From: Octopus vulgaris | Lineage: Eukaryota | Length of the DNA: 64,000 nt | Direction: 5' to 3' | NCBI GenBank assembly: GCA_951406725.2 | Contig: OX597815.1 | Coordinates: 154,380,001-154,444,000 of the forward strand | Shown here: positions 1-64,000 of the stretch, piece by piece | How the letters are laid out: each line of letters begins with the position of its first letter | Numbering within the stretch: the first letter of the stretch is position 1 | Program-made: the position numbers and the translations under genes | The notes under the pieces: generated by a model | The model's input: only the letters and a program-made list of their open reading frames with translations | What the model was told of the DNA's origin: nothing | Database searches by the model: none

Positions 1-2
1 CC

Positions 3-1065
3 GTCATATACAAGGCTTAGGTAACAGCAATAGGACCAAATGAGAAACCAAACTTGCGAAAGTACGTGGAAGCAGCTGAATGTCCTTTCAGAACCCGTTA
101 TACCAACCACATTTCCTTCTTCAAATCTCAGAGAGATGCAACGCCACAATTCTGACAAAGCAGGCATAGTCATTGACAGAAAGCACCACCGGGGACAGCA
201 TAACCTGGAGGATTCTAGAGATATGTATAGCGTACTTCAGTAGCAGCAGGAAGTGCAGATTATACCTGGCTGAGAAAGAAAGCGATTTTATAGAGCTCTC
301 AGCACTCAGACATCTACCTGAACAGGAGACATGACATTTTTAATCTTTGCTCACATGAAAGGAGGTACATCCTATCATAGCTACGTGCCCCATCGCGACT
401 GTAATCACCACTACCTCAGCTTTGCTGTTTATAGCTGGAGATCCGACAAAGAGTTTGACCAGACCATACACAAACTCACACGCCCTAACACGCACTCACA
501 AACTCACACGCCCTAACACGGCGGACATCCACTCAATAGACCATTTTCTACCCCACCGCGCAATATAATACCCCACACATATTGTACCCCTATACACATC
601 GCATACATAGATAAACACCACAACAATTTAACCAAATCATAACAGAGAGAAAACACACTAACGAACAGTGATGTATATGCGGACGTTGGACCCCCTCACC
701 CGCAAACGCTATACATATTCCAGTACACACATTCCATTTTTACAAGAGCACCAACCTTAAAGGTAAATACATTTCCCATAATCTCTTTTCCAGAAAACTC
801 TTGCCAACTTGCAACAGCCGCTTTCAGTGCCAAGGGACATAACTCTTAACTAACACTTGCTCAGTTCGTTTAATCGTTTTTTTTATCACAGCAACCACAA
901 ACCAGATGTATCTGTTCACGTTCAATATTAGAGAACAGTCGTCATATGACATTTCATAACTGCTATTTCTGAAGAGTATAGGGGTACATAACTGGACAGT
1001 TACCTAACATTCCGTTGAGCTCTTAGTGCGAAATCGATTGGCAAGATCGACCGTAATGGATATAT
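3..1065 (+). mobile_element. Penelope-like element, 3' part: decayed GIY-YIG endonuclease C-terminus plus 3' terminal repeat region
   Basis: Manual translation from nt 3: VIYKA*VT...RKYVEAAECPFRTRYTNHISFF, then SITWRILEICIAYFSSSRKCRLYLAEK.AIL...YLNRRHDIFNLCSHERRYIL. This fits the PLE pattern VY.A..YIG..E..F..RY.NH..SF / W.IL..C.LCL.EK..I / LNKR.E..C.H. Stops and frameshifts present; ends at a TA-rich tract. Confidence 0.85.
962..1060 (+). ncRNA. Degenerate type I hammerhead ribozyme with extended stem II
   Basis: CTGAAGA at 969-975. Stem II GTATAGGGG/CTCTTAGTGC closed by G-C, with inner hairpin TAACTG-GA-CAGTTA. GAAA at 1030-1033. Imperfect stem III ending in GTA; stem I poor. Confidence 0.55.
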
Positions 1066-2440
1066 AATACAGTACGATTCGATTAATATATGCATATATA
1101 TATATCACCGGCATGCACTTATATTTCCTACCTCAAACTTAAATAAATTTCCAGTAGTATACGAGAGTTTCTTGCTAGTGACTATAACTTCACCACGGAT
1201 ATTTGCAAATAGAAAAAATAAAATTTATATCGAAGACGAAATATATTTATGATTGACCGAAATAATATCAAAAATATTTTAAATGTAGATTTCATGTCCA
1301 TACTGTTTACTTTGAGGATTGAGAGAGGAGTTACGTACGCGTATAACAATGAATGCTTTCCCGTTTCGTCTCAATATAGAGATATTCCAGAAATTGAATT
1401 TGCAGGATTTTGCTTCGAAAATGAGAATATAAAACATGAAAAGAATAAGAGACTATAAAATTTGGTCTACCATTTACAGATATCAAATTAAAGATATTGA
1501 TTGTACGCGTGAATAAAGCCTTGTCACATTTTCATACGAATGTTGCGGAGACAAAGCATTTTAAAAGACTGGAATAAGGAGTAAGGAATCTCGCAGCAGT
1601 GTATACGAAAAATATGTAAAAATATAGAAAGAACAGGGTTAAATTAATTTGCCTTCTCACATGCGCGCGTACTCACACACAAATGTAAGTATGCACATAT
1701 GTACACACACAATTATATAAGGAAATACATACGTGTAACACATTTAATCACATATAGAAATATATTCCTATACGTACGTGTACATTTATATATACTTACA
1801 TAGTCATATGTACATGTATGTGTGTGAGTGTATGCGTGTGTGTGAGTGTATGTGTGTGTGTGAGTGGTGTGTGTTTGTGTAAGCGAGTGCAAGTATAGGT
1901 TTTAAAATATGTTTTCGTAAAACTACGAATGTCATAACACTACGAACATCGAGTAATACACTCAGTAGAAGTGCAGAATTTAATATTTATCACACATCTT
2001 TGACTGAAGTTTTGTTATTGGCTATCATTCGGACTATATATTGTATTATTTCAATTGTTTCCGTCAGTGGCCAGCAGCCATGACGGACTTCACAATCAAT
2101 GTTCATTTTTTATTTTTTCCTTTTTCTTCAGTCGATCAAATTGCCACAGAATATCTTTTATTTCAAACAAATATTATCTGTTTTTTTCTTTGACGAAACG
2201 GAAAAAAAGCTACACCTGACAACCACAATTTGTAAACGGACCAAAAAAAAACATGCAAGACAATGGGCTTTGTATATTTATTGGGAACCAACATTTTTCT
2301 TACAGGTAGACCAGAATAAATAAAATAAAATAAATGAAGGTAACATACATTCACAAACACACACATATACATACATACCACTAAATATACACATATATAT
2401 AATAAAACAAAGAATATTCTTTTACATACCTGTACATAAA

Positions 2441-2444
<4 letters not shown>

Positions 2445-2472
<28 letters not shown>

Positions 2473-2712
2473 CAGGCTCGGGAGTGGTTGTGTGGTAAGT
2501 AGTAGCTGCTGCAAAGCTAGGCTTTTGTCTCTTGGGTCCAATGGTGGTTGTTGTTTGAGGTAATATTTCTTACATATTTCTTACAGGTTTATGTTGCGAA
2601 TTTGCTTTTGTTAGAAGCCAGCTTCTTCCTCCCAGGAAGAATTCAAATAATTAAACATATACATACATACATACATACATACATACATACATACATACAT
2701 ACATACATACAC
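2445..2712. repeat. (TACA)n microsatellites flanking a SINE head and a retroelement 5' fragment
   Basis: TACA tracts at ~2445-2470 and ~2660-2710; they account for the MYVC/HTYI-repeat ORFs. Confidence 0.9.
2474..2600 (+). mobile_element. SINE family A head fused to a 5'-UTR fragment of the ORF1-only element family (see 45911)
   Basis: GGCTCGGGAGTGGTTGTGTGGTAAGTAG matches the SINE A heads at ~23820 and ~58068 (minus). The following CTTTTGTCTCTTGGGTCCAATGGTGGTTGTTGTTTGAGGTAATATT aligns by eye to 46004-46055 and 48006-48060. Confidence 0.6.
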
Positions 2713-5700
2713 CATCTAAAGCAGAATTTTCATTATTTGTATATTTAGACAATGACACTTTTCAGGGATTTCATGCTTCATATTTTCATTCAGTTTAGAA
2801 TTTTAAAATGAATGAAACATGACTTTTTTTCTGTAAGGGAGATCAACTACAGAAACAAATCTGTACATTGTTTACGTCATGAGAATTTAGAAGCTTTATG
2901 AGACATGGAATAAAGTGTTTTTAAGAATGTAATTTGAAGCATATAAAGATATAAATTAAGGGGGGAAATATTGGGTTGAAAACCCCTTGGATGGAATGAG
3001 TCGAAGGGGTTTTTAACTCAATATTATATGCTTTGAGTTCCTTTGGAAAAAGCGATTTATAATATACTAGCTTAAAAGCTGCACTCCACGCGGTATTTAA
3101 GTTGGCTTCTGTGTAAGGCTAATTAGGCCTCCGGCCCCAAAATAAGGAGGCTAATTAGCATGACTGTAATATGTCTACAATAATTATATGCTCCTGTGGT
3201 GTTTGATCAGAGGTTAAGGACGGATGAGAATCAATTCTGTTATGCAATCATTGTATTGTTTCAGTCCCAGGTTGAATTCCAACTGTTGGCCAATTTTCCC
3301 AAAGTTGTTATTTACACATAAAATGTCATTTTCTCCATCCCCTTCATCTCTGACGCCATCTGACAAACGCCAAACATAATGGCATGAATTAGCAAAGATT
3401 TACCTGCTAGAAATAGCAACCCAAATGCTTTTAAATTAGATTTCAACGCTGGATGTTCAAGAACCAAATACAAGGCAGATTTTCACACCTAGGATCATCC
3501 TGATTCCCAAATGGTATATGTCTACGTAGAGCAAATGTAGACTGAAATAGAGGGGTCCCAGTCAGACAAACAAAATTTCGCCTTTATTATTATTATTGAT
3601 ATATTTGTGTGCGTCTGTGTGTATGTGTGTGTGTGTGCATTGTGTTGAGAAAAATTTGCTTTAATTATGTCTATCACTTTACTCGATATTCACTAAATGT
3701 CGAAATGATACGTCCAAGGTTCAAGTGTAATAAATAACTTTGCAGGATATTGAGATTTTGTCACAATCTTAACTCGCTTACACAAGCTAAAAAGAAAAAA
3801 AATCGATCTTCTTGAAGCAATCGACAATTCCCGTGCTATACAAATGCAAAAGAATGTAATTTGAAACTTGCCATATTATTTACAATGGTATATTTGTAGA
3901 CTTTTTTTCTTTTGTTTCCATAGATTTAATAAATTACTTACGGAATAAATTACTTAAGGAATAAATAACGGAAATTCAGATAACGAACGTTGTAGCAGAT
4001 CTCTCCTATTAAGTAGCTGTAGGGCATGTGTTTTCTCTTGTCAACAACTGTTAGGCAAGCATATAAAGTAGAAGATATTTTCCTATCATACCTATCACTA
4101 AGATAATTTTTAATTAAAATTATTTGCGAATTATTCGATATTCATGTTGGGTAAATGATTCAGCGCCAACACAATTGAATATTTTTTACTTTGAGGCTAA
4201 ACTTTACTGATAATATGGATTTGAGGCTTCAAGAGAAATACAACTCTTTGTGGTGAAAGTATAACGTACGTTCAAAACGTAGAGGGAGAATTGAAATGAA
4301 ATGTCAGACTTACCAGGATTTGAGTTAAAGTATTTTTTAAAACTAATCTATTGACGGATTCTGCGTTCGAATAATTGTTGTCAAACATTAACACCATTTT
4401 AATAAAATAAAAATGTAATGAAGATTTTAGTCGCATAATATTAAAAAAAAATATCGGTAAGGTATAATTATATTGTGTGTCGTTCATATGCTGGTATAGT
4501 TTAGTTTTTAAAAGGATCACTCAATTAAAAGTTGTCACGTTTTATAACACTTGATGCAATGTATTCTACTCTGAAAGTAAATATTTTAAACAATAACCAA
4601 ATTATATATTATATATTCTCATTCATCTTAAATTAATTTTATGATGCTTACAAAAGTTTACGAATCCGAAACTGATCTTCGAAAGAAGTACTTACAAGAA
4701 ATAAATCCATTAAATTCGTTCTTCGCTATTGATCTTTAACTTGAAAGTCAATTTTAGGTTTCTATACGTTATTTCTCTTGATTTAAGTAGGTATAAATCA
4801 TACATAAGCACGCAACCATAATTATATTTTAAAAATATATAAATCTAAGGTCAAAAGAAGTGTTAAAATGCATATGTCAATCTACTAGTAGGCAAAAATC
4901 CTTTGACCGAGTTATACATTCAAAGTATCTGCAGAAATGCCTAGAAACATTTGTGTTTTTTAATTGTTGTATTTGTACACACTTCGATATCTTATAAGTT
5001 TGTCTACTTTAGTATCTTAAATGTAGGAAACAAAAATCTTAATACGAGCACGTTTCGTCACTATGTTAATTTATTGGAACAATAACGATTTAAGTCTTAC
5101 AACTTCTGGGCCATTTCTCCAATTGAATTTATTTAACTGCATTGATTTCCTATCAATAAAATTGAATTATATCCATAACAATAAAACTAACAACGTTTTC
5201 ATCCGTAACAACAATATTGTCTTGTTTAATCGATAAGTTTGTATGTAGAGGGTAAAGGCAGTTCATGGAGATCATTCTGTCATTTTAACATTTATACAAA
5301 TAACAACTGTAGAAAATAAAATAAACATATTTTAACAAACCTGCGAAATCATGGACGAGTGCCTACTCATACTATGACGTATGCCAATAGATGTATGTAG
5401 ACACAATCAACCAGTTTCTGACTGATCTAAAATGCAAATAATCGTTGATAGTTGAGGTAATAAGGCGATGGATGAGTGGTGATTCACTCGTGTCTCTTAA
5501 CTGACGTTGCACTTGAAATTTTCACACGACACTTACGCCTCTGCTGTCCAGTTATGACTATCGCAGATCACCAGATACCGAGAGACCAGTCAGCTATATT
5601 ACTGAATTAAAATTATTCTATAGGCAGTTCTGTTGCTTAACGTTGGAATTCTCTGTGTGATTTAATTACCAGTAAATCTTTGATAAGTTCCAAGAATACG

Positions 5701-8700
5701 AAATAATATTGGCTGTGTCGATAACATTTCGGACAGGTAGCTATACTGTTCGATTTCGTCATTTACATATCGACCGAGTCAATATACTTTGGTTCGTGTT
5801 AAATGCCCACTACAACTAGAGTATAAAGGTTCACAGCAATAAGACATTGAGTATTGAAATTAGTATCAATGAGACTGCTCCCTCCAATACAACTAGTAAT
5901 ATTTAGGGTAACTGAGCTAAAGGCCTACAGCAATTATTAAGATAATTGCTTCAACCTTTCTTTGTTTAAAACATTCACCTCTTCGATCTTAATATTATTC
6001 CTATTTGAACCTAGAATTTTCAGAATTCATTTCTTTGGTAACCTGTTCCTTTCCTGGTCTTAGGGTAGAAACACACTTTCATGACTTGAATTCTTATGTA
6101 CAGCCTTTGATTGTCTCAGATTTTGCCCGTAGAAAACCAAGAAGCTCGATTTCGACGTTGACTTTCAGGATCAGATAAAGTCACTATTGGTAACTTCAGT
6201 ATGTGACACAGTTTTTCTTCTTGATATAATAAATTTATTGCATACTGTACCAAGCACGTTTGGAAATATTTCATGTTATTAGCTACTTTTGAGCACATTT
6301 AAATTAAAATACTATGTCATGACATTACCGACTGTAAACTTTATGCAGCCACATATATTGTATTAAGTATGCAGCAGAATAAATTAGATCCTTTGTGATC
6401 CTCTCCACGTCGATATAAAAGCAATCAAAGAAAGCTATTTCATAAATATCAAAAGTCATACTCCGGTATATTTTGGAATAAAATGTTTAATACAAAGCTG
6501 AGATATCCCATGAACAATACATAATCTCAGTAATTATTTCTAAACTTAATAGAAATTCATCTGGTAAATTCCGTTCGTCAATACGAGGGAATTATTTCAA
6601 CAACTTGTTGAAACTGCCTGTTGCCAAAATAATGTACTGTCAGATTCTGTCGTGTCATCCTTTATCTTCAAACTCTATCTACAGATACCTCTGCATTCAA
6701 AACTTATGCCCACAACTTCATAGCTAGTTGTGCAGTTAAAAGTCCTTTACGCAACAACATGGCTTCGCGTTCTATCTCGTGATGCAGCATTTGAGGTGAG
6801 TGTTATTTTAAGATTTGGTTGAATGAATTATCGGGAGGTTTATTGGAGGAATCGTTCTTATTCTTGATTGGTAGGCATGGTTTGTCATCAGTTCTATATA
6901 CCAGGAGGAATATGAATGCAATTAATAGAGTCAACAATACTGCACTGTTGCAAGCATTCAGTCCTGGTCTCAATTTTCTCCCTTCTTCCTATCGATCCCT
7001 AATACATTCCTTAGCTGATGCACTCTCCTCTCTGATCAAACTTCAAAGACGACAAGAATAATACAAAATGACTTAAATGCTTCGATGAGAATGTCACCAC
7101 AGTTTACTAAACAATATTGTGTTTATCTTCTTAGAACCTTTGGTGATTGTTTCTAAGATCTTAGCATACTGAGACATGTTATCAGTCGTTGTAAATACTG
7201 GGTTCTAATGGAGAAATACAAGCCTGAATCATGTTTGTAAGCTGGGATAATGAGACTCCTATCACGACGATAATTTTGCATAACGAAGTAATTGTACTTC
7301 TTGCAGAATCCTAATTGTACGAAATTATGCATTATCAACGAATCGATATGGAATTTATTGTTGCTGTATTTTTCTAAATATGAAGCTTGTACCGAAAAGT
7401 TAATTCCCTCTGATTTTATATCCAGTTAATGCTGTTTTATAGCAATTGCGACCGATGATGTTTTCGGTAAACTCAAATTCATTGCATATCTCATTTTATT
7501 TCTAGGACATGGTATCACTTCAGTTGTTATGGATATTTCACAATAATTACACCTGCAAGGTTTTAGAACGGGTATAAACACCTAATCTTCCCACGTATGA
7601 GACAGCAAAATAGAGAATCTTTGTTTCTATTCCATTAAAAACCAATATCATTTCGAAATAGAAAACTCATAAAGTATGTGCATCATTTTGGGCAATTATA
7701 TGTGATATAACAAAGAAGAGAAAATCAAAATAACAAAATTGAATCAGTTGTATCCGAGCTTAACAAACTTCCAATCACCTCTTAATTTCAAATGTTCGCT
7801 TGTGACAGTTAAACAGCTTTCACTTTCCTTCTCCCTTCCTACGTTCAATGTTTTTCCTTTGGGAAACAATGTGCCTTCAAGAAAACACGAGTAAGATTTA
7901 CCCCCATGAATGTAACACAAGGCTTCCAACGTGTGGTTATTTAGAGACTCGACAATTTTCATAAAACGCCCGAGCTTAATGATTACACACGTTCATTCAT
8001 TATATAAAACGTGTCTACATCTAAATTAATTGTGAATTAGATTCTGCAGTAGTGTGTGCATACTATCATCTTTAGACAGAGAATTCAGATTATGCAAGAT
8101 TTGATATTTCGTCCTATTCTCATCATAGAATTGGTAAATTATTAGATATATTAGATTAACAAGGCATCAGTAAAAAGTGATAGTTGTAACTGACTAGATT
8201 GCTCCCAGTATGTCACTGATACATATTTTGTGTACGAGAAATGAGCATGTGGATTAAGTTGAAACACCGACTTCTCAGCAAAAGCAAAGAACCTGGTAAG
8301 GACTGTTCTTTCAACAGCATGTGATCTCATTAGTTTTGTTCAATATAATGGATAACAAGATTAGTGCAATGTCAAACACGATTGTCCCGTTGAAAAATCT
8401 CACTTCTCATCATTCTATTTGCTAATTTACTCACTTATTTCAAGTCTACTCCCTAATGTTACACTGAATTTCCTGACAGACAGATAACATTTCTCGAGAT
8501 ATTGAGCAATTGTAGGCACCGTTTGGGACGTTACGGATCATTTTTGCTGGACTTAGTAGAAGTTTTCTGCAGTATATTTACTCTCAGCGTGAGGTCAGGT
8601 TTTCTAGTTAACTATTGCGGATTTCTTTTTGTCACTGTTTCAAAGGTTCCAATAATATATCAGCAGTTTTTAACTTCTCGGTTCAAGCAAATAAGTATTT

Positions 8701-9103
8701 TATGCGCAGGGCGATACAATGCTCTACTTTTTCTTTTCTTTTCTTTATACTCTTTTGTAATTGAGAATGTCACACCGATTACAATTAATGATTTCACCTT
8801 CCAGATGACTACAATACCCAGCCTTTTGTTTTCCAGTCTTTTTACGTTTATATAAGCAAGTCCTTCAAGTTTCTTCGTCATTTTCGGGGCCTTGCATTTT
8901 GCCCCACCAAATGTTTGGATTTGAGCTGAAATATATTGCCTGAATGAAAGCATCATCCTGTATTCCAACAATATATTAACAGCTTCGTTTTCAAGGGGTG
9001 CAAAATCAAATTTTCAATGCATTCGAAACCAAATTTCCTCTAAAAGTATCGACGCATAGAGTGGGCGAAACGTCACGGACCAAAACATTTGATGGCACAA
9101 AAA

Positions 9104-11055
9104 TGTGCCAAAGGCTCAAAGGCGCAATATGAATAACTTTGTTAACAAGGTATACGAGCCCTGATCAATAAGTATCCGTACTGTTGCCGTAGTAACGACA
9201 CTAAAGCGCGCAGAGTAAAGCTGCTTTCCAAAGATTGACCTTGACCTCTGCTGTGTGTGTGCACTAAGTTTTAACGTTCTACCTTACTTTCGCTGTTTAC
9301 AGCAGTGCTTCGAAGTAACGTGTGTTACGTGTTATCGACGCATTGACCAAGATGGATAAAGTTCTCATGGCGATACCTGCTCAGAGGCCTACGCAAAGTT
9401 GCAGAATGTGTATGCATGTACAGGAGTGTATGAGCCACACATAAGTGTACGAGTGGTTCAGACGTTTCCAAGAAGGCCGAAAAATGTCGATACTGATGAA
9501 CGCTCTGGGAGACCCGCAACCAGCAAATCGGAGAAAAACATCGCAGATGTGCGAGCAGCTGTGAGGGTAAATCGTCGAATCACCTTCCGTGAGTTATCAG
9601 TCTGTGCAGATTAGTTATGGTTCACTTCAGTCCATTATCAGTGACGATTTGGGTATGAGATGCGTGTCTCCTAAGTTTGTGACAAAACTGCTTTCAGCTA
9701 ACTAAAAAGACACTCAGATTTAAGTTGCACAAAAACTTCTTGATTCTGTCGAGTATGATGAAAAGTTTTTGAAAACTATGCGTAGGCCTTTGAGCAGGTA
9801 TCGTTAATCTGTTAGCAAAATTTAATGCAGATTCTCTGCTCAAGTTTCCTTGTCATGATCAATGCAACGATCATAGGCTGCACACGTTCCTTCCAAACAT
9901 TACTGTAAACAGCGAAATTGAGATAACACGTTAGAACTTAGTGCGCATGCACAGCAGAGTCTAAGGTCTATCTGTGCCAATCAGCGTCAGTGTCCGTGCT
10001 TCTGCCCCGTTACTATAGTAACAGTCCGGATACTTATGGATCAGATCACGTATCTTGCTTGCTTTAAAATAGCACTTGGAGAACAGAACAAAACATAGGC
10101 TCCCTACTATGTTGAAACTTTGTGATCATGGTCTGAATGAATGGATTCGAAGCTCAACTTTGGTGTGCCGATGGTTTGGAGAGAAGTAACAAACCATGTG
10201 GGTAACTGCTAATTCTCCCTTGTTAAAGTAAAAGGGTTCAACACGAAAACCAAGCGACACTTCCAGTACCCAGACATCCCCTCTGTCCCTTAACCGGTTG
10301 CACTCTCCGGGGAAATACCTGTGCTTGTATTTATTGAGCTGCAACAGACTAATGGTGAAGCTCTCAGTTCACTTACTACTGATGAAGATAATCAGTTTAT
10401 GCTATGTGATAAGGGTTGTGATAATTTCTCTCTGTTTAGTCAACCTGAATTGAATGATGTGGTCAGTGATTTGTATTTGCCAGAGGCTGCAAGAGGAAAG
10501 ACTACTGAAACCTGGCACTTATGTCTCATTTTATCATAACTGAGCAGCAGAACTATGGAAGTTCATATATTCACATGGTCAGCTTGTTTATTGTAATGAT
10601 GTTGAAGGGCTTCTTCTCAATTTGGGACTGTTGGCATATGATTCACTAAGCGGAGACTTTTTTATTGACAGCTCTAAAAGCAACTTGCAACATGTTTTAC
10701 TTCACAACAGGAATTTGTATGGCTCAATCCCAATGGGACACGCACTAAAAAGAAAAGCCGACAGCTATCGAGAGATTGTGGAGGAGCTGCTCTTGAGTTT
10801 GCAAGCATGTGGATGTAGAATTGGCATTTAATTGCACTCCTAACACATTCACTTAGGTTTGTGTCTAGAGAAGCTGCGTGATGTTAGAGGAGAACAAGTC
10901 AAAAGCTTTCATCAAGATCTAAAAGTAATGGAAGAATGCTACCAAAGCCGATGGGACTGAAACATGATGGCAGATTACTACAGGAGCTCGATGAGGGGCA
11001 TTCCAGAAGCTGTGTACTAAAGATCTTAAAAACAGAGGAAGTTCTTACAGTAATA
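9104..11055 (+). mobile_element. Decayed Chapaev3-like (CMC superfamily) transposase, interrupted by a mariner derivative
   Basis: QRRNMNNFVNKV|YLACFKIALGEQNKT*AP (cf. AYFG.KLGDQDK.WAPH), FGVPMVWREVTNHVGNC*F, FSQPELNDVVSDL, FFIDSSKSNLQHVLLHNRN, EQVKSFHQDLKVMEECYQSRWD..MMADY. Family name from recalled motifs. Confidence 0.75.
9155..10050 (+). mobile_element. Non-autonomous mariner derivative (896 bp) with very long inverted repeats and TA target duplication
   Basis: TA|CGAGCCCTGATCAATAAGTATCCG ... CGGATACTTATGGATCAGATCACG|TA. Arms stay complementary for ~240 bp. Centre encodes mariner HTH remnants (VYEWFRRFQEG, DERSGRPATS, ISYGSLQSIISDDLGMR). Confidence 0.9.
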
Positions 11056-11309
11056 ACATGAGCAGAATGATTGATCAAAATACAGAGATTTTGTATTCAA
11101 ATTCTATTCTCAAGCTTAATTCTTACGTGCAAAGGTGCATTTACCCCGAGTCGACTTTCCTCCTTTCGTGGCGGTTAAAATAATTACCATTTGAGAACAG
11201 GGGTTGCTCTTAATGGTTACAACAACAAACTCCTCTGACAGCAGGCTGCTGTCTTCTTTCACTGACTCTACCAGAAAAACAGGACCAAACGTTCTGAGAA
11301 GTAAAATAA

Positions 11310-11368
11310 CAGCAGCAGCAGTAGCGTCAGTGGCCGCAGTAGCAGCAGCAACAACATCAACAACAATA

Positions 11369-11442
<74 letters not shown>

Positions 11443-11457
11443 AAGAAGAAGAAGAAA
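11310..11457. repeat. Compound (CAG)/(CAA)/(AAT)n/(AAG)n microsatellite
   Basis: Direct reading; source of the poly-I/L/R/F ORFs. Confidence 0.95.
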
Positions 11458-12385
11458 AGCACTCAGATAGCGCAAACTTCCATCAAGGTAGCATCAAAGT
11501 CCTCTCAACGATTAGCCTGAGATGATTTTTAAAATAAGAATATCTGATATAAACTCAACTGCTCACACAAACGAGAATACTAAAAATGAACCCGACTGCT
11601 CTCAAAAATTAAGTAAAAAACAAAACAGGAAAATAATCCAGAATCATTGTCCAGTACCTGAACGATCACAATGGTAGTCATGGAATGTGAAGGTGGCTGT
11701 AGAAAATTTAGTAATAATAATAAATAGTTTATCCTTATCTAATACAAGCCAAAGTTAACAAATTCACTATTCAAAATAGTTTCTAAGGCAGAGGTAATAA
11801 GTTCTACTCGGGAATTTTTAAATGAATTGCATGTGACCTTTTGGTTTTCTCTTCTCTTAAGTTCCGGCTTTTATTTGTATTCCTGTTGTTTTAGATCGAT
11901 GTATAGATGTATGTATATATGTAAGCATTCTGTAAAGTATCAATATGTATGTATAGTATATAATGTATATATTATAAAAATATGTTAATGTTATTTAATT
12001 TCTGAACCGTTTTAGTGCCGTTTGTTTATGTAGTTTGATTTCTTTATCCATCAGTTCCTATTAAGGTAGAGACGCGAATAAAATTAATAATAGTGTAACG
12101 AAAATAAACTTTGGAAACTGCCTGAAGGAAGATAATTGAGAAAGACTTGGAAGCCAACGTAAGATCATAATCCTGTAAAATAAATATAACAAGTAATCCA
12201 GAATCCCTGTCCGGTACTAGACTGATTTCCAAATTTTGTCAGTTCGTGCCAGTCACGAGGCCAAACATCTCTGAAAGTTTCATCCGAATCCATTGAGCGG
12301 TCCTTGAGATATCTTGTCCACGATCAAACAAACAAATACGACTGAAACAAGATCTCCCGCCTTCGCTAATGCAGAGATGATAATA
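11456..12385 (+). mobile_element. Probable non-autonomous Helentron/HINE-like element, possibly carrying an internal insertion
   Basis: 5' AAGCACTCAGATAGCGCAAACTTCCATCAAGG; two copies of TAATCCAGAATC..TGTCC.GTAC (~11635, ~12195); AAAGTTTCATCCGAATCC, (AAAC)n, and 3' hairpin ATCTCCCGCCTTCGCTAATGCAGAGAT. Layout resembles DINE/HINE elements. Confidence 0.5.
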
Positions 12386-12390
12386 ATTTA

Positions 12391-12916
12391 GGACCAGCCA
12401 GAAACGGGGTTTGAAGCTAGAAACACATCTTACAATCACCTAGTTGAAAGAGTGCTGGAGAAATGTAAGTTTCTCTGGGAATATCCTGTTCAAACCGACA
12501 AGAAATCAGGAAATAACAGACCAGACATAACGATTATAGATAAGGAAAAGTGAATTTGCTTTCTTATCGACCCGTCATGCCCATTCGATTCCAGGATCGC
12601 AAACAAAGAGGAAGAAAGACAAAAACAATACACTCCCTTAAAATATAAAACAGGAATAATTGGAGCATATGAACAGTAAAGGTCGTGCGTTGGGAATAGT
12701 AAGACAAGATATAGACAAATGTTTGAAGGAGATTGAAATAGGATGCCCGGTAGAGCTCCTACATGGTGTTTGTCTCCGAAGGACAGCAAGGATTATCAGG
12801 AGGGTTCTAAGAACTTGAAAATCTGCTGAAAACTTTTGGATACCTAAGGCTATAGGTAGTAAGCCGCTGCCCACATAATTCATACCAGGAATAAGAACGA
12901 ACCTGAGCGAAATCAA

Positions 12917-12917
<1 letters not shown>
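12391..12917 (+). mobile_element. 5'-truncated Dong/R4-clade LINE (RLE domain plus 3' UTR) ending in (TAA)n
   Basis: VERVLEKCKFLWEYPVQTDKKSGNNRPDITIIDKEK*ICFLIDPSCPFDSRIANKEEE ... LRRTARIIRRVLRT*: PD..D RLE signature. 3' end abuts (TAA)n, the known Dong target. Confidence 0.85.
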
Positions 12918-13005
<88 letters not shown>

Positions 13006-13030
13006 TGATAATAATAATAATAATAATAAG
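12918..13030. repeat. (TAA)n microsatellite
   Basis: Direct reading; further tracts at 13590-13800, 50790-50877, 51443-51863, 52455-52549, 52729-53025 and 61953-62091. Confidence 0.95.
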
Positions 13031-13043
13031 ATGACAGCAAACG

Positions 13044-13589
13044 ATGCCCTGATAGAGTATCAGACAGTGGCTCTCATGACTTCTAATCTTAACTGATTGG
13101 AAGTGTTATCATGTACACTATTTTGTCTTGGTATAAAAGATGGGCTACAGCAAATATTCAGCTCAATACCACAGATTTGCTTGTCAGTTGTTTCACCTTA
13201 ACCAGTTGACTATGTCTCTTAGTGGCTGACGATATGTGCATCTCTGATCATGAGCAGAAGTAGTGGGGGAGCATCATAGCCGTGTGTTGAAAGGAATTCT
13301 TAGAGTTTTGGATAATTCACCTTTGGGAAAATGGCTGGTTTGTTCAATATCCTTAAACACTCTTTATTCAGGGATCTTTTGAGCGGAATGAGCTACTCGA
13401 GCAGAAGAAAATTCTAACTGGGTCTCACCTGCGCTGTTTATCTTGATATCAGATCACCATGTCGCGCACATATGGTTGTGATGCATGTGCCTAGTTTACC
13501 CTTATCAGACGGATAGTCATGATGGGTATATTGGGCTTCGTATATTTTACCCCAGTGTCACTTTGATGGCATGCACTGCTCTCTCACTC
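13044..13589 (+). mobile_element. ~550-bp non-coding interspersed element associated with (TAA)n, copy 1
   Basis: Reverse complement of the copies at 50878-52728; no credible ORF; 3' end CTCTCACTC runs directly into AATAAT. Confidence 0.9.
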
Positions 13590-13643
<54 letters not shown>

Positions 13644-13695
13644 TAATAATGATAATAATAATAATAATGATAATATTAATAATAATAATAATAAC

Positions 13696-13781
<86 letters not shown>

Positions 13782-14769
13782 GAAGAAGAAGAAGAAGAAG
13801 AACAAGAACAAGAAGACGACGAAGAAGAAGAACCACAAAAACAACAACTGCAAAGTGATGATGGATCTGATGAAGATGACGATGATGATAATGATGATCA
13901 TAACGTCAATAGTGATGTTCGATGCTATTAAATTTTATTACTTAATGATATTCTATAAGAGAAAATAAAAAGCATGCGATGATATACAAGTGTGATTTCA
14001 AAACTAATGTGGTATAAAAGTATTCGATAGTTACAAAGAAACATTTTTCTTTTATGAAGAATTCTAAGAATTCAAAGATTAAAACAACATGATAATAAAA
14101 TAATACTTTAAGTAAAAATGGTTCACAAAGAAAATTTTTCTTCAGAAAAATGCGTAATTTTATTTTCAAATGAACATCAGATACATATATTGTCCATAAC
14201 AATAAGTACTTTATTATGGTTTGCATTAATATCGCTCATCTTTTTCTAAGTACGACACCTTTATTTTTATATGAATCATGTGACTTTTATTTTCTTGAAT
14301 ATATTTACTCTTTATTTAATATATATGCTACGTTTTCTAGCATATGCAACAGAATTGAAAATACTTTATACAATACAATGATTAAGTGTTTACTCAAATA
14401 AAAAAAAAAAGATTAAATCAAACAAAATTACAGATCTGAGACATTCAACGATATAAACATATATTCTACGTAAGTAATGTTTGCTGTCTACCAGAGCCAT
14501 TTCCTGCAGAGGTAGAGAATAATAGACATAGTTCTTCCATACAATACAGGTATTTATACTGTAGATAGCAAATACAGAGGGAAATAAATAAGTGTGAGCA
14601 ATTTGTAAACAAATAACTATCTGCTTCTACCAGCTCATATATCTTAACTGGTTTATGCATATTAATTTCTACCATTGATGCAATTCTAGTAATTACTCTA
14701 GAAGTCAAAAAGCAGTTACATTTCAACGGAGAAAATTCCACGATTAAGTACTTATTCATTGTAGTAATA

Positions 14770-14956
14770 TTGATTTCATATTTTGACACAAGGCCTGCAC
14801 TTTCTGGAGATAGGGTAAGTCGATTACATCAACCCCATTGTTCAACTGATACTTATTTTATAGACCTCGGAAGGATGAAAGGCAAAGTTAATCTCAGCGG
14901 AATTTGAACTCAAAATGGAATTTGAACTCGCGGCCTTTTCTTCCAGCTCGCCACCT
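14770..14956 (-). mobile_element. tRNA-derived SINE family B, internally deleted
   Basis: Minus strand GGTGGCGAGCTGG...GAGTTCAAATTCCGCTGAG (B box)...TTTGCCTTTCATCCTTCCGAGGTC; homologous to the copies at 27452 and 53029. Confidence 0.8.
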
Positions 14957-15684
14957 TTTTCATCACATTACAGCATAGAAAAGTAATGTTAGACATTGAA
15001 AAGTTATACAAAGTGTTACATTCTCCTTTGTTAATCTCTTTGACTCTGTGAGGTGTCTAGCAATGTAATAGAATCGCCAGGTTACAAAAGTGTGAGGAAA
15101 CCTGTTTAAGACTTCTTGGCGTATTTAAGAACTATACAAAAGTAAATATTACAGTATTTTTCCTATGGTTTCGAAATTATTGCTTTGATTCTTCAGTGAT
15201 GTATAATGTGAGTGTTACCACTTTAATACACGTCCTTAGATTCTGTTTGATGGCAACGAACAAATCTAAAAGCACAAAAAATAACAAAGGCATAATTTTA
15301 AATGTTTTTTACATTGATGCATTATCAATTCTCCGTTCGAACCATTATACAATTCTCTTGACTTTAATTGTTTTGTGAACATTAAGCAATCTAATAATTA
15401 CAAGAATAACTATATGGCAGACTTTGAAAAGTAGCAATAGATGATATTCAAAATGACATTACCATTATATATGAAGGATTAGTTGGAGGCGAATGTTACG
15501 AAACATATAATCTTTTGCAAGACCTCGGGGTAGACGGGGATGTGCGAGAAAGAAACTAGTAATCTGGTCTATTTGCTTCTTACAGATTCGTGCTCCACAA
15601 ATGGTACTAAAGAAACAGGCCGCAGTGTTTAGTTGAGTGACGAATAAAATGAATCACCCACCTACATATACAATACATTGTATT

Positions 15685-16000
15685 GACCATAGTGTATTGT
15701 AGAGGGTATTGCGCATGCGATCGTAAGGTCGTGAGTTCAATTTCCGGCGACGTGTTGTATTCTTGAGCAAGATGCCTCATTTCACGTTGTTCCAGTCCAC
15801 CCACTGATAAAGCTGAGCAGAATCTGTATTTCAAAGGGCCATCCTTGTCACACTCTGTATCATGCTGAATCTCTCTGAGAACTACGTTAAAGGTACACGT
15901 GTCTTTGGAGTGCTCAGCCATTTGCACGTTAATTTCCCGAGCAAGCTCTTCTGTTGATCGGATCAACTCTTACCTACATCGTCGTAATCGAGTTCCAGTG
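15685..16000 (+). mobile_element. tRNA-derived SINE family C
   Basis: B-box-like GAGTTCAATTTCC followed by TTGTATTCTTGAGCAAGATGCCTCATTTCACGTTGTTCCAGTCCAC, a CORE-like SINE body. Confidence 0.6.
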
Positions 16001-16812
16001 TTTTTATTGTTATTATTGTAGAAGACATTTTCACTAGATACCGTACAGCCGAAACAAATCACAAGCCCCATGATTGTACAACAAGCATTTTAATCATACG
16101 GTTATGATTAAAATAGCGATAATAAAAGTGCAACGACAAAGACCGGATTTAAGCTTTCTGATATTTGAATATAAATGATTTATTAACTTTAGAAGCCAGA
16201 TAAGTTTTAGATATATATATAATTTATATATATTTTTCCTCAAGTAAAGGAATTCTACATTAGTAGTTATAATTTCTCATTATAAATATTATATGAGATA
16301 TAATGAATGAGAACTTATATATACAATTAAAGAATCCACACGAATATGATTATCAAGTAAATAATTGAAATGTTCAAATATTATTAAAACTGGAAAATTT
16401 CACTGATGATTTCTTTGACGAGGAGAACCCTTTCGGCACGGCTATTGTTCCCATGTGCACGATACTTTTTGTGTAGAGCATCTACAGAAAGAAATACTGC
16501 GAAGCCAGTTTCGTTTAGTTTATGTACTGTCATAGCCAAAATGCAATTTGACAGTTTTCTATCATTGATATAAAATCGAGGAATACTACTCAGTTAACAC
16601 CTTATATTTGTACAAAGCTTGACTCGTGTTAATAAAATAACATGCTATACGCAGTGGTTTCTAGTTTAACTGTAATTTGTTATAATTACACACACACGTT
16701 CACACACAAACACACGCGCGCGCGCATACACAAGCACACACATAAATACACACACACACACACATTCACTGCTTATTTAGCAGCACAATTTTACACTTGA
16801 ATGTTTTAATTA

Positions 16813-18072
16813 CGTGGGTTTTATGAAAAGTTTTGAGCCTAACCTAGAAACGGGGCTGCTGGGGAGCTGAAACAATTGTTTCTGGTAATTACAATCTTTT
16901 CAGTGTATTCTTGCTCATTTTCATGATAATTTCTTTTTGTTGATTTTTGAATAAACAAGTCTTGAGGTTGCAAGGAAAATGGGGAAAACTGAGTATAGTG
17001 CTATCATAAAGTACCTTCATTTGAAAGGCATGACTCCATCAGAAATCTATGAAGATATGGTGAGAACCTTGATATGCAACCGTCAAACGCTGGGTAAATA
17101 AATCCCAGCGTGGCAGGGAGAGTGTGGAAGATGATCTCAGACCAGGGAGACCTCTAACTACAACCACCGAGGATAACATTGACGTTGCTCTTGGTATGAT
17201 AGTGCTACATCTTCGAATATCATGTCGTCAGATAGCCGAGAGACTGGGCATCTCAACTGAAAGAGCAGGCATCATTGTGACAAAAGAACTTAGGTTCTCA
17301 AAGGTTTCTGCAAGGTGGGTCCCTCTCCTCTTGACTCCTAAACAGAAACCCAGTATGTGCACTTTGTCTACGAGCAACCTGGATCTGTTTGAAGCCGTTG
17401 AAGAGAATTTTCTTGTTCGTTTCATTACTATGGACGAAAGTTGGTTTCATCACTACCAGCCTGAAACCAAAGAATAATCAATGCACTGGAAACACACATC
17501 TTCTCCTACCTCAAAGAAGGCCAGTGTCATTCCTTCAGCTGGCAAGGTCATGGCGTCAGATTTTTGGGGGATTCTCAACTTATGTTGCTGATCGATTACC
17601 TTGAAAAGGGTCACACCGTCACAGGGCTGTATTATTCTCAGCTACTGAAACGCCTTCGAGAAGCAATCAAAGAATAAAGGCCGGAAATGCTCACCAGAAT
17701 AGTCCTTTTTTCTCACAACAATGCTCCCGCCCACACCTCAATGGTTGCCATGGCAACAATTCAGGATTGTGGATACAAACTTATTCCCCGTCCACCTTAT
17801 TCGCCAAACGTAGTCCCCTCTTACTTTCATCTGTTCCCCAAAATGAAAGAAAGCCCTGGCTGGTCGCCATTTTGCCAATAACAATGACGTCATAGACGCT
17901 GTAGGAAGTTTCTTGGAATCTCAAACAAAAGAGTTCCTCTACGCCGGGATAATGGTGCTTTAACACCGCTAGAGAAAGCGTTCAGCCACCAAAGTGGATT
18001 TGTTGAAAATAAACCGTCAGAAGTCTTGTACTATGTTTTTTTTTTGAGGCTCAAGACTTTTCTACACCCCTG
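16813..18072 (+). mobile_element. Full-length decayed mariner transposon
   Basis: TA|CGTGGGTTTTATGAAAAGTTTTGAGCCT ... AGGCTCAAGACTTTTCTACACCCCTG|TA imperfect terminal inverted repeats; ~1.26 kb. Confidence 0.92.
16979..18013 (+). pseudogene. Mariner transposase pseudogene
   Basis: MGKTEYSAIIKYLHLKG..., EDDLRPGRP, SARWVPLLLT, FITMDESWFHHYQPETK, PSAGKVMAS, HNNAPAH, PPYSPNVVPSYFHLF; multiple stops and frameshifts, second and third catalytic Asp lost. Confidence 0.92.
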
Positions 18073-18629
18073 TATATTTCATTTGCGTCAAACACCAAGC
18101 GCACACATATACATAAAATAGAGAAATGATATTCTTAGGCACCACACGTACAAAGACCCATGCATAAAAGTCTAATGCTACTGAATGTTTATCTTACAAC
18201 GGGTGTTTAACGCCTCTCGATCTGCGACTTTTACGGTTCAGTTTTTACAGAATATTTATATTTGTTATTGTAGGTGTTGTCTTTAGGCTTGTCTTAGTTC
18301 ATTCAGTTCTGCTTGGTATTCACTGACTGTTATTTTTCTGCCTCTTCATGTTATTGGTTTTGGCTTTGTTGGTGGTAGACATGGTTTTAAGTTGCTAGTT
18401 CGCTCAATATTTATCAGTGAATCAAGATAAAGCTGTTCTTTTTAAGGGTTATTTTCCTGTGTCTTTTGGTCAATTTTTTAGGCATGTTTTCAATCAAGTT
18501 TTTTTTTCTGTAAACTTAAGAATGTATTTATTATAAACAACATTTCATGTCTGACTCCTTTCCGTGTAGCTCCTAGAAAGTGCCTGTTACAGTAATTAAA
18601 GATTTTATTTTATTTCAATTGGAGTATTT

Positions 18630-18830
18630 TTAAAAATTGTAATCGTTTCTGTTATTAACGTTTTTGTGTTTATGTAAACATAGATTCCATATATATGTTG
18701 ATATGTGTGCCATCATATTTGAATGATCGTGGTTAGAATAGTTACAATTATTTTGAAGGATGTGTTGAGAGAATTGTAGTTTATCAGGTGTGTGTTTACA
18801 GGTGAAACTGTTTTCTTTAAATGTGTGACC
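18630..18830 (-). mobile_element. Possible GIY-YIG (PLE) relic
   Basis: HTFKENSFTCKHTPDKLQFSQHILQNNCNYS resembles RFKEH....S.FA.H....H of PLE endonucleases; short and weak. Confidence 0.35.
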
Positions 18831-19378
18831 ATGTATAATCCCATTCAAAACGGAAGAATTTCCAAATGGGATAGTTTCAAGAAATTTGGACAAAAGATTA
18901 TAGGCAATAAAAAATAAACAAAATATGTGTTTTACATGTTATGAATCCATCTCCACTTTTAAATATTGAAATGATAAATGGCGCTACACTTCAAAACATT
19001 CAAGGCACGGTAAATGTAATGGGTATATTAGAAAGCAGGGTTAGGGTTAGGTGTTAGAAACCAAAAACCTGAAGCGCTCAAGAAACAACCCGGGAGCCTA
19101 AATGCGTTCTTTTCTAAAAGGCAGATAGAAATCAAAGAAAGTGTACATGCAAGATATATTAGTAGCGGAAAAGTTACCAAATATCCTAAAAACGATACCG
19201 AGAGTGAACCTGTAAAAGAGCGTGTTTTTTCCGCTTAGTTTATTTAACTACGTTTAACAAGATCAGCTTGTTTTTCTGAACAATCACAAGATTGTTTGAA
19301 GAAGGTGCAGTAGATATCAAGAGTTTGCAATGAGAAGATATAAGATGATTTGATTAATTTTCAGTGTCTATCGACTAA

Positions 19379-19441
<63 letters not shown>

Positions 19442-19489
19442 CAGTCGGCTTAGCAGTAAAGTTTCATACGTTGTATTGATAAATCATTT

Positions 19490-20570
19490 TAGATCACTGA
19501 CGAATTACTGTCCATTCAATGAAAGACGCCACAACAGTATACAACATGTATTTAGTAATGACGAAGGCATGAACGAAGTTGGATCTCTCGTTTGAAAGGC
19601 TCGTCAGCAAAATAACTGGGATGGTGGTGGCGGGGGCTGACTCCAATAGCAACTGGACCTCAGATAGGCTTTCTATCCAAATTAAAGGAAGAATTAAGCT
19701 CTTTTGAGTTTTGCAAACGATGAGATTGCAATGATTCATTACACAACATATAAAGATAATTTACGTGCTAGGCCTGTAAAATTGGACAATGCTACACTTG
19801 TAGTTGTTTCAACCATACATTTTATAAAATCCTGAGCACTTAACAATTACCAATTCAAAGATGTCTTAGGAAAACTTTGTATGGCGATCTGGTTTCATAT
19901 TCTGTAGTGTTCACTGACAAAGTATAGAGAGGTGGTTCAAAGCTTTTATATCCATTGAGAAGACGCGTGCACCTTTTTAGAAATGAAGGGTATATTTGTT
20001 CGCTATCTAAAGGATCGTAAAGAGATATGTGACATTGCATTTCTCGTACATATCACACCTTATTAAAAAATCTCAATTTAAAATTGCCAAAGGAAAATCA
20101 CTTGATTCGTGAAAAGTATACTGACATCAAAGCTTTTGAGACAAAACCGAAAATTCCGGAGAATCAACTCAAATGTGGTGACTCTATCCATTTCCCCCAC
20201 ATTAGCCACTTACGAGGGGTGAGTGAATTAAGTGAGATGGAAAATGAACTAAACACATGAGATAAGAACTTCAAAGACAAAGAATGTAATTTTGACATTT
20301 TTGTAAATCCATTTAACGCCAATGATGAACACATAGCACGAAAGGAACTGCGAATGAAAATAACTCTTCCTAAGCTACCCCAAAATGGTTTGCTTCGTTC
20401 GGAGATATGTCAACCCGTTTAATAGTTTGTACAAATGCAAATAAGGCTTTTCTATAATGAAAATAATGTCAAAAATTAGGTCAAGGTTGGTAGACATTCA
20501 ACTCTTATATAATTTACAAGTTGCAACATCTCAAAAATTTCTCAATATCTGAGAAGTTGTAATAAAAGCA
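19490..20570 (+). mobile_element. Decayed hAT (SPIN/Charlie/GTF2IRD2-like) transposase
   Basis: YGDLVSY, FLEMKG, CDIAFLVHIT..LNLKL...LIREKYTDIKAFETK...NQLKCGDSIHFPTL, FSIMK..SKIRSRLVD..L...LQVATSQ (C-terminal dimerisation region). Confidence 0.75.
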
Positions 20571-21744
20571 CAACAACGCCAAGTTTCTCCCTAAAATTCG
20601 TGAATATATTATTTCTCTCTACGTCAATAAATGAATGATAGATATTTTTTGTTGTTGTATGTATGTTGTTAGGCAGTGTTGTATAATTCTGTAATATAGT
20701 CGAATTACTTTCTTTGTTCTGCATATGCTGCTCATTTTTTCATAACATTCCAGTCGTTACACTCCACACAACTGACCGGATAACGTTTGTTTTTCAATTT
20801 CTCCTCACCAGGTTACTATTCACCCCCTACCATTAGCATAACAATGATTACATAAGATGTCTCTTGAATTTAGTTTAAGATTATATTTTCAGTAAGGAAG
20901 ATCATACATGTAAGCCGCTTTAGAAACGGTAAATGTTCATAATAATTTTTTTCTCTTAGGAAGAATTATATTTTTTTTTCATAAAATAAAATGCATTTAG
21001 TAAAGTCAAATGAGTATATTAAAAAAAAAACATCTTATTACTTCTTATGTATATTGTAGTCATGTTATCTTTCAATTTAAAGGTGAAGTAGGAAATTATT
21101 CAATGTCCAGATTATTAGCGAAACAACTGCGATTTTTCAAAATAGCTTTAGCAAAGGATTGACGCACAATACACAGATCAGAGGTATTCATATTTAATAC
21201 ACTGATTTTTCAAGTATTCGTAGTTTCTCTTGATTATTCCGTCATGTATTAGGTCGCAGCACGTGCCAATCATACAGTTATGAGTGATAATATTATACCA
21301 AGACTTCAGTTACTAATAACAGAAAAAAATATTTTCCCAAGAATATAAAAAGATATAAACTTACCCCATTTTCCCCTAATCTAAGGCAGATGCTTATGCA
21401 TCTGGTTGAGATCTATTCACCGAAAACTTACTGTGAATATGTTTAGTAGTGCTGTCAGTTCCTCGCTTATAAACTTCGTCATTTACAATACTAATTCGAT
21501 TGAGTAAGGTATTTAGTGGCTGGCGAAATCCGGACTTGGCTGATAGGAAAAAAACACGTGTTTCCACAGAAGTAGGAGGTTATGCTCCCACTTTCGGTTT
21601 CGATCTTTTAAATTCGCTAACTGGGTATTGGTGCATATTTGTGCTTATATGTGCAGTATTGGTAATATGTGCAATTGCAGATTTGTATGTTTTGATTTTG
21701 TATGTATACTCATGCATATAGCCGCATGTCTAGACATACACATA

Positions 21745-22660
21745 TATATCTAAAGGCTAAACTTCTGAAAAGTTTTACCAAATTCGAAATGTGTTTCATT
21801 GATGGCTTGAATCTGTAAGCTTTTAATTAGTTTTTTCTTTATGGATTTTAGCAGCCTAATTTCTCGAATTTGGAGCTTAGGCAGTGTGTTGTATATCCTT
21901 GTGCCCCCAAAATTACAGATATAAACCTGAATTTGGAATCAAGATAGAGTAGCCATAAATTTCCCAATAGTTGAGCGCCGGCGTGTCTTTTTTTGTTTTT
22001 TTGCTGGTCTATAGCTTTCTGCTGACATCTGCCAGGCAGCTGATTTCCACTACTATACATAGTCTCTTTTCTGTCTCAAATCACTCTAACTAGACTATTC
22101 TGTAGCCAACGAGGGTTGGCTATTCGACAAATCTTTTCTACTACGCTCCAGACGGATTAACATGGAATGTGGTTTACAAGGCTGCGCTCCAGTAGCTTTT
22201 CCATGTCCTTGAACATCCCGGAAAGTAAGTTAGCTTAAAATTAGTTACTTAGTTCCCTGAGTTGTTACTTTTCATCAAATATCACCCCAAGTTGATTTCC
22301 TATATGTTTTATCGGATAAACGTATTATTGTTATTGTCTCAGGTACGTTCTCATAAATTCATCATGCTTTTCCATCTAGATTTACCTCTAGCTTACCCAT
22401 TTGCATGCATCGTTTTTGTCCTGCTTTTCTTCCGTCAACCTGTACATAACTGCACCTTCCATTTTTTGTTGTTTTTGTACTGCTTAAAGACACGTTTCTT
22501 TCCTGCCAAGCTTACTGTTTAAGCTATGTTTGTGTTCTCCCAGTCAACAGCCTTATCATTACTGGTACTTTAAACTTTTCGGTTGCATATTTGTGTGAAT
22601 AAAATCATTTTTCTTTGGAATAGAAAAAGGTCTATCTTTATTTCTTCTTTTGATGGTGTC
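21745..22660 (-). mobile_element. Decayed RLE-type non-LTR retrotransposon, 3' part
   Basis: VVEISCLADVS, LLGNLWLLYLDSKFRFISVILGAQGY..LEKLG-like C-terminal RLE sequence; homologous to 22810-23200. Upstream boundary approximate. Confidence 0.7.
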
Positions 22661-22809
22661 TCAAATTTAGGTTAAATCAGTGTTTCTCAAAGGGGAGGCC
22701 TATGGGATGGTCGGACAAGTTGTTTTGAGAAAATTTGGTTTAAATGTTTGACAACTCAGCACACGTCCATTGGAATGGGGGCGTTTTGCTCGTACTTATA
22801 TAAACTTAA

Positions 22810-23200
22810 ATGATAAACGTCTGGAAAGTTTTACAGATTTTTACAGATTCAGTAATCGACTGAATCTGTACTCTTCGAATTAGCTTTCTCCTTTCTCGTT
22901 TTGAGAAGCCTAATTTCTCAAGATTGCTATTTGGGTAGTCTGTTATATATATCCCAGGGCCCCGATAATCACAGGTATAAAACTGAACTTGTAATTTGGA
23001 TAGAGTAACTGCAGACTTCTCAATGGTTCAAAGTACGTATTCTCTGTTTTACTGATTTTCAGCTTTATTGTAACATCTTCTGGACAGCTGATTTCCAAAC
23101 CTGTACACTGCTTCTATTCTCTAACCCAAATGATTGTATTAGGTCTATTTTGCTTACATTTTATTGGGGTTTTCACTGGGACATTCCGCCAGTACACTTT
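22810..23200 (-). mobile_element. Second diverged RLE-type LINE 3' fragment
   Basis: NRPNTIIWVRE*KQCTGLEISCPEDV and FSFIPVIIGALG; about 330 bp aligns by eye with 21760-22100. Confidence 0.7.
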
Positions 23201-23427
23201 TTTATTATGAGTATCTATAGCTTTTACCAAACCTAAATTTCTTTGTCACTCTCTTTCTCTTCCTCGCTTTTCCTTTCTCTCTCTCTCTCTCAGTCTGTCT
23301 TTGCCACCACCCTACTATGACTCTCACCCCAAAATGAGCAGTAGTAGGAGTGAGAGAGCATGGTCGAAGTGTGACACATTGATACACAGAAATTAGTTTT
23401 CGCATTTATTATATTATACATATTCTT

Positions 23428-23820
23428 TTATTTCATTTATTTATTTCAGTTATTTGACTGCGGCTACGCCGGAGCACTACCTTTAGAGGTGTTAGTCGAG
23501 TAAATCGACCCCAAGATTTTTTCTAATCTTAGTACTTAATCTATCAGTCTCTTTTGCTGAAACACTAAGTTACGGGGACGTAAATACACCAACATAGGCT
23601 GTCAAGCGATAATGGGAACATACACAGACAGAATGACACACACCCACACACATAGATACTATGGACTTCTTTCAATTTCCGTCTACCGTGTCCATTCACA
23701 AAGCTTTGGTCGGCCCGAGGCTGCAGCACAAGAAACTTGCCCACGTTTCCGCTCAGTGGAACTGAACCAAGAACCATGTGGTTGTGAAGGAAGCTTCTTA
23801 CCACACAGCCCCGCCTGCGC
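23428..23820 (-). mobile_element. tRNA-derived SINE family A, uninterrupted copy
   Basis: Minus strand GCGCAGGCGGGGCTGTGTGGTAAGAAGCTTCCTTCACAACCACATGGTTCTTGGTTCAGTTCC (A/B boxes), internal (GT)n, A-rich tail; homologous to 57640-58068. Resembles octopus OK/OR-type SINEs, family not verified. Confidence 0.88.
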
Positions 23821-26800
23821 ATATATGTGTGTGTTTGTGTGTGTGTGTGTGTGAATATATATGCGAGTCTGTGTGTGGGATAAAGGAAAGTTGTTCATTT
23901 TGGTATTAGTGGTAAAATTCAAATGTTGTACGCCTTTTGTTTGCTTGACAATTGCAGCTAACATAATTACCAACTTGAATTCCATAGAAGTGATATTGTT
24001 ATATGTGACATGCGTGTCAAGAACTGAGACGAAAGTTTAAATGTTCATATTTATAGCATATTAATATTGATTTCATTACACGGTTAACTCTATTGATTAA
24101 TTATTCGTACGAAATATTCAGAATTACTCAACTTCATCTGATGTATATTGCTATATCATAGAATTAACCTTCAATAACGCAGATTATTTTAAAAAATAGA
24201 ACTTATGTATCAATGTTTAAGGAATATAATCCATATTTTGAAAGGTAAATTTGATATAGAATTGTTGTTATCTCCAATAGATAGTTACAATTGTACAATG
24301 AAACTCTTTGAATAATCTACAAATACAGTTTGGTAGGTGCTACAGAGCAAAAATCTCACGGTAGGCTGTGAGATTTTTAGAATTAAAATCAATGCTCTTC
24401 GCCGTTGTTTTTAATGCAACTTGTGAAAATTTATGAAGGATAGGTATCTTTACAAATTACTGTTATTAACCCAAAGAAATAAGTTCATATTAGACCTAGC
24501 TGATGGGAATAACGAACAGAAAAACAACGGAGATTCATGCATTTCTATATCATAGATATATTTCTATTCTTTATGAAAACATATATAAATACTGCAGTTT
24601 TGGCGCAATATTATTTCAATAATATATGTGATGCATGATGTTACTAATATGCAGCCAGTATAATTAGGATAAAAGAAAATAATCTCATTTTGTCCATTAT
24701 ATATATTTTTAGATTATCTGGTTTTTCTTATACTAATTTCCAACAAATATACTGTCGTGACTTACAGCGGTTAAAACGAAATATATCATGTCATGATTTT
24801 TATCTGATAACATAAAAATCATTAAAATTTTACCAAGGCCCAAGAGACCATAATAACTGAACTCTATTTTTGTAATGATAACCGCTTAAGATAGGAATTT
24901 CACTTTTCGAACTTGCCAATTTATCTCCTGATATTTTCAGAATTTCAAGTAGTTTCAGACAGCTACCTAGAATGAGCAATGGCGGTTAATGTATAGAACA
25001 TGTCCACATACACTAAAAATTGTAATAGAGGTTAATAACCAACCTATTCGAACGCAACATTTCTACTCCATCACATAGTTCAAACATTTTCTGAATAATC
25101 CACTCTGTGTTTGTAAATTATTTTATCATTTGCTTTGTTCTTACAATTTGCATTTCAGAACTATTTTCACAATTATAAGAGTAAAATAAACATATAGTTT
25201 TCAACTAGCAATAACCACGCCTCGGATAACTCTCATTGGCTTTGCAAGTATAGGTGTATGGTTAGACAATTCCTTTGCAACCATGGACTTTACCCTGCTC
25301 TATAGTCCTCTGCTCTTAGGCTCGTTTTAATCAATGCTTTATACGTGGTGTTTCGGATACAGAAGATGTTCAGAACTGCACTCTAAAAACGTAGTAAGAA
25401 GTAAACTTTTATCAGAAAACTTGATTGATGTGGAGCCGGTGCTGATGGTTTTGAGGTACTGTTTGTTTACAAAATAACTGATGAACTTTTGTTCATTTAA
25501 CTGGGGGTAAAAGTTTCAGTATGCATGTTAAAATAACTGTTTACTTTAATGTGGAATTAACTGCAAATGATATTCCTATACCAAATACTTCGGAAAGAAA
25601 AGACATGTCACAGAAACACCTACTTATATGAATAGAAATTAACATTCATTGTAACTGAACTGATTCGAACATATCTTCAGATCTTCTAGATCTGTATTCT
25701 TTAGTATCGTTAAAATCAGTCTGGTTTATAGTCCTCGCGGCTGTTTTAACAGGAATCCCTTTGTACGGAAGACACAAATCCAGCCCCGAAATAATTGAAA
25801 TAGGGTCTCCCTATTGCAGAAAAATTATACTAGATGATGGAGGCTTCTAATTATTAGTTAGACAAACCTGGATATTTCTCCACTGCTCATTTCTGACCAA
25901 GTCATTTAAATCAACAATTTTTTGATCTGCAATTCAATAAAGTCCTTTAACAACATTTGAAAATATGTCCACCATGGATCTGGTTGAAATATGTCAACGC
26001 ATTTTCATCAAGGATAATCCATCAAAACCATTATTTCTTTCCTCTTTCCTACTCTTGGACATACCCCAGCATTCAGTAATTTTCTGTTTACTTGAAATAT
26101 GCCTAGCTAGTATAATTCAGTCAAGCAAACGCTGCGCCTAAAGTACATTGTCCAAGAAACGCAAGGCTTACAATTTTTACCACGCTTTTGCCAAAATATT
26201 GCTGTTTCGTTGGCTTCCGTCTGAATAATCTCATGGAACTACACGCAGTGAGAATGAGGAAAGAATAGTGTTCTTGTTCAAAGACAATTTTGACAGGATC
26301 TAAAGTAAACTACACGCTTTGCAACCTGAAACCTTATATCTACGGCTTTCTGTATAAGAATGAATTACAAGTTCGTTTTAGAACACCCGAAAAGTCAGTG
26401 GTAATGTATACAATACTGGTATATATCATCGTCATTATAAGGACACAAAGCATACATAATATAAAGGCACTAAATCTTAAAAGTGAGGGAACAAAAAGTG
26501 ACCATACTCGATGGGGAATGGAGATGGTGCATGTAAGCGTATGTTTGTATCTATGCACTTGCCTTCGATTATATTTTATGGTATAAACTAGGTTGTTGAT
26601 TTGCTTTTCTTCACTCTGTAAACTTCACATTGATTGGACAGAGTGTGATGGAATAATTAGCATTAGACTGAAGTTATAGTAATGGCCGTTTTAATAATGT
26701 AAATCCATTAGCAGCGATGCACCAATCTAATAGCAGTTTATTTCCTGAAACCTATGTAAGATTTAAAGTGTAGATTTTTGGTGGGTAAACTAGGTTTATA

Positions 26801-27451
26801 AATTTTGATACCTGGCCCAGCGAAATACATAGCATTTATGTCACTTAAGCTCTACACAAGGATATAAGCGTTTCGTAAAACACCATTTCCCTCATTACCT
26901 CACTACAATGTCCACGAAATGTACGGCTTTGAAAGAAAAATAAACTTCAGGTTGTTATCAGCCATCCTAACTGAAGTAAATCGATTTTCAATCTTAATAT
27001 CCAGTAGAAATGGTTTCAATTACATGCTTTTTTGTCAACGTTAAACCTATGTGAAATCACATTTTGTTGATATTTCTTTTCAGATTTCATATGAACTTCC
27101 GAGTATTCCATTTTAGAAGAGATCTGAATTTCCTGTTCAATTTTCTATAAAGTATCAACGTTTTAAAAAGAAAAGCATATTGAAAATTCATTTCTCCTCA
27201 TCTACTAAATAGAATTAATTTTTTCTAAAAGATAAATGGTACATACTTTCAAATGGAGGAAGAAAATCTAAAAAATTCATATAACAATGTATTGAAATTA
27301 GTTTTTGGCATTATGCGTGTTCATGTATACTGACATCCTAAATCCATTTTTAAATGATGTTATTAACTCCTTCCCACCACCACTAATATTTTTGAATCTA
27401 TATCACCTCTCTTGGGATCCAGTCAATATGTACGTATGCACAGCTTAATTC

Positions 27452-27650
27452 GCTGAACTGGTAGAATCGTTAGCACTCCAGGGAAACGTTTTTACCAGGT
27501 TCGTCTGTCAATACAATCTGAGTTCAAATTCCGCCAAGGTCGGCTTTGCCCTTCTTCCTTTCGGGGTCGATAAAATTAGTACCAGTTGAATACTGGCGAC
27601 AATGTAATCGACTTACCCTCTCTACAGACATTATTGAGACAGAATCTGAA
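27452..27650 (+). mobile_element. tRNA-derived SINE family B
   Basis: GAACTGGTAGAATCGTTAGCAC...GAGTTCAAATTCCGCCAAGGTCGGCTTTGCCCTTCTTCCTTTCGGGGTCGATAAAATTAGTACCAG. Confidence 0.85.
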
Positions 27651-30600
27651 CTAATGTATGTGCTGCTTAATGTTTACGCGCCTTTATTGTGTTTCATTCT
27701 TAGATTCTAATATTTCGTCGTGTGAAAACATTTGCAGTTCATAAATACCTCACTCTCCTTGATTCCGCCACACATTTATTGATGTTTAGAGTTTTTACTT
27801 TCATTGCAGATATTTTAGACAGGTTGTACAATTTTTAGGAACTGTGTACGTAAGAATGTCTCGAATCCAGTCATAGGTATTTCACATGTCCGGTCAATAA
27901 CATATACATCAGAATTTCTTATTTACTTTCTCAAAACTCTATCGTTGCTATTATGCAAAAGTGCCGTACGTCCAAATTGCTTTTTCAGAAAACGAAAAAT
28001 AGTTTCACCATTCCATTTCCTTTTACATTAGCAACAGTTTCAGCTTAACAATAATACTTTGTTGGATGCATAAAATCGTAACTCCGTGCATGTATGGTAT
28101 TTTCAGTCAGAAATATTTTTGCAAAGCTGTCATATGTGGAATATATTACCCTTTGAAAAAATGCTAAACCGTTGTGCTACACTCTGATAATTTTCATACC
28201 TTGGCATCGGAAGCAGCTGGAGATACAATTGTTTGACCAAAAGAATCGTTTATTGCAAACAAAATGAAAGATTGAAAAAAATGCATTTGGCCAAATTTAG
28301 ACATACGACAGTTTAACATAATAACAATGATATAGATTTTGTTTTTGTGAACAAGAAAATAAAATAAAGTTGCACATGATTAATATAAATCAGATTTATG
28401 ACAATTTCAGTACACACATCATATAGAATTTTAATATTTGGATTGTAAATAAAATATAAACTAAAGATAGTATTAATCTCTAATATTTGACTTAAAGGCT
28501 TCACAAGGCGAATAAACTTATTTCACACTTTATTTCTTTGGGCTGTATATATCCTGACATTTCTTGAGTGTTGTCACAGAATATATTAATACCGAGAAGC
28601 AGTTTCACCTATTTTCATAGTTGAAATTGCTTTTCAGTATTCCATCATTTAAGAATAACAATCTAATAATATTTCGCAAAATATATGACATCACATGCAA
28701 GTATACAATAGCATATGAGAAATGAACGATCTAAGGAGGTAGGGTCTATGCGGTCGCTCGACATACATTACTTTGCGTTCAAATATTCTTCAAAACCTAT
28801 ACAAACGTTTTTAAATATTTTAACTGAATATTTAATATAACATAATAACAAACAAGCCATGATAGTTACGGCTAGAATATCGGTGCAATAATATATTATT
28901 GGTATTGAAACATATCTCTCTAGGCACATGCGAACGCTGTAGCAGTACGACGGTTACTACACCCCTCATAAAATCAGGACCAAAATATTTATAAATAGTC
29001 CAGAATATAAACACTTTGTGGAAATAATAACATGATCGACTACAGCAACAACGATAAAAAAAGAAACAGTATAAATAGTTATAGATCCGTGCAGAATTCA
29101 TATAAAGTTAAGTTTCACGCACAATTAACTTTCTAAACATGATAAAAAATAAGTAAAAAATTCTTTATGATACATAATTATCAGTATTAAAATATTCATA
29201 ACATAATCAACAATGTCCACATTCAAGTAGTATTCATTCAGATAACATTGCTAGCAAAACATCGAGCGCCAACCATACGTAATTATACATAACAAGAAAA
29301 ATCACTGCAATATGTGCACATCCTGAAGTCCTTGACATCATTAACGCAAATGTTCTCCTTTCCAAATCACAACGTAGAATCGTACCGTGACTCTCAAACA
29401 TTAGCAAACATGTAATAAACTACATATATTTCTGATGAGACACCAAGACATATCTTAGAAAGTTAAGGTTTGAAACATCCTCAACCTACCGGAATTGAAA
29501 ATCACTGATGTGCAAGGCGTATTAGTGATTCGAAATCTTCGTTGGCGCTGGCATATCCAAAGAATAAGAGAGTTGCTTAGACAAATATTTTACACTCAAT
29601 TGTCTGGTGATGCAAAATATCAGTAGTTACATGTAAATCACAGAGGCTGGACAAGAGCCAGTCGAACAAACAAATTCATGCTTCAAACCACAACACAACA
29701 TTTCATGGAAATTGTCAACAACATTTATCGCAGGAACACTAAAAATATTAATGATGGTCATGTTACTGTTAACGTTTAAATCAAGCAATAAATCATTTAA
29801 CGCGTATAACAAGGCTATCATGTATTTCTAAAGACATAGTAAAACTTATGTATATCAATTACGTACTCATATCTCATATGAATCAATAATTTATGATATA
29901 CTACTGGCAATATTTGTATTTGCATAGGTATTTAAAACCAACAGTTCAATTGCTGATATGGTTTAATTTACGATACTACATGACGTACTCTCAGTTTCTG
30001 TCGTGATGTCATAGATAGAAATGAGAGAAGATTTAGAGGGATAATTTCAACTAGGAAGGAGGGGAATATTGCTTAGTTTCATTTCTAGAGGGAAAAGATA
30101 AAAGTAGAGGTGACGAAAACAGAAAAAGCGTGGAAATATAAAGTAATTAATATATTCACGAGAAGTCACACACATAAAGGAAGCAGAGAACAAACGCCAC
30201 TCAGCATTGATAATTAGTCGAAAAGTTCTGTTGAGTGGTATGTTATCTATATGACTGCTGGCTATTTTTGGATATTGTCAATAATTAGACGCAAGTGTGG
30301 TGCTAATGTTATGCCAGTGTGTTAGAAGTACTTTAAAGTGAAGCTGTAGTAATTATACAGTCAGCTGTTCTTGAGTTGCTGATATTGCTTATCACCAGGT
30401 GGACTCTGATATGGCAGAGCTTTGATCAAATCCGTCTCAGCCGTGGTCCTTTCACTTGTTTAGTAAAATACCACAATCGCTAATTTATCCTTTCCATACA
30501 TGACTATTTCTTTTTGCGTGTTGTCAGATTGTGAGATGCTGTGTGTATGAGTTGCGAGTTTATTTTCCTTTATCTTCTAAGTATTAGGTTATCAAAAGTA

Positions 30601-30849
30601 GGATATTTTAAACACCACTTTAGTTCTAGGTTTGCTTTTAGTAGACCTAAGGCATGCAAGGAGTCGATTGCATGAGTAGTGAGAACAAACAAAATTATTC
30701 AATCATACATAGCTTGAATCTACCTAGCTGTCAAAAGTACTGTGTATTCCTACAGATTTTATTGCACCACACAGTTACATATCGTGGTTAGTTTTTAATC
30801 TGGACTTCTAATCTCTCACCTGAATAATCTGTCTACACCTATTGTTCCT

Positions 30850-31015
30850 GTTGTTGTTTATCCCCAAGTCAGCCCCGACTGCGCATTCCCGTTTTCAGCA
30901 TCATATTATTTTAGGGATATATAGGTATATATTTTTAATACTGTAGTATTTGTATATATTTTCATAAAGACAGATAGGAATGATTTAGCTGCTCTGTCTT
31001 GCCGGTCATTTGACT
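30850..31015 (+). repeat. Old dispersed repeat; related pieces at ~30390, ~44620-44830, and in reverse at ~3400 and ~31800
   Basis: Recurring TTTA.CCCAGGTCAGCC...GATTTAGCTGCT.TTTCTAGC motifs; highly diverged, class unknown. Confidence 0.4.
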
Positions 31016-32559
31016 ACGTAGTTTCTTTATTGGTTTCGATCAGATCAAGATAGTTGGACTTAGAATGTTACCCAATTTTAGATGAAGCGAATTATGTCGA
31101 TGTGTGTAGAAGCAGTTTATGGATAGCAGCTGAGCACAACAAAAGACATGGAAAATGAGTCTATCATTATCTAAATAAATGTGTAATATTTAAGGTGAAG
31201 GGATATAAGAGGCGAAACTGAGTAAGCAGCGTCAGAAATTATGTAACAGAGTGCGAGACAAATTAGTGCGGACGGGTTCAATGAGCTGTTTTTTTTTAAT
31301 AACTTTAAATAATCTACATCCTATCTTTCTTTAGTCACATGATCAATTATTAGGTTGTCAACAGAAATTCGAAAGTTGCTTACAAATAACTTTTTGGCAA
31401 CAAGTTGCGCTTACATTCATTCTGAGATCAGACTTTGCTCTCCATTTTACCGGATATAATAAGATGGCGAATTAGTAACGCATCAAAAGGCAAAGACAGA
31501 ACTTTAGGCAACTGATGGTGTACAGCGTCTTTTCCATCTCACAACTACGTATCCCAAAACTCATGATTTTCTAGAGAGGTAATACCAATATATCATGCGA
31601 CTGTTTAATTGAAGTATTGTATGAATATATGTGAGCCATTTAGGAAGAGTCGGTCAGATTGTTCGACAATTTGAAATAGCAGGAAAATCGCCGTCAAATG
31701 AAACACTACCAAACTGAAAATAAATAACGTTAGATAGTAGGGTCTTGGTTCTCCAGCACGTAACAAATGAAAACGAGTCAGTTATCGCCGGAGTACTTTT
31801 GTTTATAGGCCTCCTTGATCCGGACTAACCTCAGGTTAAACACAATTAACGATATGAATTTGCATTCCTAATTAATGGGTAGGTTTGTGCAAGCACAATA
31901 TCCCATTTCTATAATAACTACATTTCAACTTTATATAATACTTTATTTTCATTTTATTCGTGTTTAAGTTATTTGGCCGCAAAACCCTTTAACGTTTTCC
32001 ATCGTATCTACGTCGGAAACACAATGACATTTGTTTCAGACCTTTGGATATATTCCCATCGTTTAGTTGCATAGCGTCAGTTGTGAATTGTATCTAATAA
32101 TAACGTGATTTATTTTATCTAATAAGACGTTTTAAAAATAGCCAATATCTAAAAAGATAAAATAGCAGTATCTTTTATACATGTCCATCATCGTTCTTGA
32201 AACTTATTTAACGATAAAGTCATGAAAATCTAATGTTTTGGTTGTGTATGAAGGTTATTCTAAATTAGAAGTGTAGCAGCCAAATGGAACAGACCCAACT
32301 ATTTTCCTTCTTTATTTATTTCAGCTTAAGAGACATTCTGTGTCCTTTCAGGTAATGTTCTATATTCAAACTTTTAATAGCCTTCAGATGTTCAATACAT
32401 TCCAGTTAGACATACACAGATAGATATTTAAACAAACGGTTACTTTATAAAATAATCTACAAGAGATTATAATATCATGAATAACAATTTACCGATATTC
32501 ATGTCCATATTAACATTTCTATATTCTGGATTATCTATTTATAAATATACATATGTATG

Positions 32560-32561
32560 TA

Positions 32562-32649
<88 letters not shown>

Positions 32650-32660
32650 TGTGTGTGTGT
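32560..32660. repeat. (GT)n microsatellite
   Basis: Direct reading. Confidence 0.95.
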
Positions 32661-32678
32661 AGTCAGGACCGTCATTGA

Positions 32679-32816
32679 TAGAAATACGAGTCAGAAAAAC
32701 TCTTAGCCACGGGGAAGCAATTGTCTAATGACTGACAAGGGGACTAAGCTCCCTTGTCAGTCATTGTATAAGTGCTTTCCTGTTGTGGCTAAGAGTTGTT
32801 CGGATTCATATTTCTA
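32679..32816 (+). other. 138-nt imperfect hairpin
   Basis: TAGAAATACGAGTC...AATGACTGACAAGGGG-ACTAAGC-TCCCTTGTCAGTCATT...GATTCATATTTCTA pairs along its whole length. Confidence 0.9.
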
Positions 32817-32922
32817 GCACTGCTCATGCTGTTTGACACTCTTATTAAATCTAGTGACATCTATGCTTATGCCTTTAGGTTGTAAATTGCGAATAAACCA
32901 GCATAATATATATATATAAATA

Positions 32923-32953
<31 letters not shown>

Positions 32954-32958
<5 letters not shown>

Positions 32959-33142
32959 TTATAGAAGGAGCTTCTACAGGACTAGAACTGTTTCATTCAA
33001 AAGAAATCATCAGGAAGCCTGATGATTTCTTTTGAATGAAACAGTTCTAGTCCTGTAGAACTCCTTCTATAAAATAAATTAATTTACTCTGCTATGTATT
33101 GAGTACCTTATTTACTGTGGTTAACCCCGACTCAACCCGGGA

Positions 33143-33144
<2 letters not shown>
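32954..33144. mobile_element. Palindromic PLE terminal-repeat-like insertion in (TA)n carrying two hammerheads
   Basis: Arms of ~60 bp (32954-33014 / 33018-33077) are complementary apart from one deleted G; the right arm continues ~65 nt to a (TA)n tract. Confidence 0.8.
32970..33018 (-). ncRNA. Minimal type I hammerhead ribozyme, core intact
   Basis: GCUUC-CUGAUGA-U UUC UUUU GAA U-GAAA-CAG UUCUAGUC CUG-UA-GAAGC: 5-bp stem I, GUA triplet; position 10.1/11.1 is U-U rather than G-C. Confidence 0.8.
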
Positions 33145-33189
<45 letters not shown>

Positions 33190-33469
33190 GCATATATTAA
33201 TTTTACCTGAGACTTGGTATCAATAGCATTATTTCTTGTAAGTTTCTAACGGTTTAGTCATGGGTTTATTGTATTTTTGTGGCGGAAAATATTGTGAAGG
33301 AATTTCTTCTATGGAAGGCCTCCGAATTATCTAGGCATGTAAAGGCGAAAATTGCACGTAAAAAAATACGGATATATGTAAACAATATGCACCTTATCGT
33401 ATTCGTACATATACATACAGAAGCACACACACATACATACATGCATACATACATATGTATATATATATA

Positions 33470-35608
33470 ATTAATAGCACCACCTAATAGGATTATTCGA
33501 ATCCTGTTTAAGTCAAGTTTTGTTTATGGTCCATTTAAGTAGTGAGTTCTTGTTGGGTGAGTTGTATCCAATTATGGGTGGCTTATCTGGTATTCTTTGA
33601 AGGAATCTATCCAGACTCCGTTTAAAGTTGATGGGATCCTTTTCCTCTTTGATCTCCCTTGGGACAATGTTAAATAGGGCAGGGCCTGTTGAGGAAAAGA
33701 AATTATGTTGCAGTGTACATGTATGCTGTGATCTTGATTGGGCAGGGGACGTATGGCCCGTGGTCCCAGTCTTGGATGACCCTTGAAGCTAATGTTCAGG
33801 TCGTTTGGGCAAAGTTGGCGGTATATTCTCCACATTGTACAAATGATGTACCGCTCACGGCGACGCTGGAGAGAGTAAAGTTTCAAGGCTTTAAGGCGAT
33901 CCCAATAATCGAGAGCAGCCATGCCTTCAATTCGTTTAGTGAGTGGCCTCTGGGGTGACTCAAACCTGGAGATGTTTTGTCTTGTATGGGGAGACCACAG
34001 TGGGCAGCAATATTCGAGGTGTGGCCGTACAAAGGAGGAGAAAAGTGGTATGATGACACCTTGTTCTCTGGACCGGAAAGTTCTTAAGATCCAGGAACTC
34101 ATCCTACGAGCTGTATCGACCTTATTTTTGATGTGTGCACTCCAACTGAGATCGTCAACAATTACACCCAGGTCTCTGATATTGTTAGAGGCTGTGAGCG
34201 GTTCCCCTGAAGGAAGAGAGTATGGCTGTTTTAGTGAGGAATTTCTTCCAAAATGCATCAGCTCAAATTTTCCCTCATTCAGTTGCATTTTGTTTCTGTC
34301 TGCCCATTGACTCACAGCATATAGATCAGACTGAAGTTGAGTTTGGTCTGCTTCTTCATTGACGATTTGCTGGAGCTTAGTGTCATCAGCAAATATTTTC
34401 ACTTTGCAGTAATGTACGACACTGGAAAGGTCGTTTATGTAAATTATGAAGAGTAGCGGACTCAAGACAGTCCCCTGGGGGACACCGCTGGTGACTTTTG
34501 CTGGGCTTGAGTGGACTCCATCGACTACAACATGTTGTGTTCTATTCGCCAGGAAATACTTAATCCAGTGTAGAACTTTTCCACGGATTCCAACATTTGC
34601 CAATTTTGAGAGTAGGATATTATGGTCTACCCTGTCGAACGCTTTACTGAAGTCAAGATATATGACGTCAGAGTTCGAACCTGTTCCCAAGGATTTGAGT
34701 ACATCTTCAATGTGGTGTAAGAGCTGTGTTAGACAGTCCCTGCAACAGCGAAAGCCATGCTGATTTGAATTTAGGAGTTTGTGGGCTTCCAGGAAGTCAG
34801 CTATCCTTGATCTTAACACTCTTTCAAACACTTTAATGATGTGGGAGTTGCGTGAGATTGGGCGATAGTTGAGTGCGAGGGATCTGTTTCCCTGTTTGAA
34901 AACCGGGATGACCGACTGGGATAGAAACTGTTTCGGTATATAACCTGCGTCTAACGAATTTCCCCAGAGGTTGGTCACAGGGACTGCAAATGGTGTCTAC
35001 ATTCCTTCAGGAGACTAGCGGGGAATCTATCAGGGCCTACAGCAGAGTAGTATTTGACCTCATTTATTGCTGCTATGATGTCAGTGGCAGTGAAGGTTAT
35101 GTCTGAGATTTTATGTTGGGAGTCAACTTCGTTCGCTTCTCTTACGTCAATATCAGTTGGAACACTAAAGACAGAGCAGTATTGTTTCTGCAGTATTTCT
35201 GCCATTTCTTTTGCATCGTGTTCGGGAATGACGTTATCATCAATCAATTGCCCAATGGGTGAGACAGTGGTTCTATGCTTATTTGCATAAGAATAGAAAA
35301 CTTTTGGGTTCTGTTTGATGTTTTTAATTACCCACTGTTCCTCCACTGCTCTTTGATTTTCAATGGAGGTTTTCATGTGGGTCTGCAGATGAAGTTTTTC
35401 CAGCTCTAGCCTTTTCATTGTTGTTGAATGTGGATGTTGTGTGTGGGAATATTTTAATTGGTTGATTTTTTTATTGAGTCTTTTGATACGCCTGATGAGT
35501 GTTATTTTCTTTTTAGGGAGCCGGTTTCTGTTTGTGTTAGTAGATTTCGTGGGAGCGTGTTTAGAGCATGTATAGGTGACAATGTTTTCAAAGTGCTGCC
35601 ATGCGACA
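33470..35608 (-). mobile_element. 5'-truncated CR1-group LINE between (TA)n tracts
   Basis: ORF2 remains at 33572-35600, with a short 3' UTR ending ...ATTAGGTGGTGCTATTAA before (TA)n. Confidence 0.9.
33572..35600 (-). pseudogene. LINE ORF2 reverse transcriptase; RT domain uninterrupted, frameshifts near 34980 and 33740, endonuclease missing
   Basis: NYRPIS, QHGFR, YLDFSKAFD, GVPQGTVL, FADDTK, RDLGV, RPHLEYCCPLWSP, SLQRRRERY; upstream NPKVFYSY and AVGPD. Confidence 0.93.
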
Positions 35609-35622
35609 CTTATATATATATA

Positions 35623-35860
35623 TTCCATTCTGCTTAAGTAATGGAACTGCAGATACGATATCCTTGCATATATCACTTCTGTTTTCATTCTGCCACCTCA
35701 CACTATATTTTATATCTTCTCTATAACTATATCCTTAACCATTTTCTCTGTGATGAAGGGATATATAAAATATGGTGGAAACAGTTGTTAGACCTTCTCT
35801 TTATAAGCGTTGGGAAATCTTTCACACCCTTCGATTTTTGTTATCTCACTCTGTTAAGTT
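35623..35860 (+). mobile_element. PLE terminal-repeat-like unit with degenerate hammerhead (35745-35794), same family as 39583-39968
   Basis: Aligns by eye to 39703-39968; contains TGATGA-AGGGATAT ATAAA ATATGGTG-GAAA-CAGTTG-TT-AGAC; (TA)n on both sides. Confidence 0.7.
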
Positions 35861-35884
35861 ATATATATATATATATATATATAT

Positions 35885-36070
35885 GACATGATCACGTGAT
35901 CGACCAGACCAGCAGATGTTGTTACACATCGCTGGTCACAATGCGTTCGCATTGTTTTAGCCTTCGAATGACGCCACCCCGCTGGCTAAGCGAGCAGGCC
36001 AACAGAAGAAAGAGTAGGAGAAAGAGTGGTGAAAGAGTAGAGCAGGGATCACCCCCCCCCCCCCCTGCCG

Positions 36071-36072
<2 letters not shown>
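35885..36072 (-). mobile_element. 3' part of a SINE related to 61632-61832
   Basis: Minus strand TCCGGCAG...CTGCTCTACTCTTTCACCACTCTTTCTC resembles TCCGGCAG...CTGCTGACTCTTCCACCACAACTTTCTC of the 61.7-kb copy. Confidence 0.55.
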
Positions 36073-36114
<42 letters not shown>

Positions 36115-36147
36115 TTATTTATGTATATATATATGTATGTATGTATG

Positions 36148-36178
<31 letters not shown>

Positions 36179-36207
36179 ATATTAATATCTCTCTCTCTCT
36201 CTCTCTC

Positions 36208-36248
<41 letters not shown>

Positions 36249-37199
36249 GCATGCACGTATATATGTATGTAAGTTTGTATGTATGGATATACATGGGAAT
36301 GGTTGCCGCACTTTGTTCGTCTGCAAACTACCACACACAAGAGCATCACAGGCTACGGTAGAAGACGTTTACTTAGAGTGCAAACGGAAATACCTATCTG
36401 CTCATTTTCTCCTATGCCCCAAGACTTGTGTCGTTGTACATTTATTTATATTTGGGATTTTATATTTTTATGACGATAAAAGTCCTTTCTTAAATATGTA
36501 GACCTATGTTCGTTAAGCTGCTGAAATTATTTGGATTATCAGTGAAAGATCTTCGGCAGAATAGTGAATACCGTTTTCTTAGAATTAGTATAAATTAGAT
36601 ATCCAGCGTATAGTCTGTTCAATTAGGAACAAATCTAATATAGAATGCACAACGTAATAGATTTGCGAAACTGTAAATTGCGAGTATTTGTGTTAATATG
36701 GAAAATTATGTCGACTTGCGATAGCCTAATTTGAATAATAGGTTGGAAATTTATATTATATGGTATTTTTATGATACCCGATTTGATATATAGAGAGTAA
36801 TTATAACAATATTTATATTATGACGATTAAGTGGTTAGAGTGCAGTCGCGTTTATAGTAAACGTTATCAAATAATATAAATCTGTCCACCAATATCATGC
36901 TATGATTTTGACATGATAAATCACCTAGATATTTAGCATTGTGAGAAAAAAATAATATTAGGCAGGAATGATGACGATGTATCACATTTAAGCGAATGAT
37001 ATAGAATTATCTATTATTTTGTATCGAATTAAATGTTGCTTTTTTTTAGTGCTATCAATTGAGAGGATGAATCATGACTGTGCAGTGTGTCACGTACTTA
37101 ACATATTTCCAGCGTTGTCAATAGTAACGAAAACTATTTCTCTTTGATCCCCAATTGTAAATCTTAATTTGATGGATGGGAAATTTTATTTATTTATTC

Positions 37200-38400
37200 A
37201 TAAACATGTATTTTTTTTTATTGCAAATTCAATTTCGTAACAGCAGGGTTGTGCTTAGAATAGATAGTTTTTAATTAAATAGATTTTACAGTTGCTTTAT
37301 TGTATTGGCAAGATTCTTGATATAAAGTGTAGATAGCATTGCATTTGAAGTAATTTCAATACAATTACCTCTCTGGTAAACTTTGAGTAGATATTGATGA
37401 AACAATGGAAACTTTTCCTACCTGCCTTTATGCATCACATAACCCATAGCCTCTTATAATTGCGCTCATTACTTCTGTTGTACTGAGCTCAATATCAGTA
37501 TGATATTTGCGCAAGGCTCCACTCCAGGAAACCTTACCAAACACAGCTATGTTTTATTCTTGCAAGCTTTGCGATTTTATATTTAATTTGCATCCAACGC
37601 TACCATCACAGACACACAGCTGACAATACTCGACCAAAAAATTTCGGTGGGAATAGAATCAAATCTTGAATGAAGTTTTATATTCTGTGTAAGTTTTATA
37701 TTCTTGTGAGCCATTTACTTGCATTTTAGCTCTATAAACAATACCTGTGTCAAGACATTTACCTTCCAACGGACGGCAAGTCTTATCTTTGAAGTTGCAG
37801 TTCCTCAAGTTAGATTCGGTACTGTGGTTGCTTGTATAAATTTTCGCGTTCTGCTGTTTAATAAAAGAGGCGAAGATTTTGCAACAAGAATAGCTAACCT
37901 TCAGTGTTCTCATATTAAAAATTCTATAGACGTTATAGCTAGATTGAAAATGTTTAGAAACTAATTTTAAGAATACCTTCCCTATATTAGTATTTACGGC
38001 AATCTTAAATGCGGGGTTAAACCACAAAACTTTCCTAGTTCTAGTGCTGCGTGGTCTATTATTGCTAGAATTAGCTTGACTATACTGGATCTTCTCTGAG
38101 AATCCACTTTTCCTTAACCTATTAATATTTTGAAATGCTCTCTCTTCTGAAGTAATTGATGATATTTACCTTCCTACATTAATAACTAGGTTCTTAAGAA
38201 TTACGTGTAGACAATTAGATTCTTTGCTAATATAACATAGCTTATCATTGAGCTTATGGTAGGGTTTAAATGTATCTAATTGCAAATCTAAGTTATTAAG
38301 GTTACTTTCTGTTGTAATCCATAAGCCTACACTTTGGAAAAGAGTAATCAGATTCTTCCTAAAGTTTTCTAACTAATGCATTAAGAAATATAAAGAAATA
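37200..38400 (-). mobile_element. Decayed Penelope-like element (RT thumb, linker, GIY-YIG)
   Basis: FKPYHKLNDKLCYISKESN; WFNPAFKIAVNTNIGKVFLKLVSKHF...IFNMRTLKVSYSC; CNFKDKTCRPLEGKCLDTGIVYRA: typical PLE linker and endonuclease start. Confidence 0.9.
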
Positions 38401-38489
38401 ACTGAAATCCAGTTGAATTAGGTACTTCAGTTGAAGCATGAAGTCACCAAGTTGAAACACCAAGTACGGACAATATAATATAATATTAT

Positions 38490-38493
<4 letters not shown>

Positions 38494-38543
<50 letters not shown>

Positions 38544-38566
38544 GTGTGTGTGTATACACTTACATA

Positions 38567-38646
<80 letters not shown>
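38494..38646. repeat. (TA)n microsatellite
   Basis: Direct reading; similar tracts at 19382-19441, 36073-36244, 41396-41570 and 53927-54320. Confidence 0.95.
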
Positions 38647-38649
<3 letters not shown>

Positions 38650-39196
38650 GCATACGTGGGTACAGGCCGTCTCCAACAGCAAACATGAAATACAAAAGAA
38701 ATGAGTCCAATACAGAAGGAACGAGAGAAACTAATGAAAACCAGGACAAGGAAACTGAACGAAAACAAACATGGAAGGTCGTTAGATCAGAACGCAGGTA
38801 AAATAGCGAACGCTGGAGCCATATTTTCTTTGACAAGAGAAAAGATAGAAGGCAAAGATGGGATATCTCCAGTCCTTAGGTCAGTCCTGAAACCGAAGGA
38901 AGATGATCATATGAGGAAAAGGAAAATGGACAATGGTCACCTGTGAGCAACGAAAGCGAGAAAAGGAGAAAGAGAGGGAGAGAGAAAGATGGAAAACGGT
39001 GAAGGGGAGAAAAACGGAATTGGAGAAAAGGATGAGAGAGAAAACGATGGGAAGAATACATTATAGACTAGAATCGCATCAAAAAGATGAAGATAAACTT
39101 ACTTGGAAATTGATGCGTGGCGTTCAATCACATAACAATATAAATTTTATATAAATATATGCATATATATATATATATATATATACATACACACAC

Positions 39197-39968
39197 ATTA
39201 ATGGAATGAGATAAAAATACAAGGCTGTGGAAGATTTCAGAACATTTATAAATAGGTCTTACAGCTGTTTCCGGCATATTTTACGTATCCCTTCATTGGA
39301 CATGGTGAGATGGTGTCAGAAAATGGCTAAGCAATAGTTATCCTAGATAAGATATGAAATAGAGAGTGAATGGAGGACTGAAAATAGACGTGATATATGC
39401 AGGGATATTGTATCTTAAGTTTCATTATTTAGGCAGAATCGTATACATATCAGATTCCTGTATCTTGTGATTAAGTGCAAATAGTATTTAAAATTGGTCA
39501 TTCCAAGTATGGAATTTGTAAACTTTGTTATTGAATCGTTTTTTTTTTTTTTTTTTGAAGTGACTTAAAAATTGGGAATGTGTTGTAAGTCACTCAAAAA
39601 ACCCTCGATTCAATAACAAAGTTTACAAACTCTGTGTTTGGAATGACCAATTTTAGATACTATTGGCACTTAATCACAAGGTACAGGAATGTCATATGTA
39701 TACCATTCTGTCTAAATAATGGAACTGAAGATACAATATCCCTGTAAATCTCACGTATATTTCCTTCCTCCACTTCAGTCTCTATTTCATATCTTATCTA
39801 GAATAACTATTGCTTAACCATTCTCTCACACCGTCTCCGACGAAGGGATATTTAAAATATCCCAGAAACAGCTATAAGATATATAAATATCCCAGAAACA
39901 GCTATAAGATTTATAAATGTTCTGAAATCTTTCACAGCATTGGATTTTTTTTATCTCATTCTGTTAAT
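39197..39968. mobile_element. 770-bp fold-back made of two inverted PLE terminal-repeat-like units, each with a degenerate hammerhead
   Basis: Arms 39197-39570 and 39583-39968 are complementary throughout but diverged. Hammerheads at 39256-39302 (-) and 39833-39880 (+); 30-bp tandem duplication at ~39855-39914. Confidence 0.85.
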
Positions 39969-40118
39969 TGTTTTATATATACCCATGCTGATATATGACC
40001 TACGTTGGACTCCTCATTCGCATAATCACCGAATCTGGAGCTCAAGTATAGTCTGTCCATAGCACTTACTTAGAATTACCTGACACCTTTGGGTCTTCTT
40101 GACACCAGTACCTCTCAT

Positions 40119-40201
<83 letters not shown>

Positions 40202-41453
40202 ACTCAACCTTGACCCTCCATAATTCACAAAATTTATTTTGGTACTTATGGGAGGAACTACCTTCGAAGACATATATTGTCCTTCAATGCTCGAAATGAG
40301 GAGTAAATCGACAGCCGACAACTCATACTACTGGTGCTACTTGTTCTTTTTTCAATTTGTTTCTCTCGTTGTTTGTGTATTTAAATCATTTCTTTTCATA
40401 TTTCATGTTGTTTGCTTTTGGTGACATCCTGCACGCATATATGCATGTGTGTGTGTGTATATATACATATATATATCTATATATATAAACCTCAACTTGT
40501 GTGTCTGTGTGTGTATCTGTGTGTGTGTCTGTGTGTTTAACTTCCCGGCACATCTTCTCCTAGCCAACAAATCGTAGAACCACCAAAAATGGGTCACTTA
40601 AAGTTTAGGCGAATGAAAATTGAACTGGGCTATTTCTATTCCGAAAGTCATCTCGCAGGTGCAAAAATCGATAATGTGTTTGTTTAGACCTTATCCCATG
40701 CATTGAATAGTGAACTTTACTCAATCAGCTGTTTGACGTGAACTCTGTTCACCACGCGTGCAAGCATGCGTAAATTGCATGAAAAATAAAAAATCAAGAT
40801 ATAAAAACCAATCGCCGTAAACATTGTAGAAATTCGGCAAAGAAATGAATTTTCGGAATGTAGCCTGGAGGGTTTTTTCGTATTAATCGTTTGGACTCTC
40901 TGAACACATACCAATTGTTTTCATAACATTTTTAACGCTTTGAATTAAATGTGACCATTTTGCGTTGAGTCTGCAGTTTGAATCACTTTAACCAAATTTC
41001 AGCAGGCCGGATTTTTGATCATCACGATACATCGCCAGCGACTCCCTGAAACTCTCCCCTGAAATCCCCATTGAGAAATACTGATCTAAAAGAATAATTC
41101 AACAATGCAAATATTTGATCAGCAAAAATTTATGAAGCGCTTCTACGTACTTCCTATTGAGGAAATGGAACACATAATCGCAAAAATAGAGGGCATTAAA
41201 TGCTTGATTTTAAAACCCAAATAATTGAATTTTGATTGAACTTCATCCAAGTTTAGCTTAATTCGCGCGTGCATAGAACGCACGAGCGCACGTACGTACA
41301 TTGTGTAAGAAAGTATTGATTTTGCACTCGCAGGTTAATCGATTTTCCTCAGTGTGATTAATAGTCACACAAAGCCGGGCAATACTGCTAGTACATATAT
41401 ATATATATGAATATGAATATATATATATTATATTATCTATATATGCATATGTA

Positions 41454-41486
<33 letters not shown>

Positions 41487-43484
41487 GCATATGCATATAT
41501 ATGTGTATATATATATATATGCATATATATATACATACACATATATTACATATATATATATATATTTATATTTGTGTGTGCATGTATGTATGCATGTATG
41601 TATGCATGTATGCATGTATACATGTATGCATAGACTAAATTATCCATTGTGTTCTTTCTATTTTACGTCAGTAAAACTACTTATCTTTTAACCATGGTCG
41701 TATCCAGTGGCAGTGCTTATATATGTGAAGATGAAATAATCACCCTCGTGAAGTTTATTTTACTACAATTCATGATAGTAATCAAATAGTTATCAGTTAT
41801 ATAGTGGGTACGAATATCAAATCCAGGAAACCGTACATACCTCTATATAAAATTCAAAATTTTCGCCTAATCACAGCTCAGTCTAAATCATATCAAATTT
41901 TAAAAATAACGAAGTATCTTGTTGAATTACGGTTAGCGATATCATGGTAATCAGTTTACAAATTAATTCTATTTCTAAACTGAAACCGGTGATAGATGTA
42001 AATTTGATCTTTCAAATCTAATGTATAAATCATAAATACATGGCAATGAAAATTAATATTCCGGTTAACTTATCTGCTTGTTTTGACAATATGATCAATG
42101 TTCAATTATAATTAACTTCCTGATTATATTTGATGGACCAATTGAATTATTGCCAAGAGTATCAGTGTCTTATGTTATGACGTTGTTATGCTTGTAGGGC
42201 AATCAAATTTGCGTATAAACTAACAAGATATATATTTAATATTCAAAACCAGATACTACAATGACAGCTCATTTCAGAATAACAGAAGGCTAAAGGACTT
42301 TTATCGAAAACATTATGACTATGGCCTTCCTAATATATATTGAAAGCATTGTTTGTCTTGAGCAATACGTTGCAATGTATTTTGAAAGGTAATAGAGGGA
42401 AATTTGGCAGGATATCTAAATTTGTATTTCTAGCAAACAGATCGAGATTGTAGATACTTTCTTATCAGTTAACATCATATTTGTGCAGATATGAGATGGA
42501 AGCTACCGTTGCGAACTGATATCCTTGCTGGGCTTCTAAATGCCATAGGCTGAAGTTGGTGCATAGCTAAATATGATATATTTAGGGAACAGGCTTATAT
42601 ATATGGTGTGGTGAGCCAAGAATAATTCTTAATCAATCAAAATTAATCACGTAATGTTACAAAGTTTAATGTGAAAAGAATAGTAAACTTTTAATTTGCA
42701 ATGGTCATATGAAATGCAGTACGGTGTGAGTTTCATCTTCAGCGGCTACAACGAAAATTCCGGACACATTTTAGTCTTTTAGACCTTCTCAACCAAATAT
42801 ATCTAACAAGTAAATAGTAAATCAAAGAACAGCTTTGAGAGGGTATAGTTTATTTGTAAAGATCATTCATAGATCACGTAGCAGAGAATGATAAGAAATG
42901 CATTTTGCATGAAGGGCTTATTGTTAAGTGCAGGCTAACCTAATATAATTATAACCAGTGAAAATAGTGACTAATAGATTCGAATTCAATTCGTAATGAA
43001 AACTTAAACTATAATCGTTAATGAGCATATCAAGTTATGAAAGAAAACACAAAACTTTAAAAAGAAACTTAAATGTGATTAGGCAATCAAAAATGAGCTT
43101 GATTTTTGACAAATGCGGTGACGACTTCAGATTTGTTTCAAACTTATAAAACCTCATCAGCGTACTGTTTTGTTACGCTACAATTATAAAAAATTTTGCT
43201 ATAGAAATTAGAGAAACGCCAAATAAAAAACGAGTTACTTTTTGAAAAGTTACCTCACACGATGCATCTTTACATAAGATGCATCACGGCTGTTTGTACA
43301 GTGCATCACTTGAAAGGTACCAGTGCATGATAGGTCGAAGCTATAGTAGCGGTTCTGAATTTATGAGTCTCGTGAATTCAACATTCTTTCTCTTGTGGCC
43401 GAGCTACGAAAGGGAAAATCATATATATTTATACTGACAGTGTGTGTGTGTGTGGGGGGGGCAAGTTCCCTGCAGCAAGCGAGG

Positions 43485-43537
43485 AGTGTCATATCATCAA
43501 TTGATTTCGGATTGAATTAATCCTCATCAGTGACACT
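43485..43537 (-). ncRNA. Canonical type I hammerhead ribozyme
   Basis: AGUGUCA-CUGAUGA-GGAUU AAUUC AAUCC-GAAA-UCA AUUGA UGA-UA-UGACACU: all core nucleotides, G10.1-C11.1, and three perfect stems; predicted cut between 43492 and 43491. Confidence 0.9.
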
Positions 43538-43620
43538 TACTCTGTGTCCTAGAGTTTAACTGTCAGTTTATAGAAAATACCAGAGGAATCAGTAGCTGAT
43601 TTAGTAAAATGGTGAAGTGA

Positions 43621-43760
43621 AAATTATAAAATTTTAAAGTGGCTCGTCGCAATTTAGAAACAAATGTGACTAAGGGTGTCAATTAGCACTCTTAGTCACT
43701 TTAGTGACGATTGTACTGGTAGCTTTTGGTTTTGAAATTGCGAATAGCCACCTTAATAAT

Positions 43761-43764
<4 letters not shown>
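43621..43764. other. Branched inverted repeat next to the hammerhead
   Basis: GTGGCT..TCGCAATTT / AAATTGCGA..AGCCAC enclosing GTGACTAAGGGTG-TCAATTAG-CACTCTTAGTCAC. Confidence 0.75.
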
Positions 43765-43832
<68 letters not shown>

Positions 43833-44716
43833 GTACAGGTATGTACGCATACATAATACATGCATACATAGGTACATACATACATACTTGCAGGTACTTA
43901 CACTGCACTCAATCATCTTCAAAATGGATATAAAACATCTGAAAATGTAGTACTGGATCCCTAATGACCTGAGTAAAGCATTGAATGTCGTAGCTAGTAC
44001 AAAGGCAATGATAAGAAAGCAAAGTGAAGCAGATCTGTTTGCAAATATTTGTACACATAATTAGTTACGTACGGTATGCAAAGTGGGACGAAAAGAATTT
44101 TGTTTTTGTTTTTTTACCCTTATAGAAGTCATGTGCAGTTGTGAACTTCATTGGCTATCCGAGACTGGGAAATCAATATCGTGGATGTTCAGTGTGAACC
44201 ATAATAAGTAGATATCTTCAGGAAAAACATTAGTGGAGTTGGAATTCAGAGGATTGCTATCATGGGGAAAAACAACTAAAAAAAGATTGTTTTTTTGTTT
44301 TTTGTTTTTTTTTCGAATGTAAGAAAATATGCTGATCAAATTTGCAAGCTCGTAATTCATAGACTACTGTGATCGATTTCAGTGCAATCAATCTTGAATA
44401 TCTGAAGAAAAGTTGGACGTAGTGGTTATTGCTGGGCTAAGGTGTGTGGTCAGTATGATTGCAGAGACAAGAAACGATAGAAAAGTTACATTAGAAAGAG
44501 AGCTCATTTGTATGTAAGAGCTTAATGTATTGGTTAATGAGTCTTTGCCAGCAGTCAACCGGAAAACGTTTTTTTATGTATTCATTCAGCTTAAGATTTT
44601 GTTGTTCTTGTTAATTTTATTTAAATCCAGGTCAACCACATTCAAGTAGACCAATAGTCCAAGGCTTTTAAGCCATTAGTATTATTTTTTTATTTGAGGG
44701 ATACATTGTTTAATTA

Positions 44717-44790
<74 letters not shown>

Positions 44791-45875
44791 TTAAGTTGTG
44801 AGTGAGATTTAGTGCTATTTCTAGCGTGTCAATTAATGACATCTACGCACTTTGATTGGTTCGAATTTAGCCTGTAAATATATAGAGTTGTTACACTGAC
44901 CAAAATGTGAAACGAATAGCTATCCCTATACATTTGTAGAGAGTCGGCAACTGTTTGTAGCTCAGTCATATTCTGGCCCTGCAAATGGGAGGCTATGGCC
45001 TGAAGGCGAAGGACTTTTCGTGACTTTCACTAGCCCATTCACTCAATATTCGGATATTTTTATTCACCTAGTATTATGATTATAGAAAGACATGCATATT
45101 CACACATAATTACACAAATATATACAAATTCACACACACATACACACACGTACATACACACACGTACACAGACACGCATACACGCACGCACTTCATTTAT
45201 TATATATATACACACAAATATATAGTTGTAAGCGCCACACTGACATGTATGAGATTATGCTCACAGACACGCACATAGAGGCATACATACATACATAGAT
45301 ATAATTATGCCCAAACACACACATACACGCACAGACTCGCGCCCACACACGTGTACAACAATAAAAAGAATACGATGAGAGAGGAACGGGAAGGAAAAGA
45401 AAAGAAAAGCAATAAAAACGAAATGAGTAGAGTTAATTATTTATAGGAATTGATACGTAATTATTATGTTGAGCCCCGCAGGAAAAAAGAAAGATTAGTG
45501 TGTGTGTAGTTCGAAAGATAAACAATAGATTGTATTTGAAAGAGGGGTTGTGTAAGTTATGCCAGCTGACTCTTATGCTAATGACAATTAAAAATAAACG
45601 GTGATTAAAAACTGCGATGGGACACTCGGGAGTTAAACATGAATCAAACGTATTACTAATGAAATTTTATATTTAAAACTATAAAACAATAGAGATTTGG
45701 GAGAAGGTATAAAATGTTATTTATGTACATTCAGAAGATAAACAAATACATGAGTTAGTAAATAATTGTGTTATGTGTGTGGTTTAATATATGTTTTCGG
45801 AAGTTAGAATTGATAAGAAAATATGCGCGTTGAGGCAAAATACTGCTGTGTGTCAATTCCCTTAATAATTGAATA

Positions 45876-45910
45876 GGTACAGGCGTAGCTGTGGTAAGAA
45901 GCTTGCTTCT
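45876..45910 (+). mobile_element. 5' head of a split SINE family A copy
   Basis: GGTACAGGCGTAGCTGTGGTAAGAAGCTTGCTTC matches the first ~35 nt of the SINE A copy ending at 23820; the rest resumes at 49884. Confidence 0.8.
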
Positions 45911-47896
45911 GCGCAGGCGTTTGTTGTCAATTGTTCATAGCATTGAATGAAGTCGTCTCACTGGCTTGCAGCGGACGGAAATTGATTCTACTGTAAGGTA
46001 AGACTTTTGTTTTGGGGGTCCAGTGGGGGTTTGTTGTTTGTGATAATTATTTTTGTACAAGCAAGAGGTCTTCACTGGACTCTGGGCGCTGGTCGGCCTG
46101 TAGTAAAGTATATAGTTTTTTTTCACTTAATTGTGAGAATTATTGTTTGGGGGAATATTCCGCCTCCAAACGTGAATAGTGTTGTTCTCAATTAATATTT
46201 GAGAATTGTTCGCTTGGAAAGTTGGTTCATGCTGGTGAATAATTTTGTGGAATTATACAACAGTGAGAAGCTGTGTTCCAATTTCAAACTGAAGGCCGAG
46301 GAGTACCGTGTGGCCAAAGGATTTTTTGAATTGCCGCTCTCTCTTCTTCTATCTATCATTTTAAAATTCTTTGAACTGTATATTTTTTTTCTTCTTCCTT
46401 TAGGTTGGGATTTCCGTTTGGATTTTCTCACTAATTGTTTGAATTTTGCGAACTGTTTTTGAACTGTTTAATTTATCATGGCAAAGGACAAAGAAAAAAC
46501 TGTGGAGTGGGAGATAATGCCAACCAAGCAGTAGACGGTGGTGTTGAGGACTTACTCCAAGTCCCTCGACACCATCGCCGCCTGCGAGAAAAATTTGATA
46601 GAAAAAGAGTTGGCAGAATATATGACAACTATTAAGTACATCTCTAGGGGGCCAAATACGCAACCGTGTGATTGCTATTTGACACTCCCGAAGAGGCTCG
46701 CAAATTCGCGAGCCAGCCCGTGGAGAGCACAGAAATTTTGTTTCTTCCCACTTATTTTGGGAGGAAGTTGACGAAGGCTTGGCTCTGCGGTTTGCCACCC
46801 GGAACTGAACCCGAGTGGATAGAAGATACTATCCACCGGGGACTGGGTGGCAGCAGTACCATGCTCCTCAACGTAAATATCTTGCCTGAGGTTGATGTGG
46901 GGGTCAAAAGCTGTTTTGACCCTGTAGACCCAATCAGCCGAAAATCTGGTATTCCCACATTTTTTAAGAATTGCCGGGTTCAAGTATCCGGTGATGCATG
47001 AGGACGCCCCCATCAAGTGTCACTTGTGCCTGGAACCGGGTCATATAAATAAGTACTGCCCTCGGGACCAAAATATGGTCCTGGAGCAGTTAATAAGGAT
47101 ACCGCTCCCTGATCCCTTATTGGAGGGAGAGAAGAAGGAAGTTGAGGAGGTGGAAACATCCTCGAAAAAGACAAAAGAAAGGTGGGCAACAATTGTTGCT
47201 CACCGAAGGATCCGAAGGCTGAGGGAGGATCTTCTGGATAAAGTAACTCAACCCTCCCGTGGCTCAAGGGGAAAAAGAAAAACGGTTTGTGACACACTGC
47301 CGGCGTGTCTCGAAGCACCATTGGTGGGAGTGGTTCCACCGAAGGTGGAAACTGTAGACCTCTCCCATGTTGTGGAGGAGTAATTTGGGGGTCATCTTCC
47401 ATAAAGGAGGGGCACTAGAAAGCTTCATTAAGAAGCTTAGAAAGAAAGGCCGAAGAGAGGGCATTCTGTCCTGCGCGGGGACCCTGAGTGGTCTTCGCAG
47501 GTGGCTGCGGAGGTCATATAGGAAACCGATCTGCACAGGATAATGAACTCCTTCCGAGAGGATACCTTTAGATTTGTGTTAAAACGGCTTGACTTGGCAC
47601 CGTCCAAGTGTTTGACTAGGGTGAGGAGCATGGTCAGGCAGGAAAGCATGTAACTGATAATATAAGTTTATTGTATTTTATTGTATTTTTATTGAATTGT
47701 TTAAGAGGTTTATCGCGTCATAAATGTTTTTTTTTAACTGTGTAAGGTGTTTATTGCTTCGAGTATGAAACTTAAAAAGAACAATGCTTGTTGCCCTCAT
47801 TTTTCACCATTTCATTTGTCATTCATATCATTATGTGTGTGTTCAGCCCGTAGCTGCCTTTCTGAGTAAGGCCTTTATGGCCAGTCTAATGAATAA
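45911..47896 (+). mobile_element. ORF1-only L1/Tx1-like non-LTR element, copy 1 (~2.0 kb)
   Basis: ~570-nt 5' UTR, one decayed ORF with a CCHC knuckle, 3' UTR ending GGCC-TTTAT-GGCC...AATAAAA; flanked by AAGAAGCTT(G/A)CTTC direct repeats. Confidence 0.8.
46478..47653 (+). pseudogene. gag-like ORF1 (RRM-like region plus zinc knuckle), frameshifted
   Basis: MAKDKEKTVEWEIMP...TVVLRTYSKSL...LFDTPEEA...AWLCGLPPGTEPEWI...YPVMHEDAPIKCHLCLEPGHINKYCP (CX2CX4HX4C at 47018-47059), basic/acidic linker, C-terminal segment shared with copy 2. Confidence 0.8.
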
Positions 47897-47910
47897 AAGA
47901 AGCTTACTTC

Positions 47911-49883
47911 CCTCAATACAGTGTAGACGTGTCCTTCTTCGCTGCTGGTGTCACGTCTTTGTATACCAACGTCGTGGATTATCGAAGCACAGCTACTAGG
48001 TAAGACATTTGTGTTTGGGGGATTCAGTGGGGGTTTGTTGCTCGTGTTTATTTATTTTTGTCGAACAAGAAATCTCCACTGAGTTTTACGCATTTGTCTG
48101 CCTGTGGTTGTGTTTAAAGTCCCACTTAGCGGTGAGAAGTGTTTTTTGGGGGCGTATCCCTCCGAAAATGGTGTTATTTTTTGTGACTGTTTTGTGTAAT
48201 TGAAGGAGGATTACAAAGTTGGCCAGGAGTACAAGGACGGCCAGAAGAATTTGCTGTGTTTTTTTAATTGTTTCTTGTCTGCTTCCATTTTGTCTTTTTT
48301 TTAACTTTGAACTGTTGCTTTTGTAGACTTTAAAAAAAAAACGTGGCAAAGAAGATAAATAACACTGCGTTGGAGTGGGAGATTGTCCCGCCCAAACAGT
48401 GGATGAAAGATTTTGAAGAGAGGACGGTGGTGCTGCGAACGTACTCCAAGTCGCTCAACGCCATCCACCTCTATCAAAAGAGTGAAATTGAGAAAGAATT
48501 GACAGAATATTTGCCAACTATTAAATTCATCTCCAGAGTGGTCAAATATGCAACGGTGTGGCTGCTGTTTGACACCCCTTAGTAGGCTCGCATTTTTGTG
48601 AGTCAGCACCTGGAGGGCAATAAAATTTTGTTTCTTCTCACATATTGTGGGAGGAAGTTGACAAGAGCTTGGGTTTGTGGCTGCCACCCGGGATAAAACC
48701 CGAGTGGATAGAGGAAACTATCCGCCGGTGTCTGGGTGGCAGCGGAGCCAAGCTCATTAATCTGAAAGTTTTTCCTGCGGCTGATTGGGTTGGGTCAAAA
48801 GCTGTTTTGACCCTGTGGACCCAATCAGCCAATCCATATTTTTTTTATATGGTCGGGTGCAGTTACCCTGTGATTCTTGAGGGTCTCCCCACACCCCAGG
48901 TGTCATCGGTGCCTGGAGCCTGGCCATATAAAGAAAAACTGTCCCCAGGAAAAAGTAAGGTCCTGGAGCAGTTGGTTGAGACCTCTGTAGAAGGGGAAAT
49001 GAAGGCGGCTGAGGAGGCGGAGGACTCCTCAAAGAAGGGCCGCAAGAGGAAGAAGGTGACCAACAATGGGTGCTCACTGAAGGATCCTAGGGATGAGGGA
49101 GAGAACGCGAATCTCCCGGTCACGGAGATGACGCACCCTCCCTCGGGTGAGAAGAAAAAAGAGGAAGAGGAAGGGAAACGGGACATTGCCGGCAGTCGGT
49201 GACATAGTACCGGAATGTCCCAGACCTCGTCGGCGGGGGTTGTGGTACTGGCCGGGGAAGAGATACTGTCGGTGGGAATTGTACCACCGACAGTAGAAGT
49301 GACTATCTCGTCCTCGAAGGAAGACGAATTATTGGTCTTCTTCTACATAGGCGGAGAGTTGGAGAAGGTGTTGGAAAAGCACCATAAGGGAATACCTTTA
49401 GCCTGCACATGGGATCCCGAATGGCCTCCGCAGATAGCTGCGGCGGTCATAACGTTGCTCGTGATGCGTACACTGTAGGTACTCAACGAGTAATATTGCT
49501 TGTGACCGGGCGACACCAACACGGCACCAGTCTTGTGCTTGAATGAGGCGAGGGTGATGGCGGAGGATGGGGTCACAAGCGATGTTAGGTAGGAATATGG
49601 ATAAGAGTTTGAACAGCCTCAGTGTTATTGAAAGTTCCTAGTTTGGAAAAAAGGTAAGAGGCTTCGTGCCTCATTTTTGAATTGTTAACAATGTAAGAGG
49701 TTTGTTGCCTCATGAATAAAATAAGAGATCAATGTTCACGGGACAAGAACGATCGGCGGGCGTCGCTTTTCCCCCACCTATTAATCATCATTTTCATTTT
49801 TCATTTCATATAACATTATGTCTGTGTCCAGCCCGCAGCTTCCTATCTCTATGTAAGGCCTGTATGGCCAATATAATGAAATA
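47911..49883 (+). mobile_element. ORF1-only L1/Tx1-like non-LTR element, copy 2 (~2.0 kb, clearly diverged from copy 1)
   Basis: Colinear with copy 1 from 5' UTR to 3' end GGCC-TGTAT-GGCC...AATAAA; followed by AAGAAGCTTACTCTCC. Confidence 0.8.
48343..49592 (+). pseudogene. gag-like ORF1, frameshifted
   Basis: EWEIVPPKQW...TVVLRTYSKSL...WLLFDTP; LPPGIKPEWIEETI; YPVILEG.P.RCHRCLEPGHIKKNCP (knuckle at 48901-48942, in a frame not listed in the track). Confidence 0.8.
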
Positions 49884-50247
49884 AAGAAGCTTACTCTCCA
49901 AAGTTCTGTGTTCATTGAGCAATTTGGAGCCGAACAAAGCTATTTGTGTGAATTTGGTAGACAGAAACTGGAAGAAGCTCGTCGTATATGTGTGTGTGTG
50001 TGTGTGTGTGCGTGTGTGTGCGTGCACGTCTTTGTTCTTGTATTCGACCTCACCACCAACTGACAACCAATGTTGGCGTGTTTACGTTCCCGTAACATAG
50101 CGGTTCGGCCGAAGAAACTGATAGAATAAGTTCCAGGCTTAACAAAAATACGTTCAAGGGTCGATACATTCGACTAAAATTTCTTCAAGGCAGTGCCCCA
50201 GCATTGCTGCAGTCAAGTGACTGTAACAAGTAAAAGATAAAGGATAC
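49884..50247 (+). mobile_element. Remainder of the split SINE family A copy
   Basis: GTTCTGTGTTCA..TTGAGCAA..GCCGAACAAAGC..TTTGGTAGACAGAAACTGGAAGAAGCTCGTCG, (GT)n, TTTACGTTCCCGTAAC, GGGTCGAT, CCAGCATTGCTGCAGTCAAGTGACTG: same order as the copies at 23428 and 57640. Confidence 0.85.
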
Positions 50248-50794
50248 AAAATCTTGAAAGTTTTACTACTCTGTGCATTGACAAACGAAATTCTCAACCT
50301 GACGTTGGCCTGAAAGAAAGCCACAAGATTATTCATCATCTTCCAATCAACAAATTTGGCCACCATTTTGAATGCTATATCTCCACTATTCGTCAACTCT
50401 TTTATTAAATAATAAGAAAAAAGAAGGAAAAACATCAGAGCAGCAATCATGATTAACTTTCGGAAACGTATTTCAGTGTTCAGAAGTGTCAAAGCATTTG
50501 ATTAAGCTATTCGCATCGATTGTTAGCTGTCAGAACGCTATTTCCTTCATAAGTTCCATGTTACCTGAAATTTGTGAACATTACTCCTGACGTATGCTTT
50601 TCGTTTTCAGTCTTTTTTATAGTTCAATTTTCTGTCACCGGCTTTCTTCTCTATGCTGCATGTGAATATTTGTTTTTTTCTGTTTTTTTTACTTCACGTT
50701 TTTCTGAGTTTGTCACATATTAAACCCTTATCCACTTGTTATTATCATTATTGTTATTACTATCATTGTTATGATTGTTCATGTATGATTATTA

Positions 50795-52930
<2,136 letters not shown>

Positions 52931-52952
52931 CATTATCATTATCATTATCATA

Positions 52953-53021
<69 letters not shown>

Positions 53022-53028
53022 GCTATTA

Positions 53029-53225
53029 GGTCGGTGAGCTGGCAGAATCGTTACCACTCCACGAGAAATACTTAGCGATATTTCGTCCGTTCCAGTTGAA
53101 ATTCCGCCGATGTTGACTTTGCCTTTCATCCTTTCGGGATCGATAAAATTAGTACTAGTTGAACACTGGTAAACGACCTAACTCCTTCCCCCGAAATTGC
53201 TGTCCTTCTGCCAAAATTTGAAATT
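53029..53225 (+). mobile_element. tRNA-derived SINE family B
   Basis: GGTCGGTGAGCTGGCAGAATCGTTA...GTTGAAATTCCGCCGATGTTGACTTTGCCTTTCATCCTTTCGGGATCGATAAAATTAGTAC. Confidence 0.85.
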
Positions 53226-53362
53226 TAGTTGAAGAAATCACTAAAATTTCTACAGATTAACTTGACATTGCTTAGATCGATATGCATGGCGAAAAATGTG
53301 TGATGATGCATCAAAGCTTGTGCTGATGAAAAAGAACAATAGGAGAATCATCCTCTGCAACG

Positions 53363-53482
53363 AATAGACACATTTGCTCAATTCCAGGCAAGATCAAAAT
53401 CACCAATGTCCACATGGACCAATAGACACATTTGATCAATTCTAGGCAACATCAAAATCAAAATCATCAATGTCCCCATGGC
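53363..53482. repeat. Two-copy ~58-bp tandem duplication
   Basis: AATAGACACATTTG.TCAATTC.AGGCAA.ATCAAAATCA...AATGTCC.CATGG occurs twice. Confidence 0.85.
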
Positions 53483-53937
53483 GACTTCACAGTAAAATCC
53501 GTTCCCGGACTCAAATTACATTCATGCATCCATCGCAAATAGATGCAAATTCTTAGACTTTTTTTGTTTTTGTAAAGTCTTTTTAACTTTAAATCTCCTA
53601 CAAACACTCATACATATAATATTTCTCTGCTCTGCTTTTTTTCAATTTAAGATGTTGCAAACAATTATGGTTTTGATCACAGTGAGACTAAAACTTTAGC
53701 ACCTACTGATTGCAAAACCAGACACGTTTATTCTTCTTGCCTTCTTCTCACTTGATTTGTACATATTTATGTAAGCAAATTTTTATCTTCTTACCATTGT
53801 AAAAAAATTTATTACCTGATCTGAATGTTTGTTGTAAACTATTTTTTGACTCATCACAGAGGATACACAAAGCCTCATACTCTACTTTTGAAAATATTTC
53901 CAAATAAGTGAAACCTGTTAAGTTAAATATATATATA

Positions 53938-53989
<52 letters not shown>

Positions 53990-53999
53990 TTATATAATA

Positions 54000-54078
<79 letters not shown>

Positions 54079-54182
54079 GATAATATATATCCAATATATA
54101 TATATATATTTATATACAATCATATATATATATGGGTAAAGTATATATTACGTATATACTACAAAATTAGAGAATGGAGAAA

Positions 54183-54281
<99 letters not shown>

Positions 54282-54456
54282 TGTATATATATATATATAT
54301 ATACATATATGTATATGTATATTTAAATGCATGACAGTTAGACATGCTTCAATGCTCAACTATTTTCTCGGAATTATAATATCCCTTCTACTCCCCTATT
54401 ATACTATTCCTTCTTTTTGTATTGACTCTAGCGTACGCTTAGTGAAATTATCTCTC

Positions 54457-55432
54457 TGTTATATAAGTACGGACGTAGCAGATAGCAGCTAGCCTTCGGT
54501 GGCATGGACCCTGTTGTGTCCACTACTCTGAATGGCTGGTATTGTCGCAGTTTGTCTCTTGCTCTATTACGCACCAATGTACAACCCAACCAATCTCAGA
54601 CTTCTGATAAGGTCACATGAGACAGTCTCTTCTGGATTTCCGTTTGCACCGACTAGACCCTATAACAAGCTAGTTTTCAACACCGTATTTCGTCTTTGGC
54701 TCTAGAACTTCTAAGGTCTAACCACTGACCACAAAGCTCACAGCCAGTTCTAGAGACAACAGCAGCCCACACGGAGAAACATCAACTCTTTGTCCAGCAG
54801 TATACAGGACCTCCATTTCCGTCGCCTCCGTCTTCTTAACGTCGCCAACCTCATCTCTATGTACACAGCAATCGTCGCCAGGTGCTATCTCCTCACAGTT
54901 CGTAAATTACTTCGCCAAGGTTAACAGCAAGTACGACCAGCGAGATCTTCTTTTATCAAGTGACGAGCAGCGGCATAGTAGCCACAACCTCTTACACGAT
55001 ATGTGCTTCAACCGGCTCTGCTTCTTCGCTACAACTTCTAGTTACCGCATTTCAACAATTGTGTACATACTACGAACTGGTATTTATCATCATTGAGTGT
55101 GAACGGTCTTCTAACGTCCCGTTATAGACTCTTTCCATGCTCTGTATTTTATCTCACACGCATACACCCTTGTTTCTACACATACACATTATGTATGCAT
55201 AACGGCCTGTCTATTATTATCATATATGTACTTATGTCGCACACACAGACACATACATGCTAACACCTAATTAAAACCTTTCTCTTAACATTCTATGGTT
55301 GTGTCGTCTTTCTTTTCCTACTGACACTTGTACTCATTTATCATTTTTGCTTTTATTATAAGCGACCGTGCTGTGTATTAAAGGAGTCATTCATTTGTCA
55401 CCTCTCTTCTCGCACAGTCGTTCTTACGACTC
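54457..55432 (+). mobile_element. Possible solo LTR
   Basis: ~1-kb GC-richer non-coding block starting TGT, with CCAAT, TATAA and ATTAAA in LTR-like order; no clear CA end or target duplication. Confidence 0.3.
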
Positions 55433-55884
55433 GTTTCTTTTTTTGTTTTGTAAAGTTTTGTCTTCTTTGATGCAGCTTGAACCGCTCATTAAAAGTACAT
55501 GGTGAGGGATACAGAAAGAATGCTGGAAAAGGTTTCATCATAGTACAGACTACTTTACAGCATTATTTATGCTATAAGAGTAACTGTTCTGCTTTAGCTT
55601 GTACATGTTGTGCATAAATTTATGCAAACAGGTTTTGTACAGTTGTTTGATGCAGAATTTACATGTTGTCTAAATACCTTAGTATACAGATATCACTTGA
55701 CTATAAATAAGAGGACTCTACATGTTATTAATGAATATTTTAATAATAAATGATATTCAAGCAGACTATTTTCAAAACCTCTGTAGACTACATCTGCAGT
55801 TAATCAACTGGAATTACGGTTCCTTCGCAGACAATACAATCTTCCCATTATATTGACATTGGCATTTAATAATATAATAATAAT

Positions 55885-57560
55885 GAAATTATTGTATACA
55901 GTACTCAGGTGCACCACAACTTGTCAAAAGTGCGTATAAAGCATATGCGGTAATGTACGAATGACTGGAAAGTGAACAGTGTATGAGCCGGATACATGCT
56001 TGCGTGTGCATGGAAGGGAGAAAATCAGGTGCAGTGTTGGCGAATCTCAGGAAGCATGGAGGTTTTGAAGGATGCAGTACTCCGACAACTAACAACTGAT
56101 GCTGGCAGTTTGCTCCACACCTCAGCAACTCTTAGCAGAAAAAATGTTTCCGAAATTCATGGTAGCTGTGCTGTTTTCTGACATTATAAACATGTCCACG
56201 GGTGTTAGACAGGTGGAGTTTGAAAAGGTACTCAGAGTTATTGTTTGTAGGATGGTAAATAATTTTATGGGTGCCTGTCAAGTCAGCAGCCAGACGTCGG
56301 AGTTTCAATGCATCCACGCCCAGGGAGGCAAGGCGTTCAGAATATGGCAAATGCCTGATGGAGGGTATTCTCTTGGTTGCACGTCTCTGAACAGCTTCCA
56401 GACGATTAATATCCTGGACAAGATAGAGATTCCAGACCGGTGATGCAAATTCCGGGTCGCACCATAGATATAACAGCCGCAGATAGATAGCCGGAGACCG
56501 GCTCACAAAGGACTTGGTGAGTGATGCCAAAACACCCTCAGTCTTCTTTGCAATTTTAGCAATGTATTTTGTCCAACACAAATCGTTGTCGACAATAATG
56601 TCCAGGTCACGTTCACAAGAAGACGTTTTGAGATTAGTGTTGTGGAGGGAGTAAGTAGACGCTGGGTTTTCCCTCCCAAAATGCATGGTGGTACATTTGT
56701 CCACAGCCAGCTTCAGTTGCTAGTCCATGATCCACTCCTGCATTGTGTCCAGGTCTGATTGCAATAAAGATCTATAGTGTACAGGATTTATCTTCTTTAT
56801 TTCGAGGTACAACTTGATGCCATCTGCATACTTCAGCACTGTGGCATTCTTTCAGTTGGCATCTATGTCATTAACATATGCAACAAATAAAAGGGGGCCA
56901 AGAACAGATGTCATCTCATAGGGTGAAGAGTGCTGTCCTAGAACTGTGACAACCTCTTTTCGGCCGGTAATGAAGGACTTCAACCAGTTATAGAGATCAT
57001 CTCTTAGGCCCATTGCAGAGAGTTTCACCATAAGTCTTTTGTGTGGCACAGAATTAAAAGCATTAGTAAAGTCCAGGTAAACAACATCCACCCAAGTTCC
57101 GCGATCAGTGATTCGGGTAATGTCCTCAAGAAACTCGATGAGTTGATTACAGCAGCTGGAGTTAGGATAAAATCCAAATTGTGACGGCTGGATGAGGATG
57201 TGAGACTTCCAGAAGTTCCAGAGGGTTTATCTGACACAGGATTCCATCAATTTGGTGATGCAGCTAGACGTGCCATGTGCGGTCACCTTTTTTGAACAGA
57301 GGGATAACACTGGCAGTTTTCCACTGCTCTGGAGTAACACCATTGTCAAGACAGAATTGAAAGAATAGTGAAAGTTGGTTTAGAAGAAAGTACCCACCGC
57401 GTTTGAGAAGTAGGTATGTAACACCATCGAGACCAGGAGAGGAATAGTTACGTTTATTCTTAAGGTGTCGTTATAGCATTGCTGGTGTAAATTTCATAGT
57501 AGTTATAGAGTCCCGTGTCAGAGGTGATGGAGATGGACAACTGTCACACCTAGGTTTGTC
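55885..57560 (-). mobile_element. Decayed 5'-truncated CR1-group LINE
   Basis: WKTASVIPLFKKG, DVVYLDFTNAFNSVPH, SVLGPLLFVAYVND, KYAD, ERDLDIIVD, LEAVQRRATKRI, TRGH. Confidence 0.9.
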
Positions 57561-57639
57561 TTGGTCACTTCGTCAATTTTCTCGTTGTTTTATTTCATGA
57601 ATTTCCTCTTTTATCTACGATGAAGCACATACAACACCT

Positions 57640-57857
57640 TACTCTTTACTCTTTCACTCTTCTGCTTGTTTCAGTCATTTGACTGTGTCCATGTTGGAGC
57701 ACCGCCTTTAGTCGAGCAAATCGACCCAGGACTTATTCTTTGTAAGCCTAGTACTTATTGTATCGGTGTCTTCTGCCGAACCGCTAAGTTACGGGAGGTA
57801 AACGCACCAGCATCGGTTGTCAAGCTATGTTGGAGGGACAAATACATATACACACAT

Positions 57858-57905
<48 letters not shown>

Positions 57906-58068
57906 GCATACGTCTGGTTTCTGTTAGTTTCCGTCTACCAAATCCACTCACAAGACTTTGGTCGGCCCGTGGCTGTAGTAGAAGCCACTTGCCCAAGGTG
58001 CCATGCGGTGGGACTGAAGCCGGAACCATGTGGTTGGTAAGAAAGGTACTTACCACACCAGCCACACC
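57640..58068 (-). mobile_element. tRNA-derived SINE family A, uninterrupted copy
   Basis: Minus strand GTGGCTGGTGTGGTAAGTACCTTTCTTACCAACCACATGGTTCCGGCTTCAGTCCC..., (GT)n, tail of AGAGTAA-like repeats. Confidence 0.88.
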
Positions 58069-58490
58069 TATTTTATTTTTCTTAGTATTTTATAAGCGAA
58101 GACTTGAGTGTGTTGTTGAGGAATTCAGTTACCAGTTAGGTTGTTTTGAGTTTTGAGCCCATTACGTGGTACGTTTAGAAATTGTCATCCACCGTAGCCT
58201 CATATTGACGAAATTTGTATGAATGATATACAATGGAGAAATATCGTATTATGAAACGCACTCGATACTCATGTTTTTGGTGGTAGATATTATCTTACTC
58301 GGTTTAACACCACTTAATTATGGGTATAGACGTTTTTTATGAGATCCACTCTGTCACGAAGTAATCGCTCTCTTATAAGTTGCTTTCTCTCTTTATACAT
58401 GTCTGTGTGTGAGCCTGTGCATATGTGTGTATAAGAATATAGCTTCCAATGCATTGTTGCGTGGTCATTCTCACTGCTCGCCAATAATGT

Positions 58491-58583
<93 letters not shown>

Positions 58584-58899
58584 CTGTATGTGTGTGTATG
58601 TGTGTGTGTGTGTATGTGTGTATATTCACATAAAAACTCCTCTTACGAAACTTTGTGTAATGAAAGCATAAACCTCACTCAGAATGTCGTCAGTGGATCG
58701 TCAAACACTGTCTCACTGTTCTATTTCTGTATAAACATTATAATTTTTTTAAACATTTCGATTTTAAACTACTGCAGTTTCTTGTTGATGTATTGATTCA
58801 TTTTAGCCTGGACAGGCCAGCTTTTCAAGAAATCAATGAATGTCTTTATTTCTAATTTCTATTCGGAATGAAGATTTCGACTTAAACATTTGGCATGTC

Positions 58900-58944
58900 C
58901 GTTACTGAAGAGGCAGAATAAGGTCGAAATACCAGGATTTGATG
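58900..58944 (+). ncRNA. Candidate degenerate type I hammerhead
   Basis: CGUUA-CUGAAGA-GGC AGAAUAAG GUC-GAAA-UACCAGGA-UU-UGAUG: core intact, stems I and II need G-U pairs, stem III weak. Confidence 0.4.
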
Positions 58945-59509
58945 ATCCAGTAGACTCATACTAAGGAAGATTTGACATCGGTACACAAAGTCTCTAAATA
59001 GAAATTTTCTGATATAAAATATTACAACTAGTGCCATTCTACGTTTGTATACAAATATATAAATGTTATACGCATATTTACATTACTGTAAAACTGTTTT
59101 GTGTGCAAAGTTTCATTATTCATGCATAGAAAAAATAAAATGCACAATACTCATCCGCAATATATTTCCTTTCATGCTTATCTGTCTTTTCTTTCTGTTT
59201 TCTATCACATACCTGTATTTGTAATGACAAAGGCCAATCTTTGCAATTTCTGTTTAATGTATCTTCCAGAAATAAATTTGATGTATTTTTGAACATGTGT
59301 TTTCATCTGTCAAATTTCGAAAACCGAGGATTTTATGACAGAAAATTCTAAGAAGTTAATAAATATTTTCTAAATAATTTTATATTAATAAGCTTTACAC
59401 AAACACATCGTATCTAGAAAAAGAGTTAGCGGAAATTTTGAAAAGATATATGACTTGTGAAATGTTGGAATATACTTTCTCTGGAAAGTCAAAGTGGTAT
59501 AAATTTGAG

Positions 59510-61620
59510 CCATCAATGGAGATGTACTACAGTGTCAGCTGTTCACTACCAGTGAACTAAGGTAACACCTCTTACTTTTTGAGCACCTTCCAGAATATTC
59601 GAGCGGTTCCAAGCAGTGCTGTTTTCTGCAAGTACTACAATCTTATTGCAGTCCCTATTTGTTCCACATACTTCTCGAGATTTTGCTCACTGTTCGCAGG
59701 GCTCCGACAATTATTGGTACTATTGCTACCTTTTTCATCGACCAAAACTGCTAAGCTTCCCAAGCTAACTTGTCATATCTCTCAAATTTTCTTTCTTCCT
59801 TAACGCATACCTTGTTGTCAGCTGGGCATGCTCTATCTATGATCCAGCATGCTTTGCATTCATTCTCAATTAAGACTATGGCTGTCTTCCTATTCTCAAT
59901 CTCATGGTCACAATGAATCATAAAGTCCCATAGGATCTTTGCATTTCTATTTTCGAATATGCCTTCGAGTTTGTGGTCGTACCAATTTTTGCACTGTCAT
60001 CTCCATACTTTTTGCAAAGTTTCCAATGGATAAAACTTGCTTTATTGTCTTGGCATCTCTTATATTCCTTCTAGGCTAGTGACATACATTGGCTGGTAAT
60101 ATACCATACGGTTTCACCATTTTGTCCACAGATTCTGCACTTATCACTTTCTGCTGTGTTGCCTATTTTGTATTTTATGTTGTTTGCTCTTGGGCAGCTC
60201 AGATTAGAGCCCTGTTTCCGGTTTTAAATTACTTTTAGTCATCCACAACCATCTTTTATATCTGTCTGTCTTATCTTCAACATCTCTATGAAATTAACCG
60301 TGCATTATTTTCTTTACCCACCTATTTTCAGTTTCATTCGTTTTCAATTTCTTGTATAGTGCTTTATCTTTGCAGTCTTTCATTCTACACAAGCCTGACC
60401 TTCATACTTCTAATAATAGTGGTTCTGTGGCAGTTTTTACATACCATTCTATGTTGTTTTCTTCTGCTCTGATGATGTGTTCGCATCCTATAAATCCTCT
60501 TCCCCCTCTTTCTTGGTACATACAAACTCTTTGTGTCACCTTTTGGGTGGAGTGACTTATATCTAGTTAGCAACGTCTTGTCTAAGCTGTTTAGTTCGTC
60601 TACTGTCCATGCGATTAACCCTGCTCCATATCTAAGGAATGAAACCGCCCAGGTGTTGATAGCTTCGGTCTTATCCCGTCTGTTTAATTTAGACTTAAGT
60701 ATCAGTCTCAATCTGCGCAAGCACTCTACCTTAAATTTTTCTGTCATTTCTTTCTCCATCAATTTCTCCATTCCCAAATCCCCAAGTACTTATAGTCCGT
60801 CTCTTCTATCTGCTTCATAGCCTCCCCTGACGGTATCGTTAACCCGTAAATACATTTGATTTTGCCTCCCTTGAAGACTAACACACCACAGTTTCTCAGT
60901 CCGAACTCAATTCTGATATCAGCACTGAAGGTATACACCGTATCAACGAGGAAACTGACTTGGGTTTCATTTTTACCATAAAGTTTGAGGTCATCCATCA
61001 ATAACAAATGGTTGACTCTTTGTTGGCGGATTTTGAATACATACCCAGCTTTTGCTTTCCTCAGAATCAGTGTTAGTGGTATCAAGCACAGTACAAAGAG
61101 GACAAGCAGTTCCCTTGGAAGATGCTCCTCCTAATTTCTACTGTCCCTAAACTTCTTCAGTATGCTGTCAGGTCCATCCTCCAATTCGCCATACTTTTTC
61201 CAAGCAATCGCTCAACATTCGATGCAATACCAAATAGGTTCATACACTCCGTAATCCAAGAATGTGGGAACATATGGTACACCTTACGATAGTCGATTCA
61301 TGACATGGCTAAGTTACTTTTCCTCCTCTTGCAGTCTCTGAGTACACTTTTGTCTATCAGTTTATCCTTGGTACCCCTGCACTTACGGTTGCAACCCTTC
61401 TGCTCATGTGGCAGGACTCGATTTTTTCCAGATGTTCGTACATTGATTCTGCGAGTATTTCAGTCAATAACTTCCACATAAGTGGCAAATAGGATATCGG
61501 CCTGTAATTGTCTACCGTATTGCCTTTTCCGATGTTTTTCAGGCCCAGCACTGTCCTACCCAATGTCAACCACTCTGGTGTTACTTGGTCGGCATTTAAC
61601 AAGGTGTTGAGTTGCGCAAG
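59510..61620 (-). mobile_element. Decayed 5'-truncated Dong/R4-clade LINE (RT, CCHC, RLE)
   Basis: [91 protein letters not shown]. Confidence 0.92.
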
Positions 61621-61631
61621 ACCTTGTAGGT

Positions 61632-61832
61632 GAGCTGCAAGGTGCAGGAGGAAAGAGTGAGAGAAAGTTGTGGTGGAAGAGTCAGCAGAAGTTCGCGTTT
61701 ACCTTCTGCCGGAGCCGCTTGGGTCTCAGGTGTTTCGCTCATAAACACACACATCGCCCGGTCTGAGATTCGAATCCACGATCCCTCGACCGCGAGTCCG
61801 CTGCTCTAACCACTAGGCCATGTGCTTTCACT
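61632..61832 (-). mobile_element. tRNA-derived SINE family D (head and part of body)
   Basis: Minus strand TGGCCTAGTGGTTAGAGC (A box)...GGATTCGAATCTC (B box), followed by a non-tRNA body. Confidence 0.8.
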
Positions 61833-61951
61833 TTTTTTATCGTAGGAAAGTCATAATGCCAATAATATCTCACAGCATGTTTCTATTTTACTTCTTTAAG
61901 TATAAGTCACATAAGCAATTAGGTAATTCATCAAATACTTAAATAATTGAC

Positions 61952-62017
<66 letters not shown>

Positions 62018-62022
62018 TGATG

Positions 62023-62093
<71 letters not shown>

Positions 62094-64000
62094 GTAAAAC
62101 AGAACTACTGCATGAATTTACTGTTGGCAAAACGATTCTTCTAAGATAAACAAAATCTGTTCCAACACGCGATTTCACATCAAGAATCTTGCAAGCCAAA
62201 TTACGAAAAAGAAAGACCACTAATTTAATATATTATACGTAATGTACCAAGTTTGGAAGACTCTGAGTTTCCAAGTAAGATTACTCTAAGTAACGACCCA
62301 CACCAAATCTACCTATGTTACATAAACTTTAGTATCTGGTCGCCTTAAAAAAATATCGATTTTATGAGCAAAGACTAGATGTCTGAAATGCGATTTTAAC
62401 TTTAGAAAATTACTGCTCGGAGCCATAACTTACTAAAGTTCTTTTTAAGTTTATACATATATATTTACACAAAAAACAGCCAACACACATTCATACACTC
62501 ATACAAACACATAGATCCACACATACAGTCACACAGACATTTCTTTATAAAATAAATGGAAATAATGTTTTTATACTTTTTCAGGGCCAGTTGTTTAAAG
62601 GTACCGTTCCACATCTACCACATACGTTATTATATTTGATAGAGAAAATAAAATCTCAAAAATACGACACCGAATCTTGTTCTCCATCCTCCTTTTCTTT
62701 TTACTTACATCACATTTGTCCTTTAAGAGGGATATTTGTGATGCAATGTATGTTGGAAAGTGAACATTAGAAAGCACTTACTCATATCAATCGGTGAAAT
62801 ACGTTTCATTTGATAGCTAAGATTTGTGTCTTGAACAACCTTCTTGAAGGTCAGTTTGAAGTGACTAATACGGTTACATCCATGGACTGAGAGGATTAAT
62901 GTTGTGCATAGCCCTGGAACCATACTGATTGCATAGACCCATGGTATATAGATGATGACCATCCCTTCCATTATATAAAATAGAAATTTTGGACAGGAAA
63001 AGTAATAGGCCTATAAACGTTAAATTCAAACAAAATTGAGCATTCGGTAAGAAATGATAGAAAAGATTGCGATAAAAATACGTATGGCGGATATAATGAA
63101 ACACTTATGTAGGAACAGGAGAGTTACGTCAATGTTTTATTAAGTTTAAAGATATCAAGATATCAAACTATAGAGATATAAATCAAGGTCAATAATTGAA
63201 TTGTAAAACAATACGACTCCGCATGATTTAATTTCCTTAACCTTATATGATGATATTTGCAATTATAAATAAGCATAACGCCTCGCATATTTTTGGTGCG
63301 AGTCATGAAGCAGCTTAAAATATTGAGAAGTGAGAAATTTAGAGCAAAGTAATTGGGGATTAATATTTTCATTTAAGAAATTTTGCCTTGCGTAACTTCA
63401 AAATACTTTATAGAATAGAAACGTACACATAGTGACAGAACATTCAAGAAATAGTAGTAAATTTCTTTCAAATAATACTTTATTGTCTTAAGAAATAAAA
63501 ATTCAATAATGTGACCCAAGACACACTATATCTAAAAGATAAGAAGATGATCAAGAAACGGACGCTCAAAGCTAGAACATTGTTTGCTTCTTTGGTCGGT
63601 TTCAGTTTTGCTACCTTTGGTTAGGCAACAATAACCGTCTGGAACTGAATAAATGTCACAGCATTCTATTTATGTTCTGACGTATAAACCCTCTGACTAT
63701 CGGTTTGATGATTTCTTCCATTTGGTAGAGAAATATATCATAGGATATGCTTCAGTTTCCAGTTCGAATCCCACATTTACATATACAATAGCTTTGAGAA
63801 AAATTTCACCATGAACTGACTTATTTAATCCAATAAGTCTTACGTTCTTGCATGCCGCAAGTAATCAAAATTAACGAGTCAATAAAATCTAATAAATTAG
63901 ACATTTTCATTATGTCATTTTTGAAAGCGAATTAACAAGTTTTGTTCCTTTTCTAAATAAGTCATCTGTTAAACATACTGACATTAGTCTTTTTAGTATA

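Follow-up and report, generated by a model that had tools for sequence, protein, structure and literature searches.

In a 64-kb window of octopus DNA, the whole stretch analysed here, a SINE-like repeat is interrupted at 45909/49884 by two colinear elements of ~2 kb standing in tandem. We consider it probable (roughly 0.7) that these elements, E1 and E2, are dead copies from two subfamilies of an ORF1-only octopus non-LTR retroelement, which prefers one site in the SINE and inserts there by TPRT with the aid of a helper. This reading draws on the target-site repeats that bracket both elements, the recurrence of the same SINE junction in public contigs, and the independent decay of two related ORFs.

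Architecture of the locus

All parts of the locus lie on the plus strand. The interrupted repeat starts at 45873-45895 with its 5′ head, which contains an A-box-like motif; next come a left target-site repeat of 14 nt (45896-45909), E1 (45910-47896; 1,987 nt), a middle target-site repeat of 16 nt (47897-47912), and E2 (47913-49883; 1,971 nt). Both elements are non-LTR-like and ORF1-only. The right target-site repeat (49884-49901) was placed by repeat comparison and by contigs fitting to 49892, and it is also the beginning of the resumed SINE. The initial annotation had proposed a single SINE copy split around two ~2-kb elements, and this description holds: the 37 nt at 45873-45909 align with the head of an uninterrupted copy, and the body returns at 49884-50245, including a (TG)n tract and a tail (nhmmer E value of 1e-38 for 49919-50240). 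According to the alignment and the contigs, the head is 2 nt shorter than in intact copies; the contigs have two additional letters behind 45889. The resumption of the body is not clean, since three deletions (6, 18, and 16 nt when compared with the copy at 58069) fall within its first ~60 nt. The uninterrupted reference copy cited by the annotation is present, but it lies on the minus strand and spans 23421-23830. A second uninterrupted copy, in which the target motif has diverged, is found at 57656-58069 (minus strand), which brings the number of ~400-nt copies in the window to three.

The 9-mer AAGAAGCTT was found on the plus strand at the three positions previously given, 45896, 47897, and 49884, where it brackets both elements. 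An additional plus-strand copy at 47430 had been overlooked; it was ruled out as a target site, being in the interior of E1 and without SINE context. Considering that about 0.8 occurrences per window are expected by chance, the 9-mer alone is weak proof, and what counts is its location at the element ends. The three bracketing repeats, 14-16 nt each, are pairwise identical at 11-13 of 14 positions (left-middle 13, left-right 11, middle-right 12).

Recurrence of the SINE junction in public contigs

Contigs of four public runs, including X1, X2, and X4, were compared with the locus. At least 29 contigs of X1 and at least 30 of X4, the two of the four runs for which this junction is listed, fit to position 49892 and then proceed with GCTTCCCAACCACATGGTTC, which is the continuation present in both intact SINE copies of the window; these counts include alleles and fragments, so that they do not represent loci, and they are absolute numbers rather than a share of all 3′ ends. 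Agreement at this junction was 0.64 and 0.68, with control values of 0.61-0.67 for plain SINE body (49929-49948) and 0.47 for a random flank (45873). The median loose length was 21 letters, which together with nine fitted letters makes 30 letters of SINE. The contigs would accordingly stop where they merge into common 31-letter SINE words, the contig word length k being, we assume, 31.

The 3′ junction between the E1/E2 family and the SINE recurs at other loci. This supports the earlier proposal that a retroelement family uses an abundant SINE as its insertion site. On the 5′ side, at least one contig of X1 runs from the SINE head (45908) via 14 letters to 49675, apparently representing a 5′-truncated copy at the same site. 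At least three more head-to-element joints are among the 15 listed, although the unread middle of these contigs could hold an intact SINE upstream of the element. Record 12 of X2 is another E2-type copy, with 35 other letters in ~300, and its fit extends back to 47897, where the target repeat begins. No empty allele of the E1/E2 locus was seen among the contig matches listed.

A recurrent junction could also reflect descent, if a single ancestral insertion had created a composite of SINE head, element, and SINE body that was subsequently amplified. Such a composite would produce the 3′ junction, our best-counted evidence, equally well, and the SINE body does continue to its tail at the E1/E2 locus; the same concern is voiced for SINEU-3 (PMC4494074). 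Nevertheless, we regard amplification of a composite as unlikely. The two subfamilies have unrelated leaders, each of which starts right behind a target repeat, and three repeats surround the two elements, yet there is only one head and one body. In addition, one contig joins an apparently 5′-truncated copy to the SINE head, and the ORFs of E1 and E2 diverged under selection.

Nature of the target repeat

The target is a short, dispersed repeat of very high copy number: the summed contig depth at 49850-49985 was about 10,000 times that of unique flank, a ratio that is not itself a copy number. Octopus SINEs were reportedly described by Ohshima and Okada in 1994 under the names OK, OR1, and OR2. 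OR2 is a CORE SINE (PMC4758252). The SINE head had been called tRNA-derived; promoter-like motifs were recovered in it. With one mismatch allowed to the consensus patterns, an A-box-like motif is present in both intact heads and a B-box-like motif in one of the two, whereas ARAGORN detected no tRNA anywhere in the window and Rfam returned no tRNA match for either intact head at E values up to 10.

The true target might be a tRNA gene family or a tRNA-like head, with the SINE being hit as a far more numerous look-alike. The insertion site does lie between the A-box-like and B-box-like motifs, and Dada DNA transposons are described to choose the A box and the anticodon of tRNA genes (PMC8869645). 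However, the consensus across the contig junction is identical to the SINE as it stands in the two intact copies of the window, and neither program scored the intact heads as tRNA, which makes this explanation quite improbable.

The annotation had further cautioned that GT|AAGA resembles the loose L1 preference for TT|AAAA. A loose preference of this type for T/A-rich nick sites, combined with dense SINEs and a tandem arrangement by coincidence, would be a further explanation of the site. The nick hexamer is indeed two mismatches away from TT|AAAA, and 11.6% of the O. vulgaris assembly consists of SINEs (PMC13282606). Yet 11,703 hexamers of the window fit equally well or better as compared to three SINE copies, corresponding to a chance of ~1 in 4,000 per insertion, and the site was hit by two insertions here and recurs in at least 29-30 junction contigs in each of two runs. 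The caveat does not stand up to these numbers, and we consider a loose preference very improbable.

Comparison of the two elements

E1 and E2 are colinear and share 72% identity over 708 nt of ORF. Their first ~85 nt are non-homologous (48 of 100 shuffles score equally well); the E1 leader (45910-45995) has no homology to the E2 leader, and homology begins at an AGGTAAG motif at 45996; an acceptor-like site precedes the ORF. Each element contains a single ORF, now decayed, that is related to LOC115225585 of Octopus sinensis. The ORF1 remnants, both with stops and frameshifts, lie at 46478-47220 in E1 (alignable with E2 to about 47653) and at 48343-49142 in E2 (alignable with E1 to about 49598), with 68% and 71%, respectively, at the amino acid level to the O. 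sinensis relative P0001. The conserved 3′ ends (47825-47896 in E1, 49810-49883 in E2) are identical at 59 of 72 positions and A-rich, closing with an AATAA(A) run that is fused with the target in E1, while a long poly(A) tail is no longer present. These ends fold no better than shuffled sequences (z -1.0 and -1.5). Terminal direct or inverted repeats are absent from both elements, and an LTR or TIR element was ruled out as their identity.

Differences between the two ORFs are distributed 36/31/66 over the three codon positions in 186 codons (p=0.0003), and dN/dS is 0.31 (0.19-0.49), a pattern showing that the ORFs diverged under purifying selection. No stop or frameshift is common to both. The dN/dS value and the unshared lesions argue that E1 and E2 are not one dead copy that was duplicated, in agreement with the earlier judgement that they are too diverged for a recent local duplication. 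Despite colinearity and similar lengths, a tandem or segmental duplication that locally copied a single insertion, which the annotation had named as an outcome that would overturn its reading, is largely refuted by these data together with the non-homologous leaders and an E1-E2 distance about equal to that of each element to P0001, and it is hardly credible.

Coding capacity and the missing enzymes

The ORF corresponds to a type I ORF1 protein; the relative LOC115225585 has two modelled RRM folds and a CCHC motif. In the structure model (pLDDT 79), every listed Foldseek match was a tandem-RRM protein, with low TM-scores (0.2-0.4). The Pfam score for zf-CCHC in P0001 reached 14 bits, short of the 20.8-bit cut-off, and the domain was found in nine of 30 relatives at E≤0.01. 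Transposase_22, the mammalian L1-type ORF1, had no Pfam match in P0001 or in the 30 relatives. None of the seven ORF pieces of E1 and E2 matched an RT or endonuclease family, and Pfam searches of six frames of the 3′ parts and two UTR frames recovered no family. Only 243 and 285 nt remain behind the putative end of ORF1, and ORF2 is missing at the same place in both diverged copies. Given that RT, endonuclease, LTRs, and TIRs are absent, E1 and E2 are non-autonomous, and because they code for an ORF1-type protein only, their specificity would have to come from an unseen helper.

No RT within the window has the E1/E2 3′ end. Two alignment searches of longer proteins, both weak, contained an ORF1-ORF2 fusion in 0 of 4,999 and 0 of 7,999 candidates. 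Metagenome scans with P0001 and P0051 gave 595 and 201 pattern matches without a confirmed relative, and the 3′-end motif had no match among viral and prokaryote contigs. A C-terminal profile built from five relatives did not match in the window, and Atlas gave no name for the C-terminal part. No RNA data set was listed as containing the sequence, which carries no information on expression.

Relationship to known elements

The TSDs of 14-16 nt, the A-rich 3′ ends, and the lack of LTRs and TIRs are consistent with non-LTR insertion by TPRT. The design is HAL1-like, with ORF1 only and selection while the elements were active. HAL1 (half-L1) is a non-autonomous LINE derivative that codes only for ORF1p (PMC5753468) and resembles E1 and E2 in both respects. 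However, HAL1 is derived from mammalian L1 and has a type II ORF1, whereas the octopus elements have an RRM and CCHC ORF1 and a target site; neither mammalian-type L1 derivation nor a Transposase_22 ORF1, the marks of HAL1 proper, was found. An ORF1 with RRM and CCHC, as present here, is consistent with Tx1-clade elements but is not unique to them, occurring also in other LINE groups (PMC5203782). The APE endonuclease and RT encoded by ORF2 of the Tx1 clade are found in neither E1 nor E2.

In crocodilians, Tx1-Mar and SINEU-3 cluster at a single position within a Mariner DNA transposon; the targets of other Tx1 families are LTR elements, Harbinger, or microsatellites, and there is precedent for insertions that stand in tandem around a TSD when a transposon is the target (Kojima 2015, PMC4494074). 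Like Tx1-Mar and SINEU-3, the octopus elements share a single insertion site in an abundant non-autonomous transposon, with a TSD of ~16 nt and tandem copies sandwiching it, and as non-autonomous passengers they would display the specificity of a putative helper. They differ in that the target is a SINE-like head rather than Mariner and in having no RT for placement; unlike SINEU-3, a small-RNA-headed SINE, the octopus passenger encodes ORF1. Tx1 of Xenopus, which inserts in Tx1D, and Keno, which inserts in U2 snRNA genes (summarised in PMC4494074), likewise have sequence-specific, multicopy targets, but they are autonomous, carry two ORFs, and use other targets, whereas E1 and E2 have ORF1 only.

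Dada elements share insertion near an A box, being found inside Pol III genes close to the A box or anticodon; however, they are DNA transposons of real tRNA, snRNA, and 5S genes, and the word "SINE" is absent from the main text on them (PMC8869645). TRE3/TRE5 and Ty1/Ty3 also land at Pol III loci, but Pol III factors direct them to positions next to tRNA genes, and the gene is spared (PMC5911963), whereas the E1/E2 family inserts within the SINE head at a fixed sequence. For a SINE head as the target of a non-LTR element, no description was found in the literature searched. Targeting of transposons by Tx1 elements is already known. A non-LTR family is counted as target-specific when >20% of its flanks are of one type (Kojima; PMC4494074).

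Proposed insertion mechanism and implications

We propose that the enzymes come from a helper LINE, most likely of the Tx1/L1 group, and that its APE-type endonuclease introduces a bottom-strand nick at GT|AAGAAG, immediately behind the A-box-like motif. Reverse transcription would then be primed on the A-rich 3′ end of the element, as in TPRT, and a top-strand cut 14-16 nt downstream would duplicate the target. Because the duplicated target stays reusable, another subfamily could insert there in turn, and two such insertions would result in the observed head-TSD-E1-TSD-E2-TSD-body arrangement. If E2 came second, the tail of E1 lay upstream of its target, so that recognition would depend largely on the 14-16 nt that were duplicated downstream. 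The Pol III promoter of the SINE copy that was hit would probably be lost, and the SINE may serve the family as a safe harbour, as the annotation had suggested.

The suggestion that the first copy inserted first is mildly supported. The left repeat has G at the variable position and the middle repeat A, and the contig consensus at this position is G; a single G-to-A change would suffice for insertion of E1 before E2, whereas the opposite order needs a reversion. Mildly against this order, the right and middle repeats differ at two of 14 positions, as compared to one of 14 for left and middle.

A stricter version of the proposal is tentative, and we would place it somewhat below even odds: an octopus ORF1-only lineage with an unseen helper would insert exclusively in the Pol III promoter region of the dominant SINE, its subfamilies having exchanged leaders while keeping the target to a dS of about 0.66, stacking in tandem and destroying the promoter, possibly after a switch from tRNA genes. 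If true, one retroelement would have specialised on the promoter of another. Should the targeted share prove high, the SINE head would represent a new target class for sequence-specific non-LTR retrotransposons, paired with an ORF1-only design. A switch of target specificity to a young, lineage-specific repeat would become testable, since SINEs have expanded in octopuses (PMC8967140), as would the limiting of one retroelement by another via promoter breakage. Finding the helper would also provide a new sequence-specific endonuclease of the APE type.

Nested arrays of the E1/E2 type are prone to mis-annotation as split SINEs, unknown repeats, or genes. The O. sinensis models LOC115225585 and XP_029639579.1 both include the E1/E2-type ORF.

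Two elements split one SINE-like repeat

A repeat of ~400 nt occurs three times in the window, twice intact (23421-23830 and 57656-58069, both on the minus strand) and once split. Comparison within the window places the head of the split copy at 45873-45909 and its body at 49884-50245, and between them lie two colinear ~2-kb retroelement copies, E1 (45910-47896) and E2 (47913-49883), as the initial annotation had proposed. Its claim that a target motif recurs three times around the elements also holds: AAGAAGCTT starts at 45896, 47897 and 49884 (left, middle and right repeats), with pairwise agreement over 14 nt at 13 (left-middle), 11 (left-right) and 12 (middle-right) positions. A further 9-mer of the motif at 47430, inside E1, is within chance (expectation 0.8). 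Size, dispersion and depth mark the ~400-nt repeat that forms the target as SINE-like, and the insertion site lies directly behind a putative A-box-like motif. Neither ARAGORN nor Rfam scored the head as a tRNA, and the proposed tRNA derivation of the head is at most putative.

The resumed body carries three separate deletions (6, 18 and 16 nt) clustered in its first ~60 nt (49884-49945). The first 10 nt of E1 (45910-45919) are identical to the intact SINE where it starts at 23820, by chance or as a template-switch trace.

Recurrence in public contigs

Insertion of these elements into the SINE is real and recurs beyond the E1/E2 locus. Part of the window was contained in 15 of 24 listed sequencing runs, and contigs of four (X1, X2, X4 and X5, under three organism labels) were compared with 45500-49985 at 80% likeness. 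The unique left flank was present in all four. Because summed contig depth over E1/E2, which is not a copy number, was several to several hundred times that of the flank, the family is multicopy.

Two of the 24 loose-end rows listed (3,663 further) fall at an element 3' end, both at 49892, with 29 contigs in X1 and 30 in X4; these are counts of contigs rather than of loci or of a share of all copies. This row was among those listed for X1 and X4 and not for X2 and X5, rows being listed not by count alone. The loose-end consensus, GCTTCCCAACCACATGGTTC, continues just as the two intact copies in the window do (agreement 0.64 and 0.68; plain SINE-body rows, 0.61-0.67; random-flank row, 0.47). Nine fitted and a median of 21 loose letters give 30 SINE letters, which would be the length expected if contigs stop on merging into shared 31-letter words. 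The fitted part is presumably the end of the element, because a SINE head on its own would fit 45873-45909 better.

On the 5' side, 14 letters connect the SINE head (45908) with 49675 in one X1 contig, a truncated copy (284 further between-letter rows). Three head-to-element joints among 15 listed (377 further) lead to 45991, 48547 (all four runs) and 49691 (three runs); they give weaker support, as the sequence between their two sides is not known, and the joint to 49691 and the direct contig may come from one locus. Record 12 of X2 is another E2-type copy, whose fit goes as far back as base 1 of the target repeat.

E1 and E2 resemble an ORF1-only family

Six of seven segments align between E1 and E2 at 66-82% identity (0/100 shuffles as good), whereas their ~85-nt leaders do not align above shuffles (48/100 as good). 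The final 72 nt are best conserved (59/72 identical) and finish in an AATAA(A) run. No reverse transcriptase or endonuclease family was found in the seven ORF pieces or eight read-through frames of E1/E2, nor were terminal repeats, and the two are not autonomous elements. As ORF2 is absent at the same place in both diverged copies, the evidence points to an ORF1-only family, a design likewise seen in HAL1 (PMC5753468), rather than two separate deletions.

An E2 ORF piece had one relative among 82 candidates, the O. sinensis LOC115225585 protein (P0001; 78% identity), which as query returned 47 proteins with E ≤ 0.001; seven of ten looked up had Octopus names and three had no name. The predicted structure of P0001 (pLDDT 79) matched tandem-RRM proteins in all Foldseek rows listed, at low TM. 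Its zinc knuckle is a weak match, present in 9 of 30 relatives scanned, and the Atlas placed it near CCHC and ZCCHC3-like clusters. The E1/E2 protein is a type I ORF1, consistent with Tx1-clade elements and not confined to them (PMC5203782). The family appears to work like a Tx1-type target-specific passenger, and cannot be assigned to Tx1.

A donor-like AGGTAAG ~85 nt downstream of the 5' end (45996-46002, 47998-48004) marks the exact start of homology between E1 and E2, and both have an acceptor-like site ahead of the ORF (46383-46403, 48318-48326). A retroposed element would not normally be expected to keep a 5'-UTR intron in its genomic copies. P0001 is one sequence under three RefSeq accessions, which may reflect UTR variants. 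The relatives P0002-P0047 include many type I ORF1 proteins at 22-36% identity; the P0005 cluster is found on Logan contigs of 1.85-1.93 kb, close to E1/E2 in length, and there may be further ORF1-only families. In P0015 (XP_029639579.1), a gene model of O. sinensis and probably a chimeric prediction, the start of this ORF1 is fused to an integrase core domain. No DNA similarity to E1/E2 was seen in two fragments of RVT_1 or in one of a homeodomain-like HTH (33575-34996 and 56855-57226, minus strand; 17073-17474, plus strand).

Mechanism and alternatives

We favour, at roughly 70%, a model in which a helper LINE would nick GT|AAGAAG, prime on the A-rich element end and cut the second strand 14-16 nt further on, duplicating and regenerating the target. 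Strict, long-kept specificity for a SINE promoter is more tentative, at somewhat less than even odds. Tx1 families are described as preferring Mariner, Harbinger, LTR elements and microsatellites (PMC4494074), in contrast to the SINE-like target of E1/E2; the target descriptions of that source name no SINE, and its SINEU-3 forms tandem copies around a TSD. A 2026 O. vulgaris annotation counts 13 L1-Tx1 families as recently active and puts SINEs at 11.6%, its text on these stating nothing on insertion targets (PMC13282606). A retroelement that targets a SINE head was not described anywhere in the literature searched, which did not extend to Repbase Reports, Dfam or subscription papers, and such a description may exist in those.

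Co-amplification of SINE and element as one composite is improbable. Dada DNA transposons insert into tRNA genes close to the A box (PMC8869645), and TRE and Ty elements settle next to tRNA genes (PMC5911963); that tRNA genes are the true target here is a little less probable still. The nick hexamer lies two mismatches from TT|AAAA, the resemblance behind an earlier caveat, but 11,703 window hexamers are as close or closer, vs three SINE copies, and a loose L1-type preference, at about 1 in 4,000 per insertion, is a very unlikely explanation of the shared site. Origin of the pair by duplication of one copy, set earlier as a refutation of targeting, can be dismissed almost entirely: over 186 shared codons differences number 36/31/66 at first/second/third positions (p=0.0003), dS is 0.66, dN 0.21 and dN/dS 0.31 (bootstrap 0.19-0.49), and the lesions called in the two copies, 8 and 5 stops and frameshifts, do not coincide. 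E1 and E2 diverged as working genes and then died separately, and are indeed too diverged for a recent local duplication.

Under the helper-LINE model, the proposed order, E1 before E2, is partly borne out. The left repeat has G at a site where the middle and right repeats have A, and because the contig consensus is G, the left repeat would be the ancestral one. The pattern would follow from one G-to-A change in the repeat downstream of E1, then copied by E2's insertion, whereas a reversion is needed for the reverse order. Speaking against E1 before E2, right and middle repeats differ at 2/14 positions. Given Pol III promoter geometry, an A-like box kilobases apart from the B-like box should silence this SINE copy.

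Other features of the window

A U4 snRNA-like sequence at 25135-25263 (minus strand) scores 43.4 bits, below the gathering score of 46, and is probably a pseudogene. Nested, MITE-like inverted repeats occupy 9152-10053 (9152-9352/9853-10053 at 75%; 9371-9400/9774-9803 at 93%). Tandem ~500-nt units with long trinucleotide tracts between them span 50739-53046 and have an inverted relative at 13073-13589 (85-90%). Dispersed repeat families with two to three window copies each lie at 14773-14912, 27450-27628 and 53031-53224, and at 35616-35857 and 39197-39968.
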